Below are positions 1-64,000 of a stretch of DNA of 64,000 nt, piece by piece. A program made the position numbers and the translations under genes. Each line of letters starts with the position of its first letter. Position 1 is the stretch's first letter. Location of the stretch: positions 3,262,784 through 3,326,783 of the forward strand of contig CP084167.1 in assembly GCA_021513715.1 (NCBI GenBank), given 5' to 3'. The notes under the pieces are model-generated. The model was not told where the DNA came from. It was given only the letters and a program-made list of their open reading frames with translations, and ran no database searches. This stretch comes from Candidatus Heimdallarchaeum endolithica (GTDB lineage Archaea > Asgardarchaeota > Heimdallarchaeia > Heimdallarchaeales > Heimdallarchaeaceae).

Positions 1-733
1 ACTCAAAAATAGACATAAGAGTAGGGATTCCTACGATTATAAATTGCGTTTTCTCCTCATCCATTAATGTCTCTCTTGCTACAAGTATTTTCTCTTTTAA
101 TTTTTCTAAGTTCTCTATTGTTCTGTCTTTTTCTACATTTCCACCAAAAAAAGACTTGATCATTGCCATTGTGTTTGAAATGAATGTCTTCATTTTCAGC
201 ATTCTACCAATGAATGAGTCTAAAAATTCTGGAATGTTAAGTAGTCTCAGTGTGTGCCCAGTGGGTGCAGTATCAAGTACAATTGTATCAAATTCTTCAT
301 TATCTGCATATTCAAGGATTTTAGCAAAAGAAAGAGCTTCATCCATTCCAGGAGGAGGAATCGATTTTATATCTTGATCTATCCCTCTCATCGCTTCCAT
401 TCCAGGAATAGACATTAGACTTGAAAATTGTTCAGCATCAAAGGAATCTCCTAGAGCTTTTGTTAATTCATCTCCTGTAGATTCAGGGTTGATTTCTAAA
501 GCATATAGCTCTCCTTTTACACCTTTTACTTTTGTTACAGTTCCAGAAGAAAAATCTAAGTCGAAAGAGTCTGAAATACTATGTGCAGGATCAGTTGAAA
601 CTAGTAAAGTTTTCTTTCCCTCTTCAGCTAGAGCTATTGAAATTGCAGAAGCTATTGATGTTTTTCCTACTCCTCCTTTTCCTCCAACTAAGATGAACTT
701 AAGGTCTTTTTCTAATAAATCCTTGATTGTCAT
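1..733 (-). CDS. Get3/TRC40/ArsA-family ATPase (3' end runs off the window; absent from ORF track)
   Basis: Manual translation from ATG at 733: MTIKDLLEKDLKFILVGGKGGVGKTS (P-loop), STDPAHS (switch I), PGMDEA, DTAPTGHTLRLL (switch II), followed by a Met-rich segment RMLKMKTFISNTMAMIK resembling the Get3 insert. Confidence 0.9.
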   Translation of the reverse strand, partial: MTIKDLLEKDLKFILVGGKGGVGKTSIASAISIALAEEGKKTLLVSTDPAHSISDSFDLDFSSGTVTKVKGVKGELYALEINPESTGDELTKALGDSFDAEQFSSLMSIPGMEAMRGIDQDIKSIPPPGMDEALSFAKILEYADNEEFDTIVLDTAPTGHTLRLLNIPEFLDSFIGRMLKMKTFISNTMAMIKSFFGGNVEKDRTIENLEKLKEKILVARETLMDEEKTQFIIVGIPTLMSIFE

Positions 734-844
734 TGTTATAGTTAAAAAATTGACTCTTATTTAAAGATAAATATTAGTGATTGATAGAACTTTTAATCAA
801 AATGAAAAAATCATAAAAATGAGAATAGACTAAAAAAAACGAAG

Positions 845-1606
845 TTATTTTCTGCGTTTTCTTTTCTTAATTTTTCTTTTTTGTTCTTGTTTAGTCTTTT
901 GTGGTTTTTTGACTAATGGAGAAATCTTTTTTGAACTTCTTCTTCGTTTATGGATTTTTTGTATAGCGAATAAATCAACAATAATTATAGCTGTAAATAC
1001 TCCGATTATACCTAGTACAAAGAAGAATAAGTTTAACCATTTTTCTGAATCGATAACTTCTACGTTTTCAGGTAAAATGACATGTAATGAATATCTTTGA
1101 GAGTATGACTTATACATAACACTATTTTCATCATAGTAGTTTATTTCTGTGGCTTCTAAAGTAAAGTTCCCTTCAACTAGTGGTTGAATATAATAAGTGT
1201 AAACAAAGCTAGCATTTATTTCAACTTGAATATACTTCTGTTTTGTCAAATTAAAAGTTGAAACTGCCCACTCCTCAAAGTTCGGTTCAGTAATGGAAAG
1301 ATTGTAAGCTGTTCTATTTCCAATATTTGTTATATTTAGATCTATCCTTATCCATTGTAAAGGTTCAAGTTCAGTAACATTAATGACTTTCTTTATAGCT
1401 AAAAGTGGTCTACTAGGTAATGTGTCATTTGTGTCATTTATTGCTAAATATGGTCGGTAATAATTTCTTCCTAGTTCCTGTGCTTTTTGAACATTATTAT
1501 TGTTTATTACAATGTTGGAACCATTAACAAATGAAGAATTTACAGCTAAAACTAACATCACAATCAATACAAATCGTAAATACTTTCTTTCGGGCATATG
1601 TTTCAT
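845..1606 (-). CDS. Single-pass membrane protein with Ig-like lumenal domain, TRAP-beta (SSR2)/BatD-like
   Basis: Signal peptide; LLAIKKV..LNITNIGNRTAYNLSITE..YTYYIQPLVEGNFTLEATEINY resembles the TRAP-beta pattern; many N-x-S/T sequons; C-terminal TM followed by a basic tail. Confidence 0.6.
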   Translation of the reverse strand: MKHMPERKYLRFVLIVMLVLAVNSSFVNGSNIVINNNNVQKAQELGRNYYRPYLAINDTNDTLPSRPLLAIKKVINVTELEPLQWIRIDLNITNIGNRTAYNLSITEPNFEEWAVSTFNLTKQKYIQVEINASFVYTYYIQPLVEGNFTLEATEINYYDENSVMYKSYSQRYSLHVILPENVEVIDSEKWLNLFFFVLGIIGVFTAIIIVDLFAIQKIHKRRRSSKKISPLVKKPQKTKQEQKRKIKKRKRRK

Positions 1607-1803
1607 TATCCTTTTATTGCTTATGGAGCATGAAATAATCTCGTTTAAATATTTTGCTCTTGGAACTAGAAATAAGGTATGCTTTATTTGTTTTATCCTC
1701 TACTTTTTTTCCAATATTGTAGTATCCTAATAATTTTTAGAATCAAAGTATTTTATGATAAAAGAACATAGTAACAATTATAAAAAAGTGTATTTGTTTT
1801 AAA

Positions 1804-2703
1804 TTGAGAGCAATGACTGTTAAAATTCTATGTGATACTAGTGCTGATTTGAATCAACCTAATGATCAAACAATTTATGACCAATATAACATTGGCACTT
1901 TTCCAATGCATGTTATTTTTGGGACAGATGATTATAGAGAGCTAGTTGATATAAAAACCTCAGAATTTAGAAAAAAAATCTATGAAACAGAAGTTCATCC
2001 TACTACTTCTCAACCGACACAATTTGATATTTTAACACAATTTGAGAATTATGGGAAAGAATATGATGAAATAATTTCTTTTCATATTTCTTCTAAATTA
2101 AGTGGAAGTTATTCTAATGCTAAAATAGCGAAAAGAATGTACGAAAAATCGAACAAAGAACATGCTAAAGTCTATTTAGTTGATAGTTTACTTGCAAGTT
2201 CTGCTTTTGGAATAGTTGTAGTTAAAGCAGCAAAAATGGCTGAAAAAGGTTTGTCTGGACAAGAAATAGTTGATGAAGTAAATAAATGGAAAAAAAATAA
2301 CATTGTTGTTTATTTTACAGTAGAAAACTTGGAGTGGTTATATCGCGGAGGTAGATTAAGTAAGACTAAATATTATTTAGGTAGTATGTTAAACAAAAAA
2401 CCAGTATTAACATTAGTTGATGGAGAAATAGTAAGTGCTAAAACTGTTTCAGGAATAGAAAAAACTTTTGATACAATAATTGATCTCGCTTTTAGCAGAT
2501 TTCAAGGAGTAGAGCAAGAAAGATTAATGTTCAACTTAATAGAATTTGACTATAAGGATGTAGTTGAAAACGTAATTCAAAAAACCAAAAATAAGTATCC
2601 TGATGCAAAAGAAGGAAAAGTGTTTGAAATGGGTGGAACAATTGCATCTCATACTGGTCCAAAAACTTTAGGATTTATTGTCTCCAAAGATTTTGATTTT
2701 TGA
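1804..2703 (+). CDS. DegV/FakB family fatty-acid-binding protein (copy 1)
   Basis: DTSADL, PTTSQP, ISSKLSGSY, LYRGGRLS, SHTGP motifs; likely start ATG 1813. Confidence 0.93.
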   Translation: MRAMTVKILCDTSADLNQPNDQTIYDQYNIGTFPMHVIFGTDDYRELVDIKTSEFRKKIYETEVHPTTSQPTQFDILTQFENYGKEYDEIISFHISSKLSGSYSNAKIAKRMYEKSNKEHAKVYLVDSLLASSAFGIVVVKAAKMAEKGLSGQEIVDEVNKWKKNNIVVYFTVENLEWLYRGGRLSKTKYYLGSMLNKKPVLTLVDGEIVSAKTVSGIEKTFDTIIDLAFSRFQGVEQERLMFNLIEFDYKDVVENVIQKTKNKYPDAKEGKVFEMGGTIASHTGPKTLGFIVSKDFDF

Positions 2704-2767
2704 TTTTTTTTGATTTTCTTTTTTGGAAAAAGATTTATTCAACACATTTTAAGTTAGTTTGAAATAG

Positions 2768-3676
2768 ATGACAATAAAGATTTTGTGTGATACATCAGCT
2801 GATCTTGTCTTACATCCAAATAAGCCATTGTATGATTCTCTAGATGTTGGAATCCTTCCTATGAAGGTTTTCTTTGATAAAAATGATACTTTTTTAGAAC
2901 AAAAAAATATTAGTAATATACAATTTTATGAATTAATAAAACTATCTCAAACTCAACCTAAAACCTCTCCTCCTGCAGCTGATGATATTTTTAAGGAATT
3001 TCAAAGATATGGAAAAGAATATGATGAGCTGATTTCTTTACACATTTCTAAGGATTTAAGCCATACATATATTAATGCTGTTGAAGCTAAAAAAAGATAT
3101 TTAAAAACTGAATCAAATCCTGCTAGAATAAATATTATTCATAGTGGTGTAGCCAGTCTACCTCTAGGAAAACTAGTGCTCAAAGCAGTTGAACTCAAAA
3201 ATAAAGGTTATGAAGTTTCAGAGATTATAAAACAGCTATACTCTTGGAAAGAAAATAGTGTTAAATCTGCTTTTACTGTTAAGGATTTAAACTGGTTATA
3301 CGAAGGAGGAAGACTAACAAGGTCTCAGAAAACAATAGGTACAATACTAAACAAGAAACCGGTGCTCACTTTTGATCATGGAAAAATCAATGTTATAGGT
3401 TACTCAACAGGTCTGGAACGAACATTGCGATTTATGGTTAAATATCTTATATCCAAGATGGAAGAAGAGAAAATGAATAAACTTACAATGTCTTTTATTA
3501 CTGCACATAATTTTGGGTTAATAGACGACTTTTCAAGAGTTATAAAAAAAGAATTTCCAAAAATTAATTTAGGTCCTAAATTTGAGCTAGGTGCAACAAT
3601 TACTAGTCATACAGGAATGGAAACAATAGGTTTTGTAATTTCTCGTGACTTGAAATTAGATACTCTAATAAAATAA
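2768..3676 (+). CDS. DegV/FakB family protein (copy 2)
   Basis: DTSADL, PKTSPP, ISKDLSHTY, GGRL, SHTG motifs. Confidence 0.9.
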   Translation: MTIKILCDTSADLVLHPNKPLYDSLDVGILPMKVFFDKNDTFLEQKNISNIQFYELIKLSQTQPKTSPPAADDIFKEFQRYGKEYDELISLHISKDLSHTYINAVEAKKRYLKTESNPARINIIHSGVASLPLGKLVLKAVELKNKGYEVSEIIKQLYSWKENSVKSAFTVKDLNWLYEGGRLTRSQKTIGTILNKKPVLTFDHGKINVIGYSTGLERTLRFMVKYLISKMEEEKMNKLTMSFITAHNFGLIDDFSRVIKKEFPKINLGPKFELGATITSHTGMETIGFVISRDLKLDTLIK

Positions 3677-3796
3677 TCGGTTCTAACTCTATTTATTGTG
3701 AATAGAATATATTTAGAATTAGAATTTGCAATTTTTAGGAGCTTTTTTTCTTAAAAAAGATTTAAAAAAAAGTGTTTTATTTACAATTGAAAACAA

Positions 3797-4687
3797 ATGA
3801 CAGTAAAGATAATGACTGATAGTGCAGCAGATATTCCTGAATATTTACTAAAGGAGAATGATATATCTACAGTTCCTACAGTAATCAGATTTGGTGATGA
3901 CGTTTACTATGAAAATAAAGATATAACATTGGAACGATACTATGAACTCTTTCACACTCATCCAGTTCCTCCTCAAACAGCTAATCCTACTTTAGCTGAT
4001 GATTTTGAGTTATACAAAAAACTAGGCGAAGAAGCTGATGAAGTAATAAATATAGTTATTTCTAGTGGTATCTCTGGTTCGTTTAACACTTCTAATGCTG
4101 CTTTGAAAATGTATGAAAAGAGAGTAAAGGATAGTGCAAAAGTATATGTTTTTGATTCTCATTTTGCTACAATGGGTATAGGTGTCCAAGCTCTAAAGGC
4201 TGCAGAGATGGCTAAAGAGGGGTATAATGCAACAGAAATACTTGCAATGTTAGAAGAGTATAGAGAAAAACTAGCTGTTGCTTTTACTGTAGATAATTTA
4301 GAGTATCTACACAGAGGAGGTAGATTGTCTAAATCTAAATTCTGGATAGCAAAATTAGCTGACTTACATCCTGTGATCACTTTTATAGATGGAAAAATGG
4401 AAGTAGAAAAAACATCAAGAGGATACGATAATGCAATGGAAAAAGCTTTTGATCTATCTTGGGAGAAAATAAACAAAGCTAAAAAATTCAATGCTTATAT
4501 TTGCTACGGAGAAAATAAAGATCATGCTCTCTATATGAGAGATTATATTCAAGATAAAATAGATGCTGAATATAATATTGAAATATATCAAGTAGGTGCA
4601 ACAATAATTACACACACAGGCCCAGAAGTAAGTGGGATATTGCTTGATCCTTACAATGAAAAGCTCTATAAAGCATCTAATAAATAG
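3797..4687 (+). CDS. DegV/FakB family protein (copy 3)
   Basis: DSAADI, PQTANP, ISSGISGS, LHRGGRLS, THTGP motifs. Confidence 0.93.
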   Translation: MTVKIMTDSAADIPEYLLKENDISTVPTVIRFGDDVYYENKDITLERYYELFHTHPVPPQTANPTLADDFELYKKLGEEADEVINIVISSGISGSFNTSNAALKMYEKRVKDSAKVYVFDSHFATMGIGVQALKAAEMAKEGYNATEILAMLEEYREKLAVAFTVDNLEYLHRGGRLSKSKFWIAKLADLHPVITFIDGKMEVEKTSRGYDNAMEKAFDLSWEKINKAKKFNAYICYGENKDHALYMRDYIQDKIDAEYNIEIYQVGATIITHTGPEVSGILLDPYNEKLYKASNK

Positions 4688-4693
4688 GATTGT

Positions 4694-5422
4694 ATGTTAT
4701 CCTTTGATGCTTTTTTCTTTGACTTAGATGGAACATTAATAGATTTCAATCCTAATGAATTTGTGAAAATCTATTTAGGAGCTGCTGCAAGGTATTTCAA
4801 GGATTTGATACCAGATAGTGATTATTTTGTTAAATCAATATTAGATTCAACAAAAGTAATGGAAATGGCAGATACTCCAAAAAAATTAGCGTTATATGAT
4901 TTCTTTGATGATTTTTGTCAAAAATTCAATCTTGATTGTTCTACTATAATCCAGAGATTTAGGAATTTTTATAATACTGACTTTAATGTAGTAGAAAAAA
5001 TTATTCACCCCATCCCACATGCTGAAAAAGTTCTTTTATTTATTAGAGACAATTATCCAACAAGTAAAATTGTTTTATCTACTAATCCAGTTTTTCCAGA
5101 GGTGGCTATAGTTAAAAGATTAAACTGGGGGGGATTATCAGAAAATCTATTTGATTATATTACCAACGCTGAGAATAGTTATTATTGTAAAGGTTCTCTA
5201 AATTATTGGATAGAACTAGCAAAAAAACTTAATGTAAAACCTGAAAAAACATTAGTTATAGGGAATGATGGTGCGCGCGATATGATTGCTAAAAAGGCAG
5301 GTTTCAAAACTTACTTCTTAATACAAACAGCTGAAAATGAGCATTCATTGGAAAAGTACCCTCCAGACTATAAAGGGAGTTTAGCATCACTATTGGATTT
5401 ATTAAACAAAAAGAAAGACTAA
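4694..5422 (+). CDS. HAD-superfamily hydrolase
   Basis: FDLDGTL motif I, STNP motif II, IGND...D motif IV. Confidence 0.88.
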   Translation: MLSFDAFFFDLDGTLIDFNPNEFVKIYLGAAARYFKDLIPDSDYFVKSILDSTKVMEMADTPKKLALYDFFDDFCQKFNLDCSTIIQRFRNFYNTDFNVVEKIIHPIPHAEKVLLFIRDNYPTSKIVLSTNPVFPEVAIVKRLNWGGLSENLFDYITNAENSYYCKGSLNYWIELAKKLNVKPEKTLVIGNDGARDMIAKKAGFKTYFLIQTAENEHSLEKYPPDYKGSLASLLDLLNKKKD

Positions 5423-5468
5423 TAAGTCCTAAAAATAGCTTTTTCTTAGTTTATTAAATTGGGATTTC

Positions 5469-5539
5469 ATTCGCCTATGATGATGCAACGGTCTGCGATT
5501 CGAGAGAAAATGAACGCTGATGGGCGGGCTGAGGCGAAT
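5469..5539 (+). ncRNA. Box C/D 2'-O-methylation guide sRNA
   Basis: GC-rich island in an AT-rich intergenic region; terminal stem ATTCGCC(5469-75)/GGCGAAT(5533-39); box C ATGATGA 5477-83; box D CTGA 5529-32; D guide TGATGGGCGG complementary to conserved 16S CCGCCCGUCA. Confidence 0.82.
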
Positions 5540-5579
5540 TAAATATTTTATTTAATTAAAAAAAAAGAAAGATTTTTTC

Positions 5580-7289
5580 TTATTCTTTCACTGTTTCGAT
5601 AATTTCTTTATATTTGTAAAAAGCTAGTCTCTTGTGTCCATTTTCTGCTACTAATCCATTTAAATTAGCAGTGATGGTTCTGTCCATTAGAGGGTCACAT
5701 ATAAAACCAGTTATCTTCTGGTTATTTACTATTATTTCTAGTTGTCTAGCTAATGTTCCCGCTTGAATTCTTTCTCCATACATCATAGGTGAAAAACTAG
5801 TTGAACTAATCCACAAAGTCTTATTGGCTTGTTCTGTCACATTTAGGTATTCATTAAAATTAAGGTCTCTGTCTTGATAAACGTAAATATTAATTATTGC
5901 TAAATCAATTGTTGTAGAGTTCCATAAACCATCAAATAATCCATTGTCAATATCGTCTAATGTTACAGAAACTGCAACTTTTGTTTTATTAGAAAGAGAA
6001 TGAATTAAGTTCGCTGTATTATTTATTGTAAGTGTCCAATCATTGTTAGTTATGCTTTCTTCAGGGTCCATGAAATAAGTTTGAAAAACAATTGGCTGGG
6101 GATAGATTACAAGATAATCTGGTTCATAATTTTCAACAATCATTTGAGCCTCCATTTCTATTGTTCTACTGTAGTTTTCAAATGACTCGTAGGGATAGCT
6201 CCATGAAGCATTTCCATAGGCAAAAAGAGCAATTTTTAATCCTTCTGATTTAAGTACGTTAAGCATATTACCAAAAGATGTTTGATTTGCTAGAATAATA
6301 TCTGTTAGTACATCAATAGATACTGTATCTACTCCTAGTTCTTTTATAAGATCAAGTTCAAGAGAAAAAATTTCTTCATAGTTTGAAGGTAAAAAGGTTT
6401 GAAAGCTTCCTGTTCTGAGCGAAACAGCAAAATTGAAGTCATCTCTTTGTGAATATATTGGTTGATAGTTCCTTGAAGTATATTGACTTAAAGATGATAA
6501 TACTCCCACTCCAATCATACTAAATATTATTAAAAATAAGACAATGAAAACAAAGATACCTTTTACTCCATTATTAAGGAAAGTACCTATTCCTCTTTTT
6601 TGTTTTTTCTCTTCTACTTTTTCTATTCTTTCAAGAAAAACAGTGCTTTTCTTTTTTGAAGCTTTTTCTCCTTTCGCTTTCTTTTCTTTTATTTCTGTTT
6701 TAGAAACTTTTTTCTCTTCTTCTTCTTCTGAATTTTTTATTTTTCCTTTTTCAAATAAATCAATAGGGATTGCTATTGGAATTAATACAAATAGTGGATA
6801 CCAATAAGCTGTTCCTCCAGTGAAAAATAGAGCTTCAAGTAGTCCATATGAGATGGAAGGTATTGTTATAATCCAATTTAGAAAACGTGGAAGGTTGAAA
6901 GCAGTGTAAGAAGCGATCACATTTAGTAATATTAGAGTAGAATACAAAGCCATAAAACTGAAAATTATTCCCCCCATACGTTTTAGAAAATCTGTTTCAC
7001 TCTTAAAAATGTAGACCGTAGCAATAATGTTGTTTATTGATAGAAAAAGAAAACCAAAAAAGCCTAGAAAACCTGTAGAAGGTAAGTATAATCTTATGAA
7101 CCATATGAAAGAAGATAACGTTCCGATTGAAATTAGTGCAGATGAAACTAAAGACCAAATAAACTGTTTATCTCTTTTCTTTCTTGAAAAACCCTTGTAA
7201 AGTGTTTTTACCACTATTATCATATTAAAAATAAATGCGAGAAATATTAGTACTATCGCACCATTTGTCCCAAGTAAAGCTGCCATCAA
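5580..7289 (-). CDS. Multi-pass membrane protein with C-terminal glycoside-hydrolase-like (clan A-like) TIM-barrel domain
   Basis: About 5 N-terminal TMs, Lys/Glu-rich linker, one more TM, then LDLIKELGVDTVSI...YLVIYPQP...LWISSTS...GLVAENGHKRLAF; many sequons. Confidence 0.55.
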   Translation of the reverse strand: MMAALLGTNGAIVLIFLAFIFNMIIVVKTLYKGFSRKKRDKQFIWSLVSSALISIGTLSSFIWFIRLYLPSTGFLGFFGFLFLSINNIIATVYIFKSETDFLKRMGGIIFSFMALYSTLILLNVIASYTAFNLPRFLNWIITIPSISYGLLEALFFTGGTAYWYPLFVLIPIAIPIDLFEKGKIKNSEEEEEKKVSKTEIKEKKAKGEKASKKKSTVFLERIEKVEEKKQKRGIGTFLNNGVKGIFVFIVLFLIIFSMIGVGVLSSLSQYTSRNYQPIYSQRDDFNFAVSLRTGSFQTFLPSNYEEIFSLELDLIKELGVDTVSIDVLTDIILANQTSFGNMLNVLKSEGLKIALFAYGNASWSYPYESFENYSRTIEMEAQMIVENYEPDYLVIYPQPIVFQTYFMDPEESITNNDWTLTINNTANLIHSLSNKTKVAVSVTLDDIDNGLFDGLWNSTTIDLAIINIYVYQDRDLNFNEYLNVTEQANKTLWISSTSFSPMMYGERIQAGTLARQLEIIVNNQKITGFICDPLMDRTITANLNGLVAENGHKRLAFYKYKEIIETVKE

Positions 7290-7393
7290 TTTGTTTCTTA
7301 GTAAATATCTATTAAAATGTTGGGTTTCGCTTCATTTTTAGCCTTTTGAAAAATTTTGGTGCTTAAATAGTACGGTGACAGAGTACACTGAAA

Positions 7394-7768
7394 GTGTTGG
7401 CTATGTTCACTTATGAGCTAGAGGACGAATACTTAACATTCATCAAAGAGAGCATAAAGGAACATGTATTTCAATTACTTGATGAAAATAATGGAAAAAT
7501 ATCTCTAATGAAATTATTTGAGAAAATGATTCACATAAATAATCATTATTTGGCTCAGAAATTGAGAATCGATGCAGTATTACAAGAATTAGAACTACAA
7601 GGGATAATCGAAATAAAAAATAGGGAGATAAGAAGATTATCAATGGGAGTGTTTGATGAAACTGGCTTTAAAGAAGAATATGTGAAAAACTTTTATGAAA
7701 AGAGAAAAAAAGATGAAGAAATAAAAGAAATAATTAGAGTTCTTAGCCAAACTATACTTTCAGAATAA
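7394..7768 (+). CDS. Hypothetical protein (possible winged-helix)
   Basis: 124-aa ORF; VLQELELQGIIEI resembles a wHTH wing. Confidence 0.55.
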   Translation: MLAMFTYELEDEYLTFIKESIKEHVFQLLDENNGKISLMKLFEKMIHINNHYLAQKLRIDAVLQELELQGIIEIKNREIRRLSMGVFDETGFKEEYVKNFYEKRKKDEEIKEIIRVLSQTILSE

Positions 7769-7825
7769 AAAAAAATTTTTTACTAAAAGTTTTTATTTTG
7801 AAATCAGTAATAGTTCTATGATATT

Positions 7826-8707
7826 ATGTCTGAAGCAAATATACCTCGAATTGTTCTTGGTTCTGTATTATATCCTTATTTTGAGCGCATTCCACAGGAT
7901 CATATATTAAAAGATAAAGAAGAACTTGTTAAACTAGTTGAACGGTGTTACCACGCAGGAGCAAAAGCATTTTTATTTTATCTTTATAATAAAGAAATTG
8001 TTGAAATAACAAACAGTATTACTGAAAGTATTCCTGATATATTACCAATGTTTCTCATAAAGTTTGACAATATGGATCGCATCTTAAATCTTCTCAAAGA
8101 ACTCAATAAAAAGCCCTACATTTTATTTTTGTCATCAGAGATAAGTGATCAGAGAGATGCAGAACTTATCCAGCGATTTAAGAAAGCTTTAGGTAAGCAT
8201 GCTGAACATATAGGTATATATTCAAGAGAGCCAATAGGAACAGTTTCGCAGTTAATTACAAGTAATGGAGATATTGAACACTTTCTGATACCTTTTAATT
8301 TGTTGGGTTATGGTGTCCAGAACAGAGCTTTACTTGAAATGATTATAAACTCCTCTGAAAATATTTACTATAGTTCTAATCCTGTAGCTGATGGAAAATT
8401 AAAAGTAAGGCAAGCATTAGAATACATCTCGAATCATAATATTAAAGGGATTTTGGTAGAATTAGAAGATGAAGAAGATATGCTAGAAACGATAAAGTAT
8501 GGGCGATATTTCTTAGAAACAAAAGACTTTTTGCAAATAACGCTTGAATTTGAAGATATCACAGATGTATGTGAGTACTGTGGAATAGGAATGGAAAGAT
8601 ATTACCCACCAAGTAAAAGCGGGGGAAGTTACTTTTATTGTCCTTCATGTGGTCACACAAAACAAATAACTGAAGTAACATATCAAGAAGATAAAGAAAA
8701 AGAATAA
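7826..8707 (+). CDS. Hypothetical protein, degenerate aldo/keto-reductase-like barrel with C-terminal Zn ribbon
   Basis: IPRIVLGS start, HIGIYS, LIPFNLLG; C-terminal CEYC...CPSC. Confidence 0.55.
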   Translation: MSEANIPRIVLGSVLYPYFERIPQDHILKDKEELVKLVERCYHAGAKAFLFYLYNKEIVEITNSITESIPDILPMFLIKFDNMDRILNLLKELNKKPYILFLSSEISDQRDAELIQRFKKALGKHAEHIGIYSREPIGTVSQLITSNGDIEHFLIPFNLLGYGVQNRALLEMIINSSENIYYSSNPVADGKLKVRQALEYISNHNIKGILVELEDEEDMLETIKYGRYFLETKDFLQITLEFEDITDVCEYCGIGMERYYPPSKSGGSYFYCPSCGHTKQITEVTYQEDKEKE

Positions 8708-8870
8708 TTGAGTAGAAAAAAAGTCTAGTAGAAATAAAGAAAAAAGTTATCTAAATTCTAGCAAAAAGATATTTTTCTATTTTTTAGTTTATTATTCTTC
8801 GATTTAGTTCTGACTAATTGATTATATTAATAAAGTACAGTGTTTTCTTGTTGTTAGATAGGAAAAAGCG

Positions 8871-9467
8871 TTGGTAAGTATGGCTAGATGTAAATATTGT
8901 TATCGAACAATCCCTGATGAAGCAGAATTTTGCCCTTATTGTGGAAAAGAGAGACCTATAAGAAAAATAGTGGGTGAAATTGAGGGAATAACTAAAAAGG
9001 TAAAAGCTAAAATAGAAAAGAGAATTCCTACACTAAGGAAACAAGCTTTAGAGATATTAGAGCGATTGTCATCTAAAGCCAAACAAGCTTCTTTTCCTGG
9101 TTTTGTAGATAGATCAAAAGTTATCACCATTCTAAATGATTTAAAGTCTAAACTAGACGCTGAAACTGATCAATCCAAGATTCGAGAATACTCTGAATGG
9201 GCAAATTTGATTGAGCAGACTATTAGTGGAGAAAATTGTATAATTTGTTATCAACCATTTGATATTCATGATGGTGAGCATTTAGACGTCTCTCTCTGCC
9301 CTTCATGTCACTATGCTGCTCACAATAATCATTTTGAAGCTTGGTTAGATAAAAAAGCTATCTGTCCAATATGTAAGGCTTCAATCTCTAAAAATCAATT
9401 GGTTAAAGGGTATATTCAACTTAAAGAAGGGGAACTTGTTTTTACTTCTTCAGAAAAACAATTTTAA
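8871..9467 (+). CDS. Zn-ribbon plus RING-finger protein (putative E3 ubiquitin ligase)
   Basis: N-terminal CKYC..CPYC; C-terminal CIIC-x16-CPSC-x4-H-x2-H..W..CPIC. Confidence 0.75.
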   Translation: MVSMARCKYCYRTIPDEAEFCPYCGKERPIRKIVGEIEGITKKVKAKIEKRIPTLRKQALEILERLSSKAKQASFPGFVDRSKVITILNDLKSKLDAETDQSKIREYSEWANLIEQTISGENCIICYQPFDIHDGEHLDVSLCPSCHYAAHNNHFEAWLDKKAICPICKASISKNQLVKGYIQLKEGELVFTSSEKQF

Positions 9468-9490
9468 ATTCCCTTATTTTTATCCTCTTA

Positions 9491-10096
9491 ATGATAGTTA
9501 ATAAGTCTGAACTTTCCAAGATTTTAGTTTCTAATAATATCCTCAAATTTGGTTCTTTTACACTAAAATCAGGGGCTAAAAGCTGGTTTTATGTTGATTT
9601 AAGACTCATTCCTTCGATTCCTGAAGTGTTCAACTACGTTATTGAATCATATGTTGCAAAAATAAATGAATTAGATACAATAGATGCTGTTGCAGGAATA
9701 GCTGTTGCTGGAATACCTTTTTCCTCTGTAATAGGTTATAAACTTAATCTTCCTTCTTTAATTGTAAGAAAACAATCAAAAGATTATGGATTACAGAAAA
9801 TGGTTGAAGGGAGGGCAAAAGAAAAATCAACTATTTTACTTATTGATGATGTAATTACCACTGGAGGAAGTAAAACTCCTGCTATTCTTGCACTTCGAGA
9901 GAATAACTATGTTGTAAAGGACCTTTTAGTACTTATAGATAGAAGTGAAGGAAAAGCAGAAGAATTAAAGAATCAAGGAGTTACAGTCCATTCTGTAGCT
10001 AAGATAGAGGAAATTTTTGAAGAATGCTTGAATTTATCTGATGAAGACATCTCTCCAAATGTTAAAGAAATAATAAGAAATAATTTTAAAAACTAA
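9491..10096 (+). CDS. pyrE: Orotate phosphoribosyltransferase
   Basis: FGSFTLKSG..YVDLR, RKQSKDYG, IDDVITTGGS (PRPP motif). Confidence 0.96.
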   Translation: MIVNKSELSKILVSNNILKFGSFTLKSGAKSWFYVDLRLIPSIPEVFNYVIESYVAKINELDTIDAVAGIAVAGIPFSSVIGYKLNLPSLIVRKQSKDYGLQKMVEGRAKEKSTILLIDDVITTGGSKTPAILALRENNYVVKDLLVLIDRSEGKAEELKNQGVTVHSVAKIEEIFEECLNLSDEDISPNVKEIIRNNFKN

Positions 10097-10896
10097 AATC
10101 TCACTCTTCTTCTTACTACTTCTTTCTGTTTTTCATTGAACATTTTTTGATACTTTTCAGCTTCCTTTTTAGGGTCTGTAGAATAAATAATTGCTCTACC
10201 TACATTAACCATAGTCTTAGCTCCAAAGTGGAAAAAGAGAGAATCAGCACTCCCACCTTGTGCTCCTACTCCAGGAACTAAAGCAATACATCTATCTCCT
10301 ACCTTCTTCCTGATTAAAGCTACATCCTCTTTTGATACATGACCTGTAGCTCCAATCACACAACCATCAGAAGAAGCTTCTTTGATCTGATTAGCAATAT
10401 AAAGATAAAGAGGATTGCTATCAATTGTTGCTTTTTTCTGGTATTCTGCCTCAGGATTAGACATAAGTGTGAGAACAATTATTCCTAATCCATGTTTATG
10501 GGCTGTTAGTGTAGCCTTTTTCGTGTTTCCTGCAAAAGGAGAAAAAGTAAAAGCATCAAATCCTTCTTCTTTAAACCAGTAAATAGCTGAATCATTAGTT
10601 GAACCTATATCTCCAAGTTTATGATCAATAATAGAAAGCATACCTAAAGAGTGAATAAGTTTGTTTATTTCCTTAACTTCTTCAATTGTTAATCCAATGA
10701 TATATTGTCTATTAATTTTTATTACGCTTGCATGTTTTTCTACTGCTTTTATTATGTTTATCATAAACTCTAGTTTTGTCATCTCTTTAGGAATAGTATT
10801 TTTTTCTCTTTGATTTTGTATTGCAGGATCTAAACCTACACACAAATAGCTTTTCTTGATTTTAGCATGTTCCAGATACTTATCTACAAAATTCAT
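10093..10896 (-). CDS. pyrF: Orotidine-5'-phosphate decarboxylase
   Basis: LCVGLDP, DHKLGDIGST, LVPGVGAQGG, VGRAI. Confidence 0.95.
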   Translation of the reverse strand: MNFVDKYLEHAKIKKSYLCVGLDPAIQNQREKNTIPKEMTKLEFMINIIKAVEKHASVIKINRQYIIGLTIEEVKEINKLIHSLGMLSIIDHKLGDIGSTNDSAIYWFKEEGFDAFTFSPFAGNTKKATLTAHKHGLGIIVLTLMSNPEAEYQKKATIDSNPLYLYIANQIKEASSDGCVIGATGHVSKEDVALIRKKVGDRCIALVPGVGAQGGSADSLFFHFGAKTMVNVGRAIIYSTDPKKEAEKYQKMFNEKQKEVVRRRVRF

Positions 10897-10909
10897 TCTT
10901 TTATTCCTC

Positions 10910-12103
10910 TTATCTCTTCAACATTATTTTTCCATCTTTTATAACATATTTGATGTTAGCATATAGTGGAAGATTTTCAAAAGCTGACCATTTAACTTTT
11001 GATTTTACCCAGTCTTTATCGATAAAAATGGCTTCTTTAAGGTCAGCAATAATTATATTTCCATCTTCTATGCTCGCATTGTTAATATTAAGTAATTTAG
11101 AAGGAAAACTATGATATGCTTCTATTCCTCTATCCCACGTAATTTCTCCTCTTTTTACTAAACTGAAAACAGAAGGTAATAGCTCTTGCACTCCAGGCAT
11201 ACCACTTAACTTTTTTTCTTTCTTTTCTTCTACAGTGTGAGGAGAGTGATCAGAGCTTATCATCTCAATTTCACCAGTAGAAAAAGCATCTTTTATTTCT
11301 ATTCTATCTCCTTCTGACCTAAGTGGAGGATTAACTTTCTTTTTCCACTCCTCAATTTCGCTTTTTTCATCAAAAAATATGTAACGAGGACAAGTGTCAA
11401 CGGTTAGGTTGTTTCTTTTTGTTACCCTAAGCACACGGAGGGCAAGATAGGAAGAAAGATGAGTAACGTGAAATTTCAATCTTGGGTAAATAGAAGACCA
11501 GATACTTATTTGTCTTACAGCCTCTCCTTCTGCTTCTGGAGGACGTTGTTTAAGATGATTTTTCTTATTTTTGTTTTCATTTAAAATATCAGGGTCTTCA
11601 GCATGAAAAATAACAGGTTTGTCTGATTCTATGTCTTCAAGAATTGAAAGAGCTTTTTCTATATTTTCCTTATTTATTGAGAGGTTTCCAAAAGATTCAG
11701 ACATAAATACTTTGTAAGCATCACATACTTCATCTATTTCTCTTAACTGGTCAATATTTGAGTTAGTTATGGCAGAGGCAACAAGTATATCGATTTGGCT
11801 CTTTTTTGCTAGTTCTTTTTTTATAATGATATTCTTAACTGAATCAGTAATAGGATCAGTATTCGGCATGTCTAAGACTTTAACTACTCCACCGTTTAGT
11901 GCAGCAATTGACCCTGAAACGAAGTCCTCTTTATGTTCGTATCCAGGTTGACGAAAATGAACATGAATATCAATTCCTACAGGTAGTCCAATTAAACCCG
12001 TTCCATCAATCTTTAGATCTTCTTTAGATTCAATTTCTAAATCTTGAACGTAGAAATCTTTTGTTAAATTGTTCCAACTTTCTATATTTTCTATTTTTAT
12101 CAA
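10910..12103 (-). CDS. pyrC: Dihydroorotase
   Basis: DIHVHFRQPG, DMPNT, HAED, KVNPPLR, SDHSPH. Confidence 0.93.
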   Translation of the reverse strand: MIKIENIESWNNLTKDFYVQDLEIESKEDLKIDGTGLIGLPVGIDIHVHFRQPGYEHKEDFVSGSIAALNGGVVKVLDMPNTDPITDSVKNIIIKKELAKKSQIDILVASAITNSNIDQLREIDEVCDAYKVFMSESFGNLSINKENIEKALSILEDIESDKPVIFHAEDPDILNENKNKKNHLKQRPPEAEGEAVRQISIWSSIYPRLKFHVTHLSSYLALRVLRVTKRNNLTVDTCPRYIFFDEKSEIEEWKKKVNPPLRSEGDRIEIKDAFSTGEIEMISSDHSPHTVEEKKEKKLSGMPGVQELLPSVFSLVKRGEITWDRGIEAYHSFPSKLLNINNASIEDGNIIIADLKEAIFIDKDWVKSKVKWSAFENLPLYANIKYVIKDGKIMLKR

Positions 12104-12958
12104 TCAAATCTCCTCTTTTCTTCCACTTGGTAAACGAGAATAACTGCCAAAATCAGCTATTCTTTCTAATTGTTCTTTAGAAAAAACAGGCCCGTCGACG
12201 CAGATTCTTAGTCCTTCTGGATCTACAACACAAGCTCCACAAAGACCAAAACCACAACGCATATGTCTATCAGCTAAACTCATTTGTATATCAATAATAT
12301 AGTTATAATTTCTACAGATATCAAACAATATTTTCATCATTTTTTCTGGTCCTGCAGAATATATAACAACGCTTTTCTTATTATCTTGATTTAAATACTC
12401 CTTTACCCCTTCAGTAGGAAAACCTTTTCTTCCATAGCTTCCATCATCAGTAAATGGGAAAAAAACTATTTTTTTTTCTTTTGTCCATTTTTCTAGAAGT
12501 TCAACATAAAGCAGTTTTTCTTTTGTTTTTGCTCCTTCAAAAACAAAGATTTCATCTCGTTCAGTTCTTCCTTTAATTATCTCTTCTATTAAATACTTAA
12601 GAGGGGGCATGCCGTATCCTCCTCCAACAATAATATGTGTTATTGATTTTTTAATCCGAAAAGCTTTTCCAAAAAACCCTCTTATTCCTACAAGATCTCC
12701 TTGTTCAAGTTCAAACAATGCTTCTGTTCCTTCTCCAACTTTAGCAACGCAAAGTTCTAGTATCTGGTCTCTAATCCCTGCAACACCTATTGGGAATTCA
12801 TCTATTCCAGGAACCCATAACATAACAAATTGTCCTGGTTTAGGTTTTTTGGGGGTGAAAGGAAGTTTAATAAAAAATGTTCGTGTATCTTCATCTTCTT
12901 CTCTTATTTTAACAATCTTACTCATCTCTGGTTTAGAGTTGTGAAAATACTTAGTCAT
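12104..12958 (-). CDS. pyrK: Dihydroorotate dehydrogenase electron transfer subunit
   Basis: PGQFVMLW, GGGYG, TDDGSYG, MRCGFGLCGAC..CVDGPVF (2Fe-2S). Confidence 0.93.
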   Translation of the reverse strand: MTKYFHNSKPEMSKIVKIREEDEDTRTFFIKLPFTPKKPKPGQFVMLWVPGIDEFPIGVAGIRDQILELCVAKVGEGTEALFELEQGDLVGIRGFFGKAFRIKKSITHIIVGGGYGMPPLKYLIEEIIKGRTERDEIFVFEGAKTKEKLLYVELLEKWTKEKKIVFFPFTDDGSYGRKGFPTEGVKEYLNQDNKKSVVIYSAGPEKMMKILFDICRNYNYIIDIQMSLADRHMRCGFGLCGACVVDPEGLRICVDGPVFSKEQLERIADFGSYSRLPSGRKEEI

Positions 12959-13883
12959 TATGGGCTCCTCCTATTAATTCAGAAATAGACTCTAACTTTT
13001 GTTCATTCATGTATTTCTTTATTTGTTGGATAAATAAGTTAGTTTTATTTTCTGGGTATTTTATTCCTATTGCTGTTCCAACTTCCACTGCCGATGCTCC
13101 AGCGAGTAAATATTCTATAACATCATATCCTGAATTTATTCCTCCTACACCCACAATAGGGATAATTTCTCCAAAACGTTCGAATAAGTCATAAACGAAC
13201 CTAATCCCAATTGGTTTAATTGCTGCTCCAGATAACCCTCCTCTCTTAAAACCTAAAATAGGTTTTTTTGAATATATATCAATAATCATTGCTTTTAGAG
13301 TGTTGATTGCCACTAATGCCGATGCTCCTCCTCTTATTGCAGCTTCTGCTATTTCAAAAATATCTGTGATGTTGGGAGTAAGTTTAACCCAAATAGGTTT
13401 AGAAGTTCTTTTTCTCATCTCTTTTGTGATTTTATATACAAGTTGGGGGTCTGTTCCTACTGCTAGTCCCTCTTTTTCAGTATTTGGACATGAAAGATTT
13501 AACTCAAAACCAAGAAAAAGTAGATCATCTAATCCTTCTAATACTTCACTAAATTCTTTAATATTTCCTCCAAATATAGAAACAATAGTAGGAACCTTTT
13601 TTTCGATGAGAATCTTTAATTCTTCTTTGTATAGTTTGTAACCAGGGTTAGCTAGTCCAACAGAGTTAATTGCACTTTTAATCTCATGTAGAAAAAAAAC
13701 ACTAGGATTAGGATTACCTTCTCTTTCCTCAATTCCAATACTTTTCGTTATAACTGCTCCAAAACCTGATTTGTAAATTCTGTTTAGTGAAGAATAGGAA
13801 GAACCTAACACTCCTGAAGCCAAAATCAAAGGATTACGTAGTGTTATTTTTCCTATTCTTGTTTCAAGGTTCATCAAAAACAT
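12951..13883 (-). CDS. pyrD: Dihydroorotate dehydrogenase (class 1B) catalytic subunit
   Basis: NPLILASG, NSVGLANPG, ELNLSCPN, KLTPN, GGLSG. Confidence 0.96.
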   Translation of the reverse strand: MFLMNLETRIGKITLRNPLILASGVLGSSYSSLNRIYKSGFGAVITKSIGIEEREGNPNPSVFFLHEIKSAINSVGLANPGYKLYKEELKILIEKKVPTIVSIFGGNIKEFSEVLEGLDDLLFLGFELNLSCPNTEKEGLAVGTDPQLVYKITKEMRKRTSKPIWVKLTPNITDIFEIAEAAIRGGASALVAINTLKAMIIDIYSKKPILGFKRGGLSGAAIKPIGIRFVYDLFERFGEIIPIVGVGGINSGYDVIEYLLAGASAVEVGTAIGIKYPENKTNLFIQQIKKYMNEQKLESISELIGGAHND

Positions 13884-14055
13884 TTTGTTTAGCTATTATT
13901 AAAATTTTAGAAGAAACTATACAAACTTGGATTTAGTAATTTTTTTGATAATAGTTTCACTTAACCTAAAGGAAAGAAAGAAATTTTTCTAATAACAATA
14001 AAACATTAATACTGTGATGTAAAAGTCCTTTATCTCTCAATATATATTAACTCTG

Positions 14056-14766
14056 GTGAAACAGTTGACACGCATTGCGATCATCTCTGACATACATGGT
14101 AATATCTTCGGTCTTAAAGCATTCTTTGAGGATATTAAAAATAAAAAAATCGATGAAATTATCTGTTTAGGAGATGTTGTAGGTTATTATCCTTATCCAA
14201 ATGAAGTAATAGAACTAGTAAGGGATAAATGTACAATAACAATTTTAGGAAATCATGATGCTGGAGTTATAGGTGTTGAACCAGAATTCAATTTTAATGA
14301 TTATGCTTTAGAAGCTCTTAACTGGACAAAGAAACATATAAGCGAAGAGAACCTTAATTGGTTAAAAACGCTAAAGAAAAGAGTTCAAATTGTGAGAGAT
14401 AATAAAAATCTATATCTTGTTCATGGTTCCCCATATGATGTTTTTGATTATATTTATGTTTATGATGAAAGAGACAAGGAAATGATTTTGGAAACTATAG
14501 AGTTTTTAAAAACTGATGTTTTGATGGTAGGACATACACATGTTCCAGTAAAAGTAGAATATAATAACGGAAAACTTTTTCTTAATCCTGGTTCAATCGG
14601 TCAACCTAGAAATGGACATAAGGGTGCATATTATGCTATTTTAGATACTGAAACTTTTACTGCTGAGTTTTACAGGCTTTTATACGACTTTAGTGAATTA
14701 CAAGAAAAAGTGATAGAAGAGGGTTTACCTGAAATTCTTGCAACAAGGTTAGATGAAGGAAGATAA
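14056..14766 (+). CDS. Calcineurin-like metallophosphoesterase
   Basis: SDIHGN, LGDVVGY, GNHD, HGSP, GHTH, NPGSIGQPR. Confidence 0.92.
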   Translation: MKQLTRIAIISDIHGNIFGLKAFFEDIKNKKIDEIICLGDVVGYYPYPNEVIELVRDKCTITILGNHDAGVIGVEPEFNFNDYALEALNWTKKHISEENLNWLKTLKKRVQIVRDNKNLYLVHGSPYDVFDYIYVYDERDKEMILETIEFLKTDVLMVGHTHVPVKVEYNNGKLFLNPGSIGQPRNGHKGAYYAILDTETFTAEFYRLLYDFSELQEKVIEEGLPEILATRLDEGR

Positions 14767-14769
14767 TTT

Positions 14770-15171
14770 CTAATAATCGTCAAAGTCGTAAGGTATTAAA
14801 TCTTCTCCATATTCTTTTTCCAATTCTCTAAGTTGCGCTTCTTCATTTTCATGATATAAATCGTGAAGGATTACTAAAGCTACTCCTGGAGGAGATCCAA
14901 TTAAAACACTTAATTCTCTGTAATCTATTCCAGGATTGTCTGGTATGATATTAGTTTGGACATAACCTTTTAAGTTGGCGTAATTAGCGACACTTCTCAC
15001 AGCATCAATAAGATCGTTAATTTTTCCTTGAAAACCAGGAAAATTAACGTGATTTAGTTTGTATTGCTTTATTTTCTCTCTAAATTTTCTTTTTTCTTCC
15101 TCTCTTTTTTTTCTAAGTTCTCTTACTTTCCTTCCTCTATCTTCGTCAATAAAATGCGTTAAATCGACCAT
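14770..15171 (-). CDS. Hypothetical protein
   Basis: 133-aa ORF with ATG start filling the gap; no motif recognised. Confidence 0.6.
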   Translation of the reverse strand: MVDLTHFIDEDRGRKVRELRKKREEEKRKFREKIKQYKLNHVNFPGFQGKINDLIDAVRSVANYANLKGYVQTNIIPDNPGIDYRELSVLIGSPPGVALVILHDLYHENEEAQLRELEKEYGEDLIPYDFDDY

Positions 15172-15276
15172 TTTTTTACCCCAGCTATTTCCGACGCTCT
15201 AAGTTATAAATCGATAATAATAAAAAAAGTTATGTATTGATTTTTTTTCTGAAAGTGAAAGTTTTTTAGAATGTAA

Positions 15277-16776
15277 TTACTTAATCCAACCTTTACTTCT
15301 TTTCACTGCTTCATGCCATTTTTCTAGCATTTTGTCTTTTTTGTCGGTATCTAGGTGAGGAGTGAATTCAATATCAATAACAAAATTCTTTTCAATATCT
15401 ATTAAATTCTCCCAGTATTCGACTGCTAATCCAGCTAAATAAGCAGCTCCTAAGGCTGTAGTCTCTTTCACTAGTGGACGTTGAACAATAGTTTGAGAAA
15501 TGTCTGACTGGAATTGGAGAAGAGGATCGCAATTTGTTACTCCCCCATCAACTCTAAGAACAGGAATATCTTTCCCTGAGTCCTTTTTCATAGCATCTAT
15601 AACATCTTGAGATTGATAAACAATTGACTCAAGACCTGCACGAATAATATGATCCCTTGTTGTAGCTTGGGTTAAACCTATGATTATTCCTCTGGCGAAG
15701 GAATCCCAATATGGAGCTCCTAAACCAACAAAAGCAGGAACTAAATAGACTCCTTCAGTTGATGGAGTACGATTCATTATATCTGTTGTTTGTTTAACAT
15801 CAGGAAGAATACCAATTTTATTTTTTAGCCAGTTTAAGAGTGCTCCAGTAATAAATACACTTCCTTCAAGGGCATAAGTTGTTTGATCATTATCTATTTT
15901 CCATGCAACTGTAGATAGTAGGCCGTTTTTTGAGAAAACTATGTCTTTACCAGTATTTTGTAAGAGAAAATTACCTGTACCATAAGTGTTTTTTACAGAA
16001 CCAGGTTGAAAACATGTTTGTCCAAAAAGAGCTGCTTGCTGATCTCCAGCAGCTCCAGAAACAGGAATAGAAATTGTAAAGAGCTCTTTCTTTGTTTCAC
16101 CATAAGTATTTTTATCGCTTGAAGGTTTAATATCAGGAAGAGCAGAGATAATATCTTTTGGTAAACCAATTATCTCAATAAGTTCATCATCCCAAGTTCC
16201 TTTATGAATGTTCATGAGTAAAGTTCTTGAGGAATTAGAGTAATCTGTAACATGATTACCAGTCAAGTTGTAAATTATCCAAGAATCAATAGTCCCAATT
16301 TGTAATCTTCCATCCTTTAGCATATCTTTTACTTTAGGAACATTATCGATTAACCATCTTATTTTTGTACCAGAAAAATAAGGGTCCAAAACTAGTCCTG
16401 TTTTTTTTCTAAAAAGATCTGAATAATTTTTCCTTAATTCTTCACAGAAATTAGCTGTTCTCCTACATTGCCAAACAATTGCATTGTGTAACGGTTTACC
16501 ATTTTCTTTATTCCATGCAACAATTGTTTCTCTTTGATTTGTTATTCCTATTGCTTTAATTTGAGAAAAATCAAGTTTTTCTTTGTTCACTGCATCTTTA
16601 ATCACTTTTAAGGTATTTTCCAAAATCTCTTCTGGATTGTGTTCAACCCACCCTTCATTTGGAAAAATCTGTTGGTGTTCTAAATAGGAGTTAGAAACCT
16701 CTAAACCGTTTTTATTAAATATTATTGCTCTTGTTCCTGTTGTTCCTTGATCAATAGCTAAAATGTATTTATTCAT
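15277..16776 (-). CDS. glpK: Glycerol kinase
   Basis: AIDQGTTGTR, GITNQRET, YFSGTK, GDQQAALFG, KNTYGTG, GLGAPYW. Confidence 0.97.
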   Translation of the reverse strand: MNKYILAIDQGTTGTRAIIFNKNGLEVSNSYLEHQQIFPNEGWVEHNPEEILENTLKVIKDAVNKEKLDFSQIKAIGITNQRETIVAWNKENGKPLHNAIVWQCRRTANFCEELRKNYSDLFRKKTGLVLDPYFSGTKIRWLIDNVPKVKDMLKDGRLQIGTIDSWIIYNLTGNHVTDYSNSSRTLLMNIHKGTWDDELIEIIGLPKDIISALPDIKPSSDKNTYGETKKELFTISIPVSGAAGDQQAALFGQTCFQPGSVKNTYGTGNFLLQNTGKDIVFSKNGLLSTVAWKIDNDQTTYALEGSVFITGALLNWLKNKIGILPDVKQTTDIMNRTPSTEGVYLVPAFVGLGAPYWDSFARGIIIGLTQATTRDHIIRAGLESIVYQSQDVIDAMKKDSGKDIPVLRVDGGVTNCDPLLQFQSDISQTIVQRPLVKETTALGAAYLAGLAVEYWENLIDIEKNFVIDIEFTPHLDTDKKDKMLEKWHEAVKRSKGWIK

Positions 16777-16814
16777 AGGTTTTTTTTGAAGAAAGTATTA
16801 ATATGTTTTTTGTA

Positions 16815-18047
16815 CTATTTTAAAACTACAACTACTTGTTCTTCTATTTCTCCATTTAGAATCTCTTCATTTTGTTCAATTTTATCTTTTTTCTGATTAT
16901 CTTTTCGCGTGTTAATATATTGTCTATTTTTCCATTGGATTGGTTTTCCTAGAACTCCTTGAATTATAGAAATAATAATTATAATAACTGTTATTGTCAT
17001 TCCAATAGGATGGAAAAGATAGAAAAATAAGCTACCATCTCCCCTTTTGTGCCAATAACTAAAATAACTTGCTGAAAAGCCAAAATATAATCCCAAATTA
17101 AATAATAGATCAATTGACCAAACAGGATTATCAACAATGGTTTGTACAACAAAATAAGCAGAGATAAAACTATATGATATCCATAATATGATGAAGAAGA
17201 TCCTCCAAATAGGAAAATTAAGTAACCCTTCAAAAATCACTTTTCTAAATCCTTTATAAAAAGATAGAAAATTATCAGGATACATTCTAGTTGAAACGAG
17301 TCTATTTGGTTCTAGAAAATATATTTTTTGACCAAATTCTTTCACTCTTTTAGCTAGTGCGATATCTTCGATAATAGAGTCTTTTACTGCTTCATGTCCT
17401 CCAATTATTTCATAACCTTTTCTTGTGAAGAGAAGATATTGACCAATTGCCATGTAAGCTCTTTTATTATTTTTATCTATGATATCTTTCATAGGTCCCC
17501 CAACAAAATAACTTAAGAAGAAGTAATAGCCTATCATGTACTCATACCACTTCTTAGCTTTTTGATAAGGAAGCATGGAAACAAGAGTAGATTCAGAACC
17601 TAAAAGTTGAAAAATGTTTATCTTTAATGACCTTTCTTCGTGAAAAGTATCTGCATCAGTAAACAAAAGAATATCTCCTTTTGATTCTTTATAACCCAGA
17701 TAGCATCCATAGCTTTTACCCATCCATCCTCTGGGGACTTCAGAATCAACAATCACCACATCAGCATACTCATTAGCAATTTGAACAGTTGCGTCCTTTG
17801 ATCCTCCATCAGAAACAATAATTTCTATTTTTTCTTTTGGATAATCTAAATTTTTTAAACTTTCCAAACAATTTTTGATATTTCTTTCCTCGTTTAATGT
17901 GGGGATGATAATACTAACTTTAGGAAGATTTGCATCAGTAACAGGTTTGAGTTGCCAACCTATTGCACTGCCTTTTTGAATCCAGATAAGATAAAGAAGG
18001 CAAACAAGAACTAATAATAAATATAGCCCATTATACAATAATTTCAT
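16815..18047 (-). CDS. Membrane-bound GT2 glycosyltransferase (CrtQ/HpnB-like)
   Basis: SIIIPTLNEE, DGGSKD, GWMGK, FTDAD, IEDIALA; N- and C-terminal TMs. Confidence 0.88.
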   Translation of the reverse strand: MKLLYNGLYLLLVLVCLLYLIWIQKGSAIGWQLKPVTDANLPKVSIIIPTLNEERNIKNCLESLKNLDYPKEKIEIIVSDGGSKDATVQIANEYADVVIVDSEVPRGWMGKSYGCYLGYKESKGDILLFTDADTFHEERSLKINIFQLLGSESTLVSMLPYQKAKKWYEYMIGYYFFLSYFVGGPMKDIIDKNNKRAYMAIGQYLLFTRKGYEIIGGHEAVKDSIIEDIALAKRVKEFGQKIYFLEPNRLVSTRMYPDNFLSFYKGFRKVIFEGLLNFPIWRIFFIILWISYSFISAYFVVQTIVDNPVWSIDLLFNLGLYFGFSASYFSYWHKRGDGSLFFYLFHPIGMTITVIIIIISIIQGVLGKPIQWKNRQYINTRKDNQKKDKIEQNEEILNGEIEEQVVVVLK

Positions 18048-18100
18048 TTAATATCTTCCCAGTTCAAAGAAAAAACAGTTGTATTTATTTTTTCCTACAA

Positions 18101-18793
18101 ATGTATAAGTGCAGATATAAAAAAATTCAAATTTTGCATTTAATTTTGAACATAATGCTGATAATTTTTGATTTAGATGGAACATTGGTTCAGAGTAATA
18201 TTCTCTATTCTGAAATAAAAAAAGAACTTAAGGATTTACTTAAAGGAATCATTAGTAAAGAACTATACGAGGAATTTGTTTCTATTCCAAGATCTATTCT
18301 TGAAATTTTGAGTTATATTTCTAAAAATGATAGTTCTTGTTTTTATAGTAAAAAAGCTTGGGAAATAGTGGAAAACTATGAGATTAAAGGATATGAAAAT
18401 GCTACTATTCATGATGATGTTCTTCCTACTTTAAAGATTCTTAAAGAAAAAGGAGCAACTATAGCCATTTTAACAAATAATTCAAGAAAGTTAACAGATT
18501 TTGCTATGAAACAGTTTAATTTGAATAAATATGTTGATTTTGTTGTAACTAGAGATGATGTTGAAAGAGTCAAACCTGATCCTGAAGGAATCTATAAAAT
18601 AATGAAAAAGTTCAACAGAAGTAAGGAAGAAACTCTTTTTATAGGTGATTCTTGGTTAGATGCAGAATCTGCTTTTAATGCAGGAGTGAAGTTTGCTTAT
18701 TTTGGAAAAGATAGTGGTGAAACAAGAGAAAAAAAGATTCCTGCTAAAATTGAAATAAATTCAATTAGTGAAGTCTTAAATTTAGGTTTTTGA
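18101..18793 (+). CDS. HAD phosphatase (phosphoglycolate-phosphatase-like)
   Basis: FDLDGTL, LTNN, KPDP, IGDSWLD; true start probably ATG 18155. Confidence 0.88.
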   Translation: MYKCRYKKIQILHLILNIMLIIFDLDGTLVQSNILYSEIKKELKDLLKGIISKELYEEFVSIPRSILEILSYISKNDSSCFYSKKAWEIVENYEIKGYENATIHDDVLPTLKILKEKGATIAILTNNSRKLTDFAMKQFNLNKYVDFVVTRDDVERVKPDPEGIYKIMKKFNRSKEETLFIGDSWLDAESAFNAGVKFAYFGKDSGETREKKIPAKIEINSISEVLNLGF

Positions 18794-18854
18794 ACTTTTA
18801 TCATTTCTTTTAAAAACAAATAAATAGTACTTTGAGATTAGTTTGCTGATATAA

Positions 18855-20639
18855 ATGAAACTCAGATTAATGTTTAGAGGGATTCTAACACTCACTTTTA
18901 TGTGGGGACTGGTATTTGCATTAGTATTAGCTGTTGAAGCAATCGTATTTCTTGCAACTGATGGTTCTGTTACAGCTGCTGTAATATTTACTTATCTCCC
19001 TGTTGTGATTACTTTAGGAATACTTTTTCTTCAATTTTTGCTTTCACCATTTTTTATGGACTTAAACCTTCGTTGGTTATATAAGATGACATGGATTCAT
19101 CCAGAACAACTCCCTCCTCACTTAGCTAAATTCATTGCAGAACAAGAAGCAAAACATGGTATCTCAATAAAAAAAGTGGGAATGATTCATGACCAAAATC
19201 CACAAGCTTTTACTTATGGTCATTTCAAGAAAAATGCTCGTGTGGTTCTTTCTGATGGGATATTAAACCTTCTTACTCCAGAAGAACAAGTAGCTGTAGT
19301 TGGACATGAACTTGGACATATTGCTCATATGGACTTCTTGTTTATGACAATTGCTGCTGCTGTACCTGTTATTCTCTATACTTTCTATGCTTTTTCAAGA
19401 GGCGTTCTAAGAACAATGAGATATACTTCTAAAAGTGGAGGAAAAGATTCAGGAAAAGCTGCTGCTGCTATAGGTCTCACAGCTTTTGTTTTTATGGTCA
19501 TTAGCTATTTGTTTTATATAATAAGTCAATTTTTAGTTCTCTTTTTGAGTAGAGTACGTGAATATTATGCAGATAGTTTTTCTGCAGAAAATACTGGTAA
19601 CCCTAAAGGTCTTTCTACTGCTTTGGTTAAAATAGCCTACGGTATGGTTCAAAGCCAGGCTGCTTATGCAACACAAATGCATGACAAATCTGCCTCAACG
19701 AAGGGAAGAGTTAAAGCTTCTCAACGTTATGGTTTTACAAATGCTATCCGCAGTATGAATATTTTTGATGTTAAAGCAGCTCAAGGTTTAGTAATGTCTG
19801 CTTATGCTCAATCTGCTACTGCAGAAATTGAACCTGAAATGGTCGTTCGTGCTGCAGCTTGGGATTTAGAAAGCCCATGGGCTACTTACCTTGAACTCCA
19901 AAGTACACATCCTCTTGCAGCAAAAAGATTATTGGCTTTAGACGATATTGCTGAAGAAATGGGATTAAAACGAGCTTATCCGACTTTGGGAGAAGACAAG
20001 ATTCATGAAACTCTATGGGATGAATTTTTAGTAGATTTATTTGTCTATTATGCTCTTCCATCTCTAATGCTAATTCTTCCAGCTTTAGGTTCACTAGTTA
20101 TTCTAGCAGGAATTAATCCACTTATTGGTGTAGGAGGAGGCCTCGCATTAGCTGCATTATTGTGGATATGGAGAATTAAGATTAGGTATCCAAAGATCTC
20201 TCCTGATTTACCTATAATTAACATTATAGATGCTGTTACAGATGTTTCAGATGATAGATACGCTGAAGCATCTCCTGTTAGAGGAAAACCAATTAAACTT
20301 GAGGGACTAATAATTGGAAGAGGACAAGCAGGTTACTATTTCAGTGAAGATATGGTTCTCCAAGATTCAACTGGAATTATTACTTTAGATTATAATCCTG
20401 TTTTCAATTTCATGAGATGGATAACTGCTTTATTCCGTGTTGAAAAATTGATTGGAAACAGAGTAATAGTCTTTGGTTGGTACAGACGTTCTCCTAAGCC
20501 ATATGTTATGATAAAGAAGATGATTAAGCCTGATGGAAAGAAAATAGGTAGCAACTGGGATATAGCCAATTGGTTACTTGTTTTTGTACTCTTGATCGTT
20601 GCATTTGTCTTAGTTGTTTTAGGTTTAGGAATAGTGTAA
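18855..20639 (+). CDS. htpX: M48 (HtpX-like) membrane zinc protease with C-terminal extension
   Basis: PQAFTYG, HELGH, SRVREYYAD, STHP. Confidence 0.88.
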   Translation: MKLRLMFRGILTLTFMWGLVFALVLAVEAIVFLATDGSVTAAVIFTYLPVVITLGILFLQFLLSPFFMDLNLRWLYKMTWIHPEQLPPHLAKFIAEQEAKHGISIKKVGMIHDQNPQAFTYGHFKKNARVVLSDGILNLLTPEEQVAVVGHELGHIAHMDFLFMTIAAAVPVILYTFYAFSRGVLRTMRYTSKSGGKDSGKAAAAIGLTAFVFMVISYLFYIISQFLVLFLSRVREYYADSFSAENTGNPKGLSTALVKIAYGMVQSQAAYATQMHDKSASTKGRVKASQRYGFTNAIRSMNIFDVKAAQGLVMSAYAQSATAEIEPEMVVRAAAWDLESPWATYLELQSTHPLAAKRLLALDDIAEEMGLKRAYPTLGEDKIHETLWDEFLVDLFVYYALPSLMLILPALGSLVILAGINPLIGVGGGLALAALLWIWRIKIRYPKISPDLPIINIIDAVTDVSDDRYAEASPVRGKPIKLEGLIIGRGQAGYYFSEDMVLQDSTGIITLDYNPVFNFMRWITALFRVEKLIGNRVIVFGWYRRSPKPYVMIKKMIKPDGKKIGSNWDIANWLLVFVLLIVAFVLVVLGLGIV

Positions 20640-20799
20640 TTAATTCCTATCTTTTATATTTCTTTTTTTATTAATTGATATACTTGAGATTTCTCAAGAA
20701 TCAAACTATTTAGAGGTAAAAAAAATCAATTAAGTTAGCACAAATAACAGCAAAGTTAAATATGACTATCTTTGAGAATAAAGTAAGATTGGTGAGATT

Positions 20800-21756
20800 A
20801 TGTCTGAGGATGAACAAAAAACTCAAGTTGAAGAAGAGAAAACTGAGGTAGAAGAAGAAAAAGAAGAAACACCCCTAGAAATGTACCAAAAAGCAGGAAA
20901 AGTAGCTCACGAAATTCTTCAAACACTAAAAGAAATGGCTAAACCTGGCGTTAAAGCCATAGATTTAAGTGAAAAAGCAGATGCAATGATAGCTGAGGCA
21001 GGAATGAAACCAGCATTTCCTCTAAATATCGCAATAAATAATCATGCTGCTCATTACACTTGTCCTTGGGAAGATGATTTAATCCTTCAAGAGGGAGACG
21101 TTGTAAAAATCGATGTTGGTGTTCATTATAAGGGCTTTATTGCAGACACAGCTTTAACTGTTGCTTTTGATGATGTCCATAATGACTTAATTAAAGCAAG
21201 TAAAGAAGCAACTGAAACAGCTGTAAAAGTCATCCGTGTAGGAAATTACACTGGTAAATTAGGAGATTTAATCGAGAATATTATCGAAGGATACGGTTTT
21301 TCAACAGTAAAAGAATTATCAGGTCATTTACTTATGCCTTACCTTGTTCATGGTCCAAAAACTATACCAAATGTAAGTGGAAGAAAAGGTAACTTGATTT
21401 TACAAGATGAAGCCTATGCTATCGAAACATTTGCAACCACAGGAGCAGGAGAATCAAAGCCTGACAAGACAAAATTGTACATTGTGAGGCTAGCAGAAGG
21501 ACGATTTCCACTAAGAACAAGAGCTGCAAAGGATGTAAGAAATCTTTTAGATAGAGAATATCACAGAATGCCAGTAGCAACAAGATGGATATATAAAGCC
21601 TTAGGACCTGCTAAAGCAAAAATGGGTATAAGAGAATTAATTAATGTAGGTGCTTTATATCAGTATCATGTACTATCTGATACTTCTGGATCCTTTGTTT
21701 CACAACATGAGCATACTGTTTATATGACTGAGGAAGGACCAGTACAAACTACATAA
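20800..21756 (+). CDS. map: Methionine aminopeptidase type II
   Basis: AFP..AAHYT, KIDVGVH..IADTA, LSGH, AIETFATTG, SQHEHT. Confidence 0.95.
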   Translation: MSEDEQKTQVEEEKTEVEEEKEETPLEMYQKAGKVAHEILQTLKEMAKPGVKAIDLSEKADAMIAEAGMKPAFPLNIAINNHAAHYTCPWEDDLILQEGDVVKIDVGVHYKGFIADTALTVAFDDVHNDLIKASKEATETAVKVIRVGNYTGKLGDLIENIIEGYGFSTVKELSGHLLMPYLVHGPKTIPNVSGRKGNLILQDEAYAIETFATTGAGESKPDKTKLYIVRLAEGRFPLRTRAAKDVRNLLDREYHRMPVATRWIYKALGPAKAKMGIRELINVGALYQYHVLSDTSGSFVSQHEHTVYMTEEGPVQTT

Positions 21757-21892
21757 CTATTTTTTTATTTTATTATGTTTATTTTTTGTTTTCAAAGTTA
21801 GTTAATTGTTGTATCTTAATCTAAAACAAACCTTTTTTTACAAACAATAAATCTTTAATATTGAAAAGTTGTAAATGAATGTGTTGATATAA

Positions 21893-23116
21893 TTGACTCT
21901 ACAAACAAGTGATTTTAAATTTATAACTTATGAGCCATGTTTTAATAATTACGATATTATATATAGCAAATACTTGGAAGTTTATGAAGAATTCAAGAAA
22001 CTAGGAGAAGAAAATGTTAATTTTCGTGTTCTTTCTTACTTCTATGAAGGAATGCTCTATCTTATTAATGGTGATAAGTTCTTTTCAGAAAAAGAATATA
22101 AAAAAGCAAACGAGAACTATGAGGACGCGCATAAACTGATTACACGTTCTAGAGCTTCAAGAGGAATAGAAAATGATAACATTTGGCTAGAAATGGTTAA
22201 ATGGATAGCATATTGTGAATCTTATCTTAATCTTTCAAAAAGTTACCTAGTTAAGGACTTTTCTGAAAAAATAAAACTAATAAAGAAAAGCAAGGTTGCA
22301 ATAAAAGATTTTGTTGAAAAAAGAAAATCTGATGAAAACGTTATCTTAAATGTCTATGCAAAAGTAAAAGAAAATTATATCTCTTATATATATTACATAA
22401 GTTTGGCGCAAAAATATGAGAAAGATACTAGGATGCAGAAAAAAATACTACTTAAAGCGAGAAGAAAACTCCTTTTAGCTGACTTTATCCTTAATCGTTT
22501 CAGTGAAGAAATAGATGATTTAGATTTCAAAATCGATGAATTAACAAAAATACATATAGTTGAAAGAGCTGAAATGTATTGGAATAAAGGGACTTTACTA
22601 ATCTCTCAAAGCGACTTCATGAGTGCTCATAAATATCTTCTTTTAGCGTCACAATATTATGAGCGAGCAAGTAAAGTTTGTTCAGAGTTTATTGAGTTAA
22701 GGTTGTATTTAGCACTCAGTAAAATAACAGAAAGTAGTAGTCTTGAAGCAAAAGCAAATGAACTTTATAGACGTCAAGATCAACCATTGGAAGCAAGTAA
22801 GTTATTTGAAAAAGCTTATGAAGTTGTTGATGAATCCCTAGGGTTACTCGCTACAATTCATAATGAAGTTTTAATTAACAATATGACAGCTCAAAGATCA
22901 TATTATGAAGCTCTAGCACTTGAAGCAAAAGGTATCTCTCTTTTTGATGAAGAAAAATACAAAGAAGCTATAAATGTTTTTGAGCAATCTATGCAAAAAT
23001 TAAAAGAAACAGAAAGATTAGTTATAGAAGGTAGTTCAGAACATCTACAAGAATATATACGTTTAGCGAAGAATGAGATTGAAGGGTATTTATCTATGGC
23101 AAAAACCATGCTTTAA
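21893..23116 (+). CDS. All-helical TPR/SNAP-like repeat protein
   Basis: Repeated helix-pair patterns (G..FF..KEY..A...YE.A; G..LF.EEKY.EA...FE.S). Confidence 0.55.
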   Translation: MTLQTSDFKFITYEPCFNNYDIIYSKYLEVYEEFKKLGEENVNFRVLSYFYEGMLYLINGDKFFSEKEYKKANENYEDAHKLITRSRASRGIENDNIWLEMVKWIAYCESYLNLSKSYLVKDFSEKIKLIKKSKVAIKDFVEKRKSDENVILNVYAKVKENYISYIYYISLAQKYEKDTRMQKKILLKARRKLLLADFILNRFSEEIDDLDFKIDELTKIHIVERAEMYWNKGTLLISQSDFMSAHKYLLLASQYYERASKVCSEFIELRLYLALSKITESSSLEAKANELYRRQDQPLEASKLFEKAYEVVDESLGLLATIHNEVLINNMTAQRSYYEALALEAKGISLFDEEKYKEAINVFEQSMQKLKETERLVIEGSSEHLQEYIRLAKNEIEGYLSMAKTML

Positions 23117-23174
23117 TACTCAACTTTTTTTCAATCAATAATCTTTATTTATCTCAATATAAACAATAAGTGTA

Positions 23175-23870
23175 ATGTTGTTTGACGATTTTGAAATAAA
23201 GGAGTACTTAGAAAATTTTTTCTCAAAGAATCTAGCTGCTAAAGATTATCCAGAACCAGACACTGATCTTGATCATAAATTAGTGTGGAATTATAGTGAA
23301 AATGAAGATACTTTTTCAGTACCTCTTGATCCAATAAATGATCCTTACGAATACCTTGGAGTTACAGTAGGTGAGGTTTTTGCTCACCATCGTTTCAAAC
23401 CAATTGTTTGGCACTTGTATCTTTTTGGCAATAAAATAAAGAGTTTTGAATGGATTAAATTAAAAGATGGAACTGATTACCTCTTTAATGTTGGAACTTA
23501 CTCTTTTATTTCTTATATCTATGATTTTAAAAGTGGGAAAAGGTTATACAAGAACCCAATAGAAGAGATAAAATCTCAAATAGTTTCACTTAATCTTAAA
23601 CATGATATTTCTGTAAATGATGTAAATGAATTTGTAGATTATTCATTTCCTGAAAACTACAGATGGGGAGAGGTTTCTAGAAACGCTGTAATTGCTCTTA
23701 TAATTGATAATTTCAATAAAGATAAAATAAATGTTAATGTTCTCGGGTTAATTAATCGAGTTTTACACGAATATTCTAGTTATGAACCTGATCAACAACT
23801 ACTAGAAAGAGTGAAAAAAGGAGATTCACCTTTTGAACTAGGAACAATCTTTTATAATGATTTTATTTAA
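23175..23870 (+). CDS. Hypothetical protein
   Basis: 231-aa ORF; no motif recognised. Confidence 0.6.
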   Translation: MLFDDFEIKEYLENFFSKNLAAKDYPEPDTDLDHKLVWNYSENEDTFSVPLDPINDPYEYLGVTVGEVFAHHRFKPIVWHLYLFGNKIKSFEWIKLKDGTDYLFNVGTYSFISYIYDFKSGKRLYKNPIEEIKSQIVSLNLKHDISVNDVNEFVDYSFPENYRWGEVSRNAVIALIIDNFNKDKINVNVLGLINRVLHEYSSYEPDQQLLERVKKGDSPFELGTIFYNDFI

Positions 23871-23913
23871 AAAAAGAAAAAATTTAACTTATTTTAAATT
23901 CTACACCGAATCC

Positions 23914-24154
23914 TCCATGACAGTCTTCTTAACCTCTTCTTTTGTTTCCCCTCTTTTCCTCTGTCCTTTGTGCGGAAAATCCATCTTTCTTGTCCAGTGA
24001 CAAACTTTTATACTATTTTCCTATCTTCTCTTGTGGGTTGAAAGGGTTTTTCTAAAAAACTTTTGACCGATTTTAATAAGCTGAAGTTAGAATTGTTCAT
24101 ATTATTATTGTCGGGCTTTCAACCCATAACTTTTACGATAATTCGGAAGTACTA
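23914..24154 (-). mobile_element. Truncated remnant (left end plus 5' transposase) of the ISH3-type IS at 41525-42742
   Basis: Reverse complement matches about 41525-41765 with only a few substitutions and a 1-nt indel; retains left IR TAGTACTTCCGAAT (24141-24154). Confidence 0.93.
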
Positions 24155-24216
24155 CTATTAAACAAAAAATTTATTTATTTACTTACTTATTTTCACAAAT
24201 TTCTGTATGTGATTAT

Positions 24217-24783
24217 ATGAAGAGAAAAACATTGTTAAAAATTGGGTTAATTGTTGGATTGTCAGCTATTTTTTCAATAACTAACTTTTCAAACATACAA
24301 GCAGTAACATGTTTATTTGATCAAACGTTTTTCTACCACGGAAATAGAGACTTTAACTACATGACTATCGAAATGAGGATTTTAGTGTGTAGTAACCAAC
24401 ATGTGGAATGTTACGTGTCCTATTATATACCAGAAAATCAACCACCAGGTATCTGGTTTGAAAAAATAGAATTATGGGTTCGAGGACATTATTGGGAAGT
24501 TCCAGATGAACCGATTGTCCCAGCAAATGCATATGGTGTTTATCAATATGGTTATGCTGAAAGATATGGTGATCTTGAAAAATCAGTTTGGGAAAATGGT
24601 CAATTATGTCTAGATATTGTCGTTGGACTTAAGTTTCACAATGTGGGTGTAGCTCATTATGCTTCTCAAGCATTATCAATATGGAATTTTAATGGTAGAG
24701 CAATAGCATTAATTGCATTTGAAGATTTATCAATATTGTCTTATACTGAATTTGAAGGATTAAGAAAAAACGACCCCTACTGA
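24217..24783 (+). CDS. Secreted hypothetical protein
   Basis: Signal peptide MKRKTLLKIGLIVGLSAIF..IQA; aromatic-rich beta content. Confidence 0.65.
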   Translation: MKRKTLLKIGLIVGLSAIFSITNFSNIQAVTCLFDQTFFYHGNRDFNYMTIEMRILVCSNQHVECYVSYYIPENQPPGIWFEKIELWVRGHYWEVPDEPIVPANAYGVYQYGYAERYGDLEKSVWENGQLCLDIVVGLKFHNVGVAHYASQALSIWNFNGRAIALIAFEDLSILSYTEFEGLRKNDPY

Positions 24784-24865
24784 ATTTGTGAAATTAAGAA
24801 TTAACGGATAAGAAAAATCAATTTAGTAATAAATAAATAAAGGGAAGTAAAGCATTAAAAAAGAG

Positions 24866-26179
24866 ATGGAAGTTGCAAAAATGATACAGAAAACGATGAG
24901 AAAAAAAATATACTTTTTTCTATTCATAAGCTTTTTTTTACGTCTTGTCATGTTAGATGTTATAGCTGATATAGAGCATACAATTTCAAATGTAAATAAT
25001 TTTAAAGAAACTAAAATAACTTCAGAACAAACTCCACTAGTTTTCCATATTCTCTCTCCAACTAATGGACGTACCTACGATAATAAAGTGAAAGTTAGTT
25101 ACTTTCTTGATCCACTAGATGCAAATGTGACTTTTTGGTTAAACGACACTCTTCTCTCTGTTTCTAATAATTCATATATTTCTCTTTCTATTAGAGGTGT
25201 ATATAACTTAACTGGTATTGCATCTTATGGTGATAATAATGTTAGTCAAACTGTCTTATTTGTTTTTCTAGTTCCTTTAGACGCAAAATTTAAAGTAACT
25301 AATCCTCCTCCCTATCCTATATATGGTTCTAATAAGAATACGAAGTATTATGTATTTGCTCCTAATGATACTATCTCCCTCCTAGTGAACTTTTCAGAGT
25401 TCAGCAAAAATTTTACAATAGAGTTGAAAGTATGGAATTTGACACAGGTAGAAAATGAAACATGGATGTATAAACATACTTATGAAAGATTTACTTTAAC
25501 TTCTGCAAATTATACTTGGCTGAATCAATCAACAATAAATCTCTTTATTGAACCTATTTTTTCAAATTATACTTTACCTCCTATCATTGATGAGAATGAT
25601 CCTAGATATTATAGCCCTGACTTTCCGCCAGAGGATGGATATAGTTATTATTCTATTATGTTCCAAATGTGGTCATCTATAAATTCTGACTATCTTAACT
25701 CTACTTATTATTTTGGAAGAGATTATTATAGTCCTGTTGTCCAAATACTCGATGCTTATAGTTTTAGCGGCTTTTTAAGTGAACCACAAAAGGGTGTAGT
25801 TTACCCTCACATAGCTATTTTTGACAGTTCTGATATCTTGCTTAACAAAACGGTTATACTTCTTGATGGTCAAAAAATCGCAGATGGTGAGGATTTTTAT
25901 CGTATCATTAATGGTGACTACAGAATCGATCTGTTGCTTGATACTACTCTCTATACTAATGGACAGCATAATCTCACTATATTAACAAGCGATATTTATC
26001 ACCATTCTACCGTCCAAACATTTCTTTTTATTATTTATAATCCTCTTGAAACAACTAACTCTCCTCTTCAAACAACTAGCACTCCTTACTTTCCCTTTAT
26101 TGGAATAATTTCTACTTTAGTTTTATATACTATACTACGTTCTCGAAGAAAAAGACAAGATCTTTCTTCTAACCCTTAA
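24866..26179 (+). CDS. Cell-surface glycoprotein with Ig-like domains and C-terminal membrane anchor
   Basis: Signal peptide; ILSPTNGRTY and LDTTLYTNGQHNLTI Ig-like motifs; many sequons; Thr-rich linker, TPYFPF, TM, RSRRKR tail. Confidence 0.75.
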   Translation: MEVAKMIQKTMRKKIYFFLFISFFLRLVMLDVIADIEHTISNVNNFKETKITSEQTPLVFHILSPTNGRTYDNKVKVSYFLDPLDANVTFWLNDTLLSVSNNSYISLSIRGVYNLTGIASYGDNNVSQTVLFVFLVPLDAKFKVTNPPPYPIYGSNKNTKYYVFAPNDTISLLVNFSEFSKNFTIELKVWNLTQVENETWMYKHTYERFTLTSANYTWLNQSTINLFIEPIFSNYTLPPIIDENDPRYYSPDFPPEDGYSYYSIMFQMWSSINSDYLNSTYYFGRDYYSPVVQILDAYSFSGFLSEPQKGVVYPHIAIFDSSDILLNKTVILLDGQKIADGEDFYRIINGDYRIDLLLDTTLYTNGQHNLTILTSDIYHHSTVQTFLFIIYNPLETTNSPLQTTSTPYFPFIGIISTLVLYTILRSRRKRQDLSSNP

Positions 26180-26435
26180 CTCCTCTTACTTTTTTACTAT
26201 CTGATTTTTTTTGTAAAATGAACTTGTTTTTCGTCTCAATCTACTAAAAGGATATTTTTTCTAGTTTCTACAGTAGATTTGTTATCAACCTTCTTGTCGA
26301 GTTCAATGAACATTTAATTTATTTTAGTTTAGCTCTTTCTTCTGAATAACTAAAATGAGATTTAAATTTATGTTTAGATATTGATAAGAATTGAGTTGAT
26401 GTAAATTAAAAAAGAAATTAGAAAGGAATGAAAAA

Positions 26436-27410
26436 TTATTTTATCTTTTCTTTTAGAATAGGAAGAATTTGATGAAGATCTCCTACTATTCCGTAGTCAC
26501 AATATTTGAATATAGAAGCTCTTTCGTCAGTATTTATTGCTATCAAAGTTTTAGCCTTAACTCCACAGATATGTTGAGGCGCTCCACTAATTCCAGCAGC
26601 AATGTATAAATCAGGAGAAACTGACTGACCAGTTTGGCCTATTTCATAAGTTTCTTCTATCCAATGTAGATCTGTGCAAGCTCTTGTTGCGCCCATTTCT
26701 CCTCCAAGCAAATCAGCTAGTTCTTTAATTATAGCGAATTTTTCTTTTCCACCTACTCCTCTTCCTCCAGCAACAATTATCTTTGCATCTTTAAGATTAA
26801 CTGTCTTCTTCGCTTTAAGAATCTCTACACTTTTAACAATTCTATCTTTATCATCGAATGAAACAGTTATTTTTTCTACTTCTGGCTCTTGTCCTTTAGG
26901 ATTCTCATCTATGAAGAAAGCACCCGCGCGAGTTGTGATGAATATTTTTTTTCCTATAGATTTCATTTTTACCATAGCTTGATCGTCTCTAACTGGAGTA
27001 ATAGCTATAAGTTCATCACCCTCTAAGATCAAGTCTGTTACTCTTTCAAGACAAGTAGTGTTATAATGAACAGCTAATCTGGGAATGAGGTCTTCTACAT
27101 TAACTAGTCCTCCACCAATAACTACTTTAGGGTCAGCAGTTTTGATAATCTCTAACATGGTTTTTACATAAGCTCGAGAAAGATAAGTAGTCAATTCTGG
27201 AGCTTCTACTACAAAGACTTTTTTAGCTCCATGTTTACCTAAAGTGGAAATCCATTCATCTTTTGCTTGTTCACAAAGTAGGGCAGCAGAGACATCTCCT
27301 AAATGTGTGAAGTTTTTTACTTTGTTCAGAACTCCTAAAACGTTTTCTTCTATTTCTCCATCCCTGATTAAAGCAAAAACAAGTATTTCAGTCATTTTAT
27401 GCACCTCCAA
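26436..27410 (-). CDS. etfA: Electron transfer flavoprotein alpha subunit
   Basis: IVAGGRG, GATRA, IGQTGQSVSPDLYIAAGISGAPQH, AINTD. Confidence 0.95.
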   Translation of the reverse strand: MEVHKMTEILVFALIRDGEIEENVLGVLNKVKNFTHLGDVSAALLCEQAKDEWISTLGKHGAKKVFVVEAPELTTYLSRAYVKTMLEIIKTADPKVVIGGGLVNVEDLIPRLAVHYNTTCLERVTDLILEGDELIAITPVRDDQAMVKMKSIGKKIFITTRAGAFFIDENPKGQEPEVEKITVSFDDKDRIVKSVEILKAKKTVNLKDAKIIVAGGRGVGGKEKFAIIKELADLLGGEMGATRACTDLHWIEETYEIGQTGQSVSPDLYIAAGISGAPQHICGVKAKTLIAINTDERASIFKYCDYGIVGDLHQILPILKEKIK

Positions 27411-28212
27411 GTTTTATACCGTCTTCTTTCATCTTCTCAAGAAGCTTATTTACCATTTCCTCAGGTTCGCCTTCTGAAATAATGAAGCTTTCTTTCTCAA
27501 TAACAATATTCTCTAGTGAAACAACCTTTAGATCAGAACTATCTTTTCCTATATCACTAGCTGAAAGACCTAGATCTTCAAGTGTCCATGTTGGAATTTG
27601 AGCTCTTTTCGACATCATAATCCCTCGCATTGAGGTATAACGAGGAATAAAATATTCAGAGTCAGAAATGCTGAACAAAGATTGGCCTAAAGGAACTTGA
27701 ACAATTTCTTTTCCTCCTTCTAGCACTCTAGAAACAATAAAGGCATTATCCTTCTTTTCAAGTTTTTCAACGTAAAGAACAGAAGGAATGTCTAAAAGCT
27801 CTGCAAGCATAGGTGCTTCAGCGTAGGAAGAAGTAGGCATTACTTGTCCACCAATCATGACTAAATCATATTCCCCAATTTTCTCAAGGATTTTCTGATA
27901 AACTTTAGCCATAGTAAAAGGGTCATGACTAAAAATCTCTTTAGAATTGACAACAATTCCAGAGTTACAACCCATGGCTATTGCTTCTCTAACTGCTTTC
28001 TCAGGCTTCATATCTCCAACACAAACGGCTGTTACAGTTGCACTATCACTATCTTTGAATTTCAAAGCTCCTTCAATAGCGTTCTTGTCAATAGGATTGA
28101 TAATTAGATCATCAACATTGATTTTTGATTCATCAAAATAGTCTATTCCCTCAAGATTGACCTGAGGATCAAGAATTTGACGTATAAACACAACGATATT
28201 CATATTAATCAA
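27397..28212 (-). CDS. etfB: Electron transfer flavoprotein beta subunit
   Basis: INPIDKNAIE, REAIAMG, PRYTSMRGIM; overlaps etfA. Confidence 0.93.
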   Translation of the reverse strand: MINMNIVVFIRQILDPQVNLEGIDYFDESKINVDDLIINPIDKNAIEGALKFKDSDSATVTAVCVGDMKPEKAVREAIAMGCNSGIVVNSKEIFSHDPFTMAKVYQKILEKIGEYDLVMIGGQVMPTSSYAEAPMLAELLDIPSVLYVEKLEKKDNAFIVSRVLEGGKEIVQVPLGQSLFSISDSEYFIPRYTSMRGIMMSKRAQIPTWTLEDLGLSASDIGKDSSDLKVVSLENIVIEKESFIISEGEPEEMVNKLLEKMKEDGIKLGGA

Positions 28213-28434
28213 AAAATGAACAAATAAGAATTACAAAAATCTTTCTCTCTGTTATTTTCAACAATGAGAAAAAAAAAAGACATCTCTGGGCTGAAGAATC
28301 CCTTTTATAATAATTTAACAGTTGGCAATAAATATTTCATATTATTAAAATCATTTTTTCTCCTTTCTTTCAGTATTCTGTTAGAGATATTTAGTAAATC
28401 TTTTTAAATAGAAAGAATAGTTTTCTCAGATTTT

Positions 28435-29490
28435 ATGAACATTGATAGAAATGAAATAATAAAGATGCAAGAGAAATTAAGCAATCTTATTGGTTGCCCA
28501 GGGTATGAAGAAGAAGTTGCAGAGTTTATATTATCACAATTAAATGATTACGTAGATCGAGCTTGGATTGACCCTCTTGGTAACGTATTAGCTATAAAGA
28601 AAGGAACAGTAGAAAATGGTATGAAAATTCTTTTAGATGCTCATATGGATGAAGTAGGATTTATGATTTCACATATTGAAGAAAAAGGATTTTTAAGAAT
28701 AACTCCACTTGGTGGAATAGATAAAAGAGTGATGCTTGGCACTCTACTTCAATTTCAGACAGATAACAATGAAAAAATAATTGGAATAGTAGGTTCTCAT
28801 CCTCCTCACATTACAAAAAGTGAAGAAAGAGAAAGCGTTCCTGAAATATCAGAAATGTTTGTTGACATTGGTTGTCAATCGAGAGAAGAAGTATTGGCAA
28901 AAGGGTTACATGTAGGGAGTGTTGGAACTTTCTATACAAAATTTGAACAATTAGATGATGAAACTGTAATAGGTAAAGCTTTTGATGATAGAACAGCTTG
29001 TAATGTTTTATTACAAGTTTTAAAAGCTCTTAAAGATGTTGAGCATTCCCATACCATTTTAGCTGTTTTTGCAGTGCAAGAAGAAGTAGGAGGAAGGGGA
29101 GCAACAGTTGGAGCTTTTGAACTTCAACCTACAATAGCTTTAGCTTTAGAAAATACCATCGCAAGTGACGTGGTAGGCGTGCCACCTAACAAGGTAGTTA
29201 CAAGTATTGGAAATGGACCTGCTGTAACAGCGGCTGATAGATCACTTATAACACCAAAAAAGGTACTAAATCGTATTAATCAGGCTGCAGAAAAAGATAA
29301 CATAAAAACTCAGTATAAAATGCCCATTTTTGGAGGGTCAGATGGAGGAAGAATAGCTATCACTCGTTCTGGAGTACCTACAGGTGTAGTTAGCGTTCCC
29401 TGTCGATATATTCACGGGCCTGTTGCCATATTAAAAATAAAAGATATAGCAGAAACTATAAAACTAGTTTACAACTTTTGCATAATTTAA
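28435..29490 (+). CDS. M42 family (TET-type) aminopeptidase
   Basis: AHMDEVG, KAFDDR, VQEEVG, GGSDG, RYIH. Confidence 0.93.
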   Translation: MNIDRNEIIKMQEKLSNLIGCPGYEEEVAEFILSQLNDYVDRAWIDPLGNVLAIKKGTVENGMKILLDAHMDEVGFMISHIEEKGFLRITPLGGIDKRVMLGTLLQFQTDNNEKIIGIVGSHPPHITKSEERESVPEISEMFVDIGCQSREEVLAKGLHVGSVGTFYTKFEQLDDETVIGKAFDDRTACNVLLQVLKALKDVEHSHTILAVFAVQEEVGGRGATVGAFELQPTIALALENTIASDVVGVPPNKVVTSIGNGPAVTAADRSLITPKKVLNRINQAAEKDNIKTQYKMPIFGGSDGGRIAITRSGVPTGVVSVPCRYIHGPVAILKIKDIAETIKLVYNFCII

Positions 29491-29520
29491 AAAAAGTAAA
29501 AATTTCTTTTTCTTTTTTCC

Positions 29521-30099
29521 TTATTTATACAATTCTAAATATTCATCAATCAGGATATCCATTAGAATTATGTCATAGTATTTGCCTTCATAAAAGCGAG
29601 CCTTTCTCCTTCTACCAATGTGTTTGAAACCTAATTTCTCATAAACATGGACAGCTCGTTGATTAAATTCAAAAACCTCGAGTTCTATTCTGTTTAAGTT
29701 GAGAATAAGAAAACCAAATTTCAAGATACATCTTGTAGCATCGGAGCCATATCCTTTGTTATGATTAGCAGGATTGTGAATAGCTATTCCAAAAACACAA
29801 GTCCTATTTATCCAATCAACATTCATTAAAGAAACGCTACCAAGAAATTCATTTTTTTCCTTCTCGACAATAGCAAAAGTGAATGATAAACGACGATTAG
29901 CATCACGATAGATGCTTTGAATCCACTCTTCCTCTTGTGTTGAACTGTGTGGAATAGGATGACCAAGGTATTGCCTTGTTTCATAAGTATTCCAATGTTT
30001 CATTATATCTTTAAGATCTGATTTTTCAACAGGTCTAAGTAAAACTTTTTCACCAATAAATGGAGAACCAAAGTCTTTTGAAATTGACATAATAATCAT
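29521..30099 (-). CDS. GNAT acetyltransferase (RimJ/RimL/SpeG-like)
   Basis: LRPVEKSD, NKGYGSDA, NQRAVHVYEKLGF. Confidence 0.9.
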   Translation of the reverse strand: MIIMSISKDFGSPFIGEKVLLRPVEKSDLKDIMKHWNTYETRQYLGHPIPHSSTQEEEWIQSIYRDANRRLSFTFAIVEKEKNEFLGSVSLMNVDWINRTCVFGIAIHNPANHNKGYGSDATRCILKFGFLILNLNRIELEVFEFNQRAVHVYEKLGFKHIGRRRKARFYEGKYYDIILMDILIDEYLELYK

Positions 30100-30182
30100 A
30101 AATTGTTCAAAGTTTAAAAATTTGTCTAATCAAACCTTGTTTCTATAATATTCAGTTCAAAAAAAGAAAAAAAGAAAGAAGG

Positions 30183-30980
30183 TTATTTGATATGAGCTGG
30201 TCTATATCCTGCATGTGCTAGAATACTTGTTGCTTTACCAATGTTGTAATAGTAGTCAGGTAAGAATGTGTCGTGATAGGATGAATATGCAAACAAATGT
30301 GAACTTGGGTGAATTTCAAATTCAATGTGATTTCCTATAACATCAATAATTAAATCTAAATCAGTAAGATACATTAGTGCTTTCCGTACAGCTTTATCTT
30401 GTATTTTTTCACAATTGAATATGTAGTGAAAAGTGTATAAATCTTGTCTATTTTCTTCTGTCTCTCTAATATACCAAAGAAATGTTGGTATGTATAGTTC
30501 ATCGTATAATAGGAATTCAATTTCGTGGAAAATAGGCAAAAGTTCATTGTCTGATGCTTCATTATTGTATAAACTCCAGAGTTCTTCAATTAACGAACTA
30601 AATTCTTCGTTGTTAGTATAAAGTAAGTCTTTAAGGAATAAAAGTGTTTCAAGAATACTATCCCAGGTATCCGAATATGAGCCAACTAGACCGATGTACA
30701 AAACTGCTTCGTAATCTCCTGCAAATATCCTAGTTGCAACAGTGTAAAAGTCTTGAACAACAAGATTCAATCTAATTCCGCACTTAGCTGCATCTCTTTC
30801 AATTTGGTCAAAAGCAAGGTACAAGTCCCTTCCAGTATAATAAGAATCAGCGATTAGTACTTCTATTTCTGGAGGAAGAGGCCTTCTAGCCGCACTAGTT
30901 GTAGAGGATATAAACACTAAAATCAATAATAATCCACATATTTTAGCTATTTGCTTTTTCGTGTGAATCGTATATATCAA
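30183..30980 (-). CDS. Secreted protein related to one lobe of family-5 (Opp/Dpp) solute-binding proteins, apparently circularly permuted
   Basis: Signal peptide; IERDAAKCGIRLNL..GDYEA..EIEFLLYDELYIP precedes FN..DKAVRKALMYLTD..YNIGKATSILAHAG. Confidence 0.6.
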   Translation of the reverse strand: MIYTIHTKKQIAKICGLLLILVFISSTTSAARRPLPPEIEVLIADSYYTGRDLYLAFDQIERDAAKCGIRLNLVVQDFYTVATRIFAGDYEAVLYIGLVGSYSDTWDSILETLLFLKDLLYTNNEEFSSLIEELWSLYNNEASDNELLPIFHEIEFLLYDELYIPTFLWYIRETEENRQDLYTFHYIFNCEKIQDKAVRKALMYLTDLDLIIDVIGNHIEFEIHPSSHLFAYSSYHDTFLPDYYYNIGKATSILAHAGYRPAHIK

Positions 30981-31122
30981 GTTTATATACTATTTAAATA
31001 TTGTTGAGGTTAAAACGCTGTTATTCAGTAAAATATATATAGATTTTTGAGATAAACATATTTTCTGAAAATAATTTTTTTGATTAAGGAAAAAAGATAG
31101 TACAAAACTAAATTTATGTCGA

Positions 31123-31620
31123 CTAGCTTTTTTCTTTTTCGAAATTGCTGATTATTTTTTCCAATACTTGTTCTATCTCTATTTTTGATTTAAGAGAAAG
31201 GAAATAATAATCAATATTGAATTTGTTTGCAATACTTGCCACTTCTTCTTCACTTATTTCATGGAAAGCTTCTAAGTCCTTTTTTGATCCAATAAAAATA
31301 ATATTCGGTATAAATTTAAGAGCTTCTGCTACTTCTTTTATCCACTTGTGAACATCTATAAATGAACTCCTTCTAGTGAGATCAAAAACAACAAAAATCA
31401 CATTGCTACCAATATAGTATGACTTTCTTATTTCAGTAAATCTTTGTTGAGCAGGTAAATCCCAAAGAGTTAAGTTATATTTTTCACCTTTTATTTCTAT
31501 AGAATAAGAAGCGATGTTCTGACCATATTCTTCTTTCCTTACTTCAGTTGTTAGAGTTCTTAGTAACTCTGTTTTTCCTACTCCTGCCTCACCGACGATA
31601 CAAATCTTAAGATTATGCAT
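31123..31620 (-). CDS. Rab/Ras-like small GTPase (degenerate G3-G5)
   Basis: GEAGVGKT, WDLPAQQRF, YYIGS, VFDLT, GSKKDL, LSLK. Confidence 0.85.
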   Translation of the reverse strand: MHNLKICIVGEAGVGKTELLRTLTTEVRKEEYGQNIASYSIEIKGEKYNLTLWDLPAQQRFTEIRKSYYIGSNVIFVVFDLTRRSSFIDVHKWIKEVAEALKFIPNIIFIGSKKDLEAFHEISEEEVASIANKFNIDYYFLSLKSKIEIEQVLEKIISNFEKEKS

Positions 31621-31702
31621 TAATAGATACTTCTTTTTACTACAAAAAAAAGCTTTTGTATCAATTTGTCACCTTGTTTAAATTTTCAAATATGGTTATT
31701 TG

Positions 31703-32341
31703 TTATTTTTTTATTCCTTGAAAAAGGATTGTGAGTATTTCTCTTATGTTCTCTTCAATCTCATTGTTTTCAATTTTAAATCCTTTTTCTAAATATCCTG
31801 TTGCTCCTAAAGCTGGTCTAGAAGAAGATATGAAAAGAAAAGCTAGAGTTTTAGCTCTTACATCTTGTCTTATTTTTCCTTTTTCTTGACATATTCTAAA
31901 AAACTCTGTAAGTTTCTCTAGGGCAATTGTAGATTGGGCAAGTTCTTCGAATATAGGTCTTAATTCAGGATTGTGAAATTCTTTATACAATATAAGTAAA
32001 ATTTTTCTAAATTTCAAGGCAAAATTCCAAAATTCAAGACTAACTTTATATAGAGTTTCATAAGGATTTTCTGATAATTCATCAATTTTTTCTCCAAATT
32101 GTGTCCACATCTTGTTGGATAGTTCTATTCCTGTTTTAATTATAGTTTCAAAAATCTCTGTTTTATTTCTAAAATACTTGTAAACCAAAGCTTCTGAAAC
32201 CCCTTCTTCTTCTGCTATATCTTTCATAGTTGTGTAGGCTACTCCTTTTTTAGAAAATAGTTCAATAGCTGTACGCAGAATTCTCTCTTTTCTTTCTTCT
32301 TTCTTAAGCCATTTATGCTCTTCCTTTTTGTTTTTACGCAT
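31703..32341 (-). CDS. TetR/AcrR family transcriptional regulator
   Basis: RILRTAIELFSKKG..TTMKDIAEEEGVSEALVYKYFRNK. Confidence 0.93.
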   Translation of the reverse strand: MRKNKKEEHKWLKKEERKERILRTAIELFSKKGVAYTTMKDIAEEEGVSEALVYKYFRNKTEIFETIIKTGIELSNKMWTQFGEKIDELSENPYETLYKVSLEFWNFALKFRKILLILYKEFHNPELRPIFEELAQSTIALEKLTEFFRICQEKGKIRQDVRAKTLAFLFISSSRPALGATGYLEKGFKIENNEIEENIREILTILFQGIKK

Positions 32342-32349
32342 TTAATCAC

Positions 32350-32373
32350 AAAAGTGAGTATTTACTAACTTTT
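32350..32373. promoter_or_regulatory. Putative TetR operator palindrome beside a TATA-like box in the divergent tetR/ABC promoter
   Basis: AAAAGTGAGTA-TT-TACTAACTTTT (10/11 inverted match) 9 bp upstream of the tetR ATG, abutting TTTATATA at 32371-78. Confidence 0.6.
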
Positions 32374-32443
32374 ATATATTCTTTAATGGATATAAATTTA
32401 ACTATAAATGAAATACAATTTTTGAATCAGTAAAAGAGGAATA

Positions 32444-35400
32444 ATGATGGATTACATTAATAGCTTACTAACAAAGACGTTTAGGCGCAGAATAGGAAAA
32501 AATGTAGGAACAATGATAGGTATTGCTCTTTCTGTGAGTTTGATGCTAGGAGTACAAATAACAATTACAAGTTTTTCAACTAAAGCTTTGGGCTTTTTTA
32601 CTGAGGCTATTGGTGAAAATGATATTATTATTCAAAATTTTGGTTTTCCAATTGAAAATTACCAGGAGATAATAGAAAAAATAGATAACTCTTCCATTCA
32701 GTATGCTGCAATAAATTGGAGAGTTTCTCAAGATGTAGCTGTTTATAACCTTGAGAAAGGTTATCTGGAAAAGGGAGTGAGTTTTGTTGGTGTAGAACTA
32801 GATGAGGATCCAATTTTTGGTAGATTTTATCACCCTGATGGTGAAATAGAATATACAAAAGAAGAGTTAGAACAAATTTTTTCAGATAACACAAGTGTTC
32901 TAGTTGGTAAATACTTGTTCGATGACATGGATTTAAGGATTAATCAAACTATTAAAATTAGAATTGGGGAACTACAAGGATTACAATTTAATTATAAAAC
33001 TTATGACCTTAAAGTTGCAGGATATATTGCTGATAAAGAAAAGGGAAAAGAGAGTGGTGGGAGAGTTTTATGGACTTCTATAGATAATATACGTTCAATA
33101 ATTGGTGTGGGCAATAATTCAGTCACTGAAATAAATATCTCTCTCAGTTCTAATCATGATGAACAACCTGTATCAAAAGATTACGCTTGTGAAGTTGAAG
33201 CACAGTTAAAAGAAATACTAGATGTTGAAAACACAGGCTTACTAGTTATTGCTTTTAGAGCTTTAGTTTTAGACACAGCAGATAAAATAATTAAAGACGT
33301 GCTTATAGCCTTTAACTTGTTTGGTGCTCTAATAATCTTTTCTGGAGTACTATTATTAGTAAATATCCAGCTAATTCAAGTAGAAGATAGAATGCAACAA
33401 TTAGGAGTATTAAGAGCTATAGGATCAAAGAGAAAAGAAATTATTAGACTGTTTCTTATGGAATCAGCCATTTTAGGTTTTATAGGTTCACTCCTTGGTT
33501 TAGGTGGAGGATATGCAATGTCTATTTTCCTAGTTTGGAGAATAGGAATAACTTTCTTTAACACTACTGTTTTTCTCACTCCAATTGTCACAGGTTCTGC
33601 AGTGTTATACTCGTTCATTGTTGGTTTCACATTAGCTATTGGAGCAGGATTGTTACCAGCAATAAGGGCAAGTAGAGTTGATCCGATAGAGGTGATCAGA
33701 GGAATTAAAAAAGTGAAAGAGAGGAGAATGGGAACGGGCATTTTAGTTCTCGGGATTTCTTTGATTTTAATTGGAGTAAGCACTTTTGCTACTCAACTAG
33801 CTGTTGGTGATAGTTTCTTTTCTATTCAAGGTTGGAATACTGCAAATGAGCAATGGACTTTTATGGGCGCAGTAGGCGGAATATTGTTGGGTTTAAGTGT
33901 CTTGACAGCTTTTCTTGTTTCAAGGAAAGTAATGGGGAACTCTATAGGTTTTTCTCTTATCACAATTGCTATCTCAATGTTACTATTCGCTCTACCTCAG
34001 CTAAAAGATGTAGCTGATAATAATAAGATCCTTATAACTTGTGTTGTATTATTAGCTTTAGGAACAATTATCTTAGTTGGAGTAAATCTCAAATTTGTTA
34101 CAGACCTAGTAACAACAATTTTATACAAGACAAAAATAAAGAAAGGAGTTTCATTAATTTCAGCTAAATATATGACCTCAAAAACTATGAGAAGCACATT
34201 GACTTTTGGAATATTTACATTAGTGTTGACAATGAACATTTTTGCTTCAATATATCAAGCTACTTTTTCGTATAACACTTTAGAGTCAGTAGAATTTCTA
34301 AGTGGAGGTGCTTCAATATATGTGGAGTTAGATACTCCTATTCAAAATGATTCGTTAGTGGATGTGGAAAGAGATTTACCTAAAGTAGATCCTTCAATAG
34401 AATACGTAAAAGGAATAAACACAACAATTTCACTCTTACAAGCAGATCCTTCAGCTAAATTGTCAATTCCCTCAGAAATATTTGCAGCTTATATACAGTT
34501 GATATATAATGACACATTCAAGAACGGTTCAAAATATGTTTTCGACTTTATGATTGAACAAAGCATTGGAAAATTCAATGAAGAATACAAACCTGCAGCT
34601 TCAGAAGAGTATCAACGTAGATACAGCCACAAGATTTGGGACTTATTCTACAATAGAACGAGATTTAATAGAGATGGAGAAAAGGATCCTAATGGGTTAC
34701 CAGCAGTTATTTCTACAAATCCTATTCTTAAACCTGGAGACGTTTTCAATATTACTGGTCTTTTCAAGCCTCCAATTGAAGTAATTGTTTTGGCAAATAT
34801 TAGACAATATCCTTTCTCTATTAATTCAGGTTTTCCAATTTTGCTTGTTACTCCTGACCTTTTACCATTTTTGAGTTATAATTTTGCTATATTGCCTAAA
34901 TACACTAATTTTCTAGTGAAAACAAGCGAAAACTTTAGAAATGGTAGAAATTCTGAGATTGCAAATAAAATTGAAACATTCTTTAATGGAAATGAGTCGA
35001 TATTAATAAAAAATAATGATTTTGTGGCAGCTTCTGCATATAATGTTTGGGAAGAGATGTTAGAACAAGTAGATTTTCAAGTTAGAACTTTTGATTTTAT
35101 GCAAATATTTGTAAGCTTTGGACTAGTTGTTGGAGCTATAGGAATGATAATTATCGCTATCCGCAACGTCTCTGAACGAAAAAGAGAGATAGGAATGATG
35201 AGAGCAATAGGTTATAAGAAATCGCAAATAATTCTTTCAATCTCTCTAGAACTCTTTATTTTAGCAGGATTAGGGTTATTTATAGGATTAATCAACAGTA
35301 TTGTTCTAGGAGCTACTTTTGCCCGATTATATGATTGGTATCTTATAATCCCAATAGGAAGAGTGTTACTTTATACAGCTGTGATGATTGGAATTGCTTT

Positions 35401-35473
35401 TCTTGCTTCAATTATTCCAGGTATAAGATCTAGTAGAATTACTCCTGCTGAAGCTTTAAGGTATGTGGGGTGA
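32444..35473 (+). CDS. ABC transporter permease, duplicated MacB/FtsX-type
   Basis: Two FtsX-like repeats (DRMQQLGVLRAIG; ERKREIGMMRAIG..PAEALRY). Confidence 0.92.
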   Translation: MMDYINSLLTKTFRRRIGKNVGTMIGIALSVSLMLGVQITITSFSTKALGFFTEAIGENDIIIQNFGFPIENYQEIIEKIDNSSIQYAAINWRVSQDVAVYNLEKGYLEKGVSFVGVELDEDPIFGRFYHPDGEIEYTKEELEQIFSDNTSVLVGKYLFDDMDLRINQTIKIRIGELQGLQFNYKTYDLKVAGYIADKEKGKESGGRVLWTSIDNIRSIIGVGNNSVTEINISLSSNHDEQPVSKDYACEVEAQLKEILDVENTGLLVIAFRALVLDTADKIIKDVLIAFNLFGALIIFSGVLLLVNIQLIQVEDRMQQLGVLRAIGSKRKEIIRLFLMESAILGFIGSLLGLGGGYAMSIFLVWRIGITFFNTTVFLTPIVTGSAVLYSFIVGFTLAIGAGLLPAIRASRVDPIEVIRGIKKVKERRMGTGILVLGISLILIGVSTFATQLAVGDSFFSIQGWNTANEQWTFMGAVGGILLGLSVLTAFLVSRKVMGNSIGFSLITIAISMLLFALPQLKDVADNNKILITCVVLLALGTIILVGVNLKFVTDLVTTILYKTKIKKGVSLISAKYMTSKTMRSTLTFGIFTLVLTMNIFASIYQATFSYNTLESVEFLSGGASIYVELDTPIQNDSLVDVERDLPKVDPSIEYVKGINTTISLLQADPSAKLSIPSEIFAAYIQLIYNDTFKNGSKYVFDFMIEQSIGKFNEEYKPAASEEYQRRYSHKIWDLFYNRTRFNRDGEKDPNGLPAVISTNPILKPGDVFNITGLFKPPIEVIVLANIRQYPFSINSGFPILLVTPDLLPFLSYNFAILPKYTNFLVKTSENFRNGRNSEIANKIETFFNGNESILIKNNDFVAASAYNVWEEMLEQVDFQVRTFDFMQIFVSFGLVVGAIGMIIIAIRNVSERKREIGMMRAIGYKKSQIILSISLELFILAGLGLFIGLINSIVLGATFARLYDWYLIIPIGRVLLYTAVMIGIAFLASIIPGIRSSRITPAEALRYVG

Positions 35474-35478
35474 TGTGA

Positions 35479-36180
35479 ATGGGTGATGAAATAATATTAA
35501 AAACTGAAAATCTGGGCAAAATTTATGCTGAGGGGACACCTATGGAAGTTCATGCTCTTCGAGGAATCAATATAGAAATAAAACGCGGAGAAATGGTTGC
35601 TATTATGGGTCCTTCAGGATGTGGAAAAACTACCCTGTTAAACCTTATTGGAGGAATAGATAAACCCACATATGGAAAAATTATAATTGAAGGGAAAGAT
35701 ATTTCGACACTTACAGATGAAGAAATGACAGAATTTAGACTATTTAATATAGGGTATATTTTTCAGCTGTTTAACCTCTTCGATTTCTTAACAGCTTTAG
35801 AAAATACAGTTTTACCTTTATTGTTAACTAATACTAGTAGGTTTGAAGCTGAAGAAGAAGCAAAAATGATGTTAAGACAAATGGGTTTAGGGGATAAACT
35901 TAACCATCTTCCTTCTGAACTTAGTGGGGGAGAACAGCAGAGAGTAGCAGTATCAAGAGCATTACTCATGAATCCTGCAATTATTTTAGGAGATGAGCCT
36001 ACTGGGGATCTCGATGAAATGACTTCAAAAGATATCATGGACCTCTTTAGAAGTATAAATGAAAATTTCAAGCAAACTTTCATAGTGGTTACACATAGTA
36101 AATACATTGCTGAATTCTGTGATAGAACTATTCGTATAATAGATGGTCAAATTGTAGATGACGGGTATGGTGGGAAATAA
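35479..36180 (+). CDS. ABC ATP-binding protein (LolD/MacB-like)
   Basis: [24 protein letters not shown]. Confidence 0.95.
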   Translation: MGDEIILKTENLGKIYAEGTPMEVHALRGINIEIKRGEMVAIMGPSGCGKTTLLNLIGGIDKPTYGKIIIEGKDISTLTDEEMTEFRLFNIGYIFQLFNLFDFLTALENTVLPLLLTNTSRFEAEEEAKMMLRQMGLGDKLNHLPSELSGGEQQRVAVSRALLMNPAIILGDEPTGDLDEMTSKDIMDLFRSINENFKQTFIVVTHSKYIAEFCDRTIRIIDGQIVDDGYGGK

Positions 36181-38051
36181 TGAGTAAAGCAAGAAACAAA
36201 CAAGCTAATTCAACTTATAAAGAAGCCATATTCTCTGCAGGATTATTGATAAACAAACTCGATAGAGACTCACTTAAGGATTTAAAAAGATCTTTGAGAA
36301 GATTCATAGTTAGGAAATGTAAGGCAAATGAATTTGAAATTAAAGAAATTAATACATTCTTATTTGTTAATGCTTCTTTTTCTCCAAACTTAATTAGTAA
36401 TGCTGAAAGTCGTATTAGAATAGAAAATGGTGTAAAGGATATAATTATTAATTATGCTTTAAAAGAAAATAACAAGTTTTCTAGGCAAATTGCAAAAAAT
36501 ATCGAAATAAAAGACATTTCACAAATTTTACTAGATTTAATAAACAATTCTAATTCACCAAAAAAGAAACAATTGATTGAAACAGTAATAAGAAGAGGAA
36601 AAGAGATTCAGCAACGTTCCATTGTTCATGTAACAAATGTTATTCTTAATTCATTCATTTTGTCATGGGATAAAGAAGATTATAAAATTATTTTTCCAGA
36701 TGAACATGTAGAAAGAAAAGAAATAAGTGCAGATGTTTTTGGTACATTTCAAAGTTTGTTAGAAAATCTTTCAGTAATACAATATGCTTATATTTCAATG
36801 GAAAATCTCAGCTGGATAATTGGTTCCTATGAATATGCTCTAGACAATTTGTATGAGCTGATATCTGACCTTTCTAAAGAAATTAAAACTTCTCCTACAA
36901 TCTCTAAATCTTTTTGGAGGGCTTTGAGAGTAATTTTTGGGTTGTTATCAACAACTCAGCAAATCCTATCAGACTTGTTGAAGCAACTAAATAAATTTGT
37001 TGAGATAAAAGAAGAATTTAAGAAACAATTTAAACAGTTGAATTTTTACTCTCTTACTGCTATATTGAAAAAATACAATATTGAAAATGAAACAGCTGAT
37101 TTTATTGTTTGGGTCAGTCAATTACTTCAAAATACAAAGATGACCTATAGTCTACTTTTGGACTTGATTAATTGCTGTAAGACTTCAGAAAAAATGGAAA
37201 TGAAAAATATAGAACTCATTATCTCAAATTTCGGATGGGTTCTTGCAGATATTCAAACAATGAAATTTTTTACTGAAAAATTTAGAGATATAACTTTCTT
37301 TCAATCTTTTCCACCTGAAATAGTTGTAGAAACAAAGAAAGAAATGCGTTTACCTGAAGATGTAGTAATTAAAGGCGTTAGTTTGTTCAAAACTTATAGA
37401 TTATTTGGTTCTACTGTCTATGCTTTAAGAGGAATAGATATTGAAGTATGTAAAGGAGAAATGGTAGCTATTTTAGGTCCTTCAGGTAGTGGTAAAACCA
37501 CTTTGTTAAATCTTTTAGCTGGGCTTGATTCACCTGATAATGGGGCAATATTCTTTAAAGGTAAAAATATACATTTAATGCCTGATTCTGTTTTCTCCAT
37601 GTACAGAAGGAAAGACATGGGTTTTATTTTTCAGTACTACAATCTTATCCCACAATTGACAGTATTAGAAAATGTAATGCTACCAGGATTGATGGTAGGT
37701 AAAACAGCGAAAGAGGTTAAACAAAAAGCTATAGAATTGCTTAAAATAGTGGGTATTGAGCGTTTTAAGAACCAGTTTCCTATTAAGTTGTCTGGAGGAC
37801 AAATGCAGAGAGTAACAATAGCAAGATCAATGATAAACGACCCTGTACTACTTTTTGCTGATGAACCTACTGGAGATTTGGACAATGCTACAGGAAAAAT
37901 AGTCGTTGATCTTATTCATCGTTTTTCTAAAGAAAAAGGGACTGCTGTGATTTTTGTTACTCATGATGAAGAAATGGCTAAAAAGTGTGATAGAATAATC
38001 AGAATTAGAGATGGAAGAATACATTCAGAAGAAATAATTAAAAAGAATTAA
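36180..38051 (+). CDS. ABC ATP-binding protein with ~390-aa N-terminal helical extension
   Basis: C-terminal GPSGSGKT, LSGGQMQR, DEPTG; N-terminus not recognised. Confidence 0.88.
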   Translation: MSKARNKQANSTYKEAIFSAGLLINKLDRDSLKDLKRSLRRFIVRKCKANEFEIKEINTFLFVNASFSPNLISNAESRIRIENGVKDIIINYALKENNKFSRQIAKNIEIKDISQILLDLINNSNSPKKKQLIETVIRRGKEIQQRSIVHVTNVILNSFILSWDKEDYKIIFPDEHVERKEISADVFGTFQSLLENLSVIQYAYISMENLSWIIGSYEYALDNLYELISDLSKEIKTSPTISKSFWRALRVIFGLLSTTQQILSDLLKQLNKFVEIKEEFKKQFKQLNFYSLTAILKKYNIENETADFIVWVSQLLQNTKMTYSLLLDLINCCKTSEKMEMKNIELIISNFGWVLADIQTMKFFTEKFRDITFFQSFPPEIVVETKKEMRLPEDVVIKGVSLFKTYRLFGSTVYALRGIDIEVCKGEMVAILGPSGSGKTTLLNLLAGLDSPDNGAIFFKGKNIHLMPDSVFSMYRRKDMGFIFQYYNLIPQLTVLENVMLPGLMVGKTAKEVKQKAIELLKIVGIERFKNQFPIKLSGGQMQRVTIARSMINDPVLLFADEPTGDLDNATGKIVVDLIHRFSKEKGTAVIFVTHDEEMAKKCDRIIRIRDGRIHSEEIIKKN

Positions 38052-38065
38052 ATTAATTTTAGTAT

Positions 38066-38536
38066 ATGTCTGAAAAAGAGTTGAAAACATACATCAAAAT
38101 AATAGAAAAAAGTTACTCTTCTTTTAGAGAACATGTGGAAAACTTTCCTGAAGAAGCTCTAGATTGGAAAATAAATGATTTTTCTGGTTCTCCGAGATGG
38201 ATTATCAGTCATGTGATAAAAGATCAATATCCATTTACTGATTTTATAGTAAAAGGAAAAACTTCTAGTTCTCAACTAAAAATAGAAGAAATAAAAGGAG
38301 ATATTAGTAATATCCTAAAAAAATATGATAAAATGGTAAAAGATACAGTTGAATCTATGCAAAGTCTAAAAGAGGAAGATCTAACTTTAATAAGAGAAAT
38401 GAAAAATTATAAGCTTTCAGTAGAAGAGTTGCTATTTGAATTTATATATCATATTAATCATCATTGTGGACAACTAGCAATGATTTTAGGTACGTGGAAA
38501 AGATCAAAGAAAGCAGAAAATAGTAAGAAAAACTGA
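38066..38536 (+). CDS. DinB/YfiT family protein
   Basis: SPRWIISH and HINHHCGQL metal-binding His motifs. Confidence 0.85.
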   Translation: MSEKELKTYIKIIEKSYSSFREHVENFPEEALDWKINDFSGSPRWIISHVIKDQYPFTDFIVKGKTSSSQLKIEEIKGDISNILKKYDKMVKDTVESMQSLKEEDLTLIREMKNYKLSVEELLFEFIYHINHHCGQLAMILGTWKRSKKAENSKKN

Positions 38537-38592
38537 CAAAGAGATTTGTTAACAAAATTTATTATCTCATTTAATTAACCTTGAAAATATAA

Positions 38593-39576
38593 ATGGACAA
38601 ACAACAACTAATTTTTGATTGTGTTAACAATATTCATGCATATGTTGTCATAGTAGGAAAAGAAGGTAATGTTATTTTTGCTAACAAGAAAGCATTAAAT
38701 CTCTTTTATATTGATCAAGAAACAATACGTGATAAACAATTTTATGATATGCTAAAAGAAAGTGATACTAGTCAAAGAAATGTTGATTTTTATCTTTCTT
38801 TCAAGAAACTTTTCCAAGCTCCTCAAACTGATTCATTTTTAGAAACTACTCATACTAAAAAATATGGTCTTACTACAATAATATGGTCAGCTAAAACTGT
38901 TGATGATTATACTTACTATACTGGTTATGATTTTTCAATTTTTAAAAAAATAGAGGAAGAAATGAGAACCAGTTTTGAAAAGTACAAAATAATATTTAAC
39001 AACAGTTTAAATGCAATGTATTTAGTTAAAATCACAAAAGAACATCCAGAAGGGATTTTTATTGATGTAAATAAAATAGCCTGTAAACAAACAGGATATT
39101 CAGTAGAAGAAATCCTAAATTTTCAACCTAAATCATTTTTTAAAGATTCGTACAATTATATTTTCTTATCTAATAGTGAATGGAATCATACTTTTGTAGA
39201 AGAACAGCATACAAAAGAAGGAAAGTCCTTTCCAATCAGAATTATTGCAAAAAAAATAAAGATTCAGGGTGAACTATTTATTTTGATTGTTGTTCAAGAT
39301 ATCACAAAAGAGAAAAAAGAATTAGATCTGATGCATACTCTGATGAATAAATTAGAAGAAGAAATTTATCGTTATTTAATTTTAATTGATAAAATAAGAA
39401 ATCCACTAACAGTTATTTCAGCTCTTGCTGACTTAGGAAAAACAAAATATTCAGAAAAAATAATTAGTAAAGTAAATGAAATAAGTGAAATCTTATCAGA
39501 AATAGATGATTCATTGATAATTACAGAAAAGTTAAGAAATAAGATATTAAAGTATATTTCTGAATATCTTGAATAA
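38593..39576 (+). CDS. PAS-domain protein ending in a degenerate HisKA-like helix
   Basis: Two PAS-like repeats (FANKKA; VNKIAC..TGYSVEE..VQDITKEK); DKIRNPL; no HATPase domain. Confidence 0.8.
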   Translation: MDKQQLIFDCVNNIHAYVVIVGKEGNVIFANKKALNLFYIDQETIRDKQFYDMLKESDTSQRNVDFYLSFKKLFQAPQTDSFLETTHTKKYGLTTIIWSAKTVDDYTYYTGYDFSIFKKIEEEMRTSFEKYKIIFNNSLNAMYLVKITKEHPEGIFIDVNKIACKQTGYSVEEILNFQPKSFFKDSYNYIFLSNSEWNHTFVEEQHTKEGKSFPIRIIAKKIKIQGELFILIVVQDITKEKKELDLMHTLMNKLEEEIYRYLILIDKIRNPLTVISALADLGKTKYSEKIISKVNEISEILSEIDDSLIITEKLRNKILKYISEYLE

Positions 39577-39648
39577 AATTAAAATCTTAAGAGAATAAAA
39601 TTAATAAATTATATGAAAGTAATGTAGTTAGCTAAATTTTATCCACTT

Positions 39649-40335
39649 TTACAATTCTTGTGATTTGAGCTTTGTTAGAATTATTTCTCTTTCTGTGTAT
39701 TTTGAAGCTTCAGGATCATGTGTAGCTATTAACAGAGTTTTGTTGAAATGATCACACAAATCAGAAAGATATTGATAAACAACTTGAGAATTCTCTAAAT
39801 CTAAATTTCCTGTAGGTTCATCAGCAAGGATAATATCTGGATTGTTAGCAAGAGCTACAGCAATTGCTACACGTTGTTGCTCTCCTCCACTTAAAAATGC
39901 AGGTTTTTGATTAAGATAACGTTGTATATCCAATAGTTCTACAAGTTCATTAATTCTCTCTTTTCGTTCTCTTCTTTCTTTTTTTGCCAAAACCATTGGA
40001 AATTCTATATTTTCTTCAATTGTCAAAAAAGGAGCTAAATTGAAGGATTGATAAACAAGACCTACCTTTTTGCATCTGTATTCAGCAAGTTGATCTTCGT
40101 TGTAGTCAACTATATTTCTTCCTTCGACAAGTATTTTCCCAGCAGTAGGTTTAAGGATTCCAGCTAGGCAATGTAACAATGTTGTTTTCCCAAGTCCTGA
40201 TTTTCCTCTGATTGCTACCTTTTCTCCTTTATTTATCTTAAAACTTATTCCAGGTAGTGCAACAGTTTCGACTTTTCCTTTATACACATGTATTAAGTCG
40301 ATTACTCTAATTATTGGTTCTTTTTTCTGATTCAT
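39649..40335 (-). CDS. ABC ATP-binding protein (LolD-like)
   Basis: [24 protein letters not shown]. Confidence 0.95.
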
Positions 40336-41524
40336 TTATAACTTCCTCTTTTCTATTTTTGAAACAAAGTGGTTTACTCCCTTTAATCTAAAAGAGAGAT
40401 AGTAAATGGCTTCCAATATTGTTAAAATAAAAATTAAGATAGTTGGTAAAATAAGCGCAAAAATTGAATTCCTATAAATAAAAGGTAATCCATAAGAAGA
40501 ATTTAAGATAATTAAAATTATTTTAGTGAAAAAGAATGCGCCAAGTTGAGATAAACTAAATAAGATAGCAATTGTTAGAAAATACCAACTAAAACTATTG
40601 AAAATCTCTTTTTTCTTTTTTAATCCTCTGATATTAAGATAAGAAAAATTGTTTTTATTGCTTTTTTGAACATCTGCAAAAATTAAACTTAAGATTATTG
40701 CTAATGTAACTTCAGCTAAAATAACAGGAAGATTAAGAATGTTTATTAAATATGATTCATTGTAATCTGTCTCTGTAATTGTAGAATTATGAATGAGAGA
40801 GTATTCTATTCCTAATTCATTTAATTTTGTTATAAATTCGTCTCCTTCTTCTTGATCAATTATACTAACGTATGTAATAATGTAATTTTTTAAATTTTCA
40901 AATGTACTGTTGTCCCATTTAGATAGAATCCAATTACCTTGGAAAGAGACAAAGAAAGGTAGAAATTGAGCAATGTCTAATAAAACCTTAGTTTTATAAT
41001 TTACATCACGATAATTCTGTGAATAAGGAACTAATATTTTATCGCCTACTGTAAGATAGTGTTCTTTGGCATAAGAAATTGAAGTAATAGCAAAATCAGA
41101 TGTTTCATTAAGCTTTAAAAATACTTCACGATTCTTTAATTCTTGAAAATATTCTGAAATATAATATGCATTTTCATAAAATTTTATCGGGTCAGAAATT
41201 TCAATACTGAATATTAGTTGTCCTTCAATAATAGAGGTACTTACAAAAGAAAGAATATAATTGTTTGATTCAGTAATATTGATTACTTTTTCTATATCAT
41301 CAGTGTTGACAGCAAAAGAGAGCGCCCCAACTCTTGTTGAAAGATTTAATTGTTCTTGATGTATTTTCAATGAAGAATGAGATGAAGAGAGAATAGTGCT
41401 AAAAAGCATAATTAAGAAAATTATGTTTACATATCTTTTCTTATTTTTTAAGACTTGAATAAATGATCTTAATAAAAATAAGTGAATTTCACTGAAATAA
41501 GAAAAAACTTTTCCTATAATTTTA

Positions 41525-42742
41525 TAGTACTTCCGAATTATCGTAAAAGTTATGGGTTGAAAGCCCGACAATAATAATATGAACAATTCTAACTTCAGCT
41601 TATTAAAATCGGTCAAAAGTTTTTTAGAAAAACGCTTTCAACCCACAAGAGAAGATAGGAAAACAAGTATAAAAGTTTGTCACTGGATAAGAAAGATGGA
41701 TTTTCCACACAAAGGACAGAGGAAAAGAGGAGAAACAAAAGAAGAGGTTAAGAAGACCGTCATGGGAGCAGTGGTGGAACAAACATCTATCGAGCAGTCA
41801 GCTGAACAATTTTCGACTAAAGACGGAGATACAATACGTTATCACTTGAACAAATTGGATATAAACGGCATATCAGAGGTTTTCATCTCTTCATTTCAGC
41901 AGTGTGGGGAACTATTGAAAAGAAAGAAGAAAATAAAGAGTCCATTAATACTAGCAGTAGACACGATGGACATACGATATTATGGGAAAAGAAGAGATGA
42001 GTATATTCACCAGTATAAAAATGAATGGTTTTATCGATATATCACGGTTTCAACAGTCAAATCACCTTATGGTGCTCTTCCTTTAGGTGCATTTCCCGTG
42101 TCAACTTTTGATTCTAAAGAGGGACTATTAGAATCGCTCTTCAACAAGTTTAGTCTTAAAAACAGGAACATAAAGGTGTTGTATGCAGATAGAGGTTTCT
42201 ATTCTGTTGAAGTAGTGAAACTACTACAAGCCTACACTATTCCTTTCGTCATTGGAGCGCGGAAAAATAAGAAGATTAGGTCATACCTGGAAAACTTTCC
42301 TAAAACAGGTAAAATAACTTCTGTTCCTTACACTATGAAAAGTGTGCAAGGTGAAACTACAGAAGTTATGTTGCATGCTTATTGGCTCCCAAAGCGGAAA
42401 GACTGGTTTGTTTGTATCAGTTGGCATATTTCTTCAGAGCAACAGATCTACGATTATTGTCATCGGTGGGGTATAGAGACGTCCTACCGTCTTCTCAAGA
42501 GCATTAGTGTTTCTACAACTACCAATAATGCCACCGTCAGGTTCTTGTATCTTTGTTTTTCTCTTCTCGTCCTCGCTTTATATGTTTGTTTTCGCTCTTC
42601 TGTTATCCCTCCTTTTTTCACTCCCCCGTCTAACAAACCTTTGTTGAAACGCTCAAGACCTGTTACGCTCTATTTCACCTTGAGGTGTTTACGCTCAAGT
42701 TTGTATGGAGGTGAGATAGTCTAAGTTATTGCGGAAGTACTA
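41525..42742 (+). mobile_element. ISH3-family (IS4-like DDE) insertion sequence, 1218 bp
   Basis: Terminal IRs TAGTACTTCCG / CGGAAGTACTA; 7-bp direct repeats AATTTTA at 41518-24 and 42743-49. Confidence 0.93.
41579..42724 (+). CDS. ISH3-family DDE transposase
   Basis: LAVDTMDIRYYG, YADRGFYS, YCHRWGIETSYR (YREK-like). Confidence 0.92.
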   Translation: MNNSNFSLLKSVKSFLEKRFQPTREDRKTSIKVCHWIRKMDFPHKGQRKRGETKEEVKKTVMGAVVEQTSIEQSAEQFSTKDGDTIRYHLNKLDINGISEVFISSFQQCGELLKRKKKIKSPLILAVDTMDIRYYGKRRDEYIHQYKNEWFYRYITVSTVKSPYGALPLGAFPVSTFDSKEGLLESLFNKFSLKNRNIKVLYADRGFYSVEVVKLLQAYTIPFVIGARKNKKIRSYLENFPKTGKITSVPYTMKSVQGETTEVMLHAYWLPKRKDWFVCISWHISSEQQIYDYCHRWGIETSYRLLKSISVSTTTNNATVRFLYLCFSLLVLALYVCFRSSVIPPFFTPPSNKPLLKRSRPVTLYFTLRCLRSSLYGGEIV

Positions 42743-44205
42743 AATTTTAATAGAAATAAATGAAAAAAGTTGGAAATTAAAAATTATAGTTCCTAGAAAA
42801 ATAATTAAACTCATTGAAATAAGTAATATCTGAACAGCAGATAGATTTCCCGCTTTCAAGAACTCTCTATTATTTATCCAGAATAGAGTTATTCCTAAAA
42901 TCATAAAAATAAAAGAAAAGATCTGTATAACAATTTCACTAATCTTTGATTTAGAAATTGCTTCAGAATATGTCTTATTGTTTATTTGTATATTCTGAAA
43001 AGTTGAAGAGTTTAATCTTGTTTGTAAAATAACTAGAATAAATGAAAGAACACCATTATCTAGCAATATCACTAATTTTGAAATATCCCATTGAAATAAA
43101 CTCTTCATTAATAAAATGGATGTTGTAAGTGATATTGTAAAAGATATAAAGGTAATCATGAATTGGATGAAAATCATTCTACTTTCTTGTGAACTAGATT
43201 TCGAACCCCTTGAATTAAAAAATAATATTGTATTTCTTATTTCACCTTCAGATTGTTTAATATAAATGTATGTTATCGCTCCGAATACTACAGATAACAA
43301 AAAAACAATTGAGATTGAAAGAAAAAGATGCTGATAAAAAAAATCCAAGAACGCATTATATTTGCGAAGAAAAATATCATTGAATTTTAATTTTGCAAGT
43401 ATTTCAGAAGCAGGATTATTGGAAATGTAGTTATAGAGAATTAGGAAACTCTTGATAATTTCACCAGTGTAATTTAAATATGCCTTCTTCACTTTTGCTG
43501 GTAAGTAGTTTAAATATTCTGATTTGTCAAATTTGAAGTATGAAAAAAAAGAAGAAGTCTCATTTGCAATAACACGCAGTAAAGACAAAATATTTGCCTT
43601 TTTTATAGTTTGAAAGAAGAAAGACTCTGTTAGTAAAAGATTAACTTTTTTTAAATTTTGATAAAAAAGATATTCTTTTGTTGTTGGAAAAAAAGAAGTA
43701 AATACAGATACATTTTCTGTTTTTTCTGGTGCAACATAAAGGGATACATTTTTTAGTTCAAGTTCATTATTCCAACTAATATTGACAACTGATAGATTAA
43801 TATTTATTCCATCTTTTAAAATTAACACAGGTGTAGAGAGATTAATATTATTGAATTTTCTTTCTAAGTTTTGATTTACAATTAATAAATTATAATCTGT
43901 AACAGGACTATTATCAATTTCTATTTGTATTATCTTTGATTGTACAATAGTTATAGTTACAGGTTCATAGCTAGAAAACCTATCATAATATGAATTATAT
44001 AAATCAATATAAGTTTCAAAAAACTGTGTAGCTTGTACTTCTAAATCAGATTCATTAGAAGAAAAAATTAAGTCTGACCACTTAGTATGGGAAGAGGATA
44101 AAAAAGTGTAAAATGAAAGAGAAGAAACAAAGAGAAGTGACAAAATAATAATAAATTCAACAACAATAATCTTTCGCTGACTCTTAATTATAATCTTCGT
44201 GAACC

Positions 44206-46947
44206 TCAATTCAATCTCTCCAAGTCTAGTTCTTTTCCAATAGTGTCATTAATAACTGGAATACTTTTTCTTAGTTTTAAATAACTAATCAAACCTACAA
44301 TACATGTGATAAATGAAATAATTAGTAGTTGCAAAGAAAAACTAACAAAACTATATGGAAATAAAGCTAAATTTACCTTTAAATAATTAAATGGTTGCAA
44401 CTCTAATGTAAATAGATAAGTAAAAAACCATCCTAAACTATTTCCTATTAATATCAAATAGTAAAAGAAAAGTAGCAAAGGCATTAATGAGATAAATATT
44501 CCTTTTTTGATTGAAACACCTCTAGCAAAGAATACGCTAAAATATCTTAATTGTTTTTGAGAGATTTCAATTGTATAACTAACTATTAAAATTAGTACTA
44601 CTAGGCTAAATAGAATTAAATACGCGATTGTTTGAGAAAAACGAGTTAACAAATAACTATAATCTCTTGGAATAAGGTGTGTAGAGTAATCAAGTATTTG
44701 TATGTCAAGATATTGTTCTTGGTTTATCCTCATTATCTCTTTTATTACCGTACTTTTATCTAAAGTTTCTTTTAAGGTTAATATGGAAACTGTATCTTCA
44801 AAAAAGTTCTGTTGATTAAATGCTTTGTCATTTACAAGCATGAATCTAGGATAATATGTTGAGTCATCTCCTTGAAAATAATAAAAACTTAACCAAGAAA
44901 ATAAAGGAATAGTGTCAACCACATCCGCAATTTCTTTTTTAGTCCAATCATCCCCTGTAAAATCATCATAGGTATAAAAAGCGAAAGTATCCCCTATTTC
45001 TTTTTCAATCTCCGAAGCTATGTCTTGTGATATTATTATTTTGTTTGTATTCTCATAAATTTCTGTTAAAGATTTGTTTACATTTTTAGACCCCTCGTAA
45101 TTTTCAGAAAATTTGTTTATTTTTACTAATTCCATGATTTTACTATTATTTATAGCAAAAATATCGATTTTTATATGCATGACATAAGTTCCAAGATCCG
45201 ATTTTACTATCGATTCTGCCTCGTGATACGAGATTTCTATCGAATTTGAAACAAAATTCTTTAATGAATGTTGAACCATTTCATTGTTTAAAGCCGGATA
45301 GACAATTGTTAGGTCACCTAAATCATTAAATTCCTTGTTCTTTAATTGATATTTATTATAGGAATCAATAATTGAGAGATAAGAGGATAAAATCAATATG
45401 AATATTATCAAAAGTTTTAACATTTTTTGATTTTTAACAATAATTTTCCTTGTAGCTTTTTTTGAATAAGTTATAACCTCCTCAATTTTGTTTAATACAT
45501 TTATGGTCTGTGTTCCTATCCAATAAATTCTCTTTTTAGAAATAAAGAAACTTATTGTTATAAAAAATAGGTAGAATAATCCCAATATCCAATAATTAAC
45601 ATATAATTCTATTCCAAACATAAATTCAAAAATGTAATAATAAAAAATGATGCTAATTGTTAAGGTTGGAATAAGTGATAATACAAGTTCCTTGAAAACA
45701 ACATATATCATTCGCCTTAATTTTTTTAAAATATATTCAGAGTTATTTTTTTTATAAATAAATTGCTTATTTTGTTCAACTTTTAAATTCCTTATTAAAA
45801 AAAGTATTTGCAAATTTATAATACAAAATTCAAAACCATATAAAGTTAAAGCAAAGCTTCTGAAAATCCATCTATAGTGCAGTAGGAAGGGATAAAAAAT
45901 CATAACATGAGATAGAGCTAAAATAGATACAACAAAATATGTGTAAAAAAAATTCTTTATTGATATCAATATTACTTCCTTGAAAAGTTTATATCTTTTT
46001 CCTCCTCTTAACCTAAACAATGCATATTTGTCTCTTTGTTTATTTATATAACTCTCTGAAGTAATTGAAATAAATAAAAACATTATCAGTGATGCTAATA
46101 TAAAAAGAAGACCTAGTTGTAAAAGTTCAACAATTGTATATAATTCTTTATTATATTCTAATTTCTTTTTGAGAGTGTAATAGAAATCATTTTTCTTTCC
46201 TTCTACTTGAAAATGAACTTTTATTTCACTCTCTATAGAGTTAATATACTTTAACATTTCATCCACTTTTTGTGAATAAAGAATTCTTCTACTGAACTTA
46301 AATAAAAAATAATCTGTAAATTGAAAATTTTCTATTTTTCCTCTAAAAATAGTATCAAAAGTTTTGTCTGTTATTAGTATATACTTGTTATCCATGTTAT
46401 TAAGAGGATAAGTTCTATAATCAATAATTGAGAGAAATTCTTTAGGAAAAATTGAATTTAAAAATGAATAACCTTTAATTGAGAGTGTGATATTAACAGA
46501 ACCTTTACTTTTATTGATAAAGGAAAAATTAAGCTCGTTCGAAATAGGTATTAAATTTCTTAGTGACCTATCCAAAAATACTTCTCCATTGTTTAAAGTA
46601 AAATTATAATATTTTTGATAAATCTCTTGCTCTGCAGAAATCACAGTTAATTTCAGAGATTTATTATTGTTAACTATAGTTGATGTTTTTAGAATTCCTA
46701 TGTGGGTGTACTCGTCTAAAGGAAAAAGTTCCATTATTGTTTGCTTTTGAAACTGTTCAGTATATAAAAAAGAATCCGATTCTTTTTTAATTACAAAATC
46801 AGGAAATGAGTTTTGAATAATAGTATCAACACTTTCATAATAGTTTGCTACTTCTCCTGTAAATATTGTAAAGTAGCAAATAGTAGAAAAAATAAGAGGA
46901 AATAAAAGAAGAAGTATACACTCTTTTTTTCCTTTTTTCAAGATCAA
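44206..46947 (-). CDS. Divergent FtsX-like ABC permease
   Basis: Two TM clusters with LFRLRGG and FFARG motifs; co-oriented with permease and ATPase. Confidence 0.75.
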   Translation of the reverse strand: MILKKGKKECILLLLFPLIFSTICYFTIFTGEVANYYESVDTIIQNSFPDFVIKKESDSFLYTEQFQKQTIMELFPLDEYTHIGILKTSTIVNNNKSLKLTVISAEQEIYQKYYNFTLNNGEVFLDRSLRNLIPISNELNFSFINKSKGSVNITLSIKGYSFLNSIFPKEFLSIIDYRTYPLNNMDNKYILITDKTFDTIFRGKIENFQFTDYFLFKFSRRILYSQKVDEMLKYINSIESEIKVHFQVEGKKNDFYYTLKKKLEYNKELYTIVELLQLGLLFILASLIMFLFISITSESYINKQRDKYALFRLRGGKRYKLFKEVILISIKNFFYTYFVVSILALSHVMIFYPFLLHYRWIFRSFALTLYGFEFCIINLQILFLIRNLKVEQNKQFIYKKNNSEYILKKLRRMIYVVFKELVLSLIPTLTISIIFYYYIFEFMFGIELYVNYWILGLFYLFFITISFFISKKRIYWIGTQTINVLNKIEEVITYSKKATRKIIVKNQKMLKLLIIFILILSSYLSIIDSYNKYQLKNKEFNDLGDLTIVYPALNNEMVQHSLKNFVSNSIEISYHEAESIVKSDLGTYVMHIKIDIFAINNSKIMELVKINKFSENYEGSKNVNKSLTEIYENTNKIIISQDIASEIEKEIGDTFAFYTYDDFTGDDWTKKEIADVVDTIPLFSWLSFYYFQGDDSTYYPRFMLVNDKAFNQQNFFEDTVSILTLKETLDKSTVIKEIMRINQEQYLDIQILDYSTHLIPRDYSYLLTRFSQTIAYLILFSLVVLILIVSYTIEISQKQLRYFSVFFARGVSIKKGIFISLMPLLLFFYYLILIGNSLGWFFTYLFTLELQPFNYLKVNLALFPYSFVSFSLQLLIISFITCIVGLISYLKLRKSIPVINDTIGKELDLERLN

Positions 46948-46991
46948 TGACTACACCTTTAGATTACTTTGTTTTTAACTGTTGCCTATTA

Positions 46992-47639
46992 TTATGTTAT
47001 ATTGCTGTAATAATATCTTAAACTGACATCAATAGAGAGATTGTTGCCATAATAATCCCAAGCCCATCCTTCATAAGGTACAGAACGTGAACACCCGTAA
47101 ATATCAAACGTTGCATATGTTCGATCATCTGGCCAACATACTAAAAAATATTCTTGAGTATACCAACCGTAATATTTCTCATAATCAAATTGCATATTTG
47201 AATATTCAACAGTTCTTGGGCCAGAATTTTTAATGTATAGTTCACCTTCAAATAATAAGTCGTCTGCGCCTGGATCAGCATCCCATACCTCTATGAATAA
47301 GCTATCTCCTTCAAAATATTTATACAATTTTTTACTTATACCAATGTTTTCATATGTACCTTCATTTTTATCACCAAAGTATTTTTCGTAGACTGTTATT
47401 CCAGCACTATTAATTATCTTAAACCAGATTTCTCCCTCCCCATTATCTCCCGTTTCTTCTAGCGTAAGTGTGTTGAAAGTTATCTCAACATCTACAACAA
47501 TTGTAGATGAATTCACAAACACATTGTTTAATAGGCCTAATATTACTATTATTACAAACGTGATTCTTTTTTTCATTAAAGTATCACCTAATTTCAAAAA
47601 AAAACGTTTATTTAAACATTTGTATTTCGTCATTAACAA
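46992..47639 (-). CDS. Secreted protein with C2-domain-like Ca-binding motif
   Basis: Signal peptide from MKKRITF; ETGDNGEGEIWFKI and LFIEVWDADPGADDLL. Confidence 0.6.
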   Translation of the reverse strand: MLMTKYKCLNKRFFLKLGDTLMKKRITFVIIVILGLLNNVFVNSSTIVVDVEITFNTLTLEETGDNGEGEIWFKIINSAGITVYEKYFGDKNEGTYENIGISKKLYKYFEGDSLFIEVWDADPGADDLLFEGELYIKNSGPRTVEYSNMQFDYEKYYGWYTQEYFLVCWPDDRTYATFDIYGCSRSVPYEGWAWDYYGNNLSIDVSLRYYYSNIT

Positions 47640-47647
47640 CTATTCTC

Positions 47648-48568
47648 TTATTTAAAAATCTTTTTTATATTATTTACTGATTTACATGCAATTAGTTCTC
47701 TTCTTATTTCTCTTCCTCCAGACTTATTTTTGGTTAAATCTAAAGCAAATCTTTTTATTAGTTCTAAGTCGGTTGTTATTTCATTGCAATCTTTGTACAT
47801 CCTAATTGTATATTCTATAAATTTATCTAACAATTCTACTTTTTCTTCCCAAGAAGCATTTTCTTTTCCCATAAAAATATAAGGTCTTCCTTTAGCCCAT
47901 CTCCCTATTGCTACAGCATAAGCTCCTCTTTTCATATACTCTTCTATGTCTTCAAAAGAGAAAACATCACCATTTGCAATTATTGGCAAATCTGTGTTAT
48001 TGGATATTTCATTTATTACTTCTAGATGTGCAGGAGTTGCAAAAGTTTCTGTTCCATATCTAGTATGAATAATAATCCAAGGATTACTGTATTCTTCAGC
48101 TATCTTGACTATTTCAGGTAAAACATTTCTATTCCATCCTATTCTAACTTTGAGCGTTATTGGCAAATTAGTTCCTTTTGAAAGACTGTTTACTAATTTT
48201 TCTACTAATTCAGGATGTCTTAGGAGTGCAGCTCCCATGTTTTGTTGGCTAATTTTCTTTTTAGAACAGCCTAAATTAATGTTGATGAACTTGAATTTAG
48301 TTTTATCTTCGATTTCTGAACCAACTTGTTCAAATTCTTTAGGCTCATCACCAAAAATTTGTATTCCTACGTTTTTTTCTTTTGAATCTGTATAAATCAA
48401 TCTATATGTATTAAGGTTAAATTTCTTGCTGAAATGTGCAAGAAAAGATTTTATACTTACCATTTCTGTAATTGTTATATTTGCGCCGTACTCAGTAGCT
48501 ATTACCCTGAAAGGATATCGTGTATACTTAAAAAGAGGAGAAAGAATCAATGATCCCTTTTTAATCAT
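47648..48568 (-). CDS. tRNA-dihydrouridine synthase family protein
   Basis: TEMVS, IQIFG, ININLGC, GAALL, TLKVRIG, IHTR, IANGD. Confidence 0.88.
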   Translation of the reverse strand: MIKKGSLILSPLFKYTRYPFRVIATEYGANITITEMVSIKSFLAHFSKKFNLNTYRLIYTDSKEKNVGIQIFGDEPKEFEQVGSEIEDKTKFKFININLGCSKKKISQQNMGAALLRHPELVEKLVNSLSKGTNLPITLKVRIGWNRNVLPEIVKIAEEYSNPWIIIHTRYGTETFATPAHLEVINEISNNTDLPIIANGDVFSFEDIEEYMKRGAYAVAIGRWAKGRPYIFMGKENASWEEKVELLDKFIEYTIRMYKDCNEITTDLELIKRFALDLTKNKSGGREIRRELIACKSVNNIKKIFK

Positions 48569-48586
48569 TGATTAACCATCCTTTTA

Positions 48587-49951
48587 TTATTTTCCGCCGC
48601 TAACTTTGAGATTTTCAATCAACATCCAAGGAGCGATGTGTCCTTTTCTATTTTCAGTTTCTTTTGAGAAATAAGTTATACTGTTAAGTAATTCATAGAT
48701 ATTTCCGCCAATTACTGCGTTTTTAACAGGGTGGACAATTTCTCCATCTTTTACATAAAATCCTTGATTTATTTGAGAAGAAATTGTTGGACTATCTCCA
48801 CTTGGATGAATGCTTGAGCCTAGTAAGAAAATTCCCTCTTTCAGCTCTTCGAGGAGAGAATCTTTACTTGTCTCTCCTTCTTTTATTTGTAGTGCATAAA
48901 CAGAAGGAACTGGTCTTGAAGAGAAAGTTCCTCTTGATGCATGTCCTGTATTTTCTAATCCTACAAGAGGAGCAGTGTAAGAGTCTGTCACATATGTTTG
49001 CAATATTCCATCTTTGACAAGAACTGTTTTTTCTTTTGGAACTACTCCTTCATCATCAAATTTTGCAGAGTTTATTCCTCCAGGATAGAACGGGTCGTCA
49101 ATAATTGTTAGTTTTTCAGTTGCAATCTTATCTCCTATTTTGTCTATAAAGAAAGATGTTTTGTTAATAACATTAAATGCATTTACTCCTTGTGAAACTA
49201 TAGAACTTAGAGTTCCATAAGTACTTTCTGGGTCTAAAAATATAGGTAGTGTTTTGGTTTCTATTTTCTTTGCACCAAGCATTTTCTTTGCTCTTATTCC
49301 AGCTTCTTTACCTATTTTTATGTAATCAAATTGCTTAAGTGTATTAGAACTATCGTAGTAGTAAGCAACACCTATATCCTCTTCTTTTTCTATTTTTACA
49401 GAAAGATATCCTGAAATAGAAGTGGATTTGCACCATCTTTCAATTCCTTGAGAGTTTAAAATGATTCTCTCTAATTTGCCTAACCCGTAGTTTCCTCCGA
49501 TAATAACATCTTTTTCTATTTTTCCTTCTTCAACAGATTGAAGCATCAAATCTGTGAATTCTTCAACTGAAAGATTTTCTACAGCTTCATCGTATAAATC
49601 ATCAATGTCTGGTATTGGCCTGTCATCTGAAGGGAGAGATTGAAACTTAGGATCAGGTTGACTAATTTTTGATAAAGAAAAAGCGTTTTTAACAGTTTTT
49701 TCAATGTTTTCTTTTGTGAATATGGTTGTTGAACTCATACCAACAGCTTTGTTTTTGAATATCCTAACACCTATTCCAGAGCCAGAAGTTTCAGAAAATC
49801 GAGATATAGCTGTTTTTTCTAGTTGAACCGTTCTGCTAAAACCTTTCACTGCATATATCTCAATTTCTTCTGCTCCTAAATTAAGTCCATAATCAAGAGC
49901 ATGTTTTGCTAAATCAAAAAATTCGTTATCCATTTTATTTTCCTCCAACAA
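48587..49951 (-). CDS. pmbA: TldE/PmbA family protein
   Basis: FDDEG, LVKDGIL, NTGHA; no HExxxH; paired with tldD. Confidence 0.88.
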   Translation of the reverse strand: MLEENKMDNEFFDLAKHALDYGLNLGAEEIEIYAVKGFSRTVQLEKTAISRFSETSGSGIGVRIFKNKAVGMSSTTIFTKENIEKTVKNAFSLSKISQPDPKFQSLPSDDRPIPDIDDLYDEAVENLSVEEFTDLMLQSVEEGKIEKDVIIGGNYGLGKLERIILNSQGIERWCKSTSISGYLSVKIEKEEDIGVAYYYDSSNTLKQFDYIKIGKEAGIRAKKMLGAKKIETKTLPIFLDPESTYGTLSSIVSQGVNAFNVINKTSFFIDKIGDKIATEKLTIIDDPFYPGGINSAKFDDEGVVPKEKTVLVKDGILQTYVTDSYTAPLVGLENTGHASRGTFSSRPVPSVYALQIKEGETSKDSLLEELKEGIFLLGSSIHPSGDSPTISSQINQGFYVKDGEIVHPVKNAVIGGNIYELLNSITYFSKETENRKGHIAPWMLIENLKVSGGK

Positions 49952-51338
49952 CTAGGTTAGAAACACCAATATTAGGTCCTCCACCTGTTACAGGAACCCA
50001 CTGCCCTCCTTTTCCACAAGTACCAAGAAAAGCTGGCTTCCAATTTTTGCTTATTCCATATGCATTATTTAATACTTCTAAAGTCATTCCAGACATGCCT
50101 ACATTGCCAAAAAGTTCTCCAATCTCTCCATTTTCTATGATGTATCCATATTGACAAGTAAAGTAAAACTGACCTTTAGTTGGATGAACATATCCTCCAT
50201 ATGAATTCTTGAGGTATACCCCTTCTTTCGTCATCTCTGCTATTTCTTCTAAAGAAAGGTCTCCAGAATCGACATATGTATTTGCCATTCTAGGAATTGG
50301 TATAGAGTTAAAATCTTGAGCTCTTCCAGCTCCATTGGGTTTCATCTCCATCATTGTCGCTGTTTCTAATGTCTGGAAGTATTCTTTTAAGACACCTTTT
50401 TCCACAATTGTTCTTTTTTCTGATTTTGTTCCTTCTGAATCAAATACAAAAGAACCTCTTAGCTTTGGAATTGTGGGGTCATCATAAACACTTATTCCTT
50501 CAACACCTATTTTTTCACCTATTTTTCCTTCTAATACAGAGTTTTTAGCAAATACTCCATCAGCTTCAGCTGCATGACCAAAAGCTTCGTGAATAAATAC
50601 TCCCACCAAAGATTCATCCATAATGACATTCATTTTACCACTTGGAGGACTGCGAGTATCAAGTAACTTTTCTGCTTGTTCTGCACTTTTTCTTCCTTCT
50701 TCTTCAGGGTCCCAAGACTCGAGTAGTTCCCATCCTCCTGTTCCACCAATACTATCAAAAACACTTTGCATTTTTTCTCCTCGACGGGCTACAACATCTT
50801 TCATTAACCTTATAACATGATATTCGTTTTCGACGTTAGTTCCTTTATTATTTACTATATATTCTATTTTATGCATTTCTTGGTAAGTTGAAGAAGCTTG
50901 GGCTATATTGTCAGAAAACTCTCTAGCAGATTTTTCTATTATCTTTATTTTTTCAAGTTTTAGCTCCTTATCTAGTTCTCTAGGGTCAATCTTAATCTCT
51001 GTTGCTCCTTTTCCTTCAAAGACCCATTTATCTGAGATTCTACGTTCTTCTTTAGCGTATTTAGAAGCGATTCTTGCCATGCTGATGGCTTTTTTAACAC
51101 TTTTTAATATGTCTTCAGTTTCTAATGATACTGTTGTAGTAAATCCCCAAGCATTATCAACTAAAGCTCGAATGGCGATTCCTCCTGAGGTACGATTGGA
51201 GATAGTATCAAATCTACCATTACGTACTGAAAAAGTCTCACTTTCACTCTGGGCATATCTAATATCTAGAAAATCTTTGCTTGAAAGCTCAACTTTATTT
51301 ATTATTGTGCTTAATTTATCTAACATAATCATAGTCAA
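49935..51338 (-). CDS. tldD: TldD metalloprotease
   Basis: HEAFGHAAEAD, FDSEG, PRMANTY, CGKGGQWVPVTGGGP. Confidence 0.93.
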   Translation of the reverse strand: MTMIMLDKLSTIINKVELSSKDFLDIRYAQSESETFSVRNGRFDTISNRTSGGIAIRALVDNAWGFTTTVSLETEDILKSVKKAISMARIASKYAKEERRISDKWVFEGKGATEIKIDPRELDKELKLEKIKIIEKSAREFSDNIAQASSTYQEMHKIEYIVNNKGTNVENEYHVIRLMKDVVARRGEKMQSVFDSIGGTGGWELLESWDPEEEGRKSAEQAEKLLDTRSPPSGKMNVIMDESLVGVFIHEAFGHAAEADGVFAKNSVLEGKIGEKIGVEGISVYDDPTIPKLRGSFVFDSEGTKSEKRTIVEKGVLKEYFQTLETATMMEMKPNGAGRAQDFNSIPIPRMANTYVDSGDLSLEEIAEMTKEGVYLKNSYGGYVHPTKGQFYFTCQYGYIIENGEIGELFGNVGMSGMTLEVLNNAYGISKNWKPAFLGTCGKGGQWVPVTGGGPNIGVSNLVVGGK

Positions 51339-51481
51339 AGAAAAAAAAAGGATTAAAAATGTATTTATATCTCGATTTTGAAAATGTTTGAGTTTAATTC
51401 GTATTTAGCAATTATTTCTAAAAAAAGAATTTTTAGACTATCCAAAAAATAATAAAGAAAGAAGATTCTTATCAAATAGGA

Positions 51482-52333
51482 ATGATTCATTTAGTAGCTT
51501 TTCAGAATCTTGATAGTGGTATAGGCTATCCTATTTACAACGATGATACAATAAATGTCAGTTTAGAATTAATCTTTCCCATGATTAGTGCTTTGAACAA
51601 TTTTGTAGAAGAGTGTACAAAAGATGAACGAGGATTAGTTAACGCTGCTTTAGAAGATGTTAAGATTTTTTTGTATGCCCCTGAAGGAGAAGAAAACCCA
51701 CTGAGATATGTTTTTTTTACAGATATATTCGATGATAATCTCTATTTAAGTTATAAAGCTGTAGAAATACACAAACATCTTTCTCCTTATATAAAATATG
51801 ATTATTTTTCAATACCTGAGGAAAAAGCAAAGAAAATTACAGAAATTATCACCTTTACACATGAGTTTCCTAGAAAAGAATTATCCGATTTCTTTTTGAG
51901 TGAGATTGAGAATAAGATAAAGAGTTATGAGAAAAATAACGAAGTCTTCTTTGGAGATCTCTTTATTGGAGATTTGGACCAAGGGGTTGTTTTTTCTTTT
52001 TTTGAGAATGAAGAAATTAAAGAGAAACCAAGTAAAGAGTTATTTTCGGAATTAATTCAAACTTTCACCTTTCTTGAAAACGATTTATGGGCAAATTCTT
52101 CTATTAACGAAATAGAACGAAATAAGCTTTCTAAATATGTAGAAAACCCTGATATGTTCAGAGAAGGCTGGTTTTTTTCTCAACTTGCTAGTGATAATAA
52201 GAGCGATTTTTGGTTAGTAAGTTATTTTGTCTTCCGGACTGATGTGGAACAAGAAATAAAGGAGTTCTTATATTCTTTATCAGAAAAAGTTACTTCTATT
52301 ATTTCTCCTTTTGTGACCAAAAGGAAATTCTGA
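51482..52333 (+). CDS. Hypothetical protein with N-terminal longin-like domain
   Basis: IHLVAFQNLDSG..LIFPMISALNNFVEE..LEDVKIFLY..YVFFTD pattern resembles Asgard longin-like proteins. Confidence 0.5.
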   Translation: MIHLVAFQNLDSGIGYPIYNDDTINVSLELIFPMISALNNFVEECTKDERGLVNAALEDVKIFLYAPEGEENPLRYVFFTDIFDDNLYLSYKAVEIHKHLSPYIKYDYFSIPEEKAKKITEIITFTHEFPRKELSDFFLSEIENKIKSYEKNNEVFFGDLFIGDLDQGVVFSFFENEEIKEKPSKELFSELIQTFTFLENDLWANSSINEIERNKLSKYVENPDMFREGWFFSQLASDNKSDFWLVSYFVFRTDVEQEIKEFLYSLSEKVTSIISPFVTKRKF

Positions 52334-52459
52334 AAGAATTTTTTATTCTAATTCTTTTTTTGTTCAAAAATAAAATGCTGTAAAACAATTATCTTTATTA
52401 ATTCATATAATTAGAGTGAATTATAGAGATAAAGGCAATATTATTTTAAGTGAAGGATA

Positions 52460-54586
52460 ATGACTAGAGACAGAAAAGAGACCGACATTACTAAATTCAA
52501 TAATGATGATACAAAAAATAGAAGTGGAAAGGAGCAAGTATTAGAAAAAGAAGAACCTCTTTTAGATATTTCATTCAATGATACTTCAGAAATTTCTGTT
52601 CCTCCGAGACTAATTGATCAAGTGATTGGTCAAGATGAAGCTGTTGAAATAATAAAAAAGGCTGCTTTGCAAAAAAGGCATATTATGCTCATTGGAGATC
52701 CTGGAACAGGAAAGAGTATGTTAGGTCAAGCAATGGCAGAACTTTTACCTAAAGAAGATCTTGTAGATATTCTCTGTTTACCTAATCCTAAATATCCTAA
52801 TCAACCTAGAATTGCTACCCTTCCAGCAGGACATGGAACAAGAAAAGTTCAAATGGATACTGAGTTGGCAAGAAAAAAAGGTAACAAAAGGTTTGTCGTT
52901 TCTTTAATTATTTTAATCGCAATAATTGGTTACGCTATTATTGCTACATCTTCTAGACCAGATTTACAACCTCAAACTCTTTTAATGGCAATGTTTGTAG
53001 GGTTCTTCATATTCTTCATGCTAAATCAATCAAGATCAAGACCAGAAGCACTAATACCAAAATTACTAGTGGATAATAGTAATAGTAAAAGAGCACCATT
53101 CAATGATGCAACAGGAAGCCACGCAGGAGCACTTCTTGGTGATGTACGTCACGATCCTTTTCAATCTTTCTTTTATACAAATAACTTATTGTTGAAATAT
53201 TCAAATAAATCGTTATATAAATCCTTTTCTGAGTTGGTGGATAAATTATTTATTGAAGAAGGTAGAATAGTTGAAAAAGATAAAAAAAGAAACTACGAGG
53301 CTGTGATATTAAAAAGAGGAGAACTAAAAGTACTATCAGATAATAATGGTAAACTTTCGTTTGTTAATGTTTTATCTGTAAACAGATATGATTATGATGG
53401 AAATTTAATCAAAATAACTACAGAGTGTGGAAAATCTATTATTACTACTCCAGAGCACAAGATAGCGATTATTGATGAAAATCAGGGGATTAAATATATT
53501 AAAGCTATAGATATTACTATGGACAATAAATTACTTTCAACTGATTCAGTTATTTTGGATGAAGAAGATATAATTAAGACATATCCAAAGAAACATCAAA
53601 AACAAGCTTTCTTATATAAACGTTATTTAGAAGTTAAAGAGCAACATCCTGATTGGGGTTATAAAAAAATAAGTTTATCTCTTTCACAAAAAGAGAGTAA
53701 ATGCAGATGGTGGCATAATGGAAAGCATTTACCAATCGCTATTAAAGCAGTAAATATGTTAAAAGAAAAAGGATTAATTCCATTGACATTACAAAATCCT
53801 AAATTACCTGTTATTAGTCGGGTTATAGGTAGCTTATTTGGTGATGGCGGAATATTCACAAATTTAAATGCAATATTTTTGTCTAGTAAAGAATTGGATT
53901 CAGTGAAAGAATTTGGAAAAGATTTAGCATGCATTTTTGGTGAAAATATTAGTCAAAACTCTAGAATTATTGAAGGAGGAGAAAAAGGTCATTCTTGGTG
54001 CTATCAGAACACTAATCGTTCAGTTATTCGCTTTTTCATGGCTTTAGGAGCACCAATAGGAAATAAAACAAAACTTGAATTTCATATTCCTGCTTGGATA
54101 TACTCCAATGAAGATTTACAAGATGAGTTTTTTGGATCTTATTTAGGTGGAGAGCTAGGTGTCCCAATAGTTCATAAGAAAGGACGATTTCTAAACACAC
54201 TAGATGTTGGGATCACAGCCGATGAACATACTTTTAATAATAGATACATGTTTTTGGAAGCAGTTCGAGATTATTTAAATTCAAAAGGAATAAAAACCAA
54301 TTCTATATCAAAAAGAAGTATAAAGGAAAATAAGTATCTTGTTCGACTTTTGATTTCGACTAAATATGAAAATCTTATGCAATTTACTAAAAATGTAAAA
54401 TTAAAATATTGTATGTATAAAACAGAAAAATTACTGAATACACTTGATGAGTTTACTTCAATTAAATACAATCGTTACAAAGAGCTTACTGAAAGTGATA
54501 TTGGAGCTGAAAGAGCAATGCAATTACTTAACTTATCTCCACGAGCTTTATACTATATTATCTCTCAAATGGAGGAGAAGGCATAA
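52460..54586 (+). CDS. lonB: Archaeal LonB protease N-terminal part (aa 1-235) fused to intein N-fragment with LAGLIDADG endonuclease
   Basis: LIDQVIGQ, Walker A GDPGTGKS, two TMs, [13 protein letters not shown] followed by intein. Confidence 0.93.
53165..54586 (+). mobile_element. Intein N-fragment (473 aa) with homing endonuclease
   Basis: Begins at Ser after DPFQ (known Lon intein site); block B TPEH; LAGLIDADG-like IGSLFGDGG and FGSYLGGEL; ends at a stop codon. Confidence 0.9.
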
Positions 54587-54702
54587 TGAAATACATACCA
54601 TCTAAAGTTAAAAATATAGAAAAAATTCCTTTCAAGGGCAAATTGTATAACATTACGACTGAGACAGGTACAGTTGTAGCTAATGATATTCTCTGTTCTA
54701 AC
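54586..54702 (+). mobile_element. Intein C-fragment (39 aa)
   Basis: [39 protein letters not shown] followed by +1 Ser (SGGLGTP): blocks F and G. Confidence 0.9.
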
Positions 54703-55968
54703 TCTGGTGGGTTAGGTACTCCTCCTCATGAAAGAGTAGAGGCTGGGTTAATTCATAAATCTCATAATGGCGTGTTATATATTGATGAGATTGGTACTTT
54801 AAAGATACAAACCCAACAAAAACTTCTTACAGCAATGCAAGATGGAAAGCTATCAATTACTGGTCAATCAGAGTTAAGTTCTGGTGCAATGGTTCGTTCT
54901 GAGCCTGTTCCTTGTAGATTTGTTTTAGTTGCTGCAGGAAATATTGAAACTACACGTAATATGCATCCTGCTCTTCGATCTCGTATTCAAGGTTCTGGTT
55001 ATGAAATTTATATGAGAGATACTATGCCTGATACAATTCAAAATCGTCGTAAATTAGCTCGTTTTGTTGCTCAAGAAATAGCTAAAGATAAAAAGATTCC
55101 CCATTTCAGCAAAGAAGCAGTAGAAGAAATTATTTATGAAGCACAAAGAAGAGCAGATAGAAAAGGATACTTGACTCTCCGTCTTCGAGAGCTTGGTGGT
55201 TTGATTCGTGCAGCAGGAGATCTAGCTAAAGAAAGAAATGAGGAAATTGTTTCTGCAGAAACAGTAAGGCTGGCTAAAACTTTTGCTAGGACTTTAGAAA
55301 ACCAAATAAGTGATAGCTATGCTGATAGAAGGAAACAATACAAAATTATAGAAATTGAGGGAGAAAGAGTAGGAAGAGTAAATGGATTAGCAGTAATCAA
55401 TCAACGCTCAGGAATAGTTATGCCAATAGAAGCAGAAGTTGTTCATGCATTCAGTCAGAGGGAAGGAAAAATTGTAGCAACAGGACAATTGAGAATAATA
55501 GCTAGAGAAGCAGTACAAAATGTATCTGCTATTTTAAAGAAGTTTATTGGAAAAGATATTTCAAACTTTGATTATCACATCCAATTTGTGGGCGCATATA
55601 GTGGCGTAGAAGGAGATTCTGCATCAATCTCGATAGCTACAGCTGTTATTTCAGCATCTGAGAAAGTTCCAGTTAGGCAAGATACAGCAATGACTGGAAG
55701 CTTAACAGTAAGAGGAGTTGTAATCCCTGTTGGAGGGGTAACAAGTAAAATTGAAGCAGCAGCAGAAGCAGGAATAAAAAGAGTAATTATTCCTAAACAG
55801 AATTTAGGTGATGTGAAAATAGAGAAAAAGTATCTAGACAAAATAAAAATTATACCAGTTGAACATTTCAGTGAAGTTCTGAGAGAAGCTTTTCCTCTAG
55901 AATATGAATATGTAGCTAAAAAGTATGAAACCTTAAATAAAGAAAAACCAATCAATGGTCTAAAATAA
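54586..55968 (+). CDS. lonB: Intein C-fragment plus LonB C-terminal part (Walker B, protease domain)
   Basis: [31 protein letters not shown], catalytic VEGDSAS and VTSKIEAA. Confidence 0.93.
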
Positions 55969-55971
55969 CCT

Positions 55972-56301
55972 GTGAGGAAAATGAGTTCAGCAGGTTACTT
56001 TTTTTATTTATGTTCAATCACAGTGAAACCTAATGATGAAGAGCAGTATGAAGATTTCAGTGAGTTTGATATGCATTTACATTTAGTGCAAGAAGAGTTA
56101 GAAAAAAAAGAACCTTCTCGAGAACCTTTTTTAGAAACTATATTTTTCCTTCCAGATTGGGTAGAAATGAATTTTAAGTTTAAAAGTTCTTACAAAGATG
56201 GTGATGAAGACATATACATGTATATAGATTTAGTAAAAGAGGAAATAGAGAGTGAACTTAATGTTACAATTGTAGATTTCGGAATCGAAGGAATTGTCTG
56301 A
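55972..56301 (+). CDS. Acidic hypothetical protein
   Basis: 109-aa ORF directly after lonB. Confidence 0.55.
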   Translation: MRKMSSAGYFFYLCSITVKPNDEEQYEDFSEFDMHLHLVQEELEKKEPSREPFLETIFFLPDWVEMNFKFKSSYKDGDEDIYMYIDLVKEEIESELNVTIVDFGIEGIV

Positions 56302-56365
56302 TATTTACTTTCTGAGAATAGAAATTAAAAATAAAGGTAAATGAGAAAAGGAATTCATTTTTAAC

Positions 56366-57409
56366 TTATTTCATAACTATGTATATTTCTGTTTGACAAT
56401 TGTTACATCGACCATCTAGAGAGATCCTTAATACTTCTGTAGTAGTTGAACTACGTTTAATTAAGAGTTGTCCACACTTTGGACAACTTGTATTGTTTTC
56501 TGGGTGATCAGGAATTCCATGAATATAACAGAAATTAATTCCTGCTTCTTTCGCCATTTTAAAGGCTTCTTCCATTAAATCTTTGGATGTAGGTTGTAAA
56601 TCTTTTACTTTATATGCAGGTTTTAACCTTTCTAAATGTAAAGGTATATCAGGTGAAATTTCAGTAGCAAGGAAGTGAGCTAATGCTCCTGCACTGATTT
56701 CATTATTTATATTCTTTTCATGAATTATAAGACTGACTTCAAGATGAGTTCCATGCTCATATATCAGTTTCATAATTTTCTTTATGTGCTCAAAATTTCC
56801 TCCTCCACAGTTTCGAAGGTAGTCGTCGTTGTCTAGTCCTTTGACTTCAATTGCTACAGCATCAACATATTCTAATATCTCTTTGAAAGGTTCCTCATTG
56901 AAATATCCGTTTGTTCTGAGTAGGATTTTCATTTTTTTCTCTTTTGCAATTTTTGCAGTATCTCTAACCCATTCAAAAGATACTAAAGGTTCAGAATCAC
57001 CAAAAACCATGACTCTAGATCCAGAAGCAAGACCGAACATCGCTGCTTGTTCTGGTGGATATTTCTTTCCTGAAATCGTTTCTGGTTCAACTTGAGAAAT
57101 ATCAGAAACTGGACAGAATACACAATCTAAGTTACAATTATAAGTCATAAATGTTTGAGCTCTTGAATTAGGGAAGAAGTGAAGAACATGTTGCTTCTCA
57201 ATTCTATTGATCTGCATCTTTGTAAAACCATAAGTTAAAGAATATAACTTTCCAGAAATATTCATTCTGGCTTTACATTTACCCTTTTCTTTATGTCCAA
57301 GTTCACATTCAAAAGGACATAGAGTACATTTGATTATTTGTTGCTCTTCATCAATTACTTGATAATATTCTGCTTCATGAAGTAATTCAGCGTTCATTAA
57401 AATCAACAA
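56366..57409 (-). CDS. Radical SAM enzyme, divergent AmmeMemoRadiSam (AmrS)-like paralogue
   Basis: CTLCPFEC, CNLDCVFC, TNGY, C-terminal CPKC..CNNC. Confidence 0.82.
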   Translation of the reverse strand: MLILMNAELLHEAEYYQVIDEEQQIIKCTLCPFECELGHKEKGKCKARMNISGKLYSLTYGFTKMQINRIEKQHVLHFFPNSRAQTFMTYNCNLDCVFCPVSDISQVEPETISGKKYPPEQAAMFGLASGSRVMVFGDSEPLVSFEWVRDTAKIAKEKKMKILLRTNGYFNEEPFKEILEYVDAVAIEVKGLDNDDYLRNCGGGNFEHIKKIMKLIYEHGTHLEVSLIIHEKNINNEISAGALAHFLATEISPDIPLHLERLKPAYKVKDLQPTSKDLMEEAFKMAKEAGINFCYIHGIPDHPENNTSCPKCGQLLIKRSSTTTEVLRISLDGRCNNCQTEIYIVMK

Positions 57410-57524
57410 TATTGATTAATTTGTTTTGTTTTTTAAATTTTTATATTGATTCGATTGTTGAATTAAACAAAGATAAAGAAAAATAAATTTAAAATTTACA
57501 AATACTAAGTTATAAAGAAGTAAA

Positions 57525-58655
57525 GTGTTCTTACGAAGAGATGCAGTTGAAGTTTGGTCAAATACAGAGCTAGATGAACGTCTGATAAAATATCAACAGA
57601 TTTTCAAGAAAAGAATATTGCCAAGGTATATTCTTGCCAAAAATTTTAAAGTAAAATTTGATGTGAATAACTCAATTACAGAGTTATTAGAACTTCACAA
57701 CGAAAAAAGTGAAGGATTTAGACTCTTTGTTTCTCAAAATCAAGAAAAAACCCCAGAAGAGTTCTATAGTTCTAAAGAAAATAATCAAATAGAAACATCA
57801 GGGCAAAACTACCTAAGATTAAAAGTTGAACTATTGAAAAAAATGATAAAAAACTGTGAATTTTGTGAAAATAAATGTCACGTAGATAGAACGAAAGGAG
57901 AGTTGGGAAGGTGCAAGGTAAATGATAAAGCTTATGTTGCAAGCGCTTTCACTCATTTAGGAGAAGAATCTCCGATTGTTCCTTCTGGAACTATTTTCTT
58001 TTATGGTTGTACAATGAAGTGCGTTTTTTGCCAAAATTACGATATAAGTCAAGAATATTCTCTTAATAGTTTTAGAGGAAGAGAAACATCTCCATATGGT
58101 CTCTCATTAATAATTAGTGATATGGTAAAACAAAAGGTTCGAAATATTAATTTTGTAGGTGGAGAACCAACTCCAAATCTTCATATTATTTTAGAAGCAA
58201 TGGAATTGTCTACAGAGATAATACCCATGTTATGGAATAGTAATATGTACTTAAGTGAAAAAGCGATGAAGATAATCGTAGATATCTTTGATATTTGGTT
58301 ACCAGACATGAAGTATGGTAATAACAAATGCGCAGAGAAATATTCCAAAGTTCAAAATTATTGGCCAACTCTTAAAAGAAATATGAAAATGATTGAAAGT
58401 TTAGGAAGTGGAGAATACATAATTAGACATCTTGTTATGCCAAACCATTTAGAATGTTGCTCTTTTCCAATACTTGAATGGGTTAAAGAAAACTTGAAAA
58501 CATCGCTTGTGAATATTATGGGCCAATATCGACCAATGTACAAAGTGGGTATTGGCAAATATGATGAAATAAATAGAAGACCTGTTTCTGTAGAAATGAG
58601 ACAAGTTAAGGACTATGCAGATAATCTAGGTTTAAGGTGGAGATCTGTTTCTTAA
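57525..58655 (+). CDS. Radical SAM protein, PflX-like
   Basis: CEFCENKC..C, HLGEE..SGTIFF.GCTMKCVFCQN, GGEPTP, RHLVMP, MGQYRP. Confidence 0.88.
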   Translation: MFLRRDAVEVWSNTELDERLIKYQQIFKKRILPRYILAKNFKVKFDVNNSITELLELHNEKSEGFRLFVSQNQEKTPEEFYSSKENNQIETSGQNYLRLKVELLKKMIKNCEFCENKCHVDRTKGELGRCKVNDKAYVASAFTHLGEESPIVPSGTIFFYGCTMKCVFCQNYDISQEYSLNSFRGRETSPYGLSLIISDMVKQKVRNINFVGGEPTPNLHIILEAMELSTEIIPMLWNSNMYLSEKAMKIIVDIFDIWLPDMKYGNNKCAEKYSKVQNYWPTLKRNMKMIESLGSGEYIIRHLVMPNHLECCSFPILEWVKENLKTSLVNIMGQYRPMYKVGIGKYDEINRRPVSVEMRQVKDYADNLGLRWRSVS

Positions 58656-58684
58656 AAACCATTAAAAAAAGGAATAACTGGAGA

Positions 58685-58909
58685 TTATTCAAGTTTTTTA
58701 GAAGCTTTTCTCCACAAGTGTTTTGTAAAAGCTTCTGCATACTCTGCATCGCATAATCTTCCAAATAATTTCATAGAGGATATTTTATAATCTCTTACAG
58801 CCCAAACACCGTAAGCTCCTTAATAAAAATCAAAGAATTTCATTATTTTATCATATTGCTTTGTGATGTCAACGAACCAAGTTGAAGGTAAAACTACATT
58901 ATCAGCATG
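58685..58909 (-). pseudogene. Possible 3' remnant of a truncated gene
   Basis: Reading frame HADNVVLPSTWF...FDFY*GAYGVWAVRDY...KKLE* with one internal stop and no start codon, beginning at the TnpB element boundary. Confidence 0.3.
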
Positions 58910-59066
58910 AGTCTATTTTTTACGTAATTTACAATTGTTGAGGAAGATGTAGAGAGAAAAAAGAGAGGAGAGGAGAGGAGAGAAAGAGAGGGGTTTTTAT
59001 AGGAAAAAAAGTAGAATAAAAAAGAGAAGAACAAACAAAGAAAAGAGGAAAGAAGGAGAGAAGAGA

Positions 59067-60527
59067 ATGATGGAGGACGTCGTCAAAACCTTGAAAATGA
59101 GAATAAAGAACGAGGTGTTGACGACGAGGAAGAAGGAAAGGTTAAGGAGAATAACGGGGAGAGATACAAAAATAATAGAGAAGTATGTGAGAATAATACA
59201 TCACAACAGAAGAAAGATATGTAGAAGAACAAAAAAAGGGAAAATAAGAGTGCATAGAGGAAAATTAGATAAACTGACGCTAACAACTTCAAAAGTTAAA
59301 GAAGAAGAGAAAAGAACAACTGTTCCTCACGATCTGAAGAAAATGTTCCCCTATTGTTCTCACAATGAATTCCAAGAGTGTAGAGATATAGCCGTGCAAC
59401 TATATGAGCAAGGGTATAGACCCCGTTCTACTCGTCCTCCAATAAAGAGAGCAAGAAGACAACTAATTAATGCAAAGAGGTTCATTCTCGTTCATCTACC
59501 TAAAGAGAAGGATAACACTCTCACTCGTTGGTGGGTGGGGATAAGAGACTCGTTAGATACGTGGAAAAGAAACACCCCTTACCACCAGAAACTATGGTTA
59601 CCTTTAGAGATGAGCACTTTCCACCAGAAAGAGTTAAAGAAAGGAAAAATAAAAAGTCTAGAACTAAGATATAAACGTTCTACACGTGAGTGGTGGGTGT
59701 ATTTCCAACTGAGAGTTCTTCCTTCTCCTTCTTTTTATCCTACTAAAGAGAAAAGTTCTTCTTCTCTTCCCCCAGCTGTGCTGGGAATAGATCTAGGGAT
59801 AAACATTCCTGCTACAGGAGTGCTTCTAACCCCTAAAAATAAATTAACAAACAAAGAGATAAAATTCTGGTATACCAAACAGTGGAATAAAGTCAATCAT
59901 CGATATAAACTCAAACTTTCCCGTCTTCAGAGGAAAGCAGCTTTAAACGACCAGTCGGGTAAAAAACACCAAATTTACCGTTTTCTCGGTCTTCTTCGAA
60001 AAAGATATAGAAACGTTAAACGGGCGTATATTCACCAATTTATAAACGACGTCGTGCAGATGATAGAGACCTATGCTCGAATGTATGACCTTTTCGTCGT
60101 CGTAGGTTACCCCAAAAATGTTAGAAAAGGAAAAGAAAAAGGGAAAGGTAAAAGTACTCGTTATTTTCGTAGAAAACTTTACCAGTGGAATTTTTCTTTA
60201 GTTCTTTCTCTTCTCCGTCGAGCATTGATATTAAGAGGTTTTGCTCCTCACCGCATTCTCACTTTAGACGAAAGAGGAACATCTTCCCACTGTTCTCGTT
60301 GTGGAAAAGAAGTTTCTCGTCCCGTCAGAGGATTAATACACTGTCCCTTTTGTAACTATACTTACCACTCTGATTTAACAGGAGCTAGAAATATTGCTCG
60401 TAAATTCCTTAGTCATCTTTTTCGTCCCCGTACTACAACTATTACTGATTATTTTACTGGTCAAAAGTTTAGTCTTACGCATTATACTGTTTGCCGAGGA
60501 CTCAGCCATTGGTTGCAGTCCCAGTAG
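59067..60527 (+). CDS. tnpB: TnpB RNA-guided endonuclease with rearranged RuvC-II
   Basis: RuvC-I LGIDLG (D242), VVVGYP (G347 in place of the canonical E), LDERGTS (E402), Zn finger CSRC..CPFC, RuvC-III HSDLTGARNI (D436). Confidence 0.9.
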   Translation: MMEDVVKTLKMRIKNEVLTTRKKERLRRITGRDTKIIEKYVRIIHHNRRKICRRTKKGKIRVHRGKLDKLTLTTSKVKEEEKRTTVPHDLKKMFPYCSHNEFQECRDIAVQLYEQGYRPRSTRPPIKRARRQLINAKRFILVHLPKEKDNTLTRWWVGIRDSLDTWKRNTPYHQKLWLPLEMSTFHQKELKKGKIKSLELRYKRSTREWWVYFQLRVLPSPSFYPTKEKSSSSLPPAVLGIDLGINIPATGVLLTPKNKLTNKEIKFWYTKQWNKVNHRYKLKLSRLQRKAALNDQSGKKHQIYRFLGLLRKRYRNVKRAYIHQFINDVVQMIETYARMYDLFVVVGYPKNVRKGKEKGKGKSTRYFRRKLYQWNFSLVLSLLRRALILRGFAPHRILTLDERGTSSHCSRCGKEVSRPVRGLIHCPFCNYTYHSDLTGARNIARKFLSHLFRPRTTTITDYFTGQKFSLTHYTVCRGLSHWLQSQ

Positions 60528-60691
60528 ACAAAAAGAAAGATAATTTCTCTATTTTAGGGCTAGTTATTCTTTCTTTTTTGTCTCTCGTGGAGTGAAGAGA
60601 ACATCTTCTCTTCTTTATGATTCCCCCGATTCGTGTATGACGTCTGCCTTAATCCTTCTTCTTTCATTGTATGTTAGGATTAAGTTCTCAA
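60495..60691 (+). ncRNA. Putative omega-RNA scaffold overlapping the tnpB 3' end
   Basis: Consecutive hairpins at 60498-521, 60527-582, 60594-613 and 60648-684, followed by TCAA (60688-91). Confidence 0.55.
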
Positions 60692-60763
60692 GAAACTAAT
60701 AATTCTCTATCTTTGTTTTTTTCTTGAAAGACTAAGTTCGACAAACTTCGCAAAAAGTAAATC

Positions 60764-61820
60764 ATGTGCTTTGGTCTTATCTACTCCAGTTACAGTTGTA
60801 ACAGCTATTACAAGAGCAACAAAAAAAGGAGTATTAATAAAAGGAGGAAGGTATTTAGAAGCCTTATCCTCGATAAACACACTCGCCATTGATAAGACTG
60901 GTACATTAACACTAGGAAAAATAAAAGTTTACAAAGTTGAACTATATGATGGGTATACTGAAGAAAGGGTTTTAGAGATAGCTTCAAGTCTTGAAACTCA
61001 TTCAGAACATCTGATTGCTAAAGCAATTATTGAATATGCTAGCAAAAGAAACATAGAAAACCTTTCTTTTGATGAAGTAGAAATAATTCCAGGAAAAGGA
61101 ATTAAAGGTAAAAAGAGAGGAAAAACATATTCGATAGGTAATGATGCTTTAGTTAATGAAATATTGGGTTCTTCTGATAGTCAATCTTGCGATGAAAATG
61201 AAAGTGTTGTTAGTTATATTCTGGAAGACAAAAAAATTATTGCCCATATTCACATGAGTGACGAGTTAAGGCCAGAAACAAAGAGTGTTATTAAAGAAAT
61301 AAAGGAACTAGGAATAAGGAATATTATTATGCTAACTGGAGACAATGAGAGTGTAGCAAGTTCAATAGCAAAAGAATTATCAATTGAATATGATGCAGAA
61401 TTACTTCCAGAAGATAAGGTTAAAGCTGTAAAAGAGCTAAAGCAGAAATATGGAAACGTTGCAATGATAGGAGACGGAATAAATGATGCTCCTGCATTAG
61501 CTTTAGCTGATGTGAGCATATCAATGGGTTCAGCTGGAACTGCAGTTGCAATAGAAACATCAGACATAGTGTTATCATCAGATAATTTGAAAAATTTGCC
61601 TTATTTGATAAAACTAAGCAAGAAAACAAAAGGAATAATTCGAACAAATATAACTATCGCGTTGATAATAAAACTAGTATTTTTCATCTTAGTGTTTTTT
61701 GGAATAGCAATATTGTGGTTGGCTGTTTTACTTGGAGATGTGGGCGCTTCTTTAATCGTTATTAGTTTGGCTATGACTGTAGGACTTGAAAAGAAACTAA
61801 AAAGAAAAAAGAATGACTAA
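60764..61820 (+). pseudogene. 5'-truncated P1B heavy-metal P-type ATPase (ZntA/CadA-like)
   Basis: Begins mid-CPC motif (CALVLSTP); has DKTGT, MLTGD, GDGINDAP; lacks the N-terminal TMs and the A-domain. Confidence 0.85.
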
Positions 61821-61988
61821 CAAAGCTTTTTTCTTCCTTTTTCTAATATTTATTTTCTAAATATTAAATTAATAAAGGATTTTCTTTTTAAACTATTAAC
61901 AAAAGCAAAAAATTAATTTCATAATTTTTTTGAATTTGAAAAATCCTCAATACAAAATAATACAAAGAATTTTTCTATTTAAATACAA

Positions 61989-63071
61989 ATGACCACTTTC
62001 TTAAGAAAGTATAAAAAGAAAAAAGAGATTATTTATATGAAAAAAATGAAACAAAAACAGTTTCATGAAGCAGAATACTATGAAAAATTAGAAAGTAATT
62101 TAGTTCGTTGCCGCTTGTGTCCAAGGAATTGTGTAATTAAAGTGAATGATTTAGGTGATTGTAAGGCTAGGCAAAATATTGATGGAAAACTTTATTCGTT
62201 AGGTTATAGCCGTTTTACTTCCGTTCATGCAGATCCTATAGAAAAGAAACCTCTCTATCATTATAAACCAGGAACAAGAACCATGAGTTTTGGTTCTGCA
62301 GGTTGTAACCTTCATTGCGATTTCTGCCAAAATTGGTCAATAAGTCAAGTAGCTGCAACTAATGGTTCATTACATCATGTCTCTTCTCAAGAAGCTATCT
62401 CTTACACAGTAAAACATCGTTGTGAATCAATAGCTTTCACTTATAATGAGCCATTGATAAATTTTGAATGGATAAAAGAGACTTCAAAACTTGCACATGA
62501 AAGGAATTTAGGAACAGTGTTAGTATCCAATGGATTAATTAATGAAAAACCTCTAAAAGAGCTTATACCTTTAATTGATGCTGCTAATATAGACATTAAA
62601 TCCTTTGAGATGGATTTCTATAAAGAAATCTGTCATTTTCCAGGACTTGAAAGGATAAAAAAGAACGTTAAATTGATGGTTGAAGGAGGAATGCATGTAG
62701 AATTAACTATGCTTATAATTCCTGGATTTAACGATAATGCTGATTCAATCTCTGAATTTGTTTTATGGGTGAAAAATGAATTAAGTGATCGAATACCTGT
62801 TCATTTTAGCCGCTTTTACCCCCACTTTAAAATGCAACATGTTCCTCCTACTCCCCCAGAAACAATCTATAAAGCAAGAGAGATTGCATTAGAGAAAGGG
62901 CTAAAGTATGTTTTTGTGGGAAATTTGCCTGCAGAAGAATATAATCATACATTATGTCCAAACTGTAATGCAGTCCTAGTAAGCAGATATTTTTACAGTA
63001 TCTCTATTGATGCTTTGGAAAAAGATGGAACATGTGCAAAATGTAAAGCTAAAACAGACATTATAGTATAA
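61989..63071 (+). CDS. amrS: AmmeMemoRadiSam system radical SAM enzyme
   Basis: CRLCPRNC, DPIEKKPLYH, GCNLHCDFCQNW, FTYNEP, HFSRFYP. Confidence 0.9.
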   Translation: MTTFLRKYKKKKEIIYMKKMKQKQFHEAEYYEKLESNLVRCRLCPRNCVIKVNDLGDCKARQNIDGKLYSLGYSRFTSVHADPIEKKPLYHYKPGTRTMSFGSAGCNLHCDFCQNWSISQVAATNGSLHHVSSQEAISYTVKHRCESIAFTYNEPLINFEWIKETSKLAHERNLGTVLVSNGLINEKPLKELIPLIDAANIDIKSFEMDFYKEICHFPGLERIKKNVKLMVEGGMHVELTMLIIPGFNDNADSISEFVLWVKNELSDRIPVHFSRFYPHFKMQHVPPTPPETIYKAREIALEKGLKYVFVGNLPAEEYNHTLCPNCNAVLVSRYFYSISIDALEKDGTCAKCKAKTDIIV

Positions 63072-63179
63072 GCTAAAAGCTCAAAAAAATGTTCAAGAGA
63101 CTAAAAAAATAAGTTTTGCGTAGAAAATAATTTAAAAAAGACTTAAAAATAAGTATTAACGAGTGTTAAGTGGAAAAAA

Positions 63180-63887
63180 ATGAATGAAAAAAAGGATAAC
63201 AAAGAAAAAAAAGACATTAACATTATAAAACTAGAGAAGGGAGAAACAGTTGATTTAAGTAAAGCTTTAGGTTCAAGTAAAAGATTAAACATTCTAAAAT
63301 ATACAGCAGAAGAAGAGTTAAACCTTTCTGAAATTGCAGAAAAAATAAACAGTACTCCTCAAGCAGTTTATCATCATTTACAAATTCTAGAAAAATCAAA
63401 ACTCATCAGGGTAGTGAGAGAAGAAAAAATAAAAAATATGGATAAAACAATAAAATATTATAGGAGCAATTTCCATCCAGAGGCTATTAATCTAATTTTG
63501 TGGGCTCCTCTGGATAACCTTGATTTTGAACAATTACAAGAAAGAGTGCCTCTTTCAAAATTACCAATTGAGAGAATAGCCAGAAAAATATCAAATGTCA
63601 TGTTTCAAGATAAAACAGAATATAAAACAGATATTCTAACAAAATTATTGGAAGGATTAATAAATGAAACACATCACAGTATGCAAGCACTAAAAGAAGA
63701 GTATGGACTAGAACTAGATGAAAAACTGTGGAATTTAATGCTTTTGTTCTCTCAATTATCAACTTTGAATGCATTCAAAAAAACAATGGAAAATGAGAAG
63801 TTAAAGAAAAACTTCGATGATTTAGTAGCACTGTTAGCAGAAGAAATGTTCGAAGAAGTATTGATAGAGAAAAAAGAAATAGAATGA
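63180..63887 (+). CDS. ArsR-like winged-helix transcriptional regulator
   Basis: KALGSSKRLNILK..LSEIAEKI..PQAVYHHLQILEKSKLI..KYY. Confidence 0.85.
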   Translation: MNEKKDNKEKKDINIIKLEKGETVDLSKALGSSKRLNILKYTAEEELNLSEIAEKINSTPQAVYHHLQILEKSKLIRVVREEKIKNMDKTIKYYRSNFHPEAINLILWAPLDNLDFEQLQERVPLSKLPIERIARKISNVMFQDKTEYKTDILTKLLEGLINETHHSMQALKEEYGLELDEKLWNLMLLFSQLSTLNAFKKTMENEKLKKNFDDLVALLAEEMFEEVLIEKKEIE

Positions 63888-63926
63888 AGTAACAACAAAT
63901 AACCTTGATTGTTTCTTAAAAAATAA

Positions 63927-64000
63927 TGGTGCACGAGCCGGGAATTGAACCCGGATTTGTAGAATGGGAGTCTACGGTCCTACCATTAGACTACTCGTGC
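63927..64000 (-). tRNA. tRNA-Gly(CCC), CCA encoded
   Basis: Reverse complement GCACGAG-TAGTCTAATGGTAGGACC-GTAGA-CTCCCAT-TCTAC-AAAT-CCGGG-TTCAATT-CCCGG-CTCGTGC-A-CCA. Confidence 0.95.

Follow-up and report, generated by a model that had tools for sequence, protein, structure and literature searches.

How can a cell obtain an intact LonB protease when its lonB gene is laid out as two open reading frames (ORFs)? This question is raised by Candidatus Heimdallarchaeum endolithica, whose genome is one 3.33-Mb contig and from which a 64-kb stretch of DNA, hereafter the window, was analysed. Both ORFs lie on the + strand. ORF1 (52460..54586, 708 aa, TAA stop at 54584-86) encodes 235 aa of LonB (N-extein, 52460..53164), with the Walker A motif at 52694-52717 and, by inspection, two hydrophobic segments, up to the motif HDPFQ, and continues into 473 aa of intein with a Ser at its start. 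This intein part comprises an IntN splicing domain (53165..53548, ~128 aa, with Ser1 and the block B motif TPEH at 53447-53458), whose end was placed from the point where relatives with a free endonuclease stop (117-133 aa), and, fused to it, a LAGLIDADG homing endonuclease (53549..54583, ~345 aa) with a conserved helical C-terminal tail. The Shine-Dalgarno (SD) sequence GGAGGAG (54571..54577) lies within the last codons of ORF1 and precedes a TAATG stop/start overlap (54584..54588) of the kind found in translational coupling. ORF2 (54586-55968, 460 aa) encodes a 39-aa IntC (54586..54702), with blocks F and G, a CSN end and no His at F13 and G6, followed by the 421-aa LonB C-extein (54703..55968), which opens with SGGLGT, its first residue being Ser+1, and carries Walker B (54775-54789), the catalytic Ser (55618-20) and the catalytic Lys (55747-49). 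Upstream of its start, the frame of ORF2 is open to 54532 (18 codons). Re-reading of the window confirmed the two ORFs, the intein boundaries, the SD, the TAATG overlap and the open upstream frame of the initial annotation, together with a second TAATG, at 36178-82, which joins adjacent genes.

The encoded protein is an archaeal LonB, with an AAA+ domain bearing a membrane insert and a Ser-Lys protease domain, and matches TonLonB 3k1j with an E of 2e-164. The LonB profile TIGR00764 matches both ORFs, its positions 195-594 falling on ORF2, which by itself scores above the cut-off, and the intein N-terminal model TIGR01445 matches ORF1 at 267-335. Walker A is therefore carried by one ORF and Walker B by the other. 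The intein junction aligns with residue 217 of TonLonB chain 4zpx, and HDPFQ ends inside AAA+ pore loop-1, which spans residues 209-232 in TonLonB (PMC9569914). This split LonB is the only Lon_C match in each of two complete Heimdallarchaeum genomes; its C-extein is under strong purifying selection (dN/dS 0.01-0.06), and LonB is essential in Haloferax (PMC4343526). The genome also encodes an intein-free LonB paralog (L037:2224-3990; G000:C1 about 1113720-1115490) with neither a Ser-Lys dyad nor a Lon_C match, possibly an ATPase-only protein or a dead protease. Rescue by this paralog was rejected because it lacks the dyad. The only intact Lon of H. endolithica is the two-gene LonB, most likely joined after translation by a split intein.

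The genome was assembled from a metagenome and the loss of one base could join the two frames, so that the split might reflect an assembly error or a recent pseudogene. However, contigs from three independent metagenome studies (vent or sediment) cross the junction with 0 gaps, and a JGI contig (L118), 98% identical, carries the identical TAATG. The indel in 54532-54585 that the initial annotation had feared is absent from the independent contigs. Moreover, the split is common to more than 100 loci, and both halves are under purifying selection. Indel-free contigs and a split shared by relatives led us to reject an assembly error, and we grant this explanation as a whole practically no probability. 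The locus, treated at first as a single case, is real and belongs to a large archaeal family. The best 120 homologue clusters of ORF1 all measure 665-761 aa and end after one conserved tail. Of the 115 loci that could be classified, 78 show the window-type layout, 34 are composed of three ORFs (IntN, endonuclease and IntC) and 3 are contiguous; 45 contiguous proteins were added from a separate search, beyond these 115 loci.

The same collection bears on a second explanation, a programmed -1 frameshift or read-through that would yield one contiguous precursor and splicing in cis. The -1 frame at the Asgard junctions and at 60 of the 78 window-type loci, and the 18 open codons upstream of the ORF2 start, are compatible with such a scheme, but ATGA and TAATG overlaps produce a -1 frame by themselves. 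The two halves are separated by -11 to +657 nt in the 78 window-type loci, with frames distributed 60/9/9, so that 18 of the 78 loci sit in other frames, and in the three-ORF form the gaps reach 4 kb and contain foreign genes, some of them on the opposite strand. In addition, the ATG is constant at IntC position 1 across relatives, and an SD-like word precedes IntC in 42 of 57 closely coupled relatives, against a background of 16%. Halves in all three frames and gaps of up to 657 nt exclude a programmed frameshift for practical purposes, and we consider it only marginally more credible than an assembly error. The 16S tail of the genome contains CCUCC. The two ORFs would instead be translated separately from one presumed transcript, with translation of ORF2 re-initiating at TAATG with the help of the SD. 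A sigma-70 promoter/terminator scan, a model not suited to archaea, gave no excess over shuffles.

The window intein possesses the residues of a class 1 intein, namely Ser1, TPEH, the terminal Asn and Ser+1. These positions are maintained throughout the 112 split loci: only Ser, Thr or Cys is found as residue 1 (53/35/24), residues that account for 11% elsewhere, the terminal Asn and Ser+1 are each present in 112/112, and TxxH in 109/112, while the Lon catalytic Ser is kept in 102/102. No His occurs at F13 or G6 of the split Lon intein, and its block A is poorly conserved. In DnaE, Ser/Ala replaces the penultimate His, and the initial annotation had compared its absence here with DnaE. This is no special likeness, since contiguous Thermococcales Lon inteins likewise have neither His and end in KN; the feature came with the Lon intein allele. 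The Lon intein of Pyrococcus abyssi is reported to splice with Lys as its penultimate residue (O'Brien 2010). Assignment to class 3, defined by a Trp-Cys-Thr triplet (B12, F4, G5) and a non-nucleophilic residue 1 (PMC2807308), was rejected: B12 is Ile, F4 is Asn, G5 is Cys, Val or Ala, and residue 1 is always a nucleophile. Thr is found as residue 1 in 42 of the best 120 clusters, in 35/112 split loci and in some contiguous relatives, although no natural intein with Thr1 was known as of 2009 (PMC2807308). The splicing domain is cysteine-free in 25/112 split loci (L048, L163 and 23 free-endonuclease loci).

Structure predictions are consistent with a two-part splicing domain. The AlphaFold model of the intein (pLDDT 82) contains a HINT half and a LAGLIDADG domain; its best PDB matches are inteins, and the top fold matches are the TliVMA intein, PI-PfuI and I-DmoI. 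In a complex model, IntC docks on IntN residues 1-128 with a score of 0.75, against 0.00 for the best control, at a mark that is reached by 58/80 solved and 2/110 mismatched pairs; the runs share at least 87% of contacts, with a partner pLDDT of at least 73. This pass may reflect likeness to solved inteins, as the halves of a split fold can pass in this way. The IntC, described at first as Lys-rich, is only mildly basic: the window IntC has a charge of +3 and IntN, which is not acidic, of +2, so there is no strong charge complementarity between the halves. Across the family, the net charge of IntC is +4.8 in split forms versus -2.4 for the matching stretch in contiguous sisters.

Instead of being spliced, the halves might join non-covalently via the intein fragments. 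Such an assembly was reported for the fragmented NrdA of phage Aeh1 (PMC3045599), and it would fit the lack of both C-terminal catalytic His residues. Against it stand the four splicing positions, which are invariant or restricted to nucleophiles, and the fact that an unspliced 512-aa insert would occupy pore loop-1 of a hexameric unfoldase. We judge this scenario quite improbable. With separate ORFs, matching exteins and a layout conserved across genomes, the locus has the attributes of a naturally split intein, and trans-splicing of the LonB halves is most likely, being the simplest reading of the residues and comparisons. In the proposed pathway, IntC would complete the HINT fold of IntN, and, if the established class 1 mechanism applies to the residues observed, an ester formed at Ser1 would be taken over by Ser+1 and the terminal Asn would cyclise, releasing a 656-aa LonB with a restored pore loop-1.

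Is the endonuclease still a homing enzyme? The initial annotation had it still fused to IntN, and indeed we found a LAGLIDADG fold and two motifs, at 53825-53851 and 54128-54160, which retain the catalytic Asp and Glu; the Pfam LAGLIDADG models gave no match on the window protein. Asp227 is invariant and Glu330 at least 90% conserved, and the two catalytic motifs are retained in 73/78 and 70/78 window-type loci. The endonuclease dN/dS is 0.06-0.10 for DPANN pairs and 0.19 for the window, the comparison of the window with L118 holding too few changes to be informative. Two genome pairs shift in identity exactly at the intein boundaries, in opposite directions. Compared with Ca. Heimdallarchaeum aukensis PM71, a same-genus relative, the exteins are 97.9/96.9% identical, against 32% for IntN, 50% for the endonuclease and 46% for IntC. 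Compared with a more distant relative, the Heimdallarchaeaceae MAG L261, the pattern is reversed: identity at silent third positions is 78% for the intein but 55% for the exteins (Fisher p=1e-13), with 79% for IntN-endonuclease, 71% for IntC and 52-55% for both exteins and the upstream gene; dS is 0.35-0.6 in the intein versus 1.7 in the exteins. Several DPANN pairs go in the same direction, with inteins more alike than exteins at silent sites, these estimates coming from few pairs that are not mutually independent. No co-conversion of the flanks was seen in the genome-pair comparison. Because IntC travels with the cassette, the stop and restart belong to the copied DNA.

An alternative is that trans-splicing is real and the endonuclease no longer homes, being kept for folding or another role, with spread by gene transfer and loss. 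A structural role could likewise account for the stronger conservation of the endonuclease relative to the splicing domain, and the free-endonuclease form is limited to one host clade. However, whole-gene transfer would take the exteins too, contrary to the silent-site break located exactly at the intein boundaries in opposite directions; the catalytic motifs are mostly kept; and the endonuclease persists once detached from the intein. We regard this alternative as unlikely, though the least unlikely of those considered. The cassette rather appears to home while split, and the earlier suggestion that it may still do so gains support from the extein/intein identity contrast, the silent sites and the scatter of the split state. 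The freed IntN-endonuclease would cut intein-free lonB at the DPFQ/SGG codons, and repair would copy across all 1.5 kb of the cassette, its stop, SD and start among them, such that the invaded gene becomes two genes. Taken together, these data lead us to propose, with a probability of roughly 0.8, that the element is a mobile, naturally split class 1 intein of the archaeal Lon allele.

Where does it occur? Among 400 Asgard genomes searched, the split was found in 4 Heimdallarchaeaceae genomes, all of the window's family, and L261 is one further MAG of that family with a split intein; in the 35 remaining relatives that gave a match, lonB is intact and of intein-free length. About 75 mostly DPANN loci share the split layout, with Woesearchaeota, Nanoarchaeia, Parvarchaeota and Micrarchaeota as named hosts; many contigs titled 'uncultured Methanosarcinales' carry a LonB that groups with Woesearchaeota and were not counted as a host group of their own. 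In a sample of the class containing Woesearchaeota, ~12 of 150 lonB matches listed, a list that favours LonB near the query, have the split length, 3 hold a different contiguous intein and the rest are empty, so that intein-free target sites are plentiful. No copy was found among the viral contigs searched for relatives. The intein tree unites the split alleles in a single clade (100/100), but the split state requires 17 changes on the extein tree, at least 14 of which are forced by well-supported branches; for instance, L064 bears the split intein and its nearest neighbour, L014, is empty. This scatter on the host tree could be due in part to repeated loss via recombination with empty alleles. 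On the intein tree the partner of the window is L261 and that of H. aukensis is L064 (each pairing 100/100), against the host tree, which indicates at least two split lineages within the family. From this distribution, the donor of the Asgard split intein was likely a DPANN archaeon.

When the intein trees are rooted on the inteins of Thermococcales, Archaeoglobus and Nanobdella, contiguous inteins from Micrarchaeota-like archaea come out as the sister group of the split clade. Nested as it is among contiguous inteins, the split came from a contiguous intein already bearing an endonuclease; contiguous relatives, which the initial annotation had named as a danger to its reading, fall outside the single split clade, within which the split is conserved. 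The free-endonuclease form is one clade (98/98). Support for the fused form as one clade is 54/60 and 69/95 in two LG+G4 trees, and a quick mixture-model tree suggested that the free-endonuclease form is nested within the fused form. Parsimony favours the fused form first, with two breaks versus two breaks plus a fusion. The idea that the locus is an intermediate in split-intein evolution is therefore well supported for the passage from contiguous to split, while the order of the fused and free forms rests on parsimony. The window layout is seen again, with a different intein, at another LonB site: in one case this is the only split, and in two it is part of a three-piece LonB. The first-site intein of L259, for its part, sits by itself on a long branch. 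Together these observations imply that the break after the endonuclease probably happened more than once. In the account we prefer, the split would have arisen once from a contiguous endonuclease-bearing intein, spread among DPANN archaea and entered one Asgard family.

Several variants accompany these forms. In L258:3452-9101 and L259:3807-9067 (P0228, P0235), LonB is in three pieces with two different split inteins, the first at DPFQ/SGG and the second after RTEAVP, where IntN keeps its endonuclease and overlaps its IntC gene; L260:493-3911 (P0229) has the second split only. L249, L250 and L251 carry a different, contiguous 429-aa intein (Cys1, THN end) at the same DPFQ site, a competing allele. 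P0244 has an IntN with most of the endonuclease deleted and the C-terminal tail retained, and P0206, P0325 and P0342 possess, besides the split intein, a further contiguous one upstream, which in P0342 lies at Walker A. Small genes lie between IntN-endonuclease and IntC in L041, L059, L092, L093 and L098 (gaps of 220-315 nt) and also in L045 and L096; the inserts include a 50-76 aa ORF that turns up repeatedly and a 110-aa ORF rich in Cys, and those of L096 resemble genes for a DNA cytosine methyltransferase and a Vsr-like protein. Cargo genes may be carried by the cassette. Elsewhere in H. endolithica, weak tblastn matches to the endonuclease or intein halves (G000:C1 near 1674874, 1889676, 1998679 and 2464230) suggest further inteins, and a 486-aa ORF at 59067-60527 of the window has, by inspection, RuvC-like and zinc-finger motifs and is TnpB-like.

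The element shares traits with three known systems. Like the Lon split, cyanobacterial DnaE and Nanoarchaeum equitans Pol have the canonical split position and a short basic IntC, but they are mini-inteins lacking an endonuclease, and their halves are unlinked and descend vertically from one break. Contiguous archaeal Lon inteins (Thermococcus, Pyrococcus, Archaeoglobus, Nanobdella and Micrarchaeota) use the same DPFQ/SGG site, with a homologous endonuclease and a block F/G motif ending in KN or SN; they differ in being one polypeptide of 420-498 aa that splices in cis and whose last 39 residues are net acidic. Fractured genes (gp41-1, NrdJ-1, IMPDH-1) are also broken at the intein, with halves ordered at one locus, endonuclease coding sequence in between and an endonuclease end that overlaps the downstream start codon (Dassa et al. 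2009, PMC2677866). Their endonuclease, however, is a free-standing GIY-YIG or Vsr-like gene, mainly in phage, thought to have invaded a mini-intein (PMC2677866), a standard model restated in a 2025 review (PMC11766414). By contrast, the Lon split concerns a cellular archaeal gene with the intein's own LAGLIDADG fused in frame to IntN, a layout that is absent from every step of the Dassa model; its tree points to a contiguous bifunctional intein as the source of the split form, the opposite of that model. Ordered split-intein halves are present at the Lon locus as in fractured genes; a free-standing endonuclease is found in 34 related loci but not in the window and 77 others. Similarly, a naturally split intein has been worded as a mini-intein without an endonuclease domain (PMC4760082), at odds with the 345-aa LAGLIDADG domain fused to IntN here. 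In agreement with the initial annotation, which knew of no description, the open-access full text searched contained no account of a split Lon intein or of a natural IntN-fused endonuclease.

Beyond the window, we lean, by a narrow preference, towards a broader account in which a selfish element performs trans-splicing and homing at once and turns a housekeeping gene into two genes; in which a contiguous bifunctional intein was broken, a reversal of the accepted path to split inteins, and its endonuclease later freed; and which includes at least two transfers from DPANN to Asgard archaea, many Thr1 inteins and the three-piece LonB. For the three-piece LonB, this would mean that two orthogonal trans-splicing reactions act on a single protein, and the Lon split family offers more than 100 natural split pairs, whose cysteine-free members are candidate trans-splicing tools. 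The natural split inteins known so far are regarded as mini-inteins without mobility, whereas one Lon allele exists in contiguous, fused-split and free-split forms. With these three forms in cellular genomes, the origin of split inteins, and of gene fission that passes through no dead intermediate, becomes directly testable, and the family preserves a record of DNA transfer between DPANN and Asgard archaea.
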